A stretch of 62,637 nucleotides of DNA, the filler included, from Sphacelaria rigidula (lineage: Eukaryota), in NCBI GenBank assembly GCA_964200075.2. It is 11 parts of 11 records of this genome, joined end to end, with 100 filler letters (N's around TTAATTAATTAA, not from the genome) between each part and the next. Parts side by side here need not be neighbours in the genome. Positions count along the whole stretch, not along the records: positions 1 to 5,604 come from CAXNAA020025943.1; 10 more parts are not named here. One strand, given 5' to 3'. The notes under the pieces were generated by a model. It was given only the letters and a program-made list of their open reading frames with translations. It was not told the DNA's origin and did not search any database. Positions 1 through 62,637 of the stretch are shown here, piece by piece. Within the stretch, counting starts at the first letter, position 1; each line of letters begins with the position of its first letter. The translations under genes were made by a program, and so were the position numbers.

Positions 1-94
1 TGTGTGTGTCGTGTGTTCGCTTACTGCGCTTCTCCTTTGGGGAGGGGTCCCTTTTCGTGCTTCGGTTTGGGGGGGGGGGGGGGGGGGAGGGTGT

Positions 95-166
95 GTATTC
101 ATGATTGTGCATGCGATAGTCATAAGACCATTGACCTCGCATCCTTACAAAGCCGGGACGGAGCAC
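95..166 (-). mobile_element. Structured dispersed element GTGCTC...GAGTAC, subfamily A copy
   Basis: Reverse complement reads GTGCTC CGTCCC GGCTTTGTA AGGATG CGAGGTCAA TGGTC TTAT GACTA ... GAATAC, followed by a C-tract (G-run at 69-87). Homologous to 4704-4775. Confidence 0.8.
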
Positions 167-318
167 CCCGGGTTTTCGCCGGACCAGGCTGGAGGAGGGG
201 GGGGGGGGGACACAACTGTACCATGATATCGCCAAAACATACGGATGTGCAGAGGGAGTAATGTAGCATAGTGTTTCCCGGCATTACCGATGCAGCATGG
301 ATGTCCCCTATCCCCTAC

Positions 319-378
319 CTGAACATTAGTCTCGGGAGGTTCCGCTCCACACCCCGGCCCACCAAGCCACAGCAGTGC
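319..378 (-). CDS. Internal exon of EF-hand-like protein (ALLWLGGPGCGAEPPETNVQ)
   Basis: Pyrimidine tract + CAG acceptor, GTAGGG donor, 60 nt, phase 0/0. Continues the helix after the loop encoded by 709-816. Confidence 0.65.
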
Positions 379-708
379 CTGCACGAGAAGGAGGATTGGG
401 GGGCACTAAATAACCCTGCCGAGTGTCGGAATGTCCAGGTAATATCTGCACATCAGACTCTAAGTGCTTTGAAGATGAACAAGAGGGCCGGCAATAAACA
501 CAACATAATTCCCAATCTCGTTGTGGGAGTCAACCTTGACCATTTTTCTCAATTTCATGACACGCGGGATGGACATATCACGCCATACCCGCGGGATTCA
601 AGGTTTCAGAAGGTATGATGACACGGCCTGTGCTTCACTTTCTCGCCGGCGATTGCTGTGCAACCCTTGCCAGGCATGGCGCTTAAAAACGTTGGGAACG
701 GGTGACAC

Positions 709-816
709 CTTGACATCCAGGGCATCCACCCTCCCGACTCCCTCCTCATCCACTACGCTGAACGCCACCCAGGGCTTCAGGAAATCCCTAAACACGTGCA
801 GCGGCACGCGGCCTAC
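709..816 (-). CDS. Internal exon of EF-hand-like protein (VGRVPLHVFRDFLKPWVAFSVVDEEGVGRVDALDVK)
   Basis: CTCTTCTCAG acceptor, AAG|GTGTCA donor, 108 nt, phase 0/0. AFSVV-DEEGVGRVDALD resembles a degenerate EF-hand loop. Confidence 0.7.
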
Positions 817-1689
817 CTGAGAAGAGCAGCATCGAATAAGCCGACGGAGAATCGAAGATACGAATCAAGTCTCAGTCCCTCGTTCTTTCCTGCGCCATTC
901 TAGAACCATTTGTACAGCTCGTCGCCTACTCCGTTACTCTACTGTCCGCATTCCCAGCACGAACCATCCTTCCCACAAGATGCGATATTTTACGATACCC
1001 CCCAATGATGAACATCGTGACGGTACGACATGCTGAGCCTTTAGCCTACTTGATGGACCTGTATTTTACGCTGGCGATCGGTATGCCTAAAAAGCGAGCT
1101 ACTGCGACCTCGAAGACCAGGCATACTCTGTGCCCTCGTCTGTGATGGTGCTATGCGATATGCCGAGATGTGCTCGTTAAGCGATAGCTGAATAGTTACA
1201 AATTGTCTGCCCGATATCAGCATAGTCAGATCAACACGCGTACACAACTCGATATTTCGACAGCCCCCTCCTTCCCCCCCCCCTCGCGCTGCTCGCTGTC
1301 TGCTTTGCTTCCCGGCGTTTTCACCACTTCGAGGTAGGTACCCACAAGTTCATCAGGCATCAAGGGCCCTCTTACCCGAGGAGCACGGAAATCAGCCTCG
1401 TGCCTACACCCCCAACATGTTGGTGTTGAGCCCCCTTCAGAACGTAGGGCATCGCTTTCGCAATCGTTTCAAGTCTCGCACTTTGTTCCGGCCTTCCGCT
1501 ACGCTTGGAAACGAACCAGACGGGTTCTTTTCCAACAGAGTTTCATCACGTTTTGCCCGATATTTTTCCCGACTTTCACTCACATGACCTCGTATCTCGT
1601 CACGGGTGAAACTAGAATCAGAATCAAGACGAGGAAAATTGACGGCAACATAGGGTGGTTCATCACTCCTTCTCATTCCTCCTCTGATA

Positions 1690-2001
1690 TATTGATTAAT
1701 TGGTTGACTGATTGATCGGTTGTCGCACTATAACGGACCCTTCAGGGATCCAGCCGTGATCGTATGATGGACGTACCGGAGACAAAGAAAAAAAATTGAA
1801 CCACTCCCTGACGACAAAACAAGAAACAGCGACAGAAAAGGCAGAACAGAACAACAGAGTAGACTAATAGGACAGGAAAAAAAAAAACAGCTCATTAAAA
1901 CCAGATAAAATGGCCGGCCTCTGCCACATGACTTCAGCGGAAAAGGTCTTGCGCAGAACTACACTCATACCCAGTCGGGGAAAACAGAAAGCCGTGGGGA
2001 G
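1690..2001 (-). mobile_element. LINE/SINE-like 3' end with (TCAA)n-like tail
   Basis: Shares the GGGATCCAGCCG core with 37065-37330 and 61820-62123, each abutting a microsatellite-like tail. Boundaries approximate. Confidence 0.55.
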
Positions 2002-2088
2002 AAAACAAAATGCGGCTCATCTGCTATGACTGCACTATGTGGGATATGGCCGCTCTCATCCATGAACAAAACACAATGACTCGAGGTA

Positions 2089-2456
2089 CAGGCTAATTCA
2101 GGCTAAAAATTCAAAGTTGTGTCCTCGGCGATTCCTCGCGCCGTTTTTTCGAGTTAGACCACGAAATTTTGCGCACATGTTCTCAAAGGCATTACCTAAA
2201 ACTCGAAGGATGGGCTTTCTTTATTTTTGGTTTGGGGGTCAAGATAGCCGGGATTCGCACCCCCCCCCCACGGTCCGCGACCCTGGATAACCGGTCAACA
2301 AACGACAAAATCAAAAGGCCCATCCTTCGAGTTTTAGATAATGCCTCCGAGAATATGTGTGCAAAATTTCGTGGTCTAACTCGAAAAAACGGCGTGAGGA
2401 AATTCGAAAACGTGCGCTGGAGCATAAAAAAGACTGCAGGCCCCCCTAATTACTTG
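2089..2456. mobile_element. Foldback MITE-like element
   Basis: About 84-bp inverted arms at 2132-2215 and 2318-2401, plus degenerate short terminal inverted repeats (CAGGCTAATT / AATTACTTG). Confidence 0.7.
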
Positions 2457-3655
2457 ATTAAAGTATAAAACGCCTTTTTTGAGGGTTGTTTTTACGGTAC
2501 AAGACCAAGCGGCTTCAGTTTTTCGAGCTGAGCAACGACAATTGGTACACATGTTTCTTTGGATACCACCTAACCCTAAGACGTCAAACGTTTGGGGTTG
2601 AGGCATTCTGTACCGGGTTTTGGGGGCTCTTTCTTCTGGGACCCCCGGAAGCCGGTAGAGAACAGAGAAACTTTGAAATATTGCCAAGAATACAATTTTT
2701 CCATTTGAACCATCAATACCTACGGAACTGCCAAGTTTGGGGATGATCTGAGCTTTTCTACAACAAATAAAAGGGAAATCGTCACGACACTCCGTGGGTC
2801 TTTCGTACGTATCATGATGAGTGGAAATCAGACGACGCCAATGCTCCACATCACCGAAACAATACGATTTCGGGCAAAATTCGACCGCGTTGGAACCATT
2901 TTCAAATCTATTTCTCCCGTTAGATTCCCAAGCTGATGACGGTTACTACGATTTGAAGCATATGGAGATTCGGTGGAAATTGGGCTTGGAAGTCGTGTTT
3001 CAATTTCGGAACAGTTTGAAAGGCGCTGATTGGTCGAGACATATTTTTGTCCATAGCGCCACCGCTATAGCCTTAAACAAAAGTCTGGCTATGCCACCCT
3101 TTTTCTTCTGTTCATTGCGGTCGGTATGATACCATGTATACGATTATTGGGTGCGTATTGCGGAAGACCTTTGCCGGGGACACAATTTTGGGTTTTCAAC
3201 CTGAACCAGCCTTTACCATACTGCCCTGTTGTACACCGGCAGGAAAGAACACATTTAGAGAGAGAAATATGAGGTAAAGGGGGAGCTGAGGAGAAGGAGA
3301 CTACAGGAGTGGTGACGATCAAAGAATTCAGTGCAGCAGAGTAGATACAGACACACACCAGGGAGCACCGCAAATATGTGTATGTGTATATTAAATCGCG
3401 GTACCGTAGCTAAAGTTGGAGCTGACATCTACGCACCGACCGAGACAAAAAAACTCAGTTGGAATATCGTTACGTAGCAACGCCGTGCGCGCTCGTTGTA
3501 TCTCGTCTTCATATGCGTTGTTCTCCCTAGGCGGTCGGGTCGACGGGGGCTTGATAGGCTTCTCAGCGTCGGTATGTGCACCTCAAGAGAAAACCGCTGT
3601 GAAAAATATGAATTCGGCTTGGAGGTGTTTGATGAAAGACCTTGTTTATTTATTG

Positions 3656-4264
3656 CTTCCTCTGTGCCATAGGTAAAGGTTCTTATGATTGCACGGACCC
3701 TTGACGATGTGATATATGATTTTCGATCTTTTTATTGCATTCGTCGGCGTTTTTTTTAGTTAAAACCAACATTCTTTCTACAACGTGGGTGCTTGACTTA
3801 TGCAGCCGCGCGGCTGAGAAAACATAGGTCAGTCCAAAAACGGCCATTTTTCGCTCGTTTTCGCGGGAAAGCATGAGAGACCCGGGAACAGGAAAAATCG
3901 CGAAAAATGGGCCGGAAAAATGTGAACATCGCGAAACCACCGTTGATTTCGGACATGTTCGTGATGTCAACCTACGCAGCGCCCCATTCAACATTTTCTT
4001 AGCATGAAGCTGTTAGTGCTCGACGTGAAAACGTCCAAAATCGGTCAATGATGGAATATAAATGGATCAAAAAGGGTCAAAATCGGGTATATTTCGACAT
4101 AATATTTGTGATATAAACAACTTCTTTCTCTCGTTTTTTTCTTCATCAGCTTCGTCTGCGCTTTTTTATCTCTCTAACGAACCTAACCACAGGATGATCG
4201 TCAACGTTAAAATACCTAAACGATTAAACGCCCATAGGGACCTTTACTTCTGGCCCACAGGAAG
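3656..4264. mobile_element. Tc1/mariner-type (Stowaway-like) MITE, diverged copy
   Basis: TIRs CTTCCTCTGTGCCATAGGTAAAGG / CCTTTACTTCTGGCCCACAGGAAG with flanks TG/TA. Body homologous to 37876-38467 and 40999-41594. Confidence 0.8.
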
Positions 4265-4299
4265 TATTTACTGTGTCCGTCGTTCGGAACGAGCCATAC

Positions 4300-4503
4300 C
4301 CGCCCTCCACGCGCGTCAGGGCTGCTCGTGAGCATCCGCACCACAGCCGCAACATCTGCATCCGCCTCGGCCTCCCTTTCCCGCCGGGTACGTGATTCCA
4401 CGTCTGAGAGGATCACCAAAGAGCGTAGTATTTCTCCAGCCTTTCCGCCTTCCACCGTACCAGGGCTGTTGACACCGCCGGAGCTGCCTCCCTCCGTGGC
4501 TGT
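4300..4503 (-). CDS. Internal exon, probably the same gene as 709-816 (TATEGG...AAVVRMLTSSPDARGGR)
   Basis: GCACAG acceptor, CGG|GTATGG donor, 204 nt, phase 0/0, open frame, coding-like GC content. Confidence 0.6.
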
Positions 4504-4703
4504 CTGTGCAGGTGGCGATACCAGAAAATAAAGCAACTCATTGGAGGCTGTCGTCCAGTTGTCGTCCAAATGCGAGATGATCAGTAGGCTTCGGGTCGAA
4601 CAATCTTAGCAGGGTGCAGGTCACCCTTCAGGCGACTCGCCGAACACACCACGGCGCTTCGTGCTTGGTAATTGAGTGCGAGCCTGGTCCGGCGAAACCC
4701 GGC

Positions 4704-4775
4704 GTGCTCCGTCGCGGCTTCGTAGGGATGCGAGGTCAGTGGTCTTACAACTATGGCATGCAAGATCATGAGTAC
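4704..4775 (+). mobile_element. Structured dispersed element, subfamily A, at the 3' end of a ~285-bp repeat (4496-4782)
   Basis: GTGCTC...GAGTAC followed by ACCACCCCCCC. The region 4496-4782 aligns by eye with 60582-60850. Confidence 0.85.
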
Positions 4776-4836
4776 ACCACCCCCCCGCGCGCCTGCAAGT
4801 CAGTTGGTGGTTGATCCCGGGTACGTTGTCGCTTAC

Positions 4837-5045
4837 TTTTTTGCGTAGTGCTTTCAAGTGCCTTCTGCGTTCGACCGCGCTACTTTCAGCAGCGGATGCA
4901 TGAGGTTTCAAACCCTGATCAGCTATCGCTTTTTGGGGGAATCCAACGTCCACGCCATGCGTCTTCATGTTGGGTGCCCTTTGCCGCAGGAGCACGATCT
5001 CAGAGCAAGGACTACATCCCCAAGGGATACATTGACATGGATCGA
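4837..5045 (-). CDS. Putative upstream exon of the contig-1 gene (ends ...ERRRHLKALRKK)
   Basis: Strong AAA|GTAAGC donor in phase 0. The TTCCAG acceptor is less certain. A phase-compatible small exon may lie at 5165-5217. Confidence 0.45.
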
Positions 5046-5477
5046 CTGGAACAAGCAAATTCCACGACGAGACGGCTAAACGCTAGTAGGGTAGATGTGC
5101 GAGGGGCAAAGGAAGCGCGGCTAGCAAATGCGCGTGGCGCCAGTTTTGTTTGTAATTCTTCAACCGATGCTGTTGCCCTCGACGCCAGGGTAGAGCGCTG
5201 GGTGCCACATGTGCTGCCTGCTTGAAAATCTAGCCGTGCTTCACACTCCATGAGAGAAAAATCTGGGATACTACTGAGAACATGCTCACCGTAGTCAGGT
5301 CTGCTGAGAAGAAAGAATGTATATATTTCTCGTGTTGACCTCACTTCACATCATCGTGGGTACGGTAATCGCGTACTTCGTTGTTGTTTATTTTCGTCGC
5401 ACTTCTATAACCCCTCCACTTCCTCGGGAGGCGAATCCGTAGTCTCGAAGAAACCAGCTATCTCTCCCTCGGTACAT

Positions 5478-5543
5478 GTGCTCCGTCTCGAAAGGGATGC
5501 ATGGTCAATGGTCAAACGACCAAGGCAAGCAACAAATGAATAA
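5478..5543 (+). mobile_element. Structured dispersed element, subfamily B copy
   Basis: GTGCTC CGTCTC GAAA GGGATG CATGGTCAA TGGTC AAAC GACCA AGGCAAGCAACAAAT GAATAA, with a C-rich tract downstream. Confidence 0.85.
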
Positions 5544-5604
5544 GGGGCCCCAGCCTCCCCACCACCCCCCCCTCTTGAATTAGGGACTAACAGGGTAGAT
5601 GCAG

Positions 5605-5704
5605 NNNNNNNNNNNNNNNNNNNNNNNNNNNNNNNNNNNNNNNNNNNNTTAATTAATTAANNNNNNNNNNNNNNNNNNNNNNNNNNNNNNNNNNNNNNNN
5701 NNNN
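5605..5704. other. Artificial contig linker. Identical linkers at 11309-11408, 17013-17112, 22717-22816, 28420-28519, 34123-34222, 39826-39925, 45529-45628, 51232-51331, 56935-57034
   Basis: 44 N + TTAATTAATTAA (stops in all six frames) + 44 N, separating size-sorted 5604/5603-bp pieces. Confidence 0.99.
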
Positions 5705-5755
5705 GTTCTCATCCTCAATGAAAAGCACCATCCTCAACATAGATGATCGGCTGTT
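5705..5755 (-). repeat. End of AACAGCCGATCATCTATG repeat family (contig breaks inside it)
   Basis: Exact reverse complement of 11244-11294. A third copy lies at 28520-28577. Confidence 0.9.
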
Positions 5756-8440
5756 CCAAGCAGAAACCAAGGCGCAGGGACCAAACACGCTTTGGCATTC
5801 AGGTTTTTATTTCATTCCGATTTCTTTGGGGGTTTGGATTTGATTCGGAATATTTTCGTATTGAAGTTTGCAGCAACGTGATATGCCGACGATGTGAAAC
5901 ATCCTGTGGTTCCATTTTTTGTTTGTTTTAGTTTTTGTTTCCACGATGTACTACCGTAGGTTGGTTATGATATTTTTACTTGATCCTTCACATGATTGCA
6001 ATGGTTTTGGAATTGTCGAGAAAGAAAATAATGGGGGGGGATTCGACTATTTGCTTCCATGACTCTCTTTTCGGGTAATTAAAACGAAAAAAACTCATGT
6101 GATGGGGTTATCCACGGCGGATTATTTTGGGAGAAAATCAGGTGATGGGGTGATCCACGGCGGAGTATTTTGGACAATTTAATCAGTCGGTTATGGATTT
6201 CGGGAGGGAGTTTGATACTTTTCGATCCGCGCTAGAATATTTTCGACAAAGTGATTCGCCGGCTCTGGATTTTGGGTCGGACATTTTCAACTACGGAAAA
6301 AACATGGCGTGGATTCAACCTCGAGTATACTTCCGAGAGTGGAACGTTGTTTAGTCTTGGGTATTACTAAACAATTGACTATCCACCCGCCGTTCAACAT
6401 GCGGGACTGACTATGCACCAGGATATTCACGAGAATTGACTCTGAGGTCATCGATGATATATTTTCATGTACTACCTGGAAGCAATACTCCCTGAAAATC
6501 AATGTGTAATATTGAATCGGGGGGCGCGTTTATATACGGAGCAATTTATGTCATGTTCTCTCAGGGTGTGGCGTTTATTCAAGGAGTAATATCCGTCGTG
6601 ATATAATTGGGGTGATAGTACTGTTTATGCAGAGTAACTCCTAGTTTGACTTCTTTGCATACACTCGGGCTTTGGTGTACAGGGATTGATTGTTTTGTGA
6701 AAGAGAAAATATTCTAAGAGTGGGACGATGAGTTTGACGATTTTGGGAATTTATCGGGGCGGATAACAAGCGAAATTTGCATCAAAGATCAGTGATTCGA
6801 AATGAAGTGAACTGATCAACCGCTATTTTTGGTGACAATATTTTTAGTGCTTACAAAGTTTGGTTTTATGTTCCGAGTTCCTCCCTGATAGGATATACGC
6901 AGTACAAGTCGTTGTGAAATGAACGAGTGTACTCGTACATAATTTTTCTGAGTATTCTAGGGTCTATGAAGGGAACGAGGTTCGGAAGAGATGTTTTTCG
7001 TGTTTTGACATGAAGGGATCCAAGCTTGGAAGTGTTCACTGATGTGGATTATTTCAACTATTCTAGGCGGTTGATAGATGGTCGACATCAGGGAGGCTAG
7101 TGATGTGTTGAAAGTGACTGTGTCTTGTTTTTCTAGAATACAGAGTTGTACAAGCAGAAGCAGGTCTTGTGTTCTCATGTTGGGACAGATAGGAAATCTA
7201 TATATTGTATTCGAGTATACCTCTAGTTTTAGTGTTTAGATTTGAATTTATTCGATTTGAATTTGAATTCTGTTCTGGAGCTCGAGGAGAAGTGGTACAC
7301 ACGCTACTACTACTGCGAGTTTTCATTTTGCACTGTTTATTTTACATACTATTCCGAGGAGTTATTTTTTGTTCAGCGGCATGATATCACGGTCACTGCA
7401 TATGTTGACTGTAGACACTTGCCTGATGTAGACCGTGTTGTAGACGGTATGTTGAATCGAATTTCACGTAGACAACATCATCATCTTGCTACCATGAGAA
7501 TAGTGCGTTTTCAACAGATTCGAGTATTGAAAGGTTGAGAGTGTTTTTTGAAGGCCATCATAGTAACTGAGGGGTATGGAAAGACGTCCACTGTGCATTC
7601 ATGTGTGATTTTTGGTTGTTCCAAGTAAGATTTGGGAACTGGTGATGATTGAGATTGATACATATATATATATATATTTGTTTTGTGCTGACTGACGCAA
7701 ATAATTGTTGAAATGGAGCATGAGTAGGATACAAAGAACTGATAATATTCAGGATTTGAGCTTTCGATTGCTAAAGTAGGCGAGTTTGCGACGCCTGTGC
7801 GTGGCTGAAAATATTTTTTCCAGACGGGATCGGGTTTTCTTTTTCAGTTCTTCGTAACATAGTGTTGAATTTATGTTTGAAATAACATGAAACAGTTTTC
7901 TCGTTTTAGAATGAGGCACTATGAATTCAGGATAAACTATCAGTCCTAGAGCCGTAGCAGGGAGGCTAATCGATTATACTTACGCTCCAGGATTGTAACT
8001 GTACATCTGCCTGGATAGAAGGGAAATGGATATTCAGATTGGATCATGGCATACAGGGGAAGTACGAATAAGAGATTAGTTCTGTTATTTGAGGTATAAC
8101 CGATGTAGTGCTTGCAGTAGATATCCACTGGTAGCACATGCTTTTTCGCGTGGCGAAAAGATGGGATTATGACGTGTGATTTTGTATGAACGATTCCCCG
8201 CCCCACTGTGTTCAGTAAGCGTGAGTGTGCGGTGTGCGAGCGGAGTGCGTACATGGGGTTTTTACATTTTACATGTAGAGTATAATATACACTTTTCTAC
8301 CGGGTAATTAATACATCAACGGAGGTCCCACGACCTCTTTCAAACATGAGCTATTGCGCCGAGCACGTGGTTCAGCCTTTACGCTAGCGATCAGGCTACG
8401 CTTCGCGCAGGCGACCTCAGGGTTCGTTCAGACATAAAAA

Positions 8441-8995
8441 ATGAACTCCGAAAACCAAGTAGACGGCATCATCATCAAGATCCAAGACGCCGGCCCAGAC
8501 GCGGCAAGGAAGATACTACCAGAATACGTGCAGGAGCAAGTGAAACATCTACAAGAGCTGCGTCAGCAAAGTCAAGCACAGGACAAGGAACCAAGCCTGG
8601 GAGCGCGCGCGTCAGCCACAAAAGCGACGGCCCCCCAGCAGCGCATTTCACCCAAGACTACGACAGCAGTTCAAGACGAACGTCTGCGCACGCAGAATCA
8701 AGCCCACATCGGACAGTCTGGCACACCAAGGGTACGGTTTCACGACAGCGAGGATAACAACAACAACAACAACAACAACTACAACGACAACTACAAGCAA
8801 GACAGCAACAACGGCAACACGGACGACAGGAGCAGGAGCAGCAGCAAGGCTGACACGATGGACAATCTTGGAAAAGGCCGGCGAAACACCAATGCGATTC
8901 TGGGCTTGGACCATCCTCTCGATCGCGGGAAAAGCGCAGGAGGTGGTGGACGTACAACAGCAGCAGCTAGCGGGTGCCGGACATCGGAGCCTTGA
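8441..8995 (+). CDS. 184-aa low-complexity ORF of unknown origin (possible retroelement gag-like or exon fragment)
   Basis: Open A/C-rich island with an (AAC)n poly-Asn tract inside otherwise T-rich non-coding DNA. No motif recognised. Confidence 0.3.
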   Translation: MNSENQVDGIIIKIQDAGPDAARKILPEYVQEQVKHLQELRQQSQAQDKEPSLGARASATKATAPQQRISPKTTTAVQDERLRTQNQAHIGQSGTPRVRFHDSEDNNNNNNNNYNDNYKQDSNNGNTDDRSRSSSKADTMDNLGKGRRNTNAILGLDHPLDRGKSAGGGGRTTAAASGCRTSEP

Positions 8996-10650
8996 AAAGG
9001 GTCAAAGGCACGTGTTGTACTCATCTACCATTGATGTAGAATGTAACATGTGTACGAGTTGAATTTGCGCGTGAAGTGTTCGATCACATGAGTCATCATT
9101 TTTGTTTGGATCGAGATCGAGTTTTTCGAAAATACTTCGATTCGTGCTTGTTTCTTTTTAATTTAATCATCACGCCCTGATCGCTCTGTAGTGAGACGGA
9201 GCGCAAGTGTGATGTTGGAGTGTTTTATGTTTGCCCTACTTTGGTTCTTATCTGTTCGAGACTTTGGTTTCTCCCTTCTCCATTGCAGACATGATATGAT
9301 CCCCTTGACTCTAGTAGGGGGTGTTATCTACCGTCATGAAAGTGCGGAACACGTCACGTAAGTATATGTGTTGATTCTCGCGTCTGCACTGTATCGTAAT
9401 AAGCTACACTGATCTGTAGAGTGTGGCACTCAACCAGTTTACCCTATTGGCCTGCATTGTACTGTACACGATCTTCCCCCCATTTGTTTTCCAGTCGGTC
9501 CCCCCGAAGAAGCAACGCAAGCACAGATGTTTGGGTACATGGCCTTTTGCATATAGGGGTGTTATATTCCGTCATCTACAGTAGAAGTTGAGCTTACATT
9601 TTTGACTCGAAGATTCATGTTGCAGGCTTGCAGTCGGATTATTTTTGTCAGCAATATATTGCCCTTCCCTTTTATCCCCTGTTCTTTCGATCACTGTTAT
9701 ACCCTGCCCATCTATGCAGTATTTTTCATTCATGTATGCCCCGAAGGTATGGCTGTGATTTCATATTTCGTCGTGTAGGGGTGTTATATTCCGTCATATA
9801 CGGTAGTTAAACTTACATTTCTGACTCGAGATGACTTCGACGGGAGATGTTGCGTTATACAGACATTACAGTAGTCGGTCCCATATTCCCGACATGTAGA
9901 ACTATTCGGTGAAGCACGCAATATGTTGCCTTGTGTCCACAACTACTTGTGTCCTAAACTGTATGGATTAACAGTCAGGACTTCAACTGATCGCGATATG
10001 GAGTACAGGAGGGCAAGGTCGCATTGGCTGGTGGTATGAGATGCGGTTGGTTTTGTGTTCTCAGACATTAAGCGCAAACGAAGCACGTTGAGCACGTCGA
10101 TTGCAAGCAAAAACGGAATTTCGAAGTGTTGTAATGAGTAGTTTCACGTAGTATTATCTCATGTTCAGCTACTTTCTGTATACTGTACTCCAGGCTGATT
10201 ACTGCTTGCATACCGTGCTGTATTACAGTCTGCTGTGTACTGGGGCATAATCGAAGTATCATGTGTACTGCAATGTTGGTACGCTTACGTTTCTGATGTT
10301 GTGGGCCAATGCGGGCCATTGACATTACTTTTGTTTTTTCGTTTCTACAGATTGTTTGTTGAGCATGCTCCCCTATCCCCCCGGCGTGATCGATCTTGGA
10401 TTCATAGGCATACTTTGGGAAGCCTTATGCATATACTGTTTGTAGAGCGTGCATGGTTCCCCGCATACAAACATGTAAAGGAAACACGTTGAGCAAGAAT
10501 GTACTGTTCGAAATGTCCATGCTTCCCCCGCGGGTTAATCAATAATTATTGCATCACAGTATTGTATAGCTTGACGAGCTTGTGTGATTTAAATTGGGTG
10601 CAATTGAATTCATTTAGTTGTGGTGAGCCAGTAAAATATAGTACTACTGC

Positions 10651-10890
10651 GTGTGTGAGTTATCGTCCCATCCATTCCGGATGCCAGTCTACACCTTTCG
10701 GTATATGTGGGCGCACCAGCCGGAGTCAGACAGGAGGAGGGTCAACACAGGATTTGTTCTGTTCCTGTTGTTTGCTTTTAGCACTACTACACCTTCTGCG
10801 ATGCTAGCTTATATTTTTCATCGCGAGGGAATGTGAGCGTCCCTTCCCCTCGTCGACCGTTGGGGCGGATTTTGTTGTACCCACGACATG
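10651..10890 (-). mobile_element. tRNA-derived SINE, 5'-truncated degenerate copy
   Basis: Matches the body and tail of 53498-53823 in reverse (TCGTCCCAT...CAGCCGG...ACACAGGA...CCTTCTGCG...TTGTACCCACG). Ends approximate. Confidence 0.75.
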
Positions 10891-11243
10891 ATACTGTCGT
10901 TATTGTTGACAAAAATATATTTTTGTTGCATTGCGAGGAAAAACGCATGGATTTATAATAGGGGAGGAACTTCATATTTGATATGACGCAGGTACGATGT
11001 TTTCGGATATTTTTCGATTTTTTTTATTCAAATACAACGGACGACTTATTTCTGCCACTATTTGCCACCGCACGCGTGCCCTGCCCCCGGTGCTGCGAGC
11101 CAATATTTATGGCGAGGCAACTGCTTTCGAACCCAGGTGGATGTGCACAACAATGACGAAGCCCGAACTGCGACACCGCAACAACCAAACCGAAACAGCG
11201 ACCGCGGCTTGGGCGACGACAACGCAACCGCTTGAGGGGCTAA

Positions 11244-11308
11244 AACAGCCGATCATCTATGTTGAGGATGGTGCTTTTCATTGAGGATGAGAACCCGGAG
11301 GATTAAAA
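11244..11308 (+). repeat. End of AACAGCCGATCATCTATG repeat family
   Basis: Inverted copy of 5705-5755, running into the contig end. Confidence 0.9.
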
Positions 11309-11538
11309 NNNNNNNNNNNNNNNNNNNNNNNNNNNNNNNNNNNNNNNNNNNNTTAATTAATTAANNNNNNNNNNNNNNNNNNNNNNNNNNNNNNNNNNNN
11401 NNNNNNNNACCATCATGGTTACCGCAAGAAAAAACGCAAGCGCACAAAAAAAGCGGTAACCTGGTTGCCTAGCTCACGTAGTGAGTGGCGTGCGTTATAG
11501 CGCCATCGCCAACCGACGCCAACCCCATCGGGGGTCCG

Positions 11539-11590
11539 CCCCTATGAAGCCGGGACGGAGCACGCCGGGTTCTCGCCGGATCAGCCAGAA
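11539..11590 (-). mobile_element. Partial copy (5' half) of structured element subfamily A
   Basis: CCCTATGAAGCCGGGACGGAGCACGCCGGGTTCTCGCCGGA matches 143-183 and the reverse complement of 4687-4726. Confidence 0.7.
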
Positions 11591-12224
11591 CTGGTTTGGG
11601 GGGGGGGGGCTATCGTACAAAGTGACCATCATCCAATGCAACAGGTGCAGACAACTAATGTAGTAAGCTAGGCAATGTGTGTGCGTAGAATATGCACGCG
11701 AAGCCAACGAAACAGCGTAGCGGTTGGGTCTTAGGTAGAACTATATTTTCCACAAAGATACCAAAGTGGACGGGCAGGCTCGGCTGGCGTAATGTGGAAG
11801 ATGTACCGACATCATGTATTATCAGCGCTACTATGTGTACAGTATAATGCGGGACACGTACTGCAATCGTGTAGTGCCAAAAGAGTACGGCATTGGCGGC
11901 ACATGCGAAAGAAATCCTAGAATACAAAATATGAGAAACTCAAGATTGTGTATCTTCAAGGACAAAAACGGTCGCCGCAAAAATGATATCCGATGATGCA
12001 GCACAAGCGGAAACACAAGGGTGATAAACACAAACAAGATCAAATATATTGTTAGCAAGGTTGAGGAGCACTAAATACAACGTTACAGTTCACAAAAGCG
12101 AATTTGTCACCGCGGGAATGAAACCTTGCGGTGCACGGGCAGCGACGGCGTCGGTAAGTTGTGAAGTCGGACGCAAGGGTCGCCGCGGGGAAAAGCCCAA
12201 GAGCATAGCGGATGAGTGGCAATT

Positions 12225-12721
12225 TGTCATGAAGGAGCGTATTAGTCTAGCATATTAGCCTGTTATCACGCTCAGACCCGTCAATGAGTCTAGATAGTTA
12301 TTTAGTCTAGACAGTTTTTGGTTCAGGATATCTTGACTGCAGGTCTGTTCAGAGTTGGTCGATACGAGTATGAACGGGTATCAAAGCGAGGGGTGCCTGT
12401 CTGTCGACCCCCGAGCACCTCGCCCATCGTTCCGCACTACCACTTGTCACCAAGCTCTCCGCAAGGAAGCTAAGCGTCGGTGAGATCAATGAGTGAACGT
12501 GAGAGATTGAACGTGAGAGATTGGATAAGCAGAAGGTTGAGACCAAGCACTTACCGAAGAGATATACTAAACCTACACGTGAGATCATAAAGAATACCTT
12601 GGACACATCAAGGGTTACAGTCACTGATTGCTCGAGTCCGTTGTTGGGCTCTTGTCTTGTCTACTCACTGAGTACTGCTAGCAACTCGTGTACTTCATAC
12701 ACGCGGCCTATCCTCTTGACA
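12225..12721 (+). repeat. 5' LTR
   Basis: 12 substitutions versus 14204-14700 by manual comparison, no indels. Confidence 0.97.
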
Positions 12722-12723
12722 AT

Positions 12724-12743
12724 TGGCGTTCGACTAAGGAATC
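12724..12743 (+). promoter_or_regulatory. Primer binding site TGGCGTTCGACTAAGGAATC
   Basis: Starts 2 nt after the LTR. Its complement GATT-CCTTA-GTCGAAC-G-CCA has the geometry of a tRNA T-loop end, T-stem, acceptor strand, discriminator and CCA. Confidence 0.9.
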
Positions 12744-13285
12744 TCTTCACCTGCGGTTGCGTTTCCCTTTTTTTACAACGGAGTGGTCTCTGATTTCATC
12801 GAATTGCATCACGTTCCCGTAGCAGTCTTTGGTTGCATTTACAGGTACCGACGTTCCCTCTTTTTCTTGGATTTTCGTTAGTAGTAGTCAAATCTATTTG
12901 TAAGAGCCCCCGGAGCTAGTCGCCTCCGCTTGTTTCATAATCAGCTCTTAGCTACTGTATAAGCTTCTCTCCGTGTGTGTACCGTACATAGTACCTGTGC
13001 CTTGCAGCCGTTTGGCGACTAGCGGCTTGCTGCAACAGTCGTTCACACGATCTGTACACATATTTTGGTACGCATCTGCACTTTCCTGCTCCTCGTTATA
13101 TCTGCACAGGCACCCTTCCCTGTTTGTTCATATAGAACGGCTACGAGCCCTGGCTTTACTGGCGCGCGTCTTTAGCATTATCGCCCCGCCCCTTTTCTAT
13201 TTTTAAACAGGACACACGCTCTGCCCCAGGTTGTGAAAGGAAAAGCTGCACCAAGTGCATCGCTGCTCATAGTCAGCTACTGCAT

Positions 13286-13545
13286 GGCTCCTACCTGTGG
13301 TTCAAAGGCAGCGACAACCTCTGGGGGTTGGGTCAGACTCACTCCGCTGATATAGTCTCTGCTAAAACATACATCGTGCGCTTCATCGACGGCCCGGGAC
13401 CCATATAGCTTAAGCTCCGGTCTGCACTATACACCACCAGTCCAACCGCACCACGCGGATCTTGGTGTCTTCAGCGCCTCAAGTCCAAAGGACTTCGCCA
13501 CGGTCTCCTGCGCAACATCGACCACACCCACGACGTGCACGCACC
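13286..13545 (+). pseudogene. Remnant of retrotransposon Pol C-terminus (GSYLWFKGSDNLWGLGQ...YIVRFIDGPGPI*LKL...YTTSPTAPRGSWCLQ)
   Basis: Manual translation with one in-frame TAG at 13406-13408. Lies in the position of the post-integrase tail. Resemblance to brown-algal Gypsy Pol tails is from memory, not a search. Confidence 0.65.
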
Positions 13546-13822
13546 GCTGTGAACTACACCCCCACCGTCATCTTTCTTCCTTTCTTTAGTCTTTTGCCCT
13601 CCCTTTTTTCCACTAGGACCCTACTCTACGACATCCACGACAGGATCACCTTCCCCCGGACCATGATCGGACAGGAGCCGCTCGCCACCTACGCCTACTG
13701 GAGCTCTGCTATCCCCTCTATTTCGACGGGGCCGGATCTTGTTGGATCACCAACTCTTCAGATTTGCTTTTTTTGCTTCCGACCAACTTACGTTGGTCGC
13801 CTGTTACTGCTGTAGCCATTAT

Positions 13823-13919
13823 TTCCTTTGGAATCCCCCAGGTCGAAGCTGGCGTAGCTTGCTCCCTGTTTTTCCTTTGGAATCCCCCAGGTCGAAGCTG
13901 GCGCAGCTGGCTCCCTGTT
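13823..13919 (+). repeat. 49-bp tandem duplication inside the LTR element
   Basis: TTCCTTTGGAATCCCCCAGGTCGAAGCTGGCG...GCTCCCTGTT occurs twice. Confidence 0.9.
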
Positions 13920-14203
13920 GTACCCCCCCTGATTTTTTCCTCGTTTTGCTGGGACGCCGAAGCATTGTGTGCTTCTTCGTTGGTTTCTAGCACGCGGCAG
14001 CAGTTTTGTGCTTCTGCGTTTTAAGCACTTTAGTTTCTGCTTTCTTTACTCTGAGGTGTGGGCGTGGGTCGGGAGTATTCCCTTAGGCGTGTTCTATTGG
14101 CATTAGCCGCTCATGACTTCACGAATAAAGAAAAACCTTAGTTATCGCTGCTTTTGAGGAAATATTCTCGCAGCTGTAATAAAAGTTCGTCTGGGTGGGT
14201 TAG

Positions 14204-14700
14204 TGTCATGAAGGAGCGTATTAGTCTAGCATATTAGCCTGTTATCACGCTCAGACCCGTCAATGAGTCTAGATAGTTATTTAGTCTAGACAGTTTTTGG
14301 TTCAGGATATCTTGACTGCAGGTCTGTTCAGAGTTGGTCGATACGAGTATGAACGGGTATCAAAGCGAGGGGTGCCTGTCTGTCGACCCCCGAGCACCTC
14401 GCCCATCGTTCCGCACTACTACTTGTCACCAAGCTCTCCGCAAGGAAGCTAAGTATCGGTGAGATTAATGAGTGAACGTGAGAGATTGAACGTGAGAGAT
14501 TGGATAAGCAGAAGGTTGAGACCAAGCATTTATCGAAGAGATATACTAAACCTACACGTGAGATCATAAAGAATACCTTGGACACATCAAGGGTTACAGC
14601 CACTGATTGCTCGAGTCCGTTGTTGGGCTCTTGTCTTGTCTACTCACTGAATACTACTAGCGACTCGTGTACTTCATACACGCGGCTTATCCCCTTGACA
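14204..14700 (+). repeat. 3' LTR (preceded by PPT-like GGGTGGGTTAG, 14193-14203)
   Basis: Direct repeat of 12225-12721. Confidence 0.97.
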
Positions 14701-17623
14701 AATTCAGCATGTATTGTGGTCATCTCATAAGCTCTTCTCCAGAGTTTTAGTGCTCGTGATCGCGAAGCTGTTGTAGCATGAGGTACAACAGTGGAACACT
14801 GTTTTTCATCGCCCCCTTTTTTTATTTCTGGAATGGTTGGACAATCTTGGCACTAGGGCTTGAGGATAGAACTGTTCATTCATGTTGCTACCTAACCCTC
14901 CCGGTTCTGTTCCCCGTCCGGGCCCGTACCTGAACTGGGTGATATTACCTGTGTTGCTGGACGGAGTCCCGGGTGTCTCGCTGCATATATCGTGTTGTGC
15001 TCAAGGTCGCATGAGTAATTCTTTTGTGGTGCGGTACTGACAATAGTATAGTTCGCGATACTGACAGAAGGGCTCTGGGATGTTACTGTAAAAGGAAAAG
15101 GAATGGAGGGAAAAGAAAAGCTTCCGATAGATGGATGGGTGGGAGCTGATCGAGTCACCCACCATTGTACCTGTCATTTGACGCCCCAACTTGAGCCAGG
15201 GTTTACTCGGTAGGGGGTAGACCTGTGGAGGGTTCGCTTGTGTTTAGATTTCCTCAACTGCATCGTGCAATGTATATATATATACATATATATCATGTAT
15301 GGAAGTTACTCGCAGGTGAGCAGACCTGGATTTATCGATTTTTACCGCGGAAAATGAGCCAATCCTTCTTCTTTTTTTTTGTTGTTGCGGCGTCGGTGTA
15401 GTATATTAATCGCGTTGCTTCCACGGCATATTTTCACATGTGAGTAGACATTGTGTGTTGTTTGACATTTCATCGGTGATGGTAGGATAATCATGCATCA
15501 TGTAGTGTATATTGTGAGTAAAGTACATGTCGGTCCTCAGGACGGTGTGATCGCTACGGGTACATATCTTGTGCTACAATCCGTACTGTACGGACCATCT
15601 GTATTCAGCAGTAAAGAGGTGTACGGGTAACAGATAGGGGTACCGCGGTGCCTGTGCCGGTGGGACAGTATGGGGTGTTGATCCCACCGCTGCTGGTCAA
15701 GGGTAGTTGCTTGCCTTCGTTTGTTAGGGTGATGTCCTATGCGACTACGTCCAAATTATGTGGGATAACTGGTGTATGTCTACCATGCAGGGAAGCCAAC
15801 AACAACAAAAAAATAATCGTGTTGCCCCTCCGACAAACCCTGCGGACCCTGTAGGGCAGTTTGCTAACACGTGAACAAGCAAAAATCTGGCACTGGGCCC
15901 ACACATTGTGCTGCTGTGAGGCAGACAGCTGCTACCACCAATCCCTGAGGATACAGCAGCTCCGTGCTGGGTCAATCTTTTCGCCTCAACCTGCATGCAC
16001 CTGCCTTGCGTGTCTTCTGCGGTACTATAGTCACTGCAGGCCGAACATACAGCTGCACACTCGTCACCTGATTGTTTGAAACTTGTTTTTGCGGCATTTT
16101 GATCCCACCCCGATTGTATGCGGACGAAAACAGAGCATGCAGCAGTACAACTGCTCACGCACTCTCCAGCGCACATCGCACCGAGGTCGCCGTAGGGAGT
16201 TTAGATGCACTACAGCACGGTAACAACTACCGCATTGCGATGACGGGGTCGGGAAGCGCCTTGCTTGATCACTCAATACGCAACAGCCAACACCCGCTGA
16301 AGGTTTGAACATTTGAACAGATAGTAAACAGCACTGCGTGCGTTGCAGTATTTCTGACAGAGACGAACACAGTGACAAAAACAAAACAGCTCATGTGTAG
16401 CCCCAGCGGGGGTAATTTTGATGCTGAGTGATCGCGTTCGCCTCTCCTGTTCTCTGGGAATTTGGGCACCATGTCACACAAGCAAAGTTATGTGTTGGTT
16501 AGGCGTGGAAGGTAGCCTAGTCAAAGGGTGCTTTGTCCATGCAAGGCATCCTAGAACCCCGTACGATAGTTTACAACGGCTACAGTGATAATGTAAACTC
16601 TCTACATCACGCCGAGACCATGCATACCTCTTGTTTGTCGAGTCGATCAGCTTTGCAGAGTAGTGGCACGCAATGAACATTGCGTATAGCATGTAGGTTA
16701 TCCTTGGTGGAGGGTGAGTGGTGTCGCGTTCAGTGTTCAGCAGTGGTGGAGTGCAGTTCAGTTATCGTAAGACGATGTGTCATATTTGCCCTCGGATTGG
16801 AATGGTTTGGTCTTTTTTTCTGACCTCGTGTGCGCTCGCGGGTGCATAGCGTGTCTTTATCTTTTATACATCGTCATTGGGCTGAAGAATGGTTCGGCAG
16901 ACCCGCAATCGCATCACCCTATAGCCTCCTATTCAGGATCATCATCCACCCTGTAATAGGCTCACCGACACTAAATAATGCCTCCAAGACGGGCTCGTAG
17001 CCTGAAGCTAAGNNNNNNNNNNNNNNNNNNNNNNNNNNNNNNNNNNNNNNNNNNNNTTAATTAATTAANNNNNNNNNNNNNNNNNNNNNNNNNNNNNNNN
17101 NNNNNNNNNNNNGCGACTTCCCTGGGTCTGGTTGTCTTTTGTGGGGTTTGGGCTCGAGGCAGGGGTATAAACCGTTTTCCAGTCTGTAAGGCCCCTTGGA
17201 TCGAACAGTATTCCGCCTGATTTGGTGTCATGTTAGTCACCACCACCGAAAAAAATAAGACACAACAAGTCAAAGAAATGGAGAGAGCAAAAAATCACGA
17301 TGATGCTGATACACAGCTTTATAATGTCTCTAAAGCCATGTCCTCAACCAAGGCTGACTCATTTCCACCCCGTACAGGGGACAAACGAGCGATGGATACC
17401 TCTCTCAAAGTAGCTCAGACAGACGTTCATACTAGGCAGTTTCGAAAAAAAATATCTGAACTCAGGAATAAGGTAAAAGCAGATGGGTTGTTCACGCTTA
17501 AACCTCATGTTGTTTTTTTCCAGGGAAGTGTAGACCGTGGCCAACTTTTCGGGGTTGAGTATTTTCTATTCCGAATGCCACGTGGTCGATGTCATGAGTT
17601 AAAGAGGTACAAGTCGCGCCGTG

Positions 17624-17921
17624 GATAATGTTTTCGCGAGACTGAGTGCAGATAATACGGTTGAGGGTGAGAAGCAGTCAATTAACGACTAAATAGTTTC
17701 GGTTTCAAAATGCCACTCCTCGAGGCCCGATATGTTTTCCGTAGTAGCCCACCACTGAAGCCCTTGATATTCCTGAGTAGGATATCGACGTGCAGCTGAA
17801 AGCACACGCCAACGTTACAGGTAAAGAAGAGTATACAGAACGAAAAATTGGTCAAGTTATAGCGAAAGATGAAACCTCCTCTGAATTAACGCTCTACTCT
17901 CGATCTGACGAAAACATTGTT
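17624..17921. mobile_element. AACA-ended MITE, old degenerate copy
   Basis: Colinear with 23834-24138, decayed TIRs, flanks CGTG/AGTG (degenerate 4-bp TSD). Confidence 0.75.
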
Positions 17922-18309
17922 AGTGCTGTTCTGCGTTCGTTTGTACTCTGCGTCTACCCATGCGGTGCGACCCGTACTGCGCGGAAGAGCATGTATTCAG
18001 TTGTCTGTGCTGTCCCCGTACCGTTGAATACGCGACAACAGGTAGACATGCTAATCGAGGCCAAAAAATATAGTTTTTTTTCTCAAAAAGTGTGTAGGAT
18101 CTTCCTGTTGGAAAATCGCACGAGTCAATGAGATGGGGATGATCCGCCCAGTCGATCGGCATAGAAGCGAATGGGCCGCTCGGTCGGTTGAGAAAAGAAG
18201 CGCAAAAGCCCATCTGCACCCATGACACGCACGCGTCTTTGCTGCATTGCATCGCCCGTACGGTCTGTTCATCATTCATTTTCACATCAAAACTGTGACA
18301 ATGCAACAC

Positions 18310-19760
18310 AGATGACCCACGCTGGGGGTGCCCGTTTGTGTAGGTCGAGACAAAAGCCGATCGAAAACGTACAGTGCAGTGCAGCAGTACAATGCTTTAT
18401 ATTACAATACGGTGTTGTCTTCTCTTTCCCACCCATTGCGTTTGTTCGTTCCGTTTGTCTATGGGTATCACCAAGGATCAGATTACACGAAACCCTTCGA
18501 CACCGTCATCCCTTCCTGCCTCGGGTTGCCAAAGAAAGTCCTTGGGCTGCGGTGGGCATTCATTTTTAAACTAAATAGTACGCCCATACAACCACAACTG
18601 ACCCATCATGAGGTGGCTACCGTCTGTGTAAATAGACAAAGCCAAAGTGCACCGTACAGCATAGTACAGCGCAGACAGTACAATGTTATCTTCTCTGTGC
18701 CCCCCGCCGCATTCCTCCTTTCTTCTGTGGGTATTGTCGAGTGTCGGATTACTCCTTTGTGGAGCGTCACCTCTTCTCGTCCGCTCTAAAAGCGACGCTT
18801 GATCGCCAGGGCGGTGTCTTGTTTTCATTTTTGAAGTCAAAATCTCTGGAGACGGTCGACTCTTCCTACAATACCCGGCTCTAAAGTTGGACTCTCCGAC
18901 CTCCGATTGGATCATCTGGATTTCGCATTCATTTTTCAAGTGAAAAGTATACCGATACAACATATGACCGACCCTGGGGTGAGTGGAGGGTGAGTGGCAC
19001 TTGTCCGTGTATTCCCGAGGTATAAGCTCAAGTCGCAGCGGACGGAGGCTGTAGAAGCGGTACGGCGAACATGGCGGTACCAATACTACCAACACTACAG
19101 ACGAAGAGGAGAGCATAACTCCGTCACCATGATGTTGTCTGTTCCAGTACACGCCATGTTCTTTACCTTGGGTTCGTTGTACGGCTGTGTACACAAGCGG
19201 CGAGGCTTTCCCCAACAGAAAATATCTGAGTGTATCATATTTGCACATTCACACGCACCGAACTAAAGTTACTCCGCGACCGATTCACACCTGCCCCCCG
19301 ACGTTTCCCCCGAGCCCCTTCTTGCTGTCATTATTTTTCACTTGAATTTACTGAGGACGGTGCTTTGCTCAGGACATACTCCATCGATGGATAGGTTTTA
19401 TCCGGGCGGTTTTCCACGGTCACATGCGCGATTCGAGCGCCGATTGTTGCGTTAAGTGCTCACGACCCCAATGCATCACACTGCAGCACCCATTTCAGGT
19501 CACGTCCCGCGGTCAGATCAGTAACCCGGAAATTATATATATATATGTATATATGTATAGTCAGGTTTAGAGTGTACGCCTTCAAAGCAGGAGGATAAGG
19601 CCGCGGTTATGGGGTGCGTGTGGGTGGTCAGCAACAGGATGTAGGGTGTAAACAGGGAGGGTGCTGCCTGCGCGCGCGATCAACCCGACAAGAGATTTGA
19701 GTGTGAAAGCAAGTGTATTTGGGAGGAGCATCCCAGGGTAGAAAAGGAAACCTTTTTTTT
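18310..19760 (+). repeat. Long unclassified dispersed repeat shared with 40747-42490
   Basis: Several colinear blocks (e.g. CGTGTATTCCCGAGGTA..CTCAAGTC.CAGC.GACGGAGGCTGT). An inverted pair at 18043-18068 / 19803-19827 brackets it. Limits approximate. Confidence 0.7.
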
Positions 19761-20145
19761 TTGTCTGTGGTCGTTATGACTTCCTCGAACAGCACATTCA
19801 ATTTTTTTGCCCCGATTAGCATGTCTAACAGTATCGTCAACACAGCCTCCGCGTACGAACCCGGCACAGTACACAACGTTGGGCACACAGGCAATGCACC
19901 TCGGCGCGCGCTAGTCAATCACAAGTCCTGTACCTGTCGGTGTGTGGTACAGTACAGTACAAGTACAAGTTGTGAGAACTGTACTGTTGCACTGTAGACA
20001 GTTCTGTACTGTCTGTAGTACAAGTGCTCTGTACTGTCTGTATTGTTTAGTACAAGTGTACATATGCCTGTGTGTGTCCATATGCATACGTTGAGGAAGT
20101 ACGCTCATCCTTAGCAACATACACTACGCAGTAATCCTAGCTGCG

Positions 20146-20410
20146 TGGAGGCGGACGGGGGAGCCGAGACACCTGTCGACCTGGCTGAAGATAGGCGGCA
20201 GGACGTAGGTCGGCCACTAATGCAGTCGCTACGAGGACATCGGCAAAATGGCCACCCAACGGTGGTGTACCCGTGCGAGCTAGCGCAAGCTTGACGTTAT
20301 GTGGTCATTTGGTAGATGTCATTCAGCCGCTGCATGAGTGGCCGACTTCCGCCCTCCCGCCTCATCTTCAGGCAGGTGGACTGGTGTGTCGCCTCCCCCG
20401 TTCGCCTCCA
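20146..20410. repeat. Imperfect inverted repeat with ~116-bp arms (20146-20261, 20295-20410) and a 33-nt loop
   Basis: Manual alignment gives roughly 80% identity between the arms. Confidence 0.9.
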
Positions 20411-20514
20411 ACTCTCCCTCGTAGTCTTGGGTGATCCTCGTGAACAAGCTGCCATCACCAGTGCTGTCGTGGACGTCCACGGCATCCGCTATCGCCCCAC
20501 GTACGATGTTTGTC
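20319..20514 (-). CDS. Putative terminal exon (TNIVRGAIADAVDVHDSTGDGSLFTRITQDYEGELEANGGGDTPVHLPEDEAGGRKSATHAAAE*)
   Basis: TAG acceptor, 64 open codons then TGA, coding-like composition. Not in the ORF track. Confidence 0.5.
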
Positions 20515-22816
20515 CTACGGCTGTGTTCTCTAACCTTGGTCGTTGTGGGGCGGGGTGTTCAGTTCCATTTCCTCAAACCCCAAGTTGGGCAACAACGATT
20601 TGGGGTGGTTTACAACTCAGGGGTTATTTTCAAAATTTCAAATTGATCCTGAGTTGCCGGTGACATCTCTCCTCACAGGTGCGTTTCCAGGCTCTAACCA
20701 GGGTGATTCGTCATATCCTGGCCTTAAATCCCAACTTCGTTTATTATCCCTGAGTTTTCTGGCCTATTTCCCCCCCCTTTGAACTCTCTATTTATGCAAG
20801 CCAAATAGTCTACTTTCCAATATGCCCGTCCGACACGCGATCAAATATTACAGACATTGCACGAATGTCAGCAAGCCATTGTCCAAGGCGAAGGATTATT
20901 GCACCGATCACTCCTCAGGATAGTGTAATACTTCCAGGAGATGACTTCCACTTGAGTATCATTATCTGTGGTGTGGGCTCGTGCGGCTAGAACGTAGGTA
21001 ATTGGTAGGCGTGCGCCCTGGCTATACAGAGCACCGATTTCCCTTTGCAGCTGCTGTCTGGATCACGATACTGCCAACGGTGAGGGAGGTGTTGAACATG
21101 TGAGATACGGCGTAAAAGCGAAACAGATGGTGGGTAAAATCCAACGGGAGCAGGCGGTGATTGCGCCGTGTTCAGGTAGTGTTTTTTCTTGGGGAAACCC
21201 CCTCGTCCTGAAATCATGCATGCAATATCCACGTTGCTCGCTGGCAAGAGAAATGTTACAAACGTGTGCTTTCGTCGCTAGGGTGGCACAGGAAGCGTGC
21301 TTGGAGAATCACCGCGCAAGTTGTAAGACACACACACGCACACACACACACACACGTGTACTACCGACTCTTTGTAAGGTCAGCGAGACCGCAAGCTCCC
21401 GGCATCACAGGGGTGATACTGTGGGAGTAGCACCGATGTGTGAATGGGAGGACAGACGGCCACATCGACCGTCCGATTGGGTGCAGATGGTTGAGTATGA
21501 AGCATGTGAAAGAGAGCGGTGAAGAATTTCTGCTACGTTTTCCCAACATCAATCGCACTGGTCATGCTAACGATACCTAGCAGTTTTCTCGCTGTCAAAT
21601 CGTTTCAATACCACGCAACGAAACAATTATATGCGCGTGCGTTGGTAGTGTCGCACAATCTCAAATAAAGGTAACTTGGATACCATCATTTGCTTGAGAC
21701 TTATGTTTTGTTTCGATATACTCGTTTGGTTCAGATTCACCCGAGGGGCTTGCCAGACCACCTTCCATACACTTGTACATGCAAGGGCGCACCGCACCAT
21801 GCACGCACCACCATCACGATGCACGCGAGGCGCGATAGCTGACTACCTCCTTAAGAACTTGAATGATGAAGATCTATGCGTGCAACCCATCTACAGAAAA
21901 GAAACCTCGAAATTTCCCAGTAGGCTCAATCAAAACGTAAAACCATCATCATGATCCTTGCCCGTTCTCAATACCGAGTCCTCTCTTTCCGATCCGCTGC
22001 ATTCGGAATTTGAATTCCCAATTCAGATCCCGACTGAGTACTTCGACATACGGCCGATTGGCCCGTCCGATCCATCATCGAAATGATTACGACTAGCCGA
22101 GTCTCTTCCCGGATCCGACACCCATTCCACTACCCTCTTGTCGTCGCACCAACACGGCGCCCCATCACGATGGACATGAATAGCTGCCCCCGGCGCGTTG
22201 CTCGCTCCGTTCGCGTCACCTCTTCGACGGTGCGCCGTCGACCCGCACCTTCCACGGTTATGGTGGATCCGCTTCTCCCACGCTGGGATCGGCCGCGTGC
22301 ATCATTCTTTCCGCTGGCGGTATCAACAGCAGGAGTCGCACCTGTCGCTGGTGAAGGGGGCGGGGACAGGAAAAAGGGGGCGGGGACAAGAAACAGAGAC
22401 CCTGGCACCCGCAGCTCAGTATACATTTCCCCAAACAACCTCTTTGGGCTGCCTTTACCGACTTGTATGAACACCTGATGGTTTGCAGGTTCCCGAGTCG
22501 GCCAGCATACGCGTGGCTTACTGATGGGTAAATAATTATGCTGTTGCGTACCAGCTGCACCACCCCCGCTGCTCGCCGATTTTTTACCACCCTTGAGATG
22601 AGTCTTGTTTTCCGGCCCAACGCCCCACCCGCGCCCATTGAAGTCCACAGTGGGTATCCAGTGCCGAAACGCTCCCCCCCCCACGTGCTGGACCCGGCGG
22701 GTTAGTGGGCGCCACCNNNNNNNNNNNNNNNNNNNNNNNNNNNNNNNNNNNNNNNNNNNNTTAATTAATTAANNNNNNNNNNNNNNNNNNNNNNNNNNNN
22801 NNNNNNNNNNNNNNNN

Positions 22817-22848
22817 ACAAGCGTCTGTGTGACCCCGGCTGGCGCGCG

Positions 22849-22902
<54 letters not shown>

Positions 22903-23575
22903 GAAAGGTGTAGATCGCAGCCATACTATGATAAACATTCACGTTTTTGGCGAAAATGTTCCTCGGGGTGTTGGACATATCACTTTGAGAATCGGCATCA
23001 TTTTATCTTGAAAAATACTGAAAATGATGCTGATTCACGAAAAGTCCCCTGCGTACATTTCAATGTCCGGTCCCCGGATACTTTGATTGCACAGTCAGCG
23101 ATAAAAAATAGAGCCAAACACCGCAGAAGGAACGTGGCGTCCTGAAAACAATGAACAAAGAACAAGCTCCTGTGTGACCCCGGCTGGTGCGTCCACATAT
23201 ATATACCGAAAGGTGTACACCGGAGCCATGAAACGGTAGAAGTTTACTTTTTTGGCGAAAATGTTTCTCGGGGTGTTGGACGGGTCACTTTGAGAATCGG
23301 CATCATTTTATCTTGAAAAACACTGAAAATGATGCCGATTCACGTCTTGACTTTGTGTATTTGTTGGCATGAATTTGTTTTTACGAGAACGTTTTCCCCT
23401 CACACCATGCCCAACACTGGAGAGCGAACACGTCGTTGGTACACAAATATCGACCACGAGGAAAAGGGACTGCTGAACCCTTTTCGCGACAAAAAAATAA
23501 AGGCAAGCACTGCAGTAAAAACAGATGAAAAAAAACAAGCTCCTGTGTGACCCCGGCTGGTGCACGAACATATGT

Positions 23576-23616
<41 letters not shown>

Positions 23617-23640
23617 GAAGGGTGTAGACCGGAGCGATTG
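22817..23640 (+). repeat. Tandem array (about 2.3 units of 340-375 bp) built from SINE body, (TA)n and a hairpin
   Basis: CTGTGTGACCCCGGCTGG..CATATATA..CCGAA.GGTGTA recurs near 22826, 23170 and 23543. SINE body at 23400-23515. Confidence 0.8.
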
Positions 23641-23833
23641 TAAAGGTTAAGGTTTGCATTGCTTTTTCGTGAGTTACATACACAGTGGGAGCGTGACACC
23701 GGTTGTTTCGCGAGGATTTTGTCGTATGCTTTCAAGCTTCCGTCTTCACTTTCCGCGGTTGTTTGCGAGCAGTTTTTTTCAGAAAAAATGTTTCCCCATC
23801 AGACTTTTTTTCTCGAAGTGGGTTTCAGCCCAT

Positions 23834-24138
23834 AACAGTGTTTTCGTGAGATTGAGAGTAGATGATACGATTGAGAGTGAAAAGCGGTCAATCAGTGAAT
23901 GAATCGTTTCAGTTCCGAAATGCACTTCGACGAGGCCCAACATGCTTTTTGCAATTGCTGGTCACTGAGGCCCTTGATATCCCTGGGTATGATATCGACG
24001 TGTAGCTAGCTGTAAGCACACGCAAGTGACGGAGGTAAAGAAAAGCACACGTGGAATAAAAAAATGACTCACTTAAAGGGAATGATCAAACCCACTCTCA
24101 ACCGTATCATCTACTCTCACTCTCACGAAAACACTGTT
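23834..24138. mobile_element. 305-bp MITE with 46-bp TIRs (AACAG...CTGTT) and 4-bp TSD CCAT
   Basis: TIRs differ at 2 of 46 positions. CCAT at 23830-23833 and 24139-24142. Confidence 0.92.
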
Positions 24139-24151
24139 CCATGTGATCCGT

Positions 24152-24456
24152 CGTAGCCTCGGTATGTGTAGTCGTGTACTATTTTTTGTCCTGAAAAGTA
24201 CAGCTTTTTTCGTCAAATGTCGTATTTGTTGGATCGGATTTCAACCGACTGTTGCACATAGAGATTTTGCTCTTTCGTAAGCAAATTATCAACTTCTGTA
24301 AAATCGCAGCCTCGGTATTTGTAGTCGTGTACTTTTTACTGTTCTGAAAGTATAGCTTTTTTCGTTAAATGTCGTATATGTTTGATCAGATTTTGACCGA
24401 CGTTGTGCGTAGAGATTTTGCTTTTTCGCAAGCAAATTATCAACTTCTGTACAATC
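24152..24456 (+). repeat. Diverged tandem duplication, ~153-bp unit x2
   Basis: AGCCTCGGTAT.TGTAGTCGTGTACT...GCAAATTATCAACTTCTGTA.AATC occurs twice. Confidence 0.9.
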
Positions 24457-24988
24457 TCCTACTCTTCAATGACTAATAGACTTTTTACTCCGGCATAAAC
24501 TCTTTTTTTTCATCAGAACGAAATGTGGGTGACACATTCGGGTGTTCAGAATTTTTCACACTTTTCATTCGTTCTACTCAATTCTGTGTCTCGCGTTTTT
24601 CAATTCCAATAATATCACACCCATGCTTATCTTTATCCTCCTATTAATCCCATATAAATGAGTTTCATTACCAATACATATATCAAATCCTCGGCTTAAT
24701 CTCTTGGCAGGAGTCATTACCTTCACATTTTCCCTTCCATATTTTGTTATTTTCCACGCCTATCATGGAGGACAATCGGCGGCCCCGTCCGATCCTTGTT
24801 TATTGATAACATTTTGTATTGTCCGGGGTGTACAATATTTTCAAGTTACGCAATCGCTCGGCAATACACTGGCTCGTTGCGCGTAGTGTACTCCACACAG
24901 CACAGCGTGTGGGGAGGCGACCGATCCCGACCCCGTCAGCGGTAGAAGAAAATACTGCTTTGTCTCGCGCATCCCCTGAACGTCTCAC

Positions 24989-25414
24989 CGACATAAGCGC
25001 CGAGAGGAGCAAGAGCACCGGCACGTGTGGAATGGCCAACAAGCCGTTCTCCCCGTTAGCGCCGGAAGGCACGTTCTCTGCGTCCGCCTGGCCGATCGCG
25101 TCGTCCTGCACTCCGCCGGCGCCGCTGCCGTTGATCAAGTTATACGCGTTCGCCTTTTCTCCACGTTCTACTCTCAGGAGGGAGGCGGTGTGGACACTGT
25201 CCTGCCCGTCGTGATTGGGGCCGTTGCTGTTGCTTGTGGCGCCACTTCCAATCACCGGCGGGGTGGCTAGCGACCCAATTTCTGGAGACACTGTTGTCGT
25301 CCTGTTTGTGCTCTCCTCATCCACTTCGCCGGGGACTCCATCGTAGCCATCATCGAGCACTCCGTTCTCTGCTGCCTCGCTTCCCACTCTTTCGTAAAGC
25401 TGAGGACTGGACAT
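24989..25414 (-). CDS. Probable first exon of a membrane protein (long acidic/Gly-rich N-terminus, then hydrophobic LLAIPHVPVLLLLSALMS)
   Basis: ATG at 25414, 142 open codons, TCG|GTGAGA donor in phase 0. A transporter-like architecture is inference only. Confidence 0.65.
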
Positions 25415-25610
25415 GCAGAGTAATGGGGTCAGCACGGCGGCGCTCGGGATGGGGTGAAATCAATGAATCCGACCCTGGCTTAGTTGCTGCGCTCGTATCT
25501 ATCCTCACTCCCAACGGGGGAGATTGCCTTATCATGAGCGGGGGAGATTACCTATGTGTGACTAGAAGTTGAGAAGGGCGAACCGCAACGGCCATGCATG
25601 CAACCGAAAG

Positions 25611-27652
25611 CATAGTTATGGGTGCGCCTGACCCCCCAAAATGAGCTCAAAAAGTGTCACCGACCAAAAGCACGAACAGACCGGAGATGACGTTCAACCT
25701 CTGATTATGCACGCCGCAAAATGCCTCAAAGTACTTGTGATCTGAGTAGGGTTTCCATTCCACGCTTTATAAGTTTTCTTGTTCCGGAGGGCGAACCACG
25801 GCGTGGCTCGGCTACTCACCGGCGTGTATTTGTCTTAGCTACAATTGTACTGGTTCGATTCACCTAAGACGTTACGGTGATCGAGAAAATCGCAAAAAAA
25901 CTACGTTTTTCTTCACATAATTCGTTATAAAACTCGCATCCTGATAAAATAAAGCAATTCAACCCGTATAATTGTAGCTGTCGTCTTGGCGCAGATGATG
26001 CAAAAAGTCGCATCCCAATCGATGGCCGTGGCGATGAGTAATCTCCTAGACAGATTGGGCTGTGATCGTAAACACGCACCCCCAACCCTCGCCGGTCTCA
26101 ACAAAACGCGAAACCCTCACCCCTTTTGTAACGGCCTCGGGATAGATGACACCCATGAACGACTCGTAATAGTGCAGATGGTTGATACCTCGGATATGTG
26201 GAATGTTGCAGGATTCGAACCTTCGACCGAGTCCCCAGAAGTAAGAATCATCTTCGCGACCTCGCAGCAGCAGAGAGAACAAATTATAGCACTGGCTCTA
26301 ACGAAGGTGTAGAACCATCGGGCAAGGCGGGTGCAACGTGTTTCATAGGCGAAGGGTGCGTTGCCAGACCTCGACTTAGACTAGGACGCGTTCTGGGACG
26401 CTAGTAGAATGCTGGGAGCCCAGCCCACATGAAAGATCCGGATTTCGATTTTCACACCAAGACCAAGATTGACCGACTCACGCTCCCGAATGGGAAAGTA
26501 AACTGCGCCAAGACGACACGAAGTCGTCGGCCCACTTTCGCTATAGCCACATGGCACCGAAGCCCCAATCATGTCTTTCAGTGACCGACCCACTCATCCC
26601 AAGACACGCGTCTATTGTATCGGCAATGGTGGGTGACGGACGACCGTTTGTTTTCATTCCTTCTTGCAAAACAACATCCTTGGAGTCAGATGAACCCCCC
26701 TAGACCGCGAGGGTAGTCCATCTGGACCATGCATACTTTTCTCAAGTGAAAAATGATGCCAATTCAGAATGTGACCAAACCGTCGCGGTCAAAGAGCTAA
26801 TTGATATCATAATCATCAAATGAAAAGCCATGCCCACGGAGCAACAAGTACACTTTGAAACGCGGGTCATTCGTCTGACAAAAGTTGTGGAATCATCGCA
26901 GGCGATAAATCAAGCTCCTCGAACCATGACGAGGTCGTGGACCAACACCCCCCCAGCCCACATAACACACCCGGTGACTATTTGTACTGCACTCGTTTGT
27001 GTAGGGCCGTCCCTCGTTGAAGTTCATCAGTACATCTGACTTTGTCGCATGTTGAGCACATCATGTTGACCCAACTTCGATCCGCCCAAAAATGGTTCAG
27101 CTTCCTGGTTTCACTTACCGGCGTTGGGCTACAAATGTTCATGGTTGATATTACTTGATTTGAGTGCGCACAACGAGAATCGGAATTCTAGTAGGGACGG
27201 TCCCGTGTGCTCCTCGGGTGCGCACAACACGTTTTCGTTGAAATCTGCGCCACAGAAGCCGATTTGAGGTCTACCAAGGCCTCACACTCTTCAAACAATG
27301 TATGTACCGCCCTTGCCCGAGTGTTCTCGGTGTGCGTTGGGTTGGTTCAACCCAGTTAGCCTCCTTGCATGCCAGGGTATCGCAAGTGTGGACGAAAGGT
27401 GACGCAGTGGCATGTAGTATATGAGGAACAGCGGAAATAACGATAGGATTCTGGTCCAGACGGCAGTCCACCTTTTTTCGATATGAATTTTGGATCCATG
27501 CGTTCTCTTCCGATGACGTGAGGCGCATTTTACTCCACGAGCCTGGAAAAGCCCCAGAAGTCGGTCTGTTCGTGTCTATTCGTGCTTTTGGTCGGTGACA
27601 CTTTTTGGGCTCATTTTGGGCGGGCAGGCGCACCCATAACAGTGTAACTATG
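25611..27652. mobile_element. 2042-bp non-autonomous TIR element, CATAG...CTATG ends, apparent 2-bp TSD AG
   Basis: About 70-bp inverted repeats (GTTATGGGTGCGCCTG.CC.CCCAAAATGAGC.CAAAAAGTGTCACCGACCAAAAGCACGAA) at 25611-25683 and 27562-27652. No intact ORF inside. Confidence 0.8.
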
Positions 27653-28519
27653 AGAGCTCCCCAAGACGTAGAATCATTAGCAAACGGTTCAGCACAGGAG
27701 CTTGGGCTCATGCTGTCATCAAGTCACGGTAAATCTCGGACGACTTTTGTCGGTTGGATTCACCACTGTAAAATGAGACTATTCGGGAAGTCTCCCAAGC
27801 GCGAAAGCAAAACTGAAGCTACATGTTTCCCTTCCTGGTTGACACAGCGAGGATCTCGTCCATGATATGGGAACACGTGCACAATGACATTGCAGAGCAA
27901 GACAGGCGGAGCTCAGCAGCGCCTACGGCTGTTGTGATGGCCATGTCTTGCACTCATGGGTTCAATCAAAGGGGTTATCGTCAGGGAAATAGGTCAATCT
28001 CACTACCTGCCAGCCCCCGCGCCGAACTCGGACGAGGAATGAGTGATTTTTGCGCAAGCACGATCCATACTGCACTGAAGAAAATAGCGCTCGAGACTGT
28101 ACCCGAGCCATCGATATGCCCATTGCACCCTTTCTGAAGACGCCAATTGAGCTGGTGCCATCGCTGGGTACGAAACAATTTTTCAAGGAGCTGTGGCCAT
28201 ACCGGGCTGGGATTTATGCCAAAGCTGTTCTCGATTACCCCAGTTGATCCTTCTCGAAATGTCTCATTCCACCCTTAGGCCAGACGCCTCATACTATTCA
28301 CCCACGCCCATGGTTGCGGAAGGACAGGAGAAGCATTCACATCCACGCACGTCGAATACTATTCTTACTCATTACGTTTGTCCGCATTCCGCGTCTCTGG
28401 ACGCAGGTGCAACGATCACNNNNNNNNNNNNNNNNNNNNNNNNNNNNNNNNNNNNNNNNNNNNTTAATTAATTAANNNNNNNNNNNNNNNNNNNNNNNNN
28501 NNNNNNNNNNNNNNNNNNN

Positions 28520-28577
28520 CCTCCGGGTTCTCATCCTCAATCAAAAGCACCATCCTCAACATAGATGATTGGCTGTT
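28520..28577 (-). repeat. End of AACAGCC repeat family, third copy
   Basis: Matches 5705-5755 with 2 substitutions and the same GGCTGTT boundary. Confidence 0.9.
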
Positions 28578-28603
28578 TAAATGTGTGTATTTGGAGTTGC
28601 GAG

Positions 28604-28776
28604 AGGGTCGAGCGGCACAAAGCAAGCGAAATGCTAGAGGTCGATCGGCGCAAATCGGGGGTGAAGCAATGCTTAAAGCTATACGATCAGGACGAAACTC
28701 TTCAGACCGATGAAGCGCAAGCAAGAGTTCTAGAGCTATTAGACGATGTTTCTCTACGAGACCAACGCTTTGATGG
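28604..28776 (+). CDS. Putative exon 1 of the FN3-protein fragment (RVERHKASEMLEV...LRDQRFDG)
   Basis: Open frame and GG|GTGAAT donor in phase 2, matching the next exon. Acceptor uncertain. Confidence 0.5.
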
Positions 28777-28998
28777 GTGAATTTGTGAGATTTTGCACGT
28801 GACTAACTCTTGTGAACCCGGAAATCAAGGAAACCCTTCACCATGATGACTTAATACGGCCCGTCATCGTGGACATAGTGTTCAAAATCAGGACCTGATA
28901 ACGTACGAAACTGCCCGGTCGCAAGACCAACTCTTACGGGGCTAGACAAAGGGATCCGGAACGTCAGAGAAATGTCTACCATGGCACAGAATATACTG

Positions 28999-29151
28999 TG
29001 TTGTGTGTGTTGTGTTGTCGTCCCATTTTATTCTTGACGCCAGTCTACCCCTTTTGGGATATGTGGGCGCAGCAGCCGGGGTCACACAGGAGCGAGGTCA
29101 ACACAGGAGCAAGGTTACGAGGTTACCAACTGAGCCACCGGGGCGACCGGC
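28999..29151 (-). mobile_element. Internally deleted tRNA-derived SINE with 9-bp TSD AATATACTG
   Basis: Head GCCGGTCGCCCCGGTGGCTCAGTTGGTAACC is fused directly to the tail. TSD at 28990-28998 and 29152-29160. Confidence 0.9.
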
Positions 29152-29373
29152 AATATACTGAATAAAGGAAATAGGCAAATCTCCGAGGTACTCATGTTGC
29201 TCTTGACCCACCCGCGCTATTTTGTAAATAGTCGGAACACATACAGTGTCTAGGTTCTTTATCTTGAACTGAGCAAGAATACCAACCCACAAAGAAAAAC
29301 ATTACACGAAAGGTAGATGTGCTCCTGGTCACTGTTCAGCTGGCCGCAGTGTGCCTCCTTTTTCGTTTGACAG

Positions 29374-29410
29374 CAAATCCTCCAGTGATGAGGGAGCAGC
29401 AGTAATTCAC
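29374..29410 (+). CDS. Putative exon 2 of the FN3-protein fragment (KSSSDEGAAVIH)
   Basis: TTTCGTTTGACAG acceptor, phase 2 in / 0 out. Alternative donor at 29402. Confidence 0.45.
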
Positions 29411-29463
29411 GTGGGTCTAAGAAATTGTTTGAGGGTTCTGATGACAGGTTAATCTATTTTCAG

Positions 29464-29598
29464 TCGGCACGAGCACAAGAACCATTTGTTTCTACGCCAT
29501 GTCGGGTCCTACAAGACCCAGATCACGGCGCGCTGATATGCCCAAGGCTCCCACCGTGGACTGTTGCATGTCCTGGCGGTTCCTTTTTAGCTGCCAAC
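29464..29598 (+). CDS. Putative exon 3 of the FN3-protein fragment (SARAQEPFV...GGSFLAAN)
   Basis: TATTTTCAG acceptor, AAC|GTCAGG donor, 135 nt, phase 0/0. Confidence 0.5.
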
Positions 29599-30140
29599 GT
29601 CAGGGAAGCAAATATTGTGCTGTGCAACAATAAGCAGAAAAGAGCATGGCCAGTTGCAGTTTGTAATCATTTTGTGACCTTGCACGGGCGGACGACTCGA
29701 TACAAAATGAGGGCCCCGTTTTGTATCGAGTGCACCAAACCGACTGGCGAAACAACATAATGAAAGCGGCGAACTCATCTTCCTTCTACTAGTAATGGAT
29801 GATCATGTGCGACCTGATATAAGATCATCGATTCGTATCACCGTTTTATCCAAGAGTGTTGACGGAAAGAATGATAAAGGGAAATTGGACTTTTAGCGAT
29901 GGTTAGTTCGGATGGGAAAAAGCGTGAGCAAGCCACTCCTTAGCTGAGGTTGACCGCTTTACTGAGTTACCACCGTTGCACAAGATAGTCCATGATAGGG
30001 GTCTTGAGCCGCACTAAAACAACCACATATTTTTGACGTCCATTCTCCAATTCAAACGTGCTGTTCAACCAGGACGGCTTGCTTCTGTATCGGTGACAAT
30101 ATCCAGACAACATGGAATCTTACCAAATATTGTTCTTCAG

Positions 30141-30276
30141 ATAGTGGAGAAGAAATCGAACTACATCAGACAGAAACGTACATCCCTCCGAAGATATCAG
30201 AACAGTAGGCACCCAGATCTCGCGATGCCTCCGCTGACCGGGGTCGCTCTATTAAACCAAATACATGTCACCGTAG
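30141..30276 (+). CDS. Exon 4 of FN3 protein (IVEKKSNYIRQKR...LLNQIHVTVG)
   Basis: TTCTTCAG acceptor, TAG|GTTAGT donor, phase 0 in / 1 out. Confidence 0.7.
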
Positions 30277-30655
30277 GTTAGTTGTTCAGTGGAATACTGA
30301 CTATCGTTGCTTGCTGCAAAATACGCCGACTGTTTTACAACAAGCGACTGCCCCGATTAGTCATAAAGTCTAGTGTAAGTCACCCCTCCAAAACGACGAG
30401 GAACAGGAGAGTTTCTTTTATAGCCGATTCCGAACCTTGCCAACAACTGTGTACTATTGAAAGCTTGAATACTCTTCGAACATACATTTTCGGGTGCCTG
30501 ACTTGAGCTACATGCATGCCGATGCATGCGCACTCTGTGTTGCACTGTCTGTGACCCCCAGCCTGCGAAGGCATCACACAAAAACGCTTTCTTCAGCAAC
30601 ACTAGCCTCAAAGCAGCTACGTGCTGTTGCGTAACCGACTGATGTAATGCTGCAG

Positions 30656-30748
30656 GGCCTCGAGCACCTGCTCCCCCATCCTGCGTGGCAAAACTCGGTT
30701 ACGAGGAATCCGTCAGAAAGGTCTACGAGGTCGTGCCATCCGGCAAAG
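30656..30748 (+). CDS. Exon 5 of FN3 protein (PRAPAPPSCVAKLGYEESVRKVYEVVPSGK)
   Basis: TGCAG acceptor, AAG|GTGCGC donor, phase 1/1. The PxAPxPP start is typical of FN3 domains. Confidence 0.75.
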
Positions 30749-30919
30749 GTGCGCGCTCCATGGAATCCTCAGCGAGATATGGGTCGCACGACAGGCATAT
30801 CTTCTTCGACTTTCGAGAGTCTTCGGGTAGTACCGCAAAATTTCTATATTTTACTTACACCTAACGCGACCAAACAGCACCGACCCGTGGAACCAACCCA
30901 ATGTAATTTTTGGTTGCAG

Positions 30920-31019
30920 GCGGGGGTACGAAGCGCGTCCCGAAGCGAGTGACAGAGACCGTGGCGGTCTGCAAGGTCACCGCTTCGTGGCAAACATACT
31001 GGTTGTCTGATATTACCAG
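30920..31019 (+). CDS. Exon 6 of FN3 protein (GGTKRVPKRVTETVAVCKVTASWQTYWLSDIT)
   Basis: TTGCAG acceptor, CAG|GTATGT donor, phase 1 in / 2 out. VTASW matches the FN3 strand-B Trp. Confidence 0.8.
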
Positions 31020-31079
31020 GTATGTACGGTACAATAGCACAAATTGAAACAACACAATGCACAGTATAATTCGGTTCCC

Positions 31080-31291
31080 GTGTAGTGCGTGAGAGGACCG
31101 CGTGCTTAGAGGATTGCATCGGAGTTTGAATATCCCTATGGTTAGGGTTAGGGTTAGGGCTAGTGTTGGGGTTACGGTCAGGGGCGGGGTCCCTGCAGGG
31201 ACTGGCCCATTGGTTTTGAAAAACGTCGATCCTGAGGTGTTTCGAACTACGATGCGATCCCCTAAGCACGCGGTCCTCTCACGCATTACAC
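31080..31291. mobile_element. Intronic MITE with ~50-bp TIRs and internal TTAGGG repeats
   Basis: GTGTAGTGCGTGAGAGGACCGCGTGCTTAG... / ...CTAAGCACGCGGTCCTCTCACGCATTACAC, with GGTTAGGGTTAGGGTTAGGG at 31140-31159. Confidence 0.85.
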
Positions 31292-31924
31292 CCGCCTGAG
31301 ATCACAGAAGCAGAACATCTCGGTGGCCTGTGACGTGCAAGTATTGTCGATCCGCTTTCTTTGGGATTCTGGTTGGCTCCCGCCGAGTACAGACTTGTCG
31401 GCGCTTGCCTTTGACCACGTCAAGTTCGTCGTGGTGTGTATAGCCGTTGTTACTTAGGCTACATTTTCGATACAAAAAAACAGTAATACCACGGTAGGGG
31501 TGCAGTTTTTTGTCCAAAAGCTTTCTGAGCCTCAGAAAAAATACGTGCACCCCGACCGTGACATTGCTCGAATACAAAGGGGTATCTCTGTGTTGAGAAA
31601 AATAAATCATACTTGACTTTAGTAACTTCTCACATGAGGCAGACAGCCGTGTTTCTCGAGGAGGCTATAAAGGTTTTGCGTTGTGGTGCAAGCCCCCATT
31701 TCCGAGAGTCTGTGCCAGCGGCTAACTATTCCACGGTTGTGTTCTGTCGGGTACGGGTATGTTCGGTAGGGATTGAGGTTTTTACAGAACTCACAGAACC
31801 GTTGGGTACCGGTGTGAAAGTCCAACATAACTAACAGAACTTGTCAGGGATAGTGTAGAGATTGTACAGAAACTCTTGCCCGCAAGCGGGAAAGTCTACA
31901 AGGGCGCACCCGTGTCCTGGGCAT

Positions 31925-32203
31925 GGCCCTTTACAATCGGCACTGTTTCTTCCGTCGATATCAGAACTTTTCGGACTTCTCGGACTCTGCGTTCAGAGTT
32001 CTCCGAAAACGAAGCTGCTTGACTTTTCCTCCAAACCTTCATTCTTGGAGAAAACCGAAACATTCGGTCCACAACGCAGCACTCCGGAGAAATGTCCTAT
32101 GTGCAAGCCCTCGCGCTCGCAAGCATTCGAGAGCCATCAGGTACCGTGCCGGTCCCGAATTTTTCGGAAATCTCCGGAAAAACAGTGTCGATTAAAATGG
32201 GCC
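31925..32203. mobile_element. MITE with GGCCC...GGGCC termini (PIF/Harbinger-like ends)
   Basis: About 29-bp imperfect TIRs. No clear TSD. Confidence 0.55.
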
Positions 32204-32409
32204 CGAGAGTGAGAAACATTTCGTACAAACCTCAAAGAACTGTCGGATACCGTTACGGTAGGCTTGCAAAAATTTCTGAACGGACGGGTACCCGCACGGG
32301 AGGCTTACAGATCTCCCTGAAACGTCGGGTATGTACGGGTAATACCCGGGTACATGCTTACGTGCTAGCCCTGCCGTTCATATCTGGTCACATCATGCTT
32401 ACGTTTCAG

Positions 32410-32668
32410 CTCGAGAGATGGACAGCTGGGTGGAGGAGTGACCTACGAGCTCCAATATCGCTCCCGGGTGGGTCAAGATTGGATCGCTGTGCCGACCAAA
32501 ATGCCCACCAAGATCCTCACGGGGCTGCTGCCTAACCACATATACGACTTCAGGGTACGGGCTAATAATTCCGCTGGTTGGGGCGACTATTCGGAGGTCA
32601 CAGAGCTCCAGACTCCAAGCGAGAGGGGCGACGGCGGAAGGACGATCGACGACGGGAGCACACGATAA
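32410..32668 (+). CDS. Terminal exon of a fibronectin type III domain protein
   Basis: TTTCAG acceptor, phase 2 in. YELQY...W...LTGLLPNHIYDFRVRANNSAGWGDYS is the canonical FN3 C-terminal signature. Ends at TAA. Confidence 0.88.
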
Positions 32669-34064
32669 TCAATTTTTGACAGACAATTTTTCATCTTGAT
32701 GTATCAATTACGCATCAAAGCAGCTAGAGATTGATATCGCTTTTTGGGCGCGATCGCGGTCTATTCGTCCCGACCATTCAACAAAAACACAGCAGCCTAC
32801 CCAGTAATAATTTTCCATCAGAAGAGGGAGCCATGCTACGGTAGGAGGTGGGAGATATTTTGTGCCATTCCCACGAAATTGCACCTCGAATCGATGTTGA
32901 AAGCAGGAATGGTTCTTTGCACGTGCTTCTTTCCGATAAATGACACTCTTTCATCCTGCAGGGCATCATTTTCGCCCAACTTCAAGCGCATCGTGAGTGT
33001 GCTAGGTCGTCTGATACACTTATGAGCCGTCCTTTTAGTGGAATAAAACACGCCTCCGCCCCTCCAATTGCCTCCGCCCCTCCAATCATAGTATGACTAG
33101 GGGACTGTGCGGATCACATTTGATCAACTTCACACATGATACAATCATGCCACAGTTCAGTATAACTTCGGCCAGCTCAACCCGAAGAGCCGCATCCTCA
33201 GTCAACCACGACGGTATCGCTGGTACGTTAAAGCACAGTCCCGGGTTGCTCTGCAAAAACATATTGCACCTTGAAGTACATTTTTGTAGCGGCATGCCTG
33301 CGCGTCGCATGCCATAAGTCTTCGGAACAAGGCCTTACATCGCGATATCGAGGTACTTTCAGACCTCAGGTGCCTTGTATTACCCCCATCATTACGACTC
33401 ATTTCCGTACGTTGTATTGACGCGTGCGTTGTGTTCGCCGCGAGTGTGTTTATACAAACCGGTCTGAACAATGTTTTCCTGAGGTTGAGAGTTCAGCGCC
33501 GATTGAGAGTGGGGTTTATTATTCGCTGTAGCTTGGCCAATATTATACTTTACGCAGTTTTTTTTCAACTGTCGTGTGCCTGCTTACAGCTACACGTCGA
33601 TATCCTACTCAGAGACACCAAAGGCTTCAGTGGCCAGCTACGTTAGAAGGCATATCGGGCCTTGTACGGGGGCATATGTTGGAACTGAAACAATGTCAAT
33701 TCGTTAATCGGCCGCTTCTCACTCTCAATCGTATCCTAGACTCTCAATCCCACGAACACTGCTTCTACAGTATTAACATTATGAAATATTAGTACTATAG
33801 AGCTCTATGCGTACACCGAAGTTTCGGCATTTTTGCGGGCACTTTGCCATTTTAAGATGCACAAGGCGGAAATGGGCGGGATGATGGATGTGGTGACTAC
33901 ACTCAACGATGGGTTAAGAGTACAAGACGTAGATAAGCAGCCTGCTCAGGACGAGATGTCATGCTAGGTGAAATCGACTTTTCAGTCCCGATGTTTCTGT
34001 ATTCGAATGATCGTGTTTATCAGTTAGCCTTGCAGCAACAACAGCCCCTGTGACGGTTTAAGAG

Positions 34065-34122
34065 ACAACCACCTAGACTACTGACAAGTCAGCGCTGACT
34101 TGTCAGTAGTCTAGTTGGTTGT
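34065..34122. repeat. 58-bp loopless palindrome at the contig end
   Basis: ACAACCACCTAGACTACTGACAAGTCAGC|GCTGACTTGTCAGTAGTCTAGTTGGTTGT, one mismatch. Confidence 0.95.
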
Positions 34123-34956
34123 NNNNNNNNNNNNNNNNNNNNNNNNNNNNNNNNNNNNNNNNNNNNTTAATTAATTAANNNNNNNNNNNNNNNNNNNNNN
34201 NNNNNNNNNNNNNNNNNNNNNNGTTTTCCATCAACGGTTCCAAAAGGGTTAAGCTCTAAAAGCAGCAACTCATCGACACAGACAAGTTGGGCAGTGATCC
34301 ACATATTGTATTAATCGTCTAACCAAGGGTAAGGTGCCCATCTGCTCAATAATTTGGGTCCATATTTTCTCGTTGATTAAACCCCAGGTCTGATTATTCC
34401 TATACCTAACGGAGATGGCGTCCATACTAAAATCTTTCTGAAACCCCCGATCGATGCATTCAGCGGATGACGACGAACTTTGGTGTGGACATTCTCTGGA
34501 GCAAGGGGAAATGATAGATACCCTCACCTTCACCTACTTCGTTTTTCATCTCGATTTATTTATCTTCACTTCTTTGTGTTTTTAGTGGAGTTTTAAGGAG
34601 AAATGAACATTGCTCTTAGCCCTTCTCTTAATGCTTTAGCTCAATTTTTAGCAATGCAATTTGAAAGGTAGCATGGGGAACCACAAAAGTGTGCCAAATG
34701 AAAAAAAAATGGCCTTCATTTTGTAATTTTTTCGTAGAGGTTAGGGCGTTTTGGTGAAGATATGGTCTTTACCATACTAGGACGCCCTAAAAAACAGTGA
34801 AAAAAATGATAGAAAAAAACGGCCCCACTGAGTGTTGTTAATTATGCCTTAGAGAGCGCCCACACAAAATTTCAATACACGAAAACCAAACGTGGGCCGG
34901 TGAGTGGCCTTCGAAATACTGTTCCGAATTTCTACCGATCCGGTTCTCAAGGGGCG

Positions 34957-35207
34957 TTTGCTTACCCCAATATTTAGAGTTGGAGCGTTAACTTTTGGTA
35001 TGGACAATGCATGGGGCATTAAAAAAATTACGTCGGTACCATATATTTTTTTTCTTCATGAGTTAAGGGCATTAATCAGTTTTCAGGTATCAGTGAAATG
35101 CCTAACTCATGTAATTTTTTTTCGGTACCGACGTAATTTTTTTCAATGCCTCATGCATTATCCATACCAAATTTGACGCTCCAACTCTAAATATTGGGGT
35201 GGGCAAA
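34957..35207. mobile_element. Foldback inverted repeat (~115-bp arms), core of a MITE-like element
   Basis: Arms 34957-35073 and 35097-35207 share CCCCAATATTTAGAGTTGGAGCGT and TTACGTCGGTACC in inverted orientation. Confidence 0.85.
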
Positions 35208-35500
35208 CCCATGTAAACTTCAGATCCGCCTCTAGGCTGACCCAGCTCGTAAAAAATGAACGTTTTTCCTGGAGTATTTTGACAAAAATGTGGCACAGTG
35301 CTGCATGATGATGATGGTAGTCCCGTGCACAAGGGCACGACAGGATCACATCTGCATCCACAGGAAGTTTGCAGGCAAGAGTGTTCTTTTTCCTACACCT
35401 ACAAGTGATACATCACCCCACTGGCGTAGCCGTGACTGCCTGCTATAATTACAATGGTGTATTTTGTCATTTGCCTCTCCTAAACCTGGAACGGGTCGCC

Positions 35501-35538
<38 letters not shown>

Positions 35539-35604
35539 ACCCCCTTTTGGGGATTTCATTATCGTCGGGGGAATGATGTCATGTACGCGCTCGCTTTACT
35601 TTAG

Positions 35605-35751
35605 GGAGGTGGATTGCTTTTAGGGGTTGTGCGAGCTGCTTTTGTGAGGGGCGAAGAGTCGAAGCGATTACGGCGTAACCTCGGCAAGGCCGACGGCGAA
35701 AACGTGAAGTTAAAGGGCCTGCTGGACAAGGCCACCAACGACAAGCGGAGG
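35605..35751 (+). CDS. XRCC4: Exon of XRCC4-like DNA repair protein (coiled-coil stalk)
   Basis: TTTAG acceptor, AGG|GTGAGT donor, 147 nt, phase 0/0. Helical coiled-coil-like sequence leading into the next exon. Confidence 0.6.
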
Positions 35752-36304
35752 GTGAGTGCTGGTAGTCGATGGTTCATCTCACTTGCTGTGTTTTTGAAAA
35801 TGACAGCACGTAGTACCATGCAGGTGCATCAAAGTTCAAATTTCTCGGGTACCTGGAGCACGTGCAAGGCCTTTGAGGTTCCATGGCGGACGGGACTACG
35901 TCGCTGTTTGTGGTCAAGTTCTTTCATCTCGACGCACCGAGTCGCTTTCTGGCATACACGTCAATACTGAGCCTATTTCGTGAGAACCCAAAGTGCAACA
36001 TACCGAATGTCGCTCTCGTTGTAGTTTCCTGAATTACTCCGGAGAGGTTGAAAGCATGTAATCGAGAACCCCCGTCACGACCGCTTTCCATGAGGATGCT
36101 CTTGTCCTTGATCCCCAGGAAAGGCCACGTTGTGTACGTGTTCATAATAGCTCCTTTCGCGTCTTTTTGTACACGTGACCAAGAGGTGGTGAATAGCTAG
36201 ACCCGAAAAGATCTTGCTCACACTTTTTTGTTGAGCTGCTACTGCTCTGCTTCGGTTCGTTCATGGTACGAATATTCTCTCTCGTGTTGACATGATGTCG
36301 GCAG

Positions 36305-36376
36305 GTGATCCACGGCATGATGGAAAAAGCCGCCCTCGTCGTCAACTCGAAGAAGGCGATGATCGCCACACTCCAG
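36305..36376 (+). CDS. XRCC4: Exon of XRCC4-like protein (VIHGMMEKAALVVNSKKAMIATLQ)
   Basis: GCAG acceptor, CAG|GTATAG donor, phase 0/0. LVVNSKKAMIATL matches the XRCC4 LVLNxKKxKIRxL ligase IV-binding segment. Confidence 0.65.
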
Positions 36377-37064
36377 GTATAGTACATGGATGTCGGTCGT
36401 GCGGGTAATGAATGCTGGCGTGCTGCTGGTTGCTAAATTATTGGAAAGTGTGTTCTTCGTCGCCGCTTTGATAAGTGACCACGGGCGGGTTTTGGACACG
36501 CACAGGCTCCTCCTCTACGTGGCGCATGCAAGTACTGGCGCAGCTGCTAGAGATATCTGAAGACCAAGTCGACGTATCCTCGTCTTTTTGCGGTGTATCA
36601 CGGGGACGCTGACGGTATCAATCTGTATGTACAAGCTCGAATGCTGGGAAATGTACTGCAGATATGCCCTTCCGAAGCCGGGAATTCGAAACCTGCCAAA
36701 CATGACACAAGCCCTCCCTTCTGTCGCGCGATATTCGCTGTTTTGCTGGGTGATTGGCGATCCGGATATCGTATAAAGAGGAGGTCGGTTGGACATAAGA
36801 CGAAGAAATAGCTATGGTGCAGCACCGTCTTTTGTTTCTCTTCCAAGCCATGGTCTAGTCCGCCCATATCGCACACCCTGTGCGTCCTTACCACCTCTCT
36901 ATCGGGGTTACTTGATTGTTTTTTTTATTGCACTATATATTTTTGGGGTGGTCTCGGAAGAACGATGCGAGCTAAATCTCTCATAAGGAATAGCAGGGAC
37001 GGTATTGGAAAGACAAGCCTACCCCTGTGACCACGGTTTCGAGAGATCGGGCTAATGTACGTGA

Positions 37065-37330
37065 ATAATAACAACAACAAGAAGAATAACAATAATAAAA
37101 ATATTAATAATAACGATAATAATGACAATAATGATAATAATGATATGATAAGGGTAATAACAATAATAATAATGGCGATGATAATAATAATAATGATGAT
37201 GATAATGATGATGATGATGACAAAAAGAACTGATCTCCGAGGGATCCAGCCGTAATCACGAGGTAGATGTGCCTAAGGTTAAACAAAACAGAGAACACTC
37301 GCTGAAGGAAACTCGACAGAAAGACACGAG
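37065..37330 (-). mobile_element. LINE/SINE-like 3' end with expanded (AAT/GAT)n microsatellite
   Basis: About 155 bp of trinucleotide repeat abutting GGGATCCAGCCGTAATC, the motif also seen near 1745 and 61870. Confidence 0.55.
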
Positions 37331-37706
37331 GCAAATGAAATATATTCGAAGAAAAACAGTAAATACTTATCCGCTTTGGTACGAACCCAGTCGTGGTTGA
37401 TCAACATCTGGACGTACGGTGCCCAAGGTAAGATAAACATGAAAACATGCGCTGAGGGGAAACTCGAGTTGAGGAAGCCAAGGTAGCCCCCTTGTGCGCG
37501 AGATACAATGCGGAATAGTATTCCCGGCTGGTAGTGCAATGCCGGTAGCCCCGACGCTACAGCTGCTGAGCAGCTCCTTTCTGTTTCGCGAGGACCAATC
37601 CCGAATAGCATCATGTAATAGGCTATGTGTACAGTATCTCGTCGTTCCCAACACCCTATTCAGACATACTGAAGTACTGTTCCACCAAGGCAGTAGTTTT
37701 CAAGTA

Positions 37707-38874
37707 CACTAGAGGTGCCTGTATAGTGCGGGTCATACAGTGCGGGTGAAATCGCTTGGCACAGACAGAGCCTGCTATAGTGCGGGGTTGGACCCTCCTC
37801 AGACCACTATCGTGCGGGTGCCCACGCTGGAAATGAGATTAAACCACACATAATCTCAACACATTTATACACATACTTCCTCCGTCCCATAAGTCTTGGC
37901 AGTTTGCATGAGCCCTTAACGATGTCCGATTTGATTTTCGATTGTTTGGTTGTATTCGTTGGCGTTTTTTGAGCTAAACACAATACTCATTCTGCAACGT
38001 GGGTGCTTGACCCGTGCGGCCTCGCGAGAAAAAGTCGGTCGGTCAAGATATGGTCATTTTTTGCTTTTGTCCCCGGTAAAGCATAGCAGGCCCGGGAATC
38101 GCGAAAAATCATGAAAAAATTGTGAAAACCGCAAAGCCACCACTGAGTTAGTTGGATATCTCCGCGACGGTAACCTACGCACGCCCCGTCTAACAATTGT
38201 TTAGCATGTAATCGCTAGTGCTCGACGAAAAAACGTCCAAAATCAGTCAACGTTGGGGTATAAGTTGACCAAAAAGGGCCAAAATGGGGTGTATTTTGAC
38301 CTAATTTTAATACTGAAAACAGTTTTTTTTTTCTCATCTTTTTTAGAGTCAGCCTTGTCTGAGCGTTATCTCTCTTAGGAACCCAACTGTAGGATGATCG
38401 TCAGCGTTGAAATACCCAAACGATCAAACGTTCATAACTGCACAGACTTATGGGACAGGGGAGGAAGTATTCCTACAATACACAAAACGAACAGCAGCAC
38501 CCCGACATACCACTACCGCCTACGAGAGAAAGAGAGAGGAGTAGAGGTACGCAATACCCTGTGCAGCATCCGCAACGGTCATACGCACAGGAGTAAATGA
38601 CCTCATCTACCTGTCACATGCACCTTCACTGCTCACCGACGAAGAGACACTGTTCATCAACGTGCACTGTTGCCCCATCACCCATACCGCTGTTTTGGGG
38701 GCGAAAGAGCCCCGCATCATCCACCCTGAACTCGCCAAAAACGCGAAGAGTGTGGAGCCCGCAGTATTCACGCCTATAACTACATAGTGCGGGTGCCCGG
38801 TTTAGGGCGGGTGTCCGGCTTACTGCGGGTAAAGTCGCCTGCCCCATACCCGCACTATACAGGGACCTCTACAG
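37707..38874. mobile_element. TA-flanked Tc1/mariner/pogo-type non-autonomous element containing a nested MITE
   Basis: TIRs CACTAGAGGTGCCTGTATAGTGCGGGT / ACCCGCACTATACAGGGACCTCTACAG, TA on both sides, multiple subterminal AGTGCGGG motifs. Confidence 0.8.
37876..38467. mobile_element. Stowaway-like MITE, 592 bp, TA TSD
   Basis: TA|CTTCCTCCGTCCCATAAGTCT ... AGACTTATGGGACAGGGGAGGAAG|TA. Confidence 0.9.
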
Positions 38875-39758
38875 TAGTTGTATTTGTCCCTTTATTGCCC
38901 ATCTGAGGAAGGAGTTTGACACCCAAGGCCGGAACAATGAAGGGCGGAATCGAACAGAATGAACAGGCATGGGCGCGAGGCTAGTAAGTAGCACCGCTTC
39001 TGAGAACCCCCCCCCTCTGAACAGGCCCCTGTCGGGGTTTCAGGTGAAGAGGCGGTACAAAACGCAAGGGAGTGGAAACAGGTTGCCACTCAGCCATGTG
39101 TACAGCAATTGCATAATGGGGGCATTACAAGGCAAGCTTTTTCAGCCGCCAAGTCAGCCGGAAGGATACACAAGCTTTGATACGGCAGACTTGAACAAGA
39201 ACAAAACAAGAGGAAGGGTAAAAAGAAAGTGACAAAACGATGGCGAAAAATATGAAAGAACAACACAAGTACTGGAACAGACATGAGGCACAAAGTCGTT
39301 GAGGTATTTTGTGGAGGACAATGTGGGATAGAGCGGTTTGGCCTTTTCTTGCCGGCTGCTTTGTTCTTAGTTTCGTTTAATTATTTTTCATCGGGACTGC
39401 GTTTCCTTTTTTTTCTTCCTTTCCCTTCCTTTCGTTTTCCGCTTTATTTTTGCTTTTGTTGTATTGGCTCTGTTTTCTCTTCCCCGTTCAATTCACTCGG
39501 TTCGTTCTCTTGTTTAGTTCTCCCCATTGCTCTCTTCCTTGGGTGTGTATTTCCTTTTCGTTTCACTTTCGGTGTGTCTGTTTTGTGATATCGATTTGAT
39601 CCCTTTGCGGAGGATCTATCAGCAGATGTGCGACAATCAATCAATTGGGTCAAAGGTATCGCTTCGTCATGCTCGAGGACGCACCGCCGATGCTCTAGCA
39701 AATAAGGCACGCCAAGCATGAGCACATGCCCCACATACCCCCCCCCTCTCCCCTCTCG

Positions 39759-39824
39759 GTGCTCCGTCTCGAAAGGGATGCGTGGTCAATGGTCAAACGA
39801 CTAAGGCAAGCAACAAATGAGTAC
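39759..39824 (+). mobile_element. Structured dispersed element, subfamily B (cleanest copy)
   Basis: GTGCTC CGTCTC GAAA GGGATG CGTGGTCAA TGGTC AAAC GACTA AGGCAAGCAACAAAT GAGTAC, at the contig end. Confidence 0.9.
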
Positions 39825-39925
39825 GNNNNNNNNNNNNNNNNNNNNNNNNNNNNNNNNNNNNNNNNNNNNTTAATTAATTAANNNNNNNNNNNNNNNNNNN
39901 NNNNNNNNNNNNNNNNNNNNNNNNN

Positions 39926-39992
39926 GGGAATCGAACCCTCTCACTCAACCATCAGAAGGTTACGAGGTTACCAACTGAGCCACCGGGGCGCC
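39926..39992 (-). mobile_element. tRNA-derived SINE head (contig breaks inside it)
   Basis: Reverse strand has A box TGGCTCAGTTGG and B box GGTTCGATTCC. Confidence 0.85.
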
Positions 39993-40746
39993 TGTACATA
40001 CTGAAAATAGGGGAAAATTGACGTGGAAGATGTCGATCTGGACCGAGAGAACCAGACCGTGCCCAAGCGACTGACAAGATGGGATTCCTTCCACTCATGT
40101 CATGACCCTGACCCCATGGGGCCCATGACAAATTACTCTCTGATCCCGCAGTCATAGCTGTATGTAGGACATGCAGCGCGTAGCCAATCTGCACAGCATG
40201 GACCTCTTGATCGTCAACATCATCAGCATCGTTCTCAGTAGTTTTTGGATGCGCGACGCTGCTGCTCATGATCTCCAAATTTCCGTACTTTCTCGTTCTA
40301 GAACCATGTCAAGCACGCCTTTCACTGCAGTTACGTTGGTGTGTAGCGGCCACAATAGCTGCTGTTCGTGCTCTTGTTGTGTTATCTTCGCAATGGAAGT
40401 AAACGTGGGGTGGCAGCTCGAGGGCGTGTACTTCCCGGCTGGTACAGACAGAAGCATGACACTAGCTAGTGCAACAAGATTGTCCATCTACTGATGTGGA
40501 ACGAGCTTTCCGGAGGAACAAAATCACCTCACCGACCACTCCAAGGCTTGAATAAATGTACTAGAAATATAGCTCATTTCTGATGAGCCAAATCGTCACT
40601 TGTAGGTAACGCGTGCATTTTCCATCGATATGATTCGTTGGATTACGGACCACTTCTGACGCATGAGGCGTTCAGCTTGCACTTTCCATGAATATAATAC
40701 CCAAAATTGGCCCCCATTCCTACCCATAACTGTGCCAATGTGACAT

Positions 40747-42490
40747 AGATCACCCACCCTGGGGGTCATTACATAGGTCCAGGCAAAGCCGAACTGAAGC
40801 GCACAGTACCATAGTACAAGGCTGCATAGTACAGTACAATGTTGTCTTCGTTCTCCTCCCCGTTGCGCTCGTTTCCTCTGTCCACGGGTATCGCGAAGGA
40901 TCAGAGTAAACCAAACCCTTCGAGGGCGTCACCTCCTCCTGCTGCCAGTTACAAAATCAAATCTTTTAGCCGCCACAGAGGGCCACCTCCGTGTTGTACT
41001 TCCTCTGTCCAATGAGTCTGTGCAGTTATGTTTGTATGAGCCCTTCACGATTTCCGATTTGACTTTCGTTTTTTGGTTGCATTCGTTGACGTTTTTCTAG
41101 CTGAAAACAATAGTTTTTCTGCAACGTGGGTGCTTGACCCGTGCAGCCTCGCAACCGCGAAAAGGTGGGTCAGTCAAAATATGACCATTTTTCGCTTTTT
41201 GTTTCCCAGTAAAGCATAGCAGACTCGAGAATCGCGAAAAATTGTGAAAAAAATGTGAAAACCGCGACACCACCACTGATTTAGATTTCTCCGTAACGTT
41301 AACCTAGGCACGCCCCATCTAACAAATTTTCAGCATGTAATCGCTGGTGCTTGACGTAAAAACGTCCAAAATCGGTCAACATTGGGATAAAAGTGGACCA
41401 GAAACGGCCAAAATGGGAAATATTTTTATCTAATTTTAGTTCTGAAAACGAGTTTTTGTTTCCCTTTTTTTTTTTGAGTCAGCTTTCTCTGTGAGTTTTC
41501 TCTTTCATGAACCCAACTGTAGCATGATCGTCAGCGTTGGATTACCCAAACGATCAAACATCCATGACTGCACAGACTTATGGGACAGAGGAAGTACATA
41601 TTTTTGAAATATCGCGCCCGTGCAACAGAAATGATCTGTACCCCGAGGAACGCTGTTGACAGTACAGATAGACAAAGCCGCGAAGTATATCTCACAGCAT
41701 AGTACAACGCAGTAGAGCGCAGTACAGTGCAATAGCGTTGTCCTTTTCCAAGTGGCCAGTATTCCGATGCAACGTGACGCTTGCCCGTGTATTCCCGAGG
41801 TACAATCTCAAGTCACAGCTGACGGAGGCTGTGGAGACGGCACAGCGCACATGGTACCGATATGATTAACGCAACAGTGAAAGCGAAGAGCATAACTCAG
41901 TCACCGTGCTGCTGCTGCTGTTTCAGCACAATCCATGCTCGTCACCTTGGGGTTGCCTGTGCGGCTAGGTACACGAACGGCGGCGCTTTTCTCAACATGA
42001 TATGTGGGAGTGCGTTACAGATGGACGCATGCACGCGCCGAAACAAAGGTACTCCTACTCAGACCTCTCGTCCGACGTTTCTTCATCAGACACCCTGTCT
42101 TTTTGTTTTGGCATTTATTGAGGACGGGGCCTTGCTGGGAACACTCCGCCGAGGATTTTACTTTCTCCCGTCCGTTCTCGACGGTCATGTGTGCAATTCG
42201 AGTGCTGATTGTTGCGTTGGGTACTTCAGACCCGAACGCATCATATAGCCGTGGCCACTTCCGAAAACGTCCCGCAGTCAGCACCCTCATCCGGAAATCG
42301 TTGTTTTTACCGACTTTTCGGGGGTACGCGTTAAACGCACGAGGACACGGCCGCTGGGACAAGGTGGGTGTGGATGGTGAGCAAGAAAGAGTATGGAGGG
42401 TGTTAACAGGGAGGGCGTCGCCTGAATGCGCGACTTACCCGTGACGAGGTTGGACACTAAAACCATGTGTAGCCGGGCGGAGTATTCCAG
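40747..42490 (+). repeat. Second copy of the long unclassified repeat (cf. 18310-19760), interrupted by a MITE
   Basis: Colinear blocks on both sides of 40999-41594. Limits approximate. Confidence 0.7.
40999..41594. mobile_element. Stowaway-like MITE, 596 bp, TA TSD
   Basis: TA|CTTCCTCTGTCCAATGAGTCTGTGCAGT ... ACTGCACAGACTTATGGGACAGAGGAAG|TA. Confidence 0.92.
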
Positions 42491-43618
42491 GAAAAAAGGT
42501 AGAATATATTACTTGTCCGTGGTCGGTGTTGTGTCATCGAAGACCCTGGATCACTTCTTAAGGCCCGATGAGCACAGCTAAGGTAGTGTCTTATCGAAAT
42601 GTTCACGACTCGACCAAGTTCGAGCGGCGAAATTGATTTCGTTTGTTTTGCTGTGCTTGGGTCCGAGCGAATTTGCACGCGTTCGATAGAAAAAGTCAAG
42701 CGAAATTCGTGAACCGGTACTTGTTTGCTTGTATTTAGTACAGACAGGACAGACAGACAGTACAAACAGTACAGCGCTGCCTGACCTGTCTGCACGGTGG
42801 GTGTGTTTCGTACAGCATGCAGGCGCGAGGTGTAAAAAAAGCGGGCAACGTTACATAAAGAGAACAGAGCTGTCTGTACTCTCTGCATGCAGGAGGATGC
42901 GAAGAAGATGACCCGCATGCAGTCTTGTACTGCCTCCACTGTCCATCAGCGTATTCGTAATTCGGTCGCCCACCCCACCACGCCACTCCGTTGGTGGAAT
43001 TTACCATAAAAGTAGATACCCAAGTTTTCGTCACCAAAAGAGGAACACATTATGACAAGAGAGTGGTGGTGTTGGTACCCTGTCACTACACTGTATGTAT
43101 CCCTGTGCTCAGCTTGTGATCTATGCTGCAGAGTTGAGGTGGTATCTGCGAATGAACCGTGTGGGCTTTGCATAGTTCTGTGAAAGCGTGGAATCTGGCA
43201 TGGTTGTCTGCAACGTAGGAGTCATGTGTCCTTTCATGCGCTTCCGCCGGCACCGAGCTCGTGGATACCGGACGGTATAAAATAATTAAACTCAAATCAG
43301 ATATTTTTTCGTTGTTTTCTATGATTCTCGAACGCGTTGAACGGGGAATTTTTGTGTTGGTGGACACACGTGCGCGACTCGAGCCCGATGTACCGCGGAG
43401 AGGTCAACAAGATCGAATTGTTTGGGTCTTCGTTTGTCCAGGCCCCGTCTGGGCTACATTTCTCTCCGCTTTCTGGCTACAGCCCCGAACAGAACAATAA
43501 ATTCAAGTATGTTTCCACAAGCACCGTGTCATCATGAAACCAGCTCACGGTATAACTTTGAAAGGGGGCGGTGCTCTATCACACGGGGTCGCATATGCAA
43601 GGGATAAACACTTTTGCG

Positions 43619-44116
43619 TTAGCTGTCTGATATCCCGTGTTTAAAGTACTCGATCGTCTTCGCCATTGCATCTCTCGATACGTTCTGGCGCGGTACCAAT
43701 TGTATCTTTACCACAAGATGCGCCAACCCTGGCCAGACGTTGGGCATCGCGTGAATACTGTCGGTACGGCACCGATTCACACGAGACACACAGAAGAAAA
43801 GCACGACGGCCAGCAATAGGGAGCCAGCAGGATTGACTGATGTCGATATAGTCCTCTTCTCGAGGTTGTGCCGTCCGGGCAACGTGAAACATCACACAGC
43901 GATGACGATATAGCACTGCATTATCTCACGCCAAGTGCACCAGTTCGTGCAGGATACAGGAGCAAGCTAAGCGTAAATGGAGAATGCAACGCCAACCCCG
44001 GCCACCGCAAAACATACCGCAGGCATCATGACGCTCATAGCGAACGTTGGGTACAGCAACCCGTATACAGAAAGACAAACCACCCCTTCTGAGGCCGTTT
44101 TTGTCCTGGATACCAT
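43619..44116 (-). pseudogene. Candidate intronless pseudogene of a small multi-pass membrane protein (166 codons, 2 internal stops)
   Basis: Single frame MVSRTKTASEGVVCLSVYGLLYPTFAMSVMMPAVCFAVAGVGVAFSIYA*...YIVIAV*...GSLLLAVVLFFCVS...IEYFKHGISDS* with several hydrophobic segments. Confidence 0.4.
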
Positions 44117-44485
44117 CTCTCTGCAGCACGGTCCTATACTGAGGCTACGGGGACCAGAAGGTCAGTGAACGCAAGTGTGACGGAGTCCATACAAAAATCA
44201 AGAGTTATATAATGCGTTATAATGTAGAGGGACTGCGAACAGTTGAAATTATTTTACTTGAAATCAGTGCATGCGTTATATAATTTGATCCGTACCTATG
44301 GACCCACCCCCTTTCCGCCCCTGGCTATACTAGGAGATAAATAGTGGCCAGAGGCGGCGAAACAGGACGGCGACAAGATATATGAAATGTTTTTCGTGTA
44401 ATGTATGGAAGAGACGTAATAAGCTATGGAAGAAACGTGAATGAGCGCCGGAATGTTGAGGGCGTCTCTACTAGGAGTAGGAACG

Positions 44486-44551
44486 GTGCTCCGTCTCGGA
44501 AGGGATGCGTGGTCAAAAGTCAAACAACTAAGGCAAGCAACAAATGATTAC
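44486..44551 (+). mobile_element. Structured dispersed element, subfamily B copy
   Basis: Same sequence with a GGAA loop, followed by GCCCCCTCCC. Confidence 0.85.
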
Positions 44552-45652
44552 GCCCCCTCCCTCGTTTCCACCGCGTGTTTTCTCTACGCTCTTCTTTTTT
44601 CACCCTGCCCGTCGCGCGCAAAAACTTCAAAAATGGATTTGTAGCCATCTGAGAACATAAATGCCGTGGACATATCGCACACGAGCTTATTACGACCACT
44701 TTGATTCGACCGCATGTTTTCGAGTCGATTTTTTTCTTAAACACACGGCAAAACTGTGCATCAGTGTTGAATATCGAATTAAAAAAAAAGTTCGATACGA
44801 TATTTTCAACGTATCGACCTCAAGACGTCGATACCGATATCTTCTTCGATACGCGGAAAACGACCCGATACGGCTTTTTTGGTGGGGACACAGCTTGCAA
44901 GACCTTACGGTACTACACTCACACTAGCAACCTAACCCGAAGTGGGTGTACGCCTGATTGTATGAAGGTACAGCAGCACCAGTATGTGATTTGAGATTTG
45001 TTATCTGACATTATGGAAGTGGAGGCACAGCACGCGGCGTGATGCTTCGGTTTGACAAAAATGGTTCATCGTGCAAGGGTGTGGTCGGTGTGGTTCGCAG
45101 CAAGTGGCTGTGTGGTGTGTGGTGTGTGGTGTGTGTGCAAGGGGCCTTACAGACTGGAATACGTTATTCACCGCCCCCAATNNNNNNNNNNGGGGGTGGG
45201 TGGGGGGGGGGGAGGGCGTGCGAAAACGGAAAAGTTGTCCCCCCCCCCCCCACCGCCCAAACACCCTTTTGGGGGGGGGGGGGGGGGGGGGGGGGGTAGC
45301 CCATTTTGGAGGGGTAGGTACCCCTCCCTCGATCAGATGGATAATGGCGATAGTGGGTTCTGTACTGTGCAAGACGTGGATGAACGGCTTTTCTCGGCTT
45401 GTGCCAGCCCTGTGTACAAGCTGTGTATGCTATGGCTGCACAGCAGGTGGTAGAGGTACGTCGAGCCTTGGCTGAGCACCGTCTGTATTTTCTGTGTCTG
45501 TGTCTGTGTTGTCGTCCCATCTGTTCTGNNNNNNNNNNNNNNNNNNNNNNNNNNNNNNNNNNNNNNNNNNNNTTAATTAATTAANNNNNNNNNNNNNNNN
45601 NNNNNNNNNNNNNNNNNNNNNNNNNNNNGTGTCTGTAACAAGAGGACGAACG

Positions 45653-45719
45653 GCGCCCCGGATGAAAAGGGATGCGAGGTCAATGGTCTTATGACTATGG
45701 CATGCATGATCATGAGTAC
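45653..45719 (+). mobile_element. Structured dispersed element, intermediate copy (short first loop, subfamily A 3' half)
   Basis: ...AAAAGGGATGCGAGGTCAATGGTCTTATGACTATGGCATGCATGATCATGAGTAC-ACCC. Confidence 0.8.
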
Positions 45720-45821
45720 ACCCATCGTTGCCTTCCTCCTCACAATTCGCGTGCCAATACTGTAGGGTGGAGAGAATAAGGGTTGGATTCCCGATGCGTT
45801 CGGACAACGCATGAGTTAACT

Positions 45822-46505
45822 CAGTTACGCTGTACAACTCACCTGGCCAGAATGTACATTGCTGAGTTATGCTGTATAACTCACCTGGCTAGAACGTGTA
45901 CCGCTGAGTTGTAGAGTATAACTCACCCTGCCAGAATATGCACCGCCGAGTTATGCTGTATAACTCACCTGGCTAGAATGTGTACCGCTGAGTTGAATAT
46001 TATAACTCACCCTGCCAGAATATGCACCGCCGAGTTATGCTGTATAACTCACTTGACCAAGATATGCATCGATGAGTTATCTTCTATAACTCACCCTGCC
46101 AGAATGTGCACCGCCGAGTTATACTGTATAACTCACTTGACCAAGATATGCATCGATGAGTTATCTTCTATAACTCACCCGGCCAAAATGTACACCGCCG
46201 GGTTATATTGTACAACTCACTTGACCAAGATATGCATCGATTAGTTATCTTCTATAACTCACCCGGCCAGAATGTGCACCGGCGGGTTATACTGTACAAC
46301 TCACTTGGCCAAGATATGCATCGATGAGTTCTAGTTTATAACTCACCCGGCGAGATTTTGCATCACTGAATTTTAGTTTATAACTCACCCTGACGGAATG
46401 TGCACAATGTGCACCGCTGAGTTTTGATTTATACCTCACCTGGTCAGATTTTGCATCACTGAGTTATGCTGTATATTTCACCCGGGCAGAATGGGCACCG
46501 CTGAG
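45822..46505. repeat. Minisatellite of 16 x 42-bp units, each with palindromic GAGTT-N9-AACTC
   Basis: Units start every 42 bp from 45822 to 46368, then at 46419 (after a 9-bp duplication) and 46461. The middle has an alternating 84-bp dimer structure. Confidence 0.95.
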
Positions 46506-47837
46506 CAGGGATGTATATCGGACCGAGAATAAAGTTCGATACGATATTTTTTACACCCTGGACAATAGATTGGGATGTGAGGCACGTGATAGTACAACTT
46601 ATTTGGCTGTGTTCGCTGGGGTTGATGTGTGCTGTTGTCCTTTTTATTTGCTGTTTGCTGTGATTGGTGACTGTTCTCGTGAGTAACTGATGTGGGTGTG
46701 GTTATTGTAGTGAGTAGCTGCTGTTGTACGGAGATGCATGTGATTGCTGTAGTCGAAGTTGTACGGCAGGGGTCTTGTGGCCTTAGTCTTGGGAGCAGTA
46801 CCCAATATCCAGTACGCAGTACACTTTTTGACTGTGTATTCCATTGTCCAGGGTATGATATTTTTACAATATCGACCCACAACCGGCGATACCGATATTT
46901 TTGTGGACATTCCGAAAATGACACGATACGTATCGAGTTTCGATATTCAATACGATACGGCTGTTTCGGTATGGTCGCAGTGTACAAGAACGAGCGGTAC
47001 ACCGGCACACTGGCCCTCTCACTTACTCTTATTGTAGGTTACATAGGATACCACTACCCCTATTAATAGACATATTTTCGAAGCTCATTTTACTCATCAC
47101 CAGAAACGATCCCGGGGCTGAACTGGGTGGCGTTGCAACCATCTCGTCGAGAGCTCCCCAAAACGCGTCCTTTGATGTCGGCACCCTCTTCGTTGTGGAG
47201 TAATCGAGCTTTGAAAATCGCTCCTGAGGGTGTGGTATCTCATGCAAGCTACTACGGTAGTTTACAGTTTATAGCAGTGGACACAGGATGTAGACAGCAG
47301 CGGTTTAGTGTGCAATTTGACATCATAGCAGCGGCAGCATGCGGTGATGCAGCTATGTAACGATTTTTTTTCGTCATCGTGCAAGGGGTAGTTTCATCAC
47401 AGCGGGCCGGGTGTGCTATTGGTTATACGAATTTGAACGTCCATTAGTCTGTGTGTTTCGATCGAATGAGGGCATGCCTCGACTCTGCGCACTCATTAAA
47501 AAAAAAAACGCGCCAAACGTCGAACATGCGCGAACTCGAATGCGCGTTTTTTTCACCCTTTTCACGACCAATAACATAAAACGCCAGCAGCATACGTCGA
47601 ATTTTAATTCTTGGATGCCAAACAAAACATTAACGCTTAGACTAAGGGTTTGTTTTATCAAGACAAAAAAAGGGTAGAACGAAAACAAGCGGCAAAAGCA
47701 GCATGTTGATTGGTCGCCGGGCGGGTCAATGGTTGGGGTGACCGATGGACATGTTACTTTTGAACGCTTGTTCCGTTTCTCGCTTCTTTTTCGAGTCTCG
47801 TCAACCCTTTTGGGACTGAAGCCCACTAACAAGGGGT

Positions 47838-48745
47838 TCACCATGTGTTAGTAAAATAATACTTCGAGTGATGAACAAATCTGGGAGCGACCTGTCTAAT
47901 CAGGGCGAGGCGAAATTTATCGACCACATCAGAACGACCAGTGTGTGTGGGGGGGGGGGCTGTCGCCGGGGGTGATGTCACTGCAAAGCTGATGTACCCT
48001 GTCCCTGGCCCACAAAAAAGCCTTCGAAGCAAAAGAAACCCCGAGTTATCGGGGCTCGGATTCCCAATTTTTCCATTATTCACTTGCATTTTATGTAGAC
48101 CCGACCTCCCATCCCCCGATTTTTTTGGGGTCACCATCCTATAGTCAACGCTAGTTGATAACACTAACACGCAGTGCTCGGGGGAAATTCGATAATAAAT
48201 GTACCCTACTATAACTGTGGTCATGTTTACAAGGCGACTGAATCTGGCAGCGCTGTGGGACGCGAGACGGAGCTACAGAGGTATGAGTTCTATGTATTCC
48301 TCTGTCGAAGCGGGACAAGCGGGGTTGAGGTATAATCGATGGCAACAAGCTTGCTGTGTATATGCAGCTGATCTCCGTCGCGGAGGACTGCCCAGAACAT
48401 ATGAGGGGGTATGCAGCGGCAGCTGCTGCTGCATTCGGAAAGGCGTGCTGCACTGTTCTGTATCTGCTGCGCAACACCCATGCCGTTTGAAGAGAATTCG
48501 CCGCTTGTAACAAGGAGGGAAATCGCGGCCCACCCCGACCACAAAGGGCTGTGTGGCTAGGTGATGGGGACAATATCCAAGGCCACAAGTGACGGGCGGC
48601 GGTTGCTACATCCTGTTGAAAGTTCTCCATCGCGACTGATACTGCTTGATACATCTGTACATTGCCTGATGCTCACGACACCCGAATTAGAGTACAGATA
48701 GTTAATACCTGCACCTGAAAATATTTTGGATGAAACCTTTGGTCT
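47838..48745 (+). repeat. Degenerate repeat duplicated at 49689-51231
   Basis: Shared blocks GGCGAGGCGAAATTTATCGACCA, GGCCCACCCCGACCACAAAGGGCTGTGTGGC and ATCCAAGGCCACAAGTG. The second copy is interrupted around 49858-50520 and ends in a 69-bp tandem duplication (51100-51231). Confidence 0.8.
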
Positions 48746-49395
48746 TCATCTAACCCTGCCGTTATATACATACGTTGGTTTTTCGCAACATGAAGCCAAT
48801 GTTTCATGCATATGCAGGACATGTCATTTCTAACCAGCCTCATTGGTCGTTCTGGAGGCCAAGTCCCAAAAGGGTCAAGATAGACCCCAAATGCCAACAA
48901 CCAAGAGAAAAAAACAAGAAGCTTACAGCAACTAGACTGTCCAGACTAATGGATGGGGGGGAAAAGAAATCCAACACTCGGCAAACATGAAAGAAAGGCG
49001 AAGCAACATTACCATCTCATACTCGGAAGAACAGCTGTTTCTCACTGTTATTTGCAGCTGTGCAGTGACAGTGAACTCACATCTACTCCGACACGTCACC
49101 CGTATGTCGCGGTCGTTAAACACCGCCGCTGAATCAATTCACCAAACCCACAAGGCACCAGCGGTTACTCTGTCGCCTCATATCCTACAAATAGATACTT
49201 CACCCATTTGCAAACCTTGCAACCGCTCTACAGCAATACTCGCAAGTGCAACTTGTAAACACTGCGGAAGCGCCAAACACACAGAAGCAACTTGGTTACT
49301 GCGGTGACTGCTCATGCGGAGAAGCGCAACCTTTCACACGTCGGACGAGTCATTACTCGTCGAAACGAGTGCACTCGTGGATGTTTTTTGAAAAC

Positions 49396-49645
49396 ACAAC
49401 GAGCATGACTCGTGTGCTCAAGTCATCACTTTTTTTTACAACGAGCAGTGACTCGTGTGCTTGAGTCATTACTTTCTTCTACAACGAGCAGTGACTCGTG
49501 TGCTCGAGTCATTACTTTTTTTTACAACGAGCAATGACTCGAGTGCTCGCCCGATTAGTTTGTTTCCACGACGAGCAATGACTTGAGTGCTCGCCCCACT
49601 AATATTCTTTCCACAACGAGTAATGAATCGAGTACTCACCCTATT
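49396..49645. repeat. Minisatellite of 6 x 42-45 bp units with palindrome TGACTCG-N6-CGAGTCA
   Basis: ACAACGAG-like starts at 49396, 49438, 49481, 49524, 49568 and 49613. Confidence 0.9.
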
Positions 49646-51331
49646 AACCCTTCTGCATGGGACCGATCCCTCACTAACACAAGGTCGACCATGTCTTAGT
49701 GAAATAATAAAAAACGAGTCAGGGAGCGACCTGCCTAATCACGGCGAGGCGAAATTTATCGACCAGACCCGAACGACCAGCGCGGGGACTGTTGCCGAGT
49801 GTGATGTCACTGCAAAGATAGTGTGGGGGTCCTATCCCTGGTCCAGATAAGCCTTCCCAGGTTTCTGAAGCCAGGATGCTCGGAGCATGGCTTATCGTAT
49901 TACGAGCTGGGCCAGGCAAGAGTACGTATGAATCTCGCTCAGGCGACGCACGGCGTGATATCAGGAGTTGGACGCTGAAATTTTGACAGCAGTTTTTCAT
50001 GATCAAAGTGCAGAAGATCACGGGTCCAGCATATAAAACAGTAAACAAATAAGAAGTTATGGACATTTGAAATTTCAGCAAAAACAAGATAATGCCGCAA
50101 GGTCAGGGAAAAAAAGAGAATCTGCAGCTGGACTCGTGAAGTATCAGTGCCTTGGGCGCAGACGGTCTTGCCTGAAATCTCAGCTCAAGACTCGTCGAAT
50201 TGGGTCGTGCGTTTAACATTTTCCGTGACGCTGCTGCACCCCTAAAAATCAAGTGATGGGAGACTCCAATTATGAAGGTAATGAGTTCGAATCCCGACAG
50301 ATTCTCTTTTTTTCTCGTCCGTCGTTGGGATCATACATTATGCAGTATATTTTTTCATTTTTTTTTCACTCAGCGGCGGTGTCGTGTGTCACCAGGTTGG
50401 TTTACACTTCACAGTGATATGCTTACATCGGGTTCATTCGGGAAACTGGGGAAGCTGTGGTGTGAGCAAGTTTTAGCAGCTTTTAAGCTGGCCCAGCTCG
50501 TACTTGCATTCAGTACGAGTATTGCGTTCCCGGGGTTCCCCGCGAGTTTTTTGGGTCGCCAGCCTATACTAAAACGTAGTAATAACACTAACACAGGATG
50601 GCGTGGGAAAAACGGGAATGAGTGTACCTGCCACAATGTGGTCATTTTCACGAGGCATTAAACTCAGGTGGGCCATGGAAAGACAAAAGGAGCTACCGTC
50701 ATGAACTCTTCTTATTCCTCTGCCGATGAACGGCAGAACACTGTAAACATGTATGTAGTGGCCGAGGATGAACAAGCTGTGTATAGGCAGCTGATCTCCT
50801 TCGCTGAGAACTGCCCAGAACGTGCAAGGGGGTATGCAGCGGCAGCTGCCGCTGGAGTCGGAGAGGCGTACCGCACTCACTGTACTGTACTGCACTGTAT
50901 GTATGTGCGCCGCAACGCTAATACCCTTCGAAGAGAACTTGTCTATTGCAACAAGGAGGGGAATGGCGGCCCACCCCGACCACAAAGGGCTGTGTGGCAC
51001 GGTGATGGGAACATTATCATTATCCAAGGCCACAAGTGGCGGGCGGCCCGCCGGTCGCCGCATCCTGTAGAAAGTTCTCTACTGCGACCCATACTGCTTG
51101 CTAGATCAGATGTACATAACCCCATGCGCACCCTGCACCTGAGAATAGATTGGATGGAACTTTCGGTCGCTACATCAGATGTACATAACCTAATGCGCAC
51201 CCTGCACCTGAGAATAGATTGGATGAAGCTTNNNNNNNNNNNNNNNNNNNNNNNNNNNNNNNNNNNNNNNNNNNNTTAATTAATTAANNNNNNNNNNNNN
51301 NNNNNNNNNNNNNNNNNNNNNNNNNNNNNNN

Positions 51332-51395
51332 ACTCATTTGTTGCTTGCCTTAGTCATTTGACCATTGACCACGCATCCCTTTTGAGACGGAGCAC
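51332..51395 (-). mobile_element. Structured dispersed element, subfamily B copy
   Basis: Reverse complement of 39759-39822 with loop AAAA, at the contig start, with a G-run nearby. Confidence 0.88.
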
Positions 51396-53497
51396 CTCAT
51401 AGGGGGGGGGGGATGAGATCGTATGCACCGTGCTTGATGGCATTTGGTCATGTGCTCTTTCTCAGTGTCTGGTGGGATACACTGTATGAACGTGGTCTTT
51501 GGTAGATACTAGGGTTGTTTGTTGGTACCAATATCGAACTGATACGATATGTTGATATCTTGTACAGTATCGTATGGGTAACTGTGGCACCGATATCGTT
51601 AGATTGCTATCACTCGCTATAACATGAGATGCATATTCGATATATACATATATATATATATATGTGTGTATTGGGCTTTATTCAAGGTATAATCACTCGA
51701 GTGTGATCGGGTTTGAGTGCCGTCGCCACGCACAAGCACTCTTCTTTTTTTTATACATCGTCGAATCCTTTCCACACACCACCCTGGTAGATACCGAGCA
51801 CTCTCGGGTACCCAGGGTATCGACTTCCGAAAATGCTTAGCATTCTGGGGTACCTGAGAAGAGTGCATCGTATTCTTAGCTCGCCACAGTTGGTTCCTGT
51901 ACTATGCTTCTTTCGATGACTGGCATATGAAATCTACACCAGCGAGAGTCCCTCATCAGCTAGGTGTGCTATCAAGGGAAATTGAAAAGCACACATCGTG
52001 TAGCTGCGAAGCATACATTCGGGATAAGTAGCGCAGGGCAGGCGCGTGCAATGGTCGTGAATAGAAACGGAGTCACAAAATGTCTCCACCGGCACACACG
52101 CACATATGAACACGAGTAGGATGCCTCCGCAATCCAAATGGTTGACACACCAGCCACCATCGTGGAACGCACGCAAAGTCAACGCGCTCTATGCGCCTTT
52201 GTTTTTTATTATCCTGATCCGCTGGTGGTCGGGGAGCGGCTTTCGCGCCGAGTGAGCCCTGACTCTTATTTTTTTTCCCCTCCCTTCAGCATTTTTTCGA
52301 TGCGAACTATGTTTTCAACGCCACTTACTTTTTGTTGTTGTTGGTGGTGGTGGTGGTGGTGCTGGTGCTGGTGGTGCTGGTGTTGCTCAGCGCAGGTGGC
52401 AACGTAGCATGCACTTGTAGAACAAAATGCGCACTCAGCCGGCGGCACAATTGACGATTTATTTTTCATGAGGCTTGAAGTGAACGGTGATAATGGCTCT
52501 TCGAAGAATTTATTCTCGGAACCTGATTTTTTTCATCCTATTAATTATTAATTGTGCTGTGACTCGGGGATCAGTCAATGTATCGCAACCAAACAACGAA
52601 ACAACCAATCAGACCGGTCATAATTCTACGTTATTATCGTATATATATATTAGAGACGTGAACCTTTTTGTCACGTCAACAAGATCGTTTGGCGCCAGCG
52701 GTAAACAGAGTGAAACCCGTTGCTGGGCTTCCAACGTCTCTTTTGATGTAATTTCCCCAACTGATGTTCTGAAGACGCTCGTGCTGTATCACTGAGCTGT
52801 CGCTTGCAATAACTGTCAACAGCTGTAACAAGGATATTCCTCTCGCGCTGTTATCCCGCTCATGTGTTCAGGGCACGCTATCCCGCCACGGCCACACCAT
52901 CTTGACGTTGCACTTCATGTTGGCATCTGGGTACATTCCGTCGATTCTAATGGTGAGCGAGAAACCTAGCTGGCACTTGTTGCACCGACTGCGAAGAAGA
53001 TAGAACTTGATACACAATTTTCTGTCACACGCGCCCGCGGTAGCAAGGATATTAGTCGGGGTATGGATAGAAGGAGAGGTAATTGTGATCATGATGGAAA
53101 GAGTGGCGATGGTTGTAACAGTAGCAGCAGCAGCAGCAGCAGCAGTGAAGGTGGTTGGCGGAGGTGTTGGTGGTGGTAGCAGTAATAGTAATAATGGGGG
53201 CGATCGACTGTCACATATGTATATGTGCGGACTGCTCTGGACCGCCCGCGTCGCAGTGGTTAATATTGACCTGTGGCCGACCTAATTATATGCTTATTAC
53301 CATTTCTCCCATCCCTTTCATTTTCCCTCTTATTCCACGAGAGTATCCAAGTGTAGCTGAGTGTATCTCTGACGATCTACTCCCCGTCTATCGCGCATAT
53401 TTCCATTGCAGCAAGTGTGATATCCTTCAATGCCCCCGCGCGCTCCTCTCCCTCCCCCATCTATGATTCTCGATTTTATAGAACACTCTTATTGGAG

Positions 53498-53823
53498 ACC
53501 CCGGTGGCTCGGTTGGTAACCTCGAAACCTTCTGACGGTTGGGTCGTGGGTTCGTATCTCGGTGCAGTCACACGATCTGAGATTTTTTCTCACACAATGT
53601 CCAACAGTGGAGAGCGACTATGCCGTGGGTACACAAAATTCGACGTCACGGCGGATGAGGGAAAGGGGGTACTGAACCCCTCTCGCGATGAACAATATGG
53701 CAAGCACCGCAGAAGGAAGGTGGAGAACAAAAATAGGAAGGAAAGAAAAAACTCCTGTGTTGGCCTCCCTCCTGTGTGACCGAACAATGTAGACTGGCAT
53801 ACAGATAAATGGGATGACAACAC
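53498..53823 (+). mobile_element. Near full-length tRNA-derived SINE with 7-bp TSD ATTGGAG
   Basis: A box TGGCTCGGTTGG (53505-53516), B box GGTTCGTATCT (53549-53559), body, GACAACAC tail. TSD at 53491-53497 and 53824-53830. Confidence 0.9.
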
Positions 53824-54417
53824 ATTGGAGGAAAAATATATTTGTTTTCTTTCGTGAAATTTCGCCATATGAGTTCCGAACTTTTGTCTCGTCCACTAAC
53901 GGTGTATGTTTTTGTACAACTGGCCGCATGGCTTGTCTACGAGGTTTTCCCTGCATGTACGCGTCTCTGTCAATCGCCGTAAACTGAGCGTCTCGGTGCT
54001 CTCGAGGCGCGGTTTACTTTGCAGCGATTGCGTCAAATCTTGCACTTTTGTTTTTCAGTTTCTTCAGCAACCGCGGTCTGATAACGACCAATTCAGCTTG
54101 TTTGACGATGGCCGTTAGCAAATATATCCAGCGTCACCATCATCAGTATGTGCAGGTCAACGTTCCATGTGCAGGTCCCCTCAAGCTATTTTACAATGTA
54201 CTAACTTTGATACGGTACAGCTCAGTTCAGTGTAGGACAGGGCAGGACAGGACAAAACAGCGCTTTACTCCTCGGCGCTACAGTCAGACGTAGCGTGAGG
54301 CTTGACGGAAGTGCAGCAGCGACGTGTGTTGGGGATACTCATCCCACAGCAAGCACCCTTTCCGCAATCACATGATACCTATCGGTACTGCCATGTGCTG
54401 CTCGCACTAGCCGGTAG

Positions 54418-54604
54418 GCAGCCAAGGTATGCTTCTCATCGAGTGGACATCTGAGCTCACAAGCAGATCCGACGTCGTTTCCCGCAAGCACTTCAACAAG
54501 AGCGGTTGTTCCAAGCCTAGTTATTGACAACCCTCACCAACAACTCAGAGATGACCGTCACGCCACCTGCTTAGTTTGCATATTGCCACCCCTGGCTGCT
54601 CGGG
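54418..54604 (+). CDS. Putative exon (AAKVCF...DDRHATCLVCILPPLAAR) of an unknown protein
   Basis: Open frame after TAG, and a G|GTTGGG donor in phase 1 that fits the next exon. The acceptor could instead be at 54467. Confidence 0.4.
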
Positions 54605-54725
54605 GTTGGGTAGTGTACTAAACGAAGGCATTGCTCTGTCACTCCGTTTTCTCGTGCTTGCCTGGTCCTTCCTTGGGCTGGTGGGCCTGTTTCTCCGTTT
54701 CCTTGTGTTTTGACCCGCTTCACAG

Positions 54726-54850
54726 AAAGGGAAGAAAACGACGGGCTCTCAGTTGAGTACGGGGATTGCGGTGTCATCTCCAATAAACCTACCTGGCATG
54801 AAATCGCAGTTCAAATAACCGTCCTCGAGGATATGAACAACCGCAGTTTC
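54726..54850 (+). CDS. Exon of an unknown protein (REENDGLSVEYGDCGVISNKPTWHEIAVQITVLEDMNNRSF)
   Basis: Pyrimidine tract + CACAG acceptor, TTC|GTAACG donor, phase 1 in / 0 out. Confidence 0.6.
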
Positions 54851-55127
54851 GTAACGTTTGTGGACGCGTTTCCTGACGCACTTTCATCCATTAACGTAGA
54901 TTTTTGATCGCTCCAGCGCGATCGTTATGGCATTTGTGCATGTGATAGGTTCGCACTACGCATGGAAAGGGAAAAAAAAAAAGAGGGCTTCAAATGACCG
55001 TGCATGCCCTGTACGACCGTTTGCCCTGCGGTTGCTCAAGTATTTAACCGTACTATCCATTTATTCCCTCTCTGCCCCCCCCCCCGCCCACATACCGGGC
55101 AACAACGGTACCGCGTGGAACAACCAG

Positions 55128-56426
55128 GATCACCATGGGAAAATGCCGCTGACTGACAAACAACAGGTCCACCGCCAGCGTTTCGTGGAAAATGGCATCG
55201 ATTATTTTTTCTTGACGGGCAAACACCTGCCAGAGGCACCGCCTGGATTCGAAACTTCCCAGCAAAAGCGGAAAAACATTGAAAATAGAGAGGGTAAGGC
55301 AAGGAGGAAGAAGAATAACAAGAAGCGAACCCTGGTGGCAATCAACATTCCAGTAGGAACGAGGAACGTCAGGAGACGGCGAAGCGATGGACAAGGTGCC
55401 GCGTCGCCGGGTAGCGCCGACGGGGACGTTAGCAGCATCAGTGATAGAGTCGCGGCCGCAGCGGCTAATTCGGCGGCGGCGAGGGCCGCGGCAGAGGTGG
55501 CGATGAGGAAGACAGAGAAGGCGTTTGAGGTGGCGATGAAGGCGGAGGTGGCGGAGGCTCGGGCGGTGTGGCAAGTGTCGTCGGTGAAGGACAAGGTTGC
55601 GAGCAAGAAGAAGCTGGAGGATCTTCTAAGGATCGAGGCGACATGGTTCTCGCGCCATATGGCGTCGTTTTCTCCGAACCAGGGGCTGATGGTGGATAGC
55701 GAGGCAGTAGCGTCTCATCACGGCGAGGCGGCGCCAGTGGGTACCGCCACTACCAGCAGCAAATACAGTTCTTCTGGCGGCACAAAGGAAGAAGAAGACG
55801 CGGCGGTGACAGCCATAGCGAATTGTCCACCGTCGTCTGCCGAAGGAAGGACGTGTGAGATGTTGTCGCCGCCGCCGCGAGGCGGACGTAGACAGGCTAT
55901 CGCCGACAGCAGCGCTGCTTCAAAAACTAGGGGTGCAATCACGGCAGTAGCATCATCATCGACATCGTTGCCGACGGTAACTACAGAGATGGAGGATGGA
56001 CACGAACAGGCAGCACGGGAGACCTCGAAGGCACCGGAAGTGATGGTACCGGGCAACGGCGACGGCAGCGGTGGAAGCAGCGATGTAAGAGAGGGTGCAG
56101 AAGAACACCGTGAGCGCAGGTCGAGGCCCGGCTCGCCGTCGTCGACTGACAAAGCTACACACGAGACGGAAAAGGGATTGAAGCAAGAGTGTGATACGCC
56201 GGATTGCGAAGGAGGAGAGCAGCAAGTATCTGAGGAGTCCCTACGCCGCTCCGGGGAGGAGGCGTGTGCGAGCTCCGGGAGCAGGGGACGGATCTACGGC
56301 TGGAACGAACTCCTCACCGTTGATCTGGTCCTGTGGTATTTTCGATACTTTGGAGCGAGGGACAAGAGTAGCGACGGTGATGATGTTGCTGGTTGTCGGG
56401 GGATGACTTTCGATCACGAACAGCAG
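55128..56426 (+). CDS. Large internal exon (433 codons) of an unknown protein with a basic NLS-like patch and long disordered linker
   Basis: Lies within ORF 54927-56447. AACCAG acceptor, CAG|GTATGT donor, phase 0/0, GC-rich coding composition. Confidence 0.85.
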
Positions 56427-57095
56427 GTATGTGTGTATAGGCTGTAATGTGTTTGATGAATGGATGTATATGAGTGTGTGCATCGAGTTGCGCGTCTCGA
56501 CGTCTGTTGACTTGTACTCTGCGTGCCTGGCAAGGCAAGCACGATGATGAAACTTTTTTTTTCGTTTTTTTTCTGTTTTTTGTGTTGCTTTTTTGGTTGT
56601 AAGTAAGTGTACCTAAAATTTTGAAGTGAGCACGACGCCTGAAAAAAAGGTTATTGTGACCGTAGGCTCGCTCGTTTTCGCTGTGTGTGTGACATGCCCA
56701 TGGCTTGTTATGTTTTGTCTTGCTGTCATCACGAGTGCTTCTGCGAATTCTTAACTTCTTCGCGCTGAAGAACGGTCAAGGTTTGGAAAAGCGTGCAGTC
56801 TCTGACATACGGCGACTGAAGGCTACATTTGTTTTCTCATCTACTATTGTATGTATCTGTTGAGATTATTATTATTATTTCCGTCACATTAGCTCGATCT
56901 CTCGAACCCGTGGTCACAGAGTGCAAGGAGCATANNNNNNNNNNNNNNNNNNNNNNNNNNNNNNNNNNNNNNNNNNNNTTAATTAATTAANNNNNNNNNN
57001 NNNNNNNNNNNNNNNNNNNNNNNNNNNNNNNNNNCTCCCACCCCCCCCCCCCCTCCCCCCCACGATTTTTGTTTTTTTTTTTTTTGGAGAGGTCT

Positions 57096-57131
<36 letters not shown>

Positions 57132-60100
57132 TTTATAATCATTTTTTTGAAATCTAGATGCAAAAGTTAAAATTCTTGTGGGTGTAAATACGAACGTTCG
57201 TGACTCATTGGTTTCAATGCAAGAGTGTTTCCGCAGTTAATATCCCAAAACATTCGCCAGCTAACGGATTAAACATACGGAGTAGGTACACTTTTAAGAA
57301 AATAAGACGTTGAGAAAATTTGGTTGCCGTCTGGAACTACAGTAGCAGAAATGCCAGGAAACCTGCGACTTGTTCCAAAACAAATATTCAGAGGAGGATA
57401 GCTTGCCCAATATGTGCTGTCCCTCGCTTTTTTGGAATGTTCGACATAGGGTGCCCGACGTAAATAATGCAGATACAGCAAGTGACCCCAACATAGCATG
57501 ACTTTTCGACCATCCAGCTCTAAGAACTATACCTGCGGCACTCATCCTTAACTACGGAAAAATCGATTTTCGAATGGCTGAAAGATTGAAACACTATACC
57601 GTAAACAGGTAGGGTGGCAGGAAACTCGAATACGGGGAATGTGTACCAATTTGATATGTTCTACATCGGGTACTTCAATTATTTCAATACAGAGACGAGG
57701 AGTGGCAACCCGATAAAGTGGAAATGTATGTATATTACTCCTGTGATATATTCATATATGGATGTACATCATAATACATCTGCACATCAGGCTGGCCGAT
57801 TGTTTGCCTGAGAATTTTTGCAGTTGGGTGAGTTCTTACGTACAAAACGTAAGCCATAGTCTTCCTTGAAAAGGTTATTCATAGAACTCCATGTCCTCAC
57901 AATTTCCGACAGCCAACTCTGAGTGAGTTGTCAGGAGGCAGCACATATTGGGCAACGCTTTCGAGGGTAAAGTGTCTAGGCATGTTTCGGGGACCGCGGT
58001 GTGCTTTCTAGACAGATGACAATAGAAACAATGTCTTCCTCTCGAATAGGTGGGATTTGGATCCATCCAGGTCGATGGCATAACCATGACGAGTTTTTTC
58101 CCTCCTACAATTGAGGTTCAGGATGACTGGTGATTTATATCGTCGGTACGGTAGCAGCGTATGGTTTGTTTTCCGCGAATATCCTACTGCTGCAAACAAC
58201 AAACCTTCTTGTTTGTGTCTTAGCGACCTCGGCAATGATACTCAACCACGCTCGCCTTCGACAATGCAGTTAACTTGTCAAAGGAGAGATTCAAAGATAC
58301 CCTGTATACTACTATGCGCACCGCCAACCATCGGGTACGTTTGGTGTGGGCACGGATGGATTTGCAGCGGGAAGACTCGGTGCGACAATTGATCACGTAC
58401 TTTATCTATCTTTGTCACAAAAATACTGGTGTATACTGCGCCTACTGAACCAGTCAGCGCTATTACCATTCAACAAAATATACCTATTATACACACAGAT
58501 GTACTTTCTCGATTTGTGATTGTTTAGGGTGACGCCACTGGCTGGTAAAAATTGCCTCAATGCAAAGGGTTAGGTGTACTACCTGTACCGCTGCTGCTGC
58601 TACTGCTACTACCACTGCTCCTGCTACTACTGCTGCTATTTTTAGGTGTGCTGTACCTCATTTGCACCCTGACGGAGCCCCTTCAGAAGGAATGCCAGCC
58701 GTCTCTGTGCCTTGCGAAGCCATTTTCTTCGTACTCGCGGTCTTTGATAGCTGCGAACTTTCTTCACCATGGCGCGCGCTGCCAAGATTTTCTCGCTGAC
58801 CGCGGTCATTTTCTTCGCCTTCGTAGAGGTGGTGATCGATATCAGTAAGTCACCGCACGATCATCGGAACAAGAGAGGGACAGAGACAGTGACCGTAAAT
58901 CAGGGACAGTAAGTCATCGCACGATCGTCGGAATGAAAGAGGGATAGAGGCGGTGACAGCGAGAGAGATAAACAGATAGACAGACGGGTAGATAGGCAGA
59001 CAGAGAACGTGGTATGATGAACGCAAGCATGAACAACTATACATTGGGTGAGCCAGACCTTCACTTAAGTTGGACAGACTTATTTTCTTGCGGGTTACCC
59101 GGCAATTCCACCCCTGAGCTCTCAGGCGGTTTCAGAACGGTGTGACATATTCCCGTGTCCATATGGAGGGGGGAAAAGTATACCAGAAGAAATTCAATGC
59201 CTGGTTCATGCAGCGCTGTAAGCTGACTTGAAAGTGCCGTTGCATTGGTCGTTGTTCACCTACGAGAATTTGATGACTACCTATGCGGTAGTGCTCGCGG
59301 CCAGTGGGGACGGGTCCTTGGTGCAATGCCTCGCTAGTTTGAATCCATGAGACGGGGTGGTCGTTCGAATTATGGTAGCGCAAATTCGAAGCAGGTGAGC
59401 GCCGCGGGTACGTTCATCTCATGGGCAATGTCAACTTCGCGTTATTGTACGATCACGTCGTCCCAAGACAAGAATACACCATGTAAACATGTACAGGACA
59501 AGCTACGGTCAGTCAGTGCGACCAGTACTGTACTACATTGTAGGTCATCGCACAGTAGAGCGGCGTGGTACAAGGACAGTGGTGCAGGTGAACTCTCGAG
59601 AATACATTCATAACTTCGACCATGTAAAATAAATACTGAAGTAGGCTTACCGCAGAACAAAAATGTCTGCATGGTTTGGGCAGCATTGCTGGAAGACACA
59701 TATTCTGCTCCTACTTTCAAAGCCTTGAAACAGCAACAACAACAAGGACAACAAATTCGATTTCGGCCACACAAGCAACACGTGTTACGATCGTATCACC
59801 TGCCGAATGAAGGCTCCTTCGGGGTGTGCCAAGACGCACTCCGCCAGCCAGGAACCCTTGCAAATGTGGTCAAACCTTCTCGTTCATAGAATGGCGCCAA
59901 CACACGGATACACACACATGTAGCGAAGAAAATGAACGAGCCGTTAGGTATGGAAAACGTCGCCTGTCGCGGTGTGCGAGAAAAGCACGCGGAAGTGAAC
60001 ACTATCACCGAGAGGGGCCCATGATACGAAACATCATCCACGAAAAGAGGAGGTGGGTCCATGCGGCTTGATCTATAGCATTGCTTTCTTTTTGTCTTGT

Positions 60101-60581
60101 AGCCCCCTTCTACACCCTCCCAACGACCGCTTGAACGACTCCACGGGGGCCCCTTTCTCCTACGTTGCGACTTCATGATTGAATTGACACATACGTATAT
60201 ATGTGGTGCACCAACACCGGAAAAAAATCATATCTGGCACGAAATAGAACTTCAAGTATTTGTCTCGCTGCTTGTCCGGATTCCATCAAAGCGTGTGCGC
60301 GTCTCTCATCAACACGGTCGCACTATCCTGCAAGACTAACGTCGAGAGATTGATCGAGGTTGAAGATCTTAGTACTGTATTGCTACTTGCTGCGTAGGCT
60401 AGGCATCCAGATTTCCGGGGGGAAAGGAGGGGGGGGGGGTCGCTAGCTTTTTTATGCGGTAACCATGACGGCGGTCGATTCAGATCATATTTCGCGGGAT
60501 GGAGAACCTCGACTCTGCGCAAAGGGAATGATAGTACGACGCAGTGTTTTAATGGTGCGACACCCATGAGGCAGTGTAGCC

Positions 60582-60850
60582 CGCGGCTGTCTCTGGAAGT
60601 GGCAATACCAAAAAATAAAGCAACTCATGCGCGACTGTCAACACCGTGTAAAATAATTAGTCCGCTTGCCAAAACATCTTAGCAAGATGCAGGTCACCCT
60701 TCATGCGATTCGCCGAACACATCACGGCGCTTCGCGCTTTGTGATTTCAAGCCTGTTCCGGCGAAAACGTGGCTTGCTTCGTTCCGCTTTTGTAGGGGTG
60801 CGAGGTCAATGATCCTATGACTACGATGTGCAAGATCATGAGCACGCCCC
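60582..60850 (+). mobile_element. Degenerate copy of the ~285-bp repeat ending in structured element subfamily A (60774-60845)
   Basis: Colinear with 4496-4782 (AAAATAAAGCAACTCA, TGCAGGTCACCCTTCA, CGCCGAACAC, CAAGATCATGAG.AC). Confidence 0.8.
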
Positions 60851-61027
60851 TCGTCTCCACGGGAGGGTGATTTGGATCGTCGTTTTCTTCTACCGATTCT
60901 CCTTATCGTGTAGGGGAGAGGAGGGGGGGGGGGGGGGGGGGGTGGAGGGAGGGGGTGCGGCGCGGCGTCCGGAAGCCGACACAGCAGCGGTCGCTGGGGC
61001 GNNNNNNNNNNGCCCGATTGTACTCTC

Positions 61028-61261
61028 CATGACCCTTTCTACGATAGCCCCCCCAAAACCAGCCCATACCGCGCCTGATGTTTGGGTTCAGGCTGCATGA
61101 AGCATCTCATATTGGCGACATTGGCTAGAACGAGCCCAACGGTGGGAAGTTCCAGCTGCTCGTTGTGTTCGCCATTTTCCATTTCGATTTACGTGAAGAT
61201 TTTGCGTCCCAAAACCATGCACTTTTTTTTTGGGGGGGGGCTATCGTAGAGAGTGTCCATG
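61028..61261. mobile_element. Small MITE with CTACGATAGCCCCCCC / GGGGGGGCTATCGTAG TIRs
   Basis: About 28-bp imperfect inverted ends. A matching right end lies near 11598-11630. Confidence 0.65.
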
Positions 61262-61819
61262 CACCTTGTAATCCACGATAATCGCGTTGACTTTTGTGCG
61301 CTCGCCTGGAGTGTTTGGTGTTTTCCACTGCCTTGAGTGTGCGGCCCACCGACACGCCCGCGCAGTCAACAACATCGTCCGGCATGTCGGCAGTTTTTCT
61401 GCCAAATTTTGTCCCCAGCCGTCCTGTGTATGCCCATCCTGGCTTATCCAAACGAAACAGCTCTGAGAAGTGAGTTATAACCTCCTAATTCACGGGTGAA
61501 GGCGAGGAGAGGGGGGCGCGGGGAAGTGCAGATTGTCCTAACATTGATCGGGTTCATGGTATATCAAATCAGAGACAGAAATAGCTCCAAAAGCACGATC
61601 CCTTGCACAGGTTTCACGTACTTTATGACATGCGGTACGTTTGTGCGCTCGGAGGTGTACGAAAATATCGATTCCTGGGGGATGACTCCCTGCGTTAAAT
61701 AAAATCTACATCGAAGAGGGATGAGTGGAGAGGAGGCGGGCGGGCAATGATTCAGGTCCAGTGGACATGCAGGCGTAGAGCTCAGCGCAATCGTGCCGTT
61801 TGCGCAATTTTGACATTGA

Positions 61820-62123
61820 ATGGTTTGATTTGATTTTGATTGATTGTCGTACTTTAACTGATCCCCCAGGGGTCCAGCCGGGGTCTCATGATAGACGTAC
61901 CCGAGAAGAAGGAACAGAACAAAACATAAGTCGAAATGGACGAGATAGCAGACTAAGTCGTAACAAAAAAAATAAGTCAACACAAGCAAAGCACAGAAAA
62001 AAATGGCCGACCTAAAAAAAACAAGGGAAAAGAAGAGGAAAGAATGGTGACTATGAGAAACAAATAAGGGACGGGGAGAAGGAGAGGTTGAATCAGGACC
62101 AAGCGCGAGTATTGACTTATAGG
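61820..62123 (-). mobile_element. LINE/SINE-like 3' end with (TCAA)n-like tail
   Basis: Colinear with 1690-1920 (TTGTCG.ACT.TAAC.GA, TCCAGCCG, GACGTACC, AGACTAA, AAATGGCCG). Confidence 0.6.
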
Positions 62124-62637
62124 TATATGCCGCTTTCAATGTGTAGATGGAAGCTAAAAAAACAAATACTCAAAACTTATCTCGCGAGACTTCACGAGCC
62201 AGTCGTCTAACATTTCTCTGCGTGCATTTAGTTTGATTCAGAACACACAGGTTAAATCGTGAGCGAGCGGTTGGAGACAAAACGTAAGGGATCGAAAAAG
62301 AAGTTGTACCACGGCGTGCTTGGTCCTTTCGAGGGACCTGCAGTATACCTGCGGCAGCTGATCACAAGTATGAGACGAACATCAAAAGTGAGGGAACGAG
62401 CGCATGATACGGAACAGCAGCATAAATCGTATCGAGGGCTGTGACCACTTCATCTGGGGTTGTCGTTTGTCTCCCTGCCAAATTCAAAACCTCAATCATA
62501 GCGAATAGCAACGTCCTAGGCACCTGTCAAAGCGCGCGCGCGGGGGGGGGGGGGGGGGGGCGGGCCACACCACGGACGCGATGCTTGGGGGGGGGGGAGG
62601 GACGACCAGCGCCCAGCACCCCCCCACCGACCACCAC

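Follow-up and report, generated by a model that had tools for sequence, protein, structure and literature searches.

Stringent recognition of a 3' tail common to LINEs and SINEs has been described (PMC4176376, PMC3747384), and the RTE and CR1 clades predominate among the LINE/SINE pairs that share such a tail (PMC3747384, as far as its available text goes). Elements with comparable ends are on record from the brown alga Ectocarpus. In the portion of that work available, RTEX-1_Ec32 and RTEX-2_Ec32 are given as 'single EN-RT ORF; (C)n 3'', with a 'C-rich' TSD, while RTEX-N1_Ec32, a 607 bp element forming the most abundant family, has a '60 bp 3' end 83% RTEX-1/RTEX-2' and can occur in tandem (PMC12477816). 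RTEX-N2_Ec32, of 188 bp, has a 'similar 3' tail' (PMC12477816). The structure of the RNA is not discussed in the available text of that work, where 'secondary structure', 'stem-loop' and 'hairpin' have no occurrences.

The element considered here comes from Sphacelaria rigidula (assembly GCA_964200075.2). The whole stretch of DNA that was analysed, referred to as the window, is 62,637 nucleotides long and comprises 11 contig pieces of about 5.6 kb each, with N/TTAATTAATTAA spacers between them. With a probability of about four in five, the element is the 3'-terminal module of brown-alga-type RTE-X LINEs and of the non-autonomous elements that borrow it, and a probable handle for the reverse transcriptase.

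A dispersed module in two forms

The initial annotation described a dispersed candidate structured element at nine places, and the element is indeed present at all of them, as eight full copies and one partial copy in seven of the 11 contig pieces. Searching the window with a profile of the eight full copies brings back each of them, with E-values from 7e-26 to 7e-24. The same profile matches the partial copy at 11540-11583 on the minus strand (E 0.0037) and gives one weak extra match, at 39690-39731 (E 0.85). The 12-mer GTGCTCCGTCNC from the 5' end of the module, allowing up to one mismatch, occurs eight times in the window against 0.85 expected, and a count of eight was reached in none of 100 shuffles; one of these occurrences, at 9193-9204, is not a copy of the element.

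The division into two subfamilies with conserved blocks was also correctly seen. Form B is 66 nt long (the copies starting at 5478, 39759, 44486 and 51332) and form A is 72 nt long (those at 95, 4704 and 60774); a first loop of GAAA, GGAA or AAAA stands against a 9-nt insert in form A, and AAAY against TTAT. The split accommodates most copies, the exception being the one at 45653-45719, which is a hybrid with a degenerate second stem. This copy lies at the start of a contig (45629-45719, plus strand) and joins B-like upstream sequence resembling the LINE described below, together with a short first loop, to an A-like 3' half. It is 76.8% identical to the LINE over 95 nt, 92.7% identical to the A copy at 4724-4778, and 56% identical over 25 amino acids to P0001, an Ectocarpus relative of the LINE protein. 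This suggests recombination or template switching between A and B, or a third lineage; a search of the window with the Ectocarpus relatives (tblastn) found no third lineage there.

The partial copy had been placed at 11539-11563. It is real and longer than this, reaching over 11540-11608 on the minus strand, where it retains an A-specific upstream part and the first 27 nt or so of the module. The 3' part is missing, the similarity amounts to a 62-nt match at 82%, and a C12 run lies at the 5' end (the whole feature spanning 11540-11609).

Three ends of contig pieces (39825, 45629 and 51332) fall inside a copy or within 25 nt of one. This suggests that the assembly breaks at a high-copy repeat or at its homopolymer tail.

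The 3' end of a LINE and a non-coding partner

Pattern scans of public collections found form B on four further contigs (L041/L064, L062, L063 and L065), and in all four there is coding sequence directly upstream. An ORF for reverse transcriptase and endonuclease, which it had been proposed to look for 5' of the copies, is present outside the window: L064 encodes 1382 amino acids with an Exo_endo_phos domain (8.1e-11) and an RVT_1 domain (6.7e-32), and the reading frame ends inside the module. The ORF ends in ...NGAPSRKGCVVNGQMTKASNK*, to which the module contributes two bases of a Gly codon, 19 codons and a TGA at nt 60-62; after these come only GTAC and a C13 run. Because the stop codon is placed here and only four nucleotides separate it from the C-run, the module lies at the very 3' terminus of a non-LTR retrotransposon that has hardly any 3' UTR. 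The same succession of ORF end, module and C tail is found in L062, L063 and L065.

Two of these contigs, L064 (G001:C43) and L065, sit in bacterial MAGs and are eukaryote-derived contaminants of public bins; L041/L064 is the lone eukaryote-like contig of its bin, with one real match in the whole bin. A scan of genome_contigs with a 20-mer of the module gave 57 matches (L001-L057), of which only L041 is real. The other 56 fall in a widely conserved coding motif of bacteria, ...V-M-G-C-V-V-N-G-P-G-E... (...ATGGGATGCGTGGTCAATGGTCCNGG), which we take to be that of IspG/GcpE. These 56 matches, in as many unrelated bacterial genomes and in the same reading frame as in the LINE (GCVVNG), were rejected as coincidence; such an identity can mislead k-mer-based searches. 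A 23-mer returned two loci, as did a scan of the metagenomes, and a gapped pattern gave 60 matches, about the chance estimate, with only the known contig real by nhmmer. An A-specific 21-mer had no match in genome_contigs or viral_contigs. With the C-terminus of the ORF as query, four loci were found in genome_contigs, none with a new 3' end, and none in viral_contigs.

Three of the four B copies in the window begin, in blastn alignments to the LINE, 0-2 nt from the first base of the module. At 5478-5572 (plus strand; module 5478-5543, then a C-rich tail up to a C8 run at 5565-5572), the alignment starts at LINE nt 5086, which is the first module base itself. The copy at 39738-39825 (plus strand; module 39759-39824, with a C9 run and a C-rich spacer before it) is 98.6% identical to the LINE 3' end from LINE nt 5084, and its contig piece stops 1 nt past the module. 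The third, at 51332-51412 (minus strand), has a module cut by the contig end (51332-51395), is 98.5% identical to the LINE from LINE nt 5085, and has ahead of it TATGAG and a C11 run, the latter being the tail of another repeat end. The fourth B copy, at 44321-44561 (plus strand; module 44486-44551, then G and a C-rich tail), includes about 165 nt of the 3' end of the LINE ORF. It matches ORF residues 1316-1382 in tblastn and the LINE nucleotide sequence at 77% over 238 nt in blastn, and gives the same matches with the relatives P0001-P0003. The LINE body retained is thus 0, 0, 0 and about 165 nt in the B copies, and the body retained in A copies is about 24, about 35 (the partial copy) and at least 210 nt. 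The copies, which are 5'-truncated dead insertions, share their 3' end and differ at their 5' end. No Pfam family was found above the cut-off on the 53 ORFs of the window, and the window is therefore without an intact LINE ORF.

In subfamily A the module forms the 3' end of a non-coding repeat that measures at least 270 nt, with stop codons upstream in all three frames. One copy, at 4494-4786 on the plus strand, consists of a non-coding body (4494-4703), the module (4704-4775, profile E 1.3e-24), and ACCA with a C7 tail (C-run 4780-4786). A diverged copy at 60581-60858 on the plus strand has the same design, with its module at 60774-60845 (E 6.8e-24) and a short C-rich tail; 4494-4778 and 60581-60848 are 74% identical over 286 nt. 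The copy at 69-209 on the minus strand is truncated about 24 nt upstream of its module (95-166, E 6.9e-26), carries a C19 tail (a G-run at 69-87 on the plus strand), and has a C13 run (197-209) directly 5' of the truncation point. Compared with the LINE, the A repeat is alike only from GTGCTCC onward, that is, from the start of the module, and its body is unrelated; homology between A and B begins exactly at the module. Sharing of the module only, together with a non-coding body, supports the view that subfamily A is a non-autonomous partner that borrows the 3' end of the LINE.

The closest named proteins to that encoded by the LINE are unnamed products of Ectocarpus, with 70-73% identity over the last 383 amino acids; at 87% and 73%, two unnamed ENA proteins are at least as similar. 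The Ectocarpus relatives share the C-terminal peptide, ending in ...NGAPSRKGRV(V/A)NGQMT(K/T)ASNK, and even when identity drops to 44-50% relatives have the ending ...APSSRG(R/H)VVNGLTAK. The persistence of this peptide, given that the module encodes the C-terminal 20 residues, favours an alternative explanation. The module, although a LINE 3' end, would have no structural role as RNA: its conservation would reflect protein coding and recent capture by subfamily A, and the stems would be incidental. However, A keeps the nucleotides in a non-coding context. Owing to indels of +5 and +1, the conserved middle of the module falls into one reading frame in A and into another in B, so that conservation there is at the nucleotide level. 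Furthermore, non-autonomous partners that keep exactly this stretch are, in the published text available, a hallmark of recognition by the reverse transcriptase (PMC12477816, PMC3747384). Part of the conservation of the B module among LINE lineages may nevertheless be at the level of the protein, as this module is also coding.

Predicted fold of the module RNA

For a single B copy, the predicted minimum free energy structure is a closed three-way junction. P1 is predicted to pair nt 1-6 with 61-66, and P2 to pair 7/8-12 with 17-21/22 under a GAAA loop, which in form B is of the GNRA type. P3 is predicted as a long hairpin with interruptions, in which 27-29/47-49 and 22-23/52-53 extend the pairs 32-36/41-45. 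Conceivably, the GAAA loop of form B could dock into the CUAAG/AUGG strands of P3, which bear a mere likeness, in an imperfect register, to GNRA tetraloop receptors; form A has neither the GAAA loop nor the CUAAG/AUGG strands.

The predicted fold is a property of the sense strand, which argues against incidental stems. The antisense strand does not fold, since five pairs of the B fold are G.U, and antisense copies have z-scores of -0.34 and +1.98 in single-sequence folding. RNAalifold on three A and three B copies gives the three-way junction at -9.06, against -4.62 for the antisense alignment; column shuffles give -4.07 +/- 2.03 and reach the observed energy once in 300. Single sequences fold only weakly better than their shuffles, with z-scores from -0.86 to -1.84 for six sense copies and +0.74 for copy 44486, and these weak scores favour a module that has no structural role.

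The differences between the A and B consensus sequences also bear on this question. They affect one of 42 paired and 17 of 30 unpaired columns (Fisher p 1e-7), or one of 42 against 11 of 24 when indel columns are excluded (p 2e-5), counted on a scripted alignment since MAFFT puts the A insert wrongly at the 5' end. The paired columns were defined by the predicted fold of B only, so their avoidance by A/B differences again speaks against a module with no structural role. The single difference in a paired column turns U.G into C-G and retains the pair. For the three stems of the initial annotation taken by themselves, the counts are 1/34 and 11/32 (p 0.001). In the copy at 60774, pairing is kept at four of five stem substitutions. 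Private substitutions of individual copies are equally frequent in both classes of column (22 in 34 paired, 22 in 38 unpaired). This is expected because the copies are dead, and it lends the fold no support.

Changes that keep a pair are one-sided, and no double compensatory change is found in the A/B alignment, which spans two or three lineages; this, too, counts towards a module without structural role. Conservation of the stems between A and B would look alike under sequence-specific recognition or plain recent capture. In addition, the claim that the same stems carry swapped loops is one of two readings, because the A insert can pair with the next linker. It does so over 9 bp in two copies (RNAfold) and at 8 of 9 positions in the third (counted by hand), and RNAfold prefers this competing hairpin in subfamily A. 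The three-way junction is a plausible model, given folding on the sense strand only and A/B differences that avoid the stems. Weighing both sides, we consider it unlikely that the module lacks a structural role. The proposal of a 3' structure by which a non-LTR retrotransposon or SINE is recognised is supported as regards the LINE 3' terminus, found at four of four loci outside the window; that the module folds as RNA is plausible, with no double compensatory change seen.

Copy shape, C tails and relation to known systems

The abundance of the module was examined in Logan contigs of four runs of the source organism, aligned to a LINE end (L067:2100-2668) in which the module occupies 2495-2560 and the tail extends to 2574. 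In three DNA-type runs, 66,934, 39,759 and 76,215 contig pieces align, and the fourth run contributes 3,339. Contig depth, to be distinguished from copy number, sums to 1.0-1.4e7 in the bins of the module (two runs), to 2.8e6 in the region 20-35 nt upstream and to nearly zero past the tail, whereas the depth of long contigs from the same run is about 25-30. Depth falls about 4-fold just upstream of the module and by about 10% within it, the upstream values being lowered by clipping of alignments in diverged LINE sequence (loose ends at 2463). In each DNA-type run, 316-380 contigs have poly-C directly before the module start. Many joints lead from 2568-2574 back to 2494-2498 ('goes back 75-79'), which corresponds to a module, its C tail and the next module. 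Among the variants listed (23 more exist), one lies within the module at 5% or more, a T/C in the P3 loop. The commonest form is the bare 66-nt module with a C tail, mostly without the LINE body, situated between C-runs and often head-to-tail.

Copies have a preferred 5' limit at the first base of the module. This sharp limit could possibly reflect the behaviour of the RT or RNP at the base of P1, a trimming back of RNA that is not protected, or the production of a discrete small RNA. In the last case, the 66-nt unit would arise by self-cleavage or through host processing at the P1 base, or else be transcribed from a promoter of its own, and it would spread as an independent mini-retroposon instead of being a product of truncation. 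The near-exact starts of three of the four B copies of the window, the poly-C that meets the module start in the sequencing runs, the joints that return to it and the step in depth are all in keeping with this. On the other side, the A copies are truncated at various points, RT or RNP behaviour could also give the step, and clipping in the diverged LINE affects the upstream depth. No tRNA likeness was found in the window (ARAGORN, 0 genes), and no T-run terminator after the module. The comparison with Rfam that had been called for identified no family at any copy: the window has no match at the gathering score, and none of 58 matches at E<=10 overlaps a copy. Those sub-threshold matches are hairpins of C-runs and G-runs elsewhere in the window. 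The earlier suggestion of a ribozyme or other ncRNA is thus unsupported, and a discrete small RNA is a very improbable source of the copies.

Further identities were considered for the element and rejected. A tRNA-derived SINE would have a tRNA-like head or cloverleaf, and ARAGORN detects none in the window. Threading by hand on HDV-like, hammerhead and cloverleaf topologies gave no fit.

A C-run or C-rich tail follows the module in all six window copies with a 3' flank present (weakly in the one at 45653) and in L062-L065, and a run of C9-C13 lies just 5' of the truncation point in four copies (95, 11540, 39759 and 51332). Counting runs of 7 nt or more, the window has 17 of C and 15 of G (32 together). 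The flanks of the copies are homopolymeric, and TSDs proper cannot be delimited there. Two copies provide examples of nesting: the C tail of a different repeat end stands ahead of the one at 51332, and an apparent older, degenerate module end ahead of the one at 39759. This module end, at 39690-39746 on the plus strand, resembles the 3' half of a diverged module (nhmmer E 0.85), ends in ...CATGAGCAC and has a C-rich tail of its own; together with copy 39759 it would be a nested or head-to-tail insertion.

Other C-tailed sequences are present in the window. A second repeat end, '...TACGATAG' with a C7-C12 run, occurs three times, at 11587-11609 (minus), 61036-61054 (plus) and 61220-61240 (minus), and a similar end, '...TACGATCTCAT' with C11 (51402-51430, minus), adjoins the module-only copy at 51332-51395 on its 5' side. 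These ends probably belong to other C-tailed retroposon families, whose tails act as landing sites. Very long C- or G-runs of 13-37 nt are found at 45202-45296, 57041-57130, 35502-35538, 60923-60942 and 62542-62597. Some inverted pairs of C-run and G-run fold as perfect hairpins, leading to spurious sub-threshold matches to miRNA and snoRNA families of Rfam. Downstream of copy 45653, a tandem array with a period of about 84 nt (45832-46505, plus strand) appears as a ladder of blastn self-matches.

The head-to-tail arrays of module and C-run could in principle be a satellite that expands at the DNA level by unequal exchange or replication slippage and is merely LINE-derived at its start. Many tandem joints are seen in all three DNA-type runs, and RTEX-N1 is described as able to occur in tandem in the available text of PMC12477816. 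However, the window copies are dispersed single units, in seven of 11 contig pieces, and the C-runs and inserted letters between units vary, as they would for separate insertions into tails. A satellite origin is therefore scarcely credible.

Under the preferred reading, a borrowed LINE 3' terminus recognised by the reverse transcriptase, the sense RNA would fold into the closed three-way junction, with P1 joining its ends, P2 bearing a GNRA-type loop (in B) and P3 as an interrupted hairpin. The element's own protein would bind the junction, by analogy with the 'stringent' 3' recognition described elsewhere (PMC4176376 and PMC3747384, in the text available). The C tail might then anneal to a nicked G-rich/C-rich target and prime reverse transcription there, perhaps with slippage. 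Fresh copies would carry fresh C tails and hence offer further targets, giving rise to flanks rich in C, to nested insertions and to tandems. A 5' end so sharply set at the base of P1 would indicate that nothing smaller than the bound, folded module is copied or survives. It is tempting to speculate that the bare module with its predicted three-way junction and C tail is itself a self-sufficient minimal retroposon, its RNA acquiring a defined 5' end at the base of P1 by processing or protein protection, and its copies reaching very high numbers in this alga through insertion into the C tails of earlier ones. We regard this as rather unlikely. To our knowledge, a 66-nt retroposon would be shorter than any SINE described.

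An element of this kind explains a very abundant repeat in an algal genome, and with it many poly-C and poly-G tracts and assembly breaks, as footprints of C-tailed RTE-X retroposons. For annotation, we recommend masking the copies as LINE/RTE-X tails instead of calling them ncRNA genes. If the model is correct, a compact and sharply bounded RNA of 66 nt is the likely handle for template choice by these reverse transcriptases. The module is also a convenient substrate for work on binding, structure and mobility in a lineage where mechanisms of retrotransposition are unstudied.

Similar to the self-cleaving ribozymes linked to retroelements (HDV-like, hammerhead and others), the module is small, has several predicted helices, is associated with a retrotransposon and is sharply delimited at the 5' end of its mini-copies. 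Unlike these, it lies at the 3' end of its element rather than the 5' end, and it has no Rfam match at E<=10.

The likeness to stringent LINE/SINE pairs such as eel UnaL2/UnaSINE1 and zebrafish ZfL2 is closer (PMC1636434, PMC4176376, PMC3747384; as described in the text available). In both, a conserved 3' terminus of 60-100 nt with a predicted stem-loop is found on the LINE and its non-autonomous partners, and is followed by a short-repeat tail with a presumed role in template slippage or priming. In contrast to these pairs, where the tail is in the 3' UTR, the module overlaps the end of the ORF and its stop codon, and instead of a single hairpin with (TGTAA)n and the like there is a predicted three-way junction and a homopolymer C tail.

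The RTE-X and RTEX-N elements of Ectocarpus provide the best match (PMC12477816). In the description available, they have a single EN-RT ORF (in an element of 5.5-5.9 kb, compared with at least 5.1 kb here), a (C)n 3' tail with C-rich flanks or TSD and tandems, a 3' end of about 60 bp common to autonomous and non-autonomous elements, and non-autonomous forms at very high copy number. One difference is that the commonest form in Sphacelaria, a different host genome, is the bare 66-nt module with its tail, and not an element of 188 or 607 bp. All features found here fit the Ectocarpus elements, compared by description rather than by consensus sequence, and membership of the RTE-X clade is proposed from this match and from the Ectocarpus relatives of the protein rather than from an RT phylogeny. 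On the features tested, the module belongs with the shared tails of stringent LINE/SINE pairs, and specifically with the C-tailed RTE-X/RTEX-N as in Ectocarpus. This is a kind of element already on record, to which the bare-module form and the structural model are additions.
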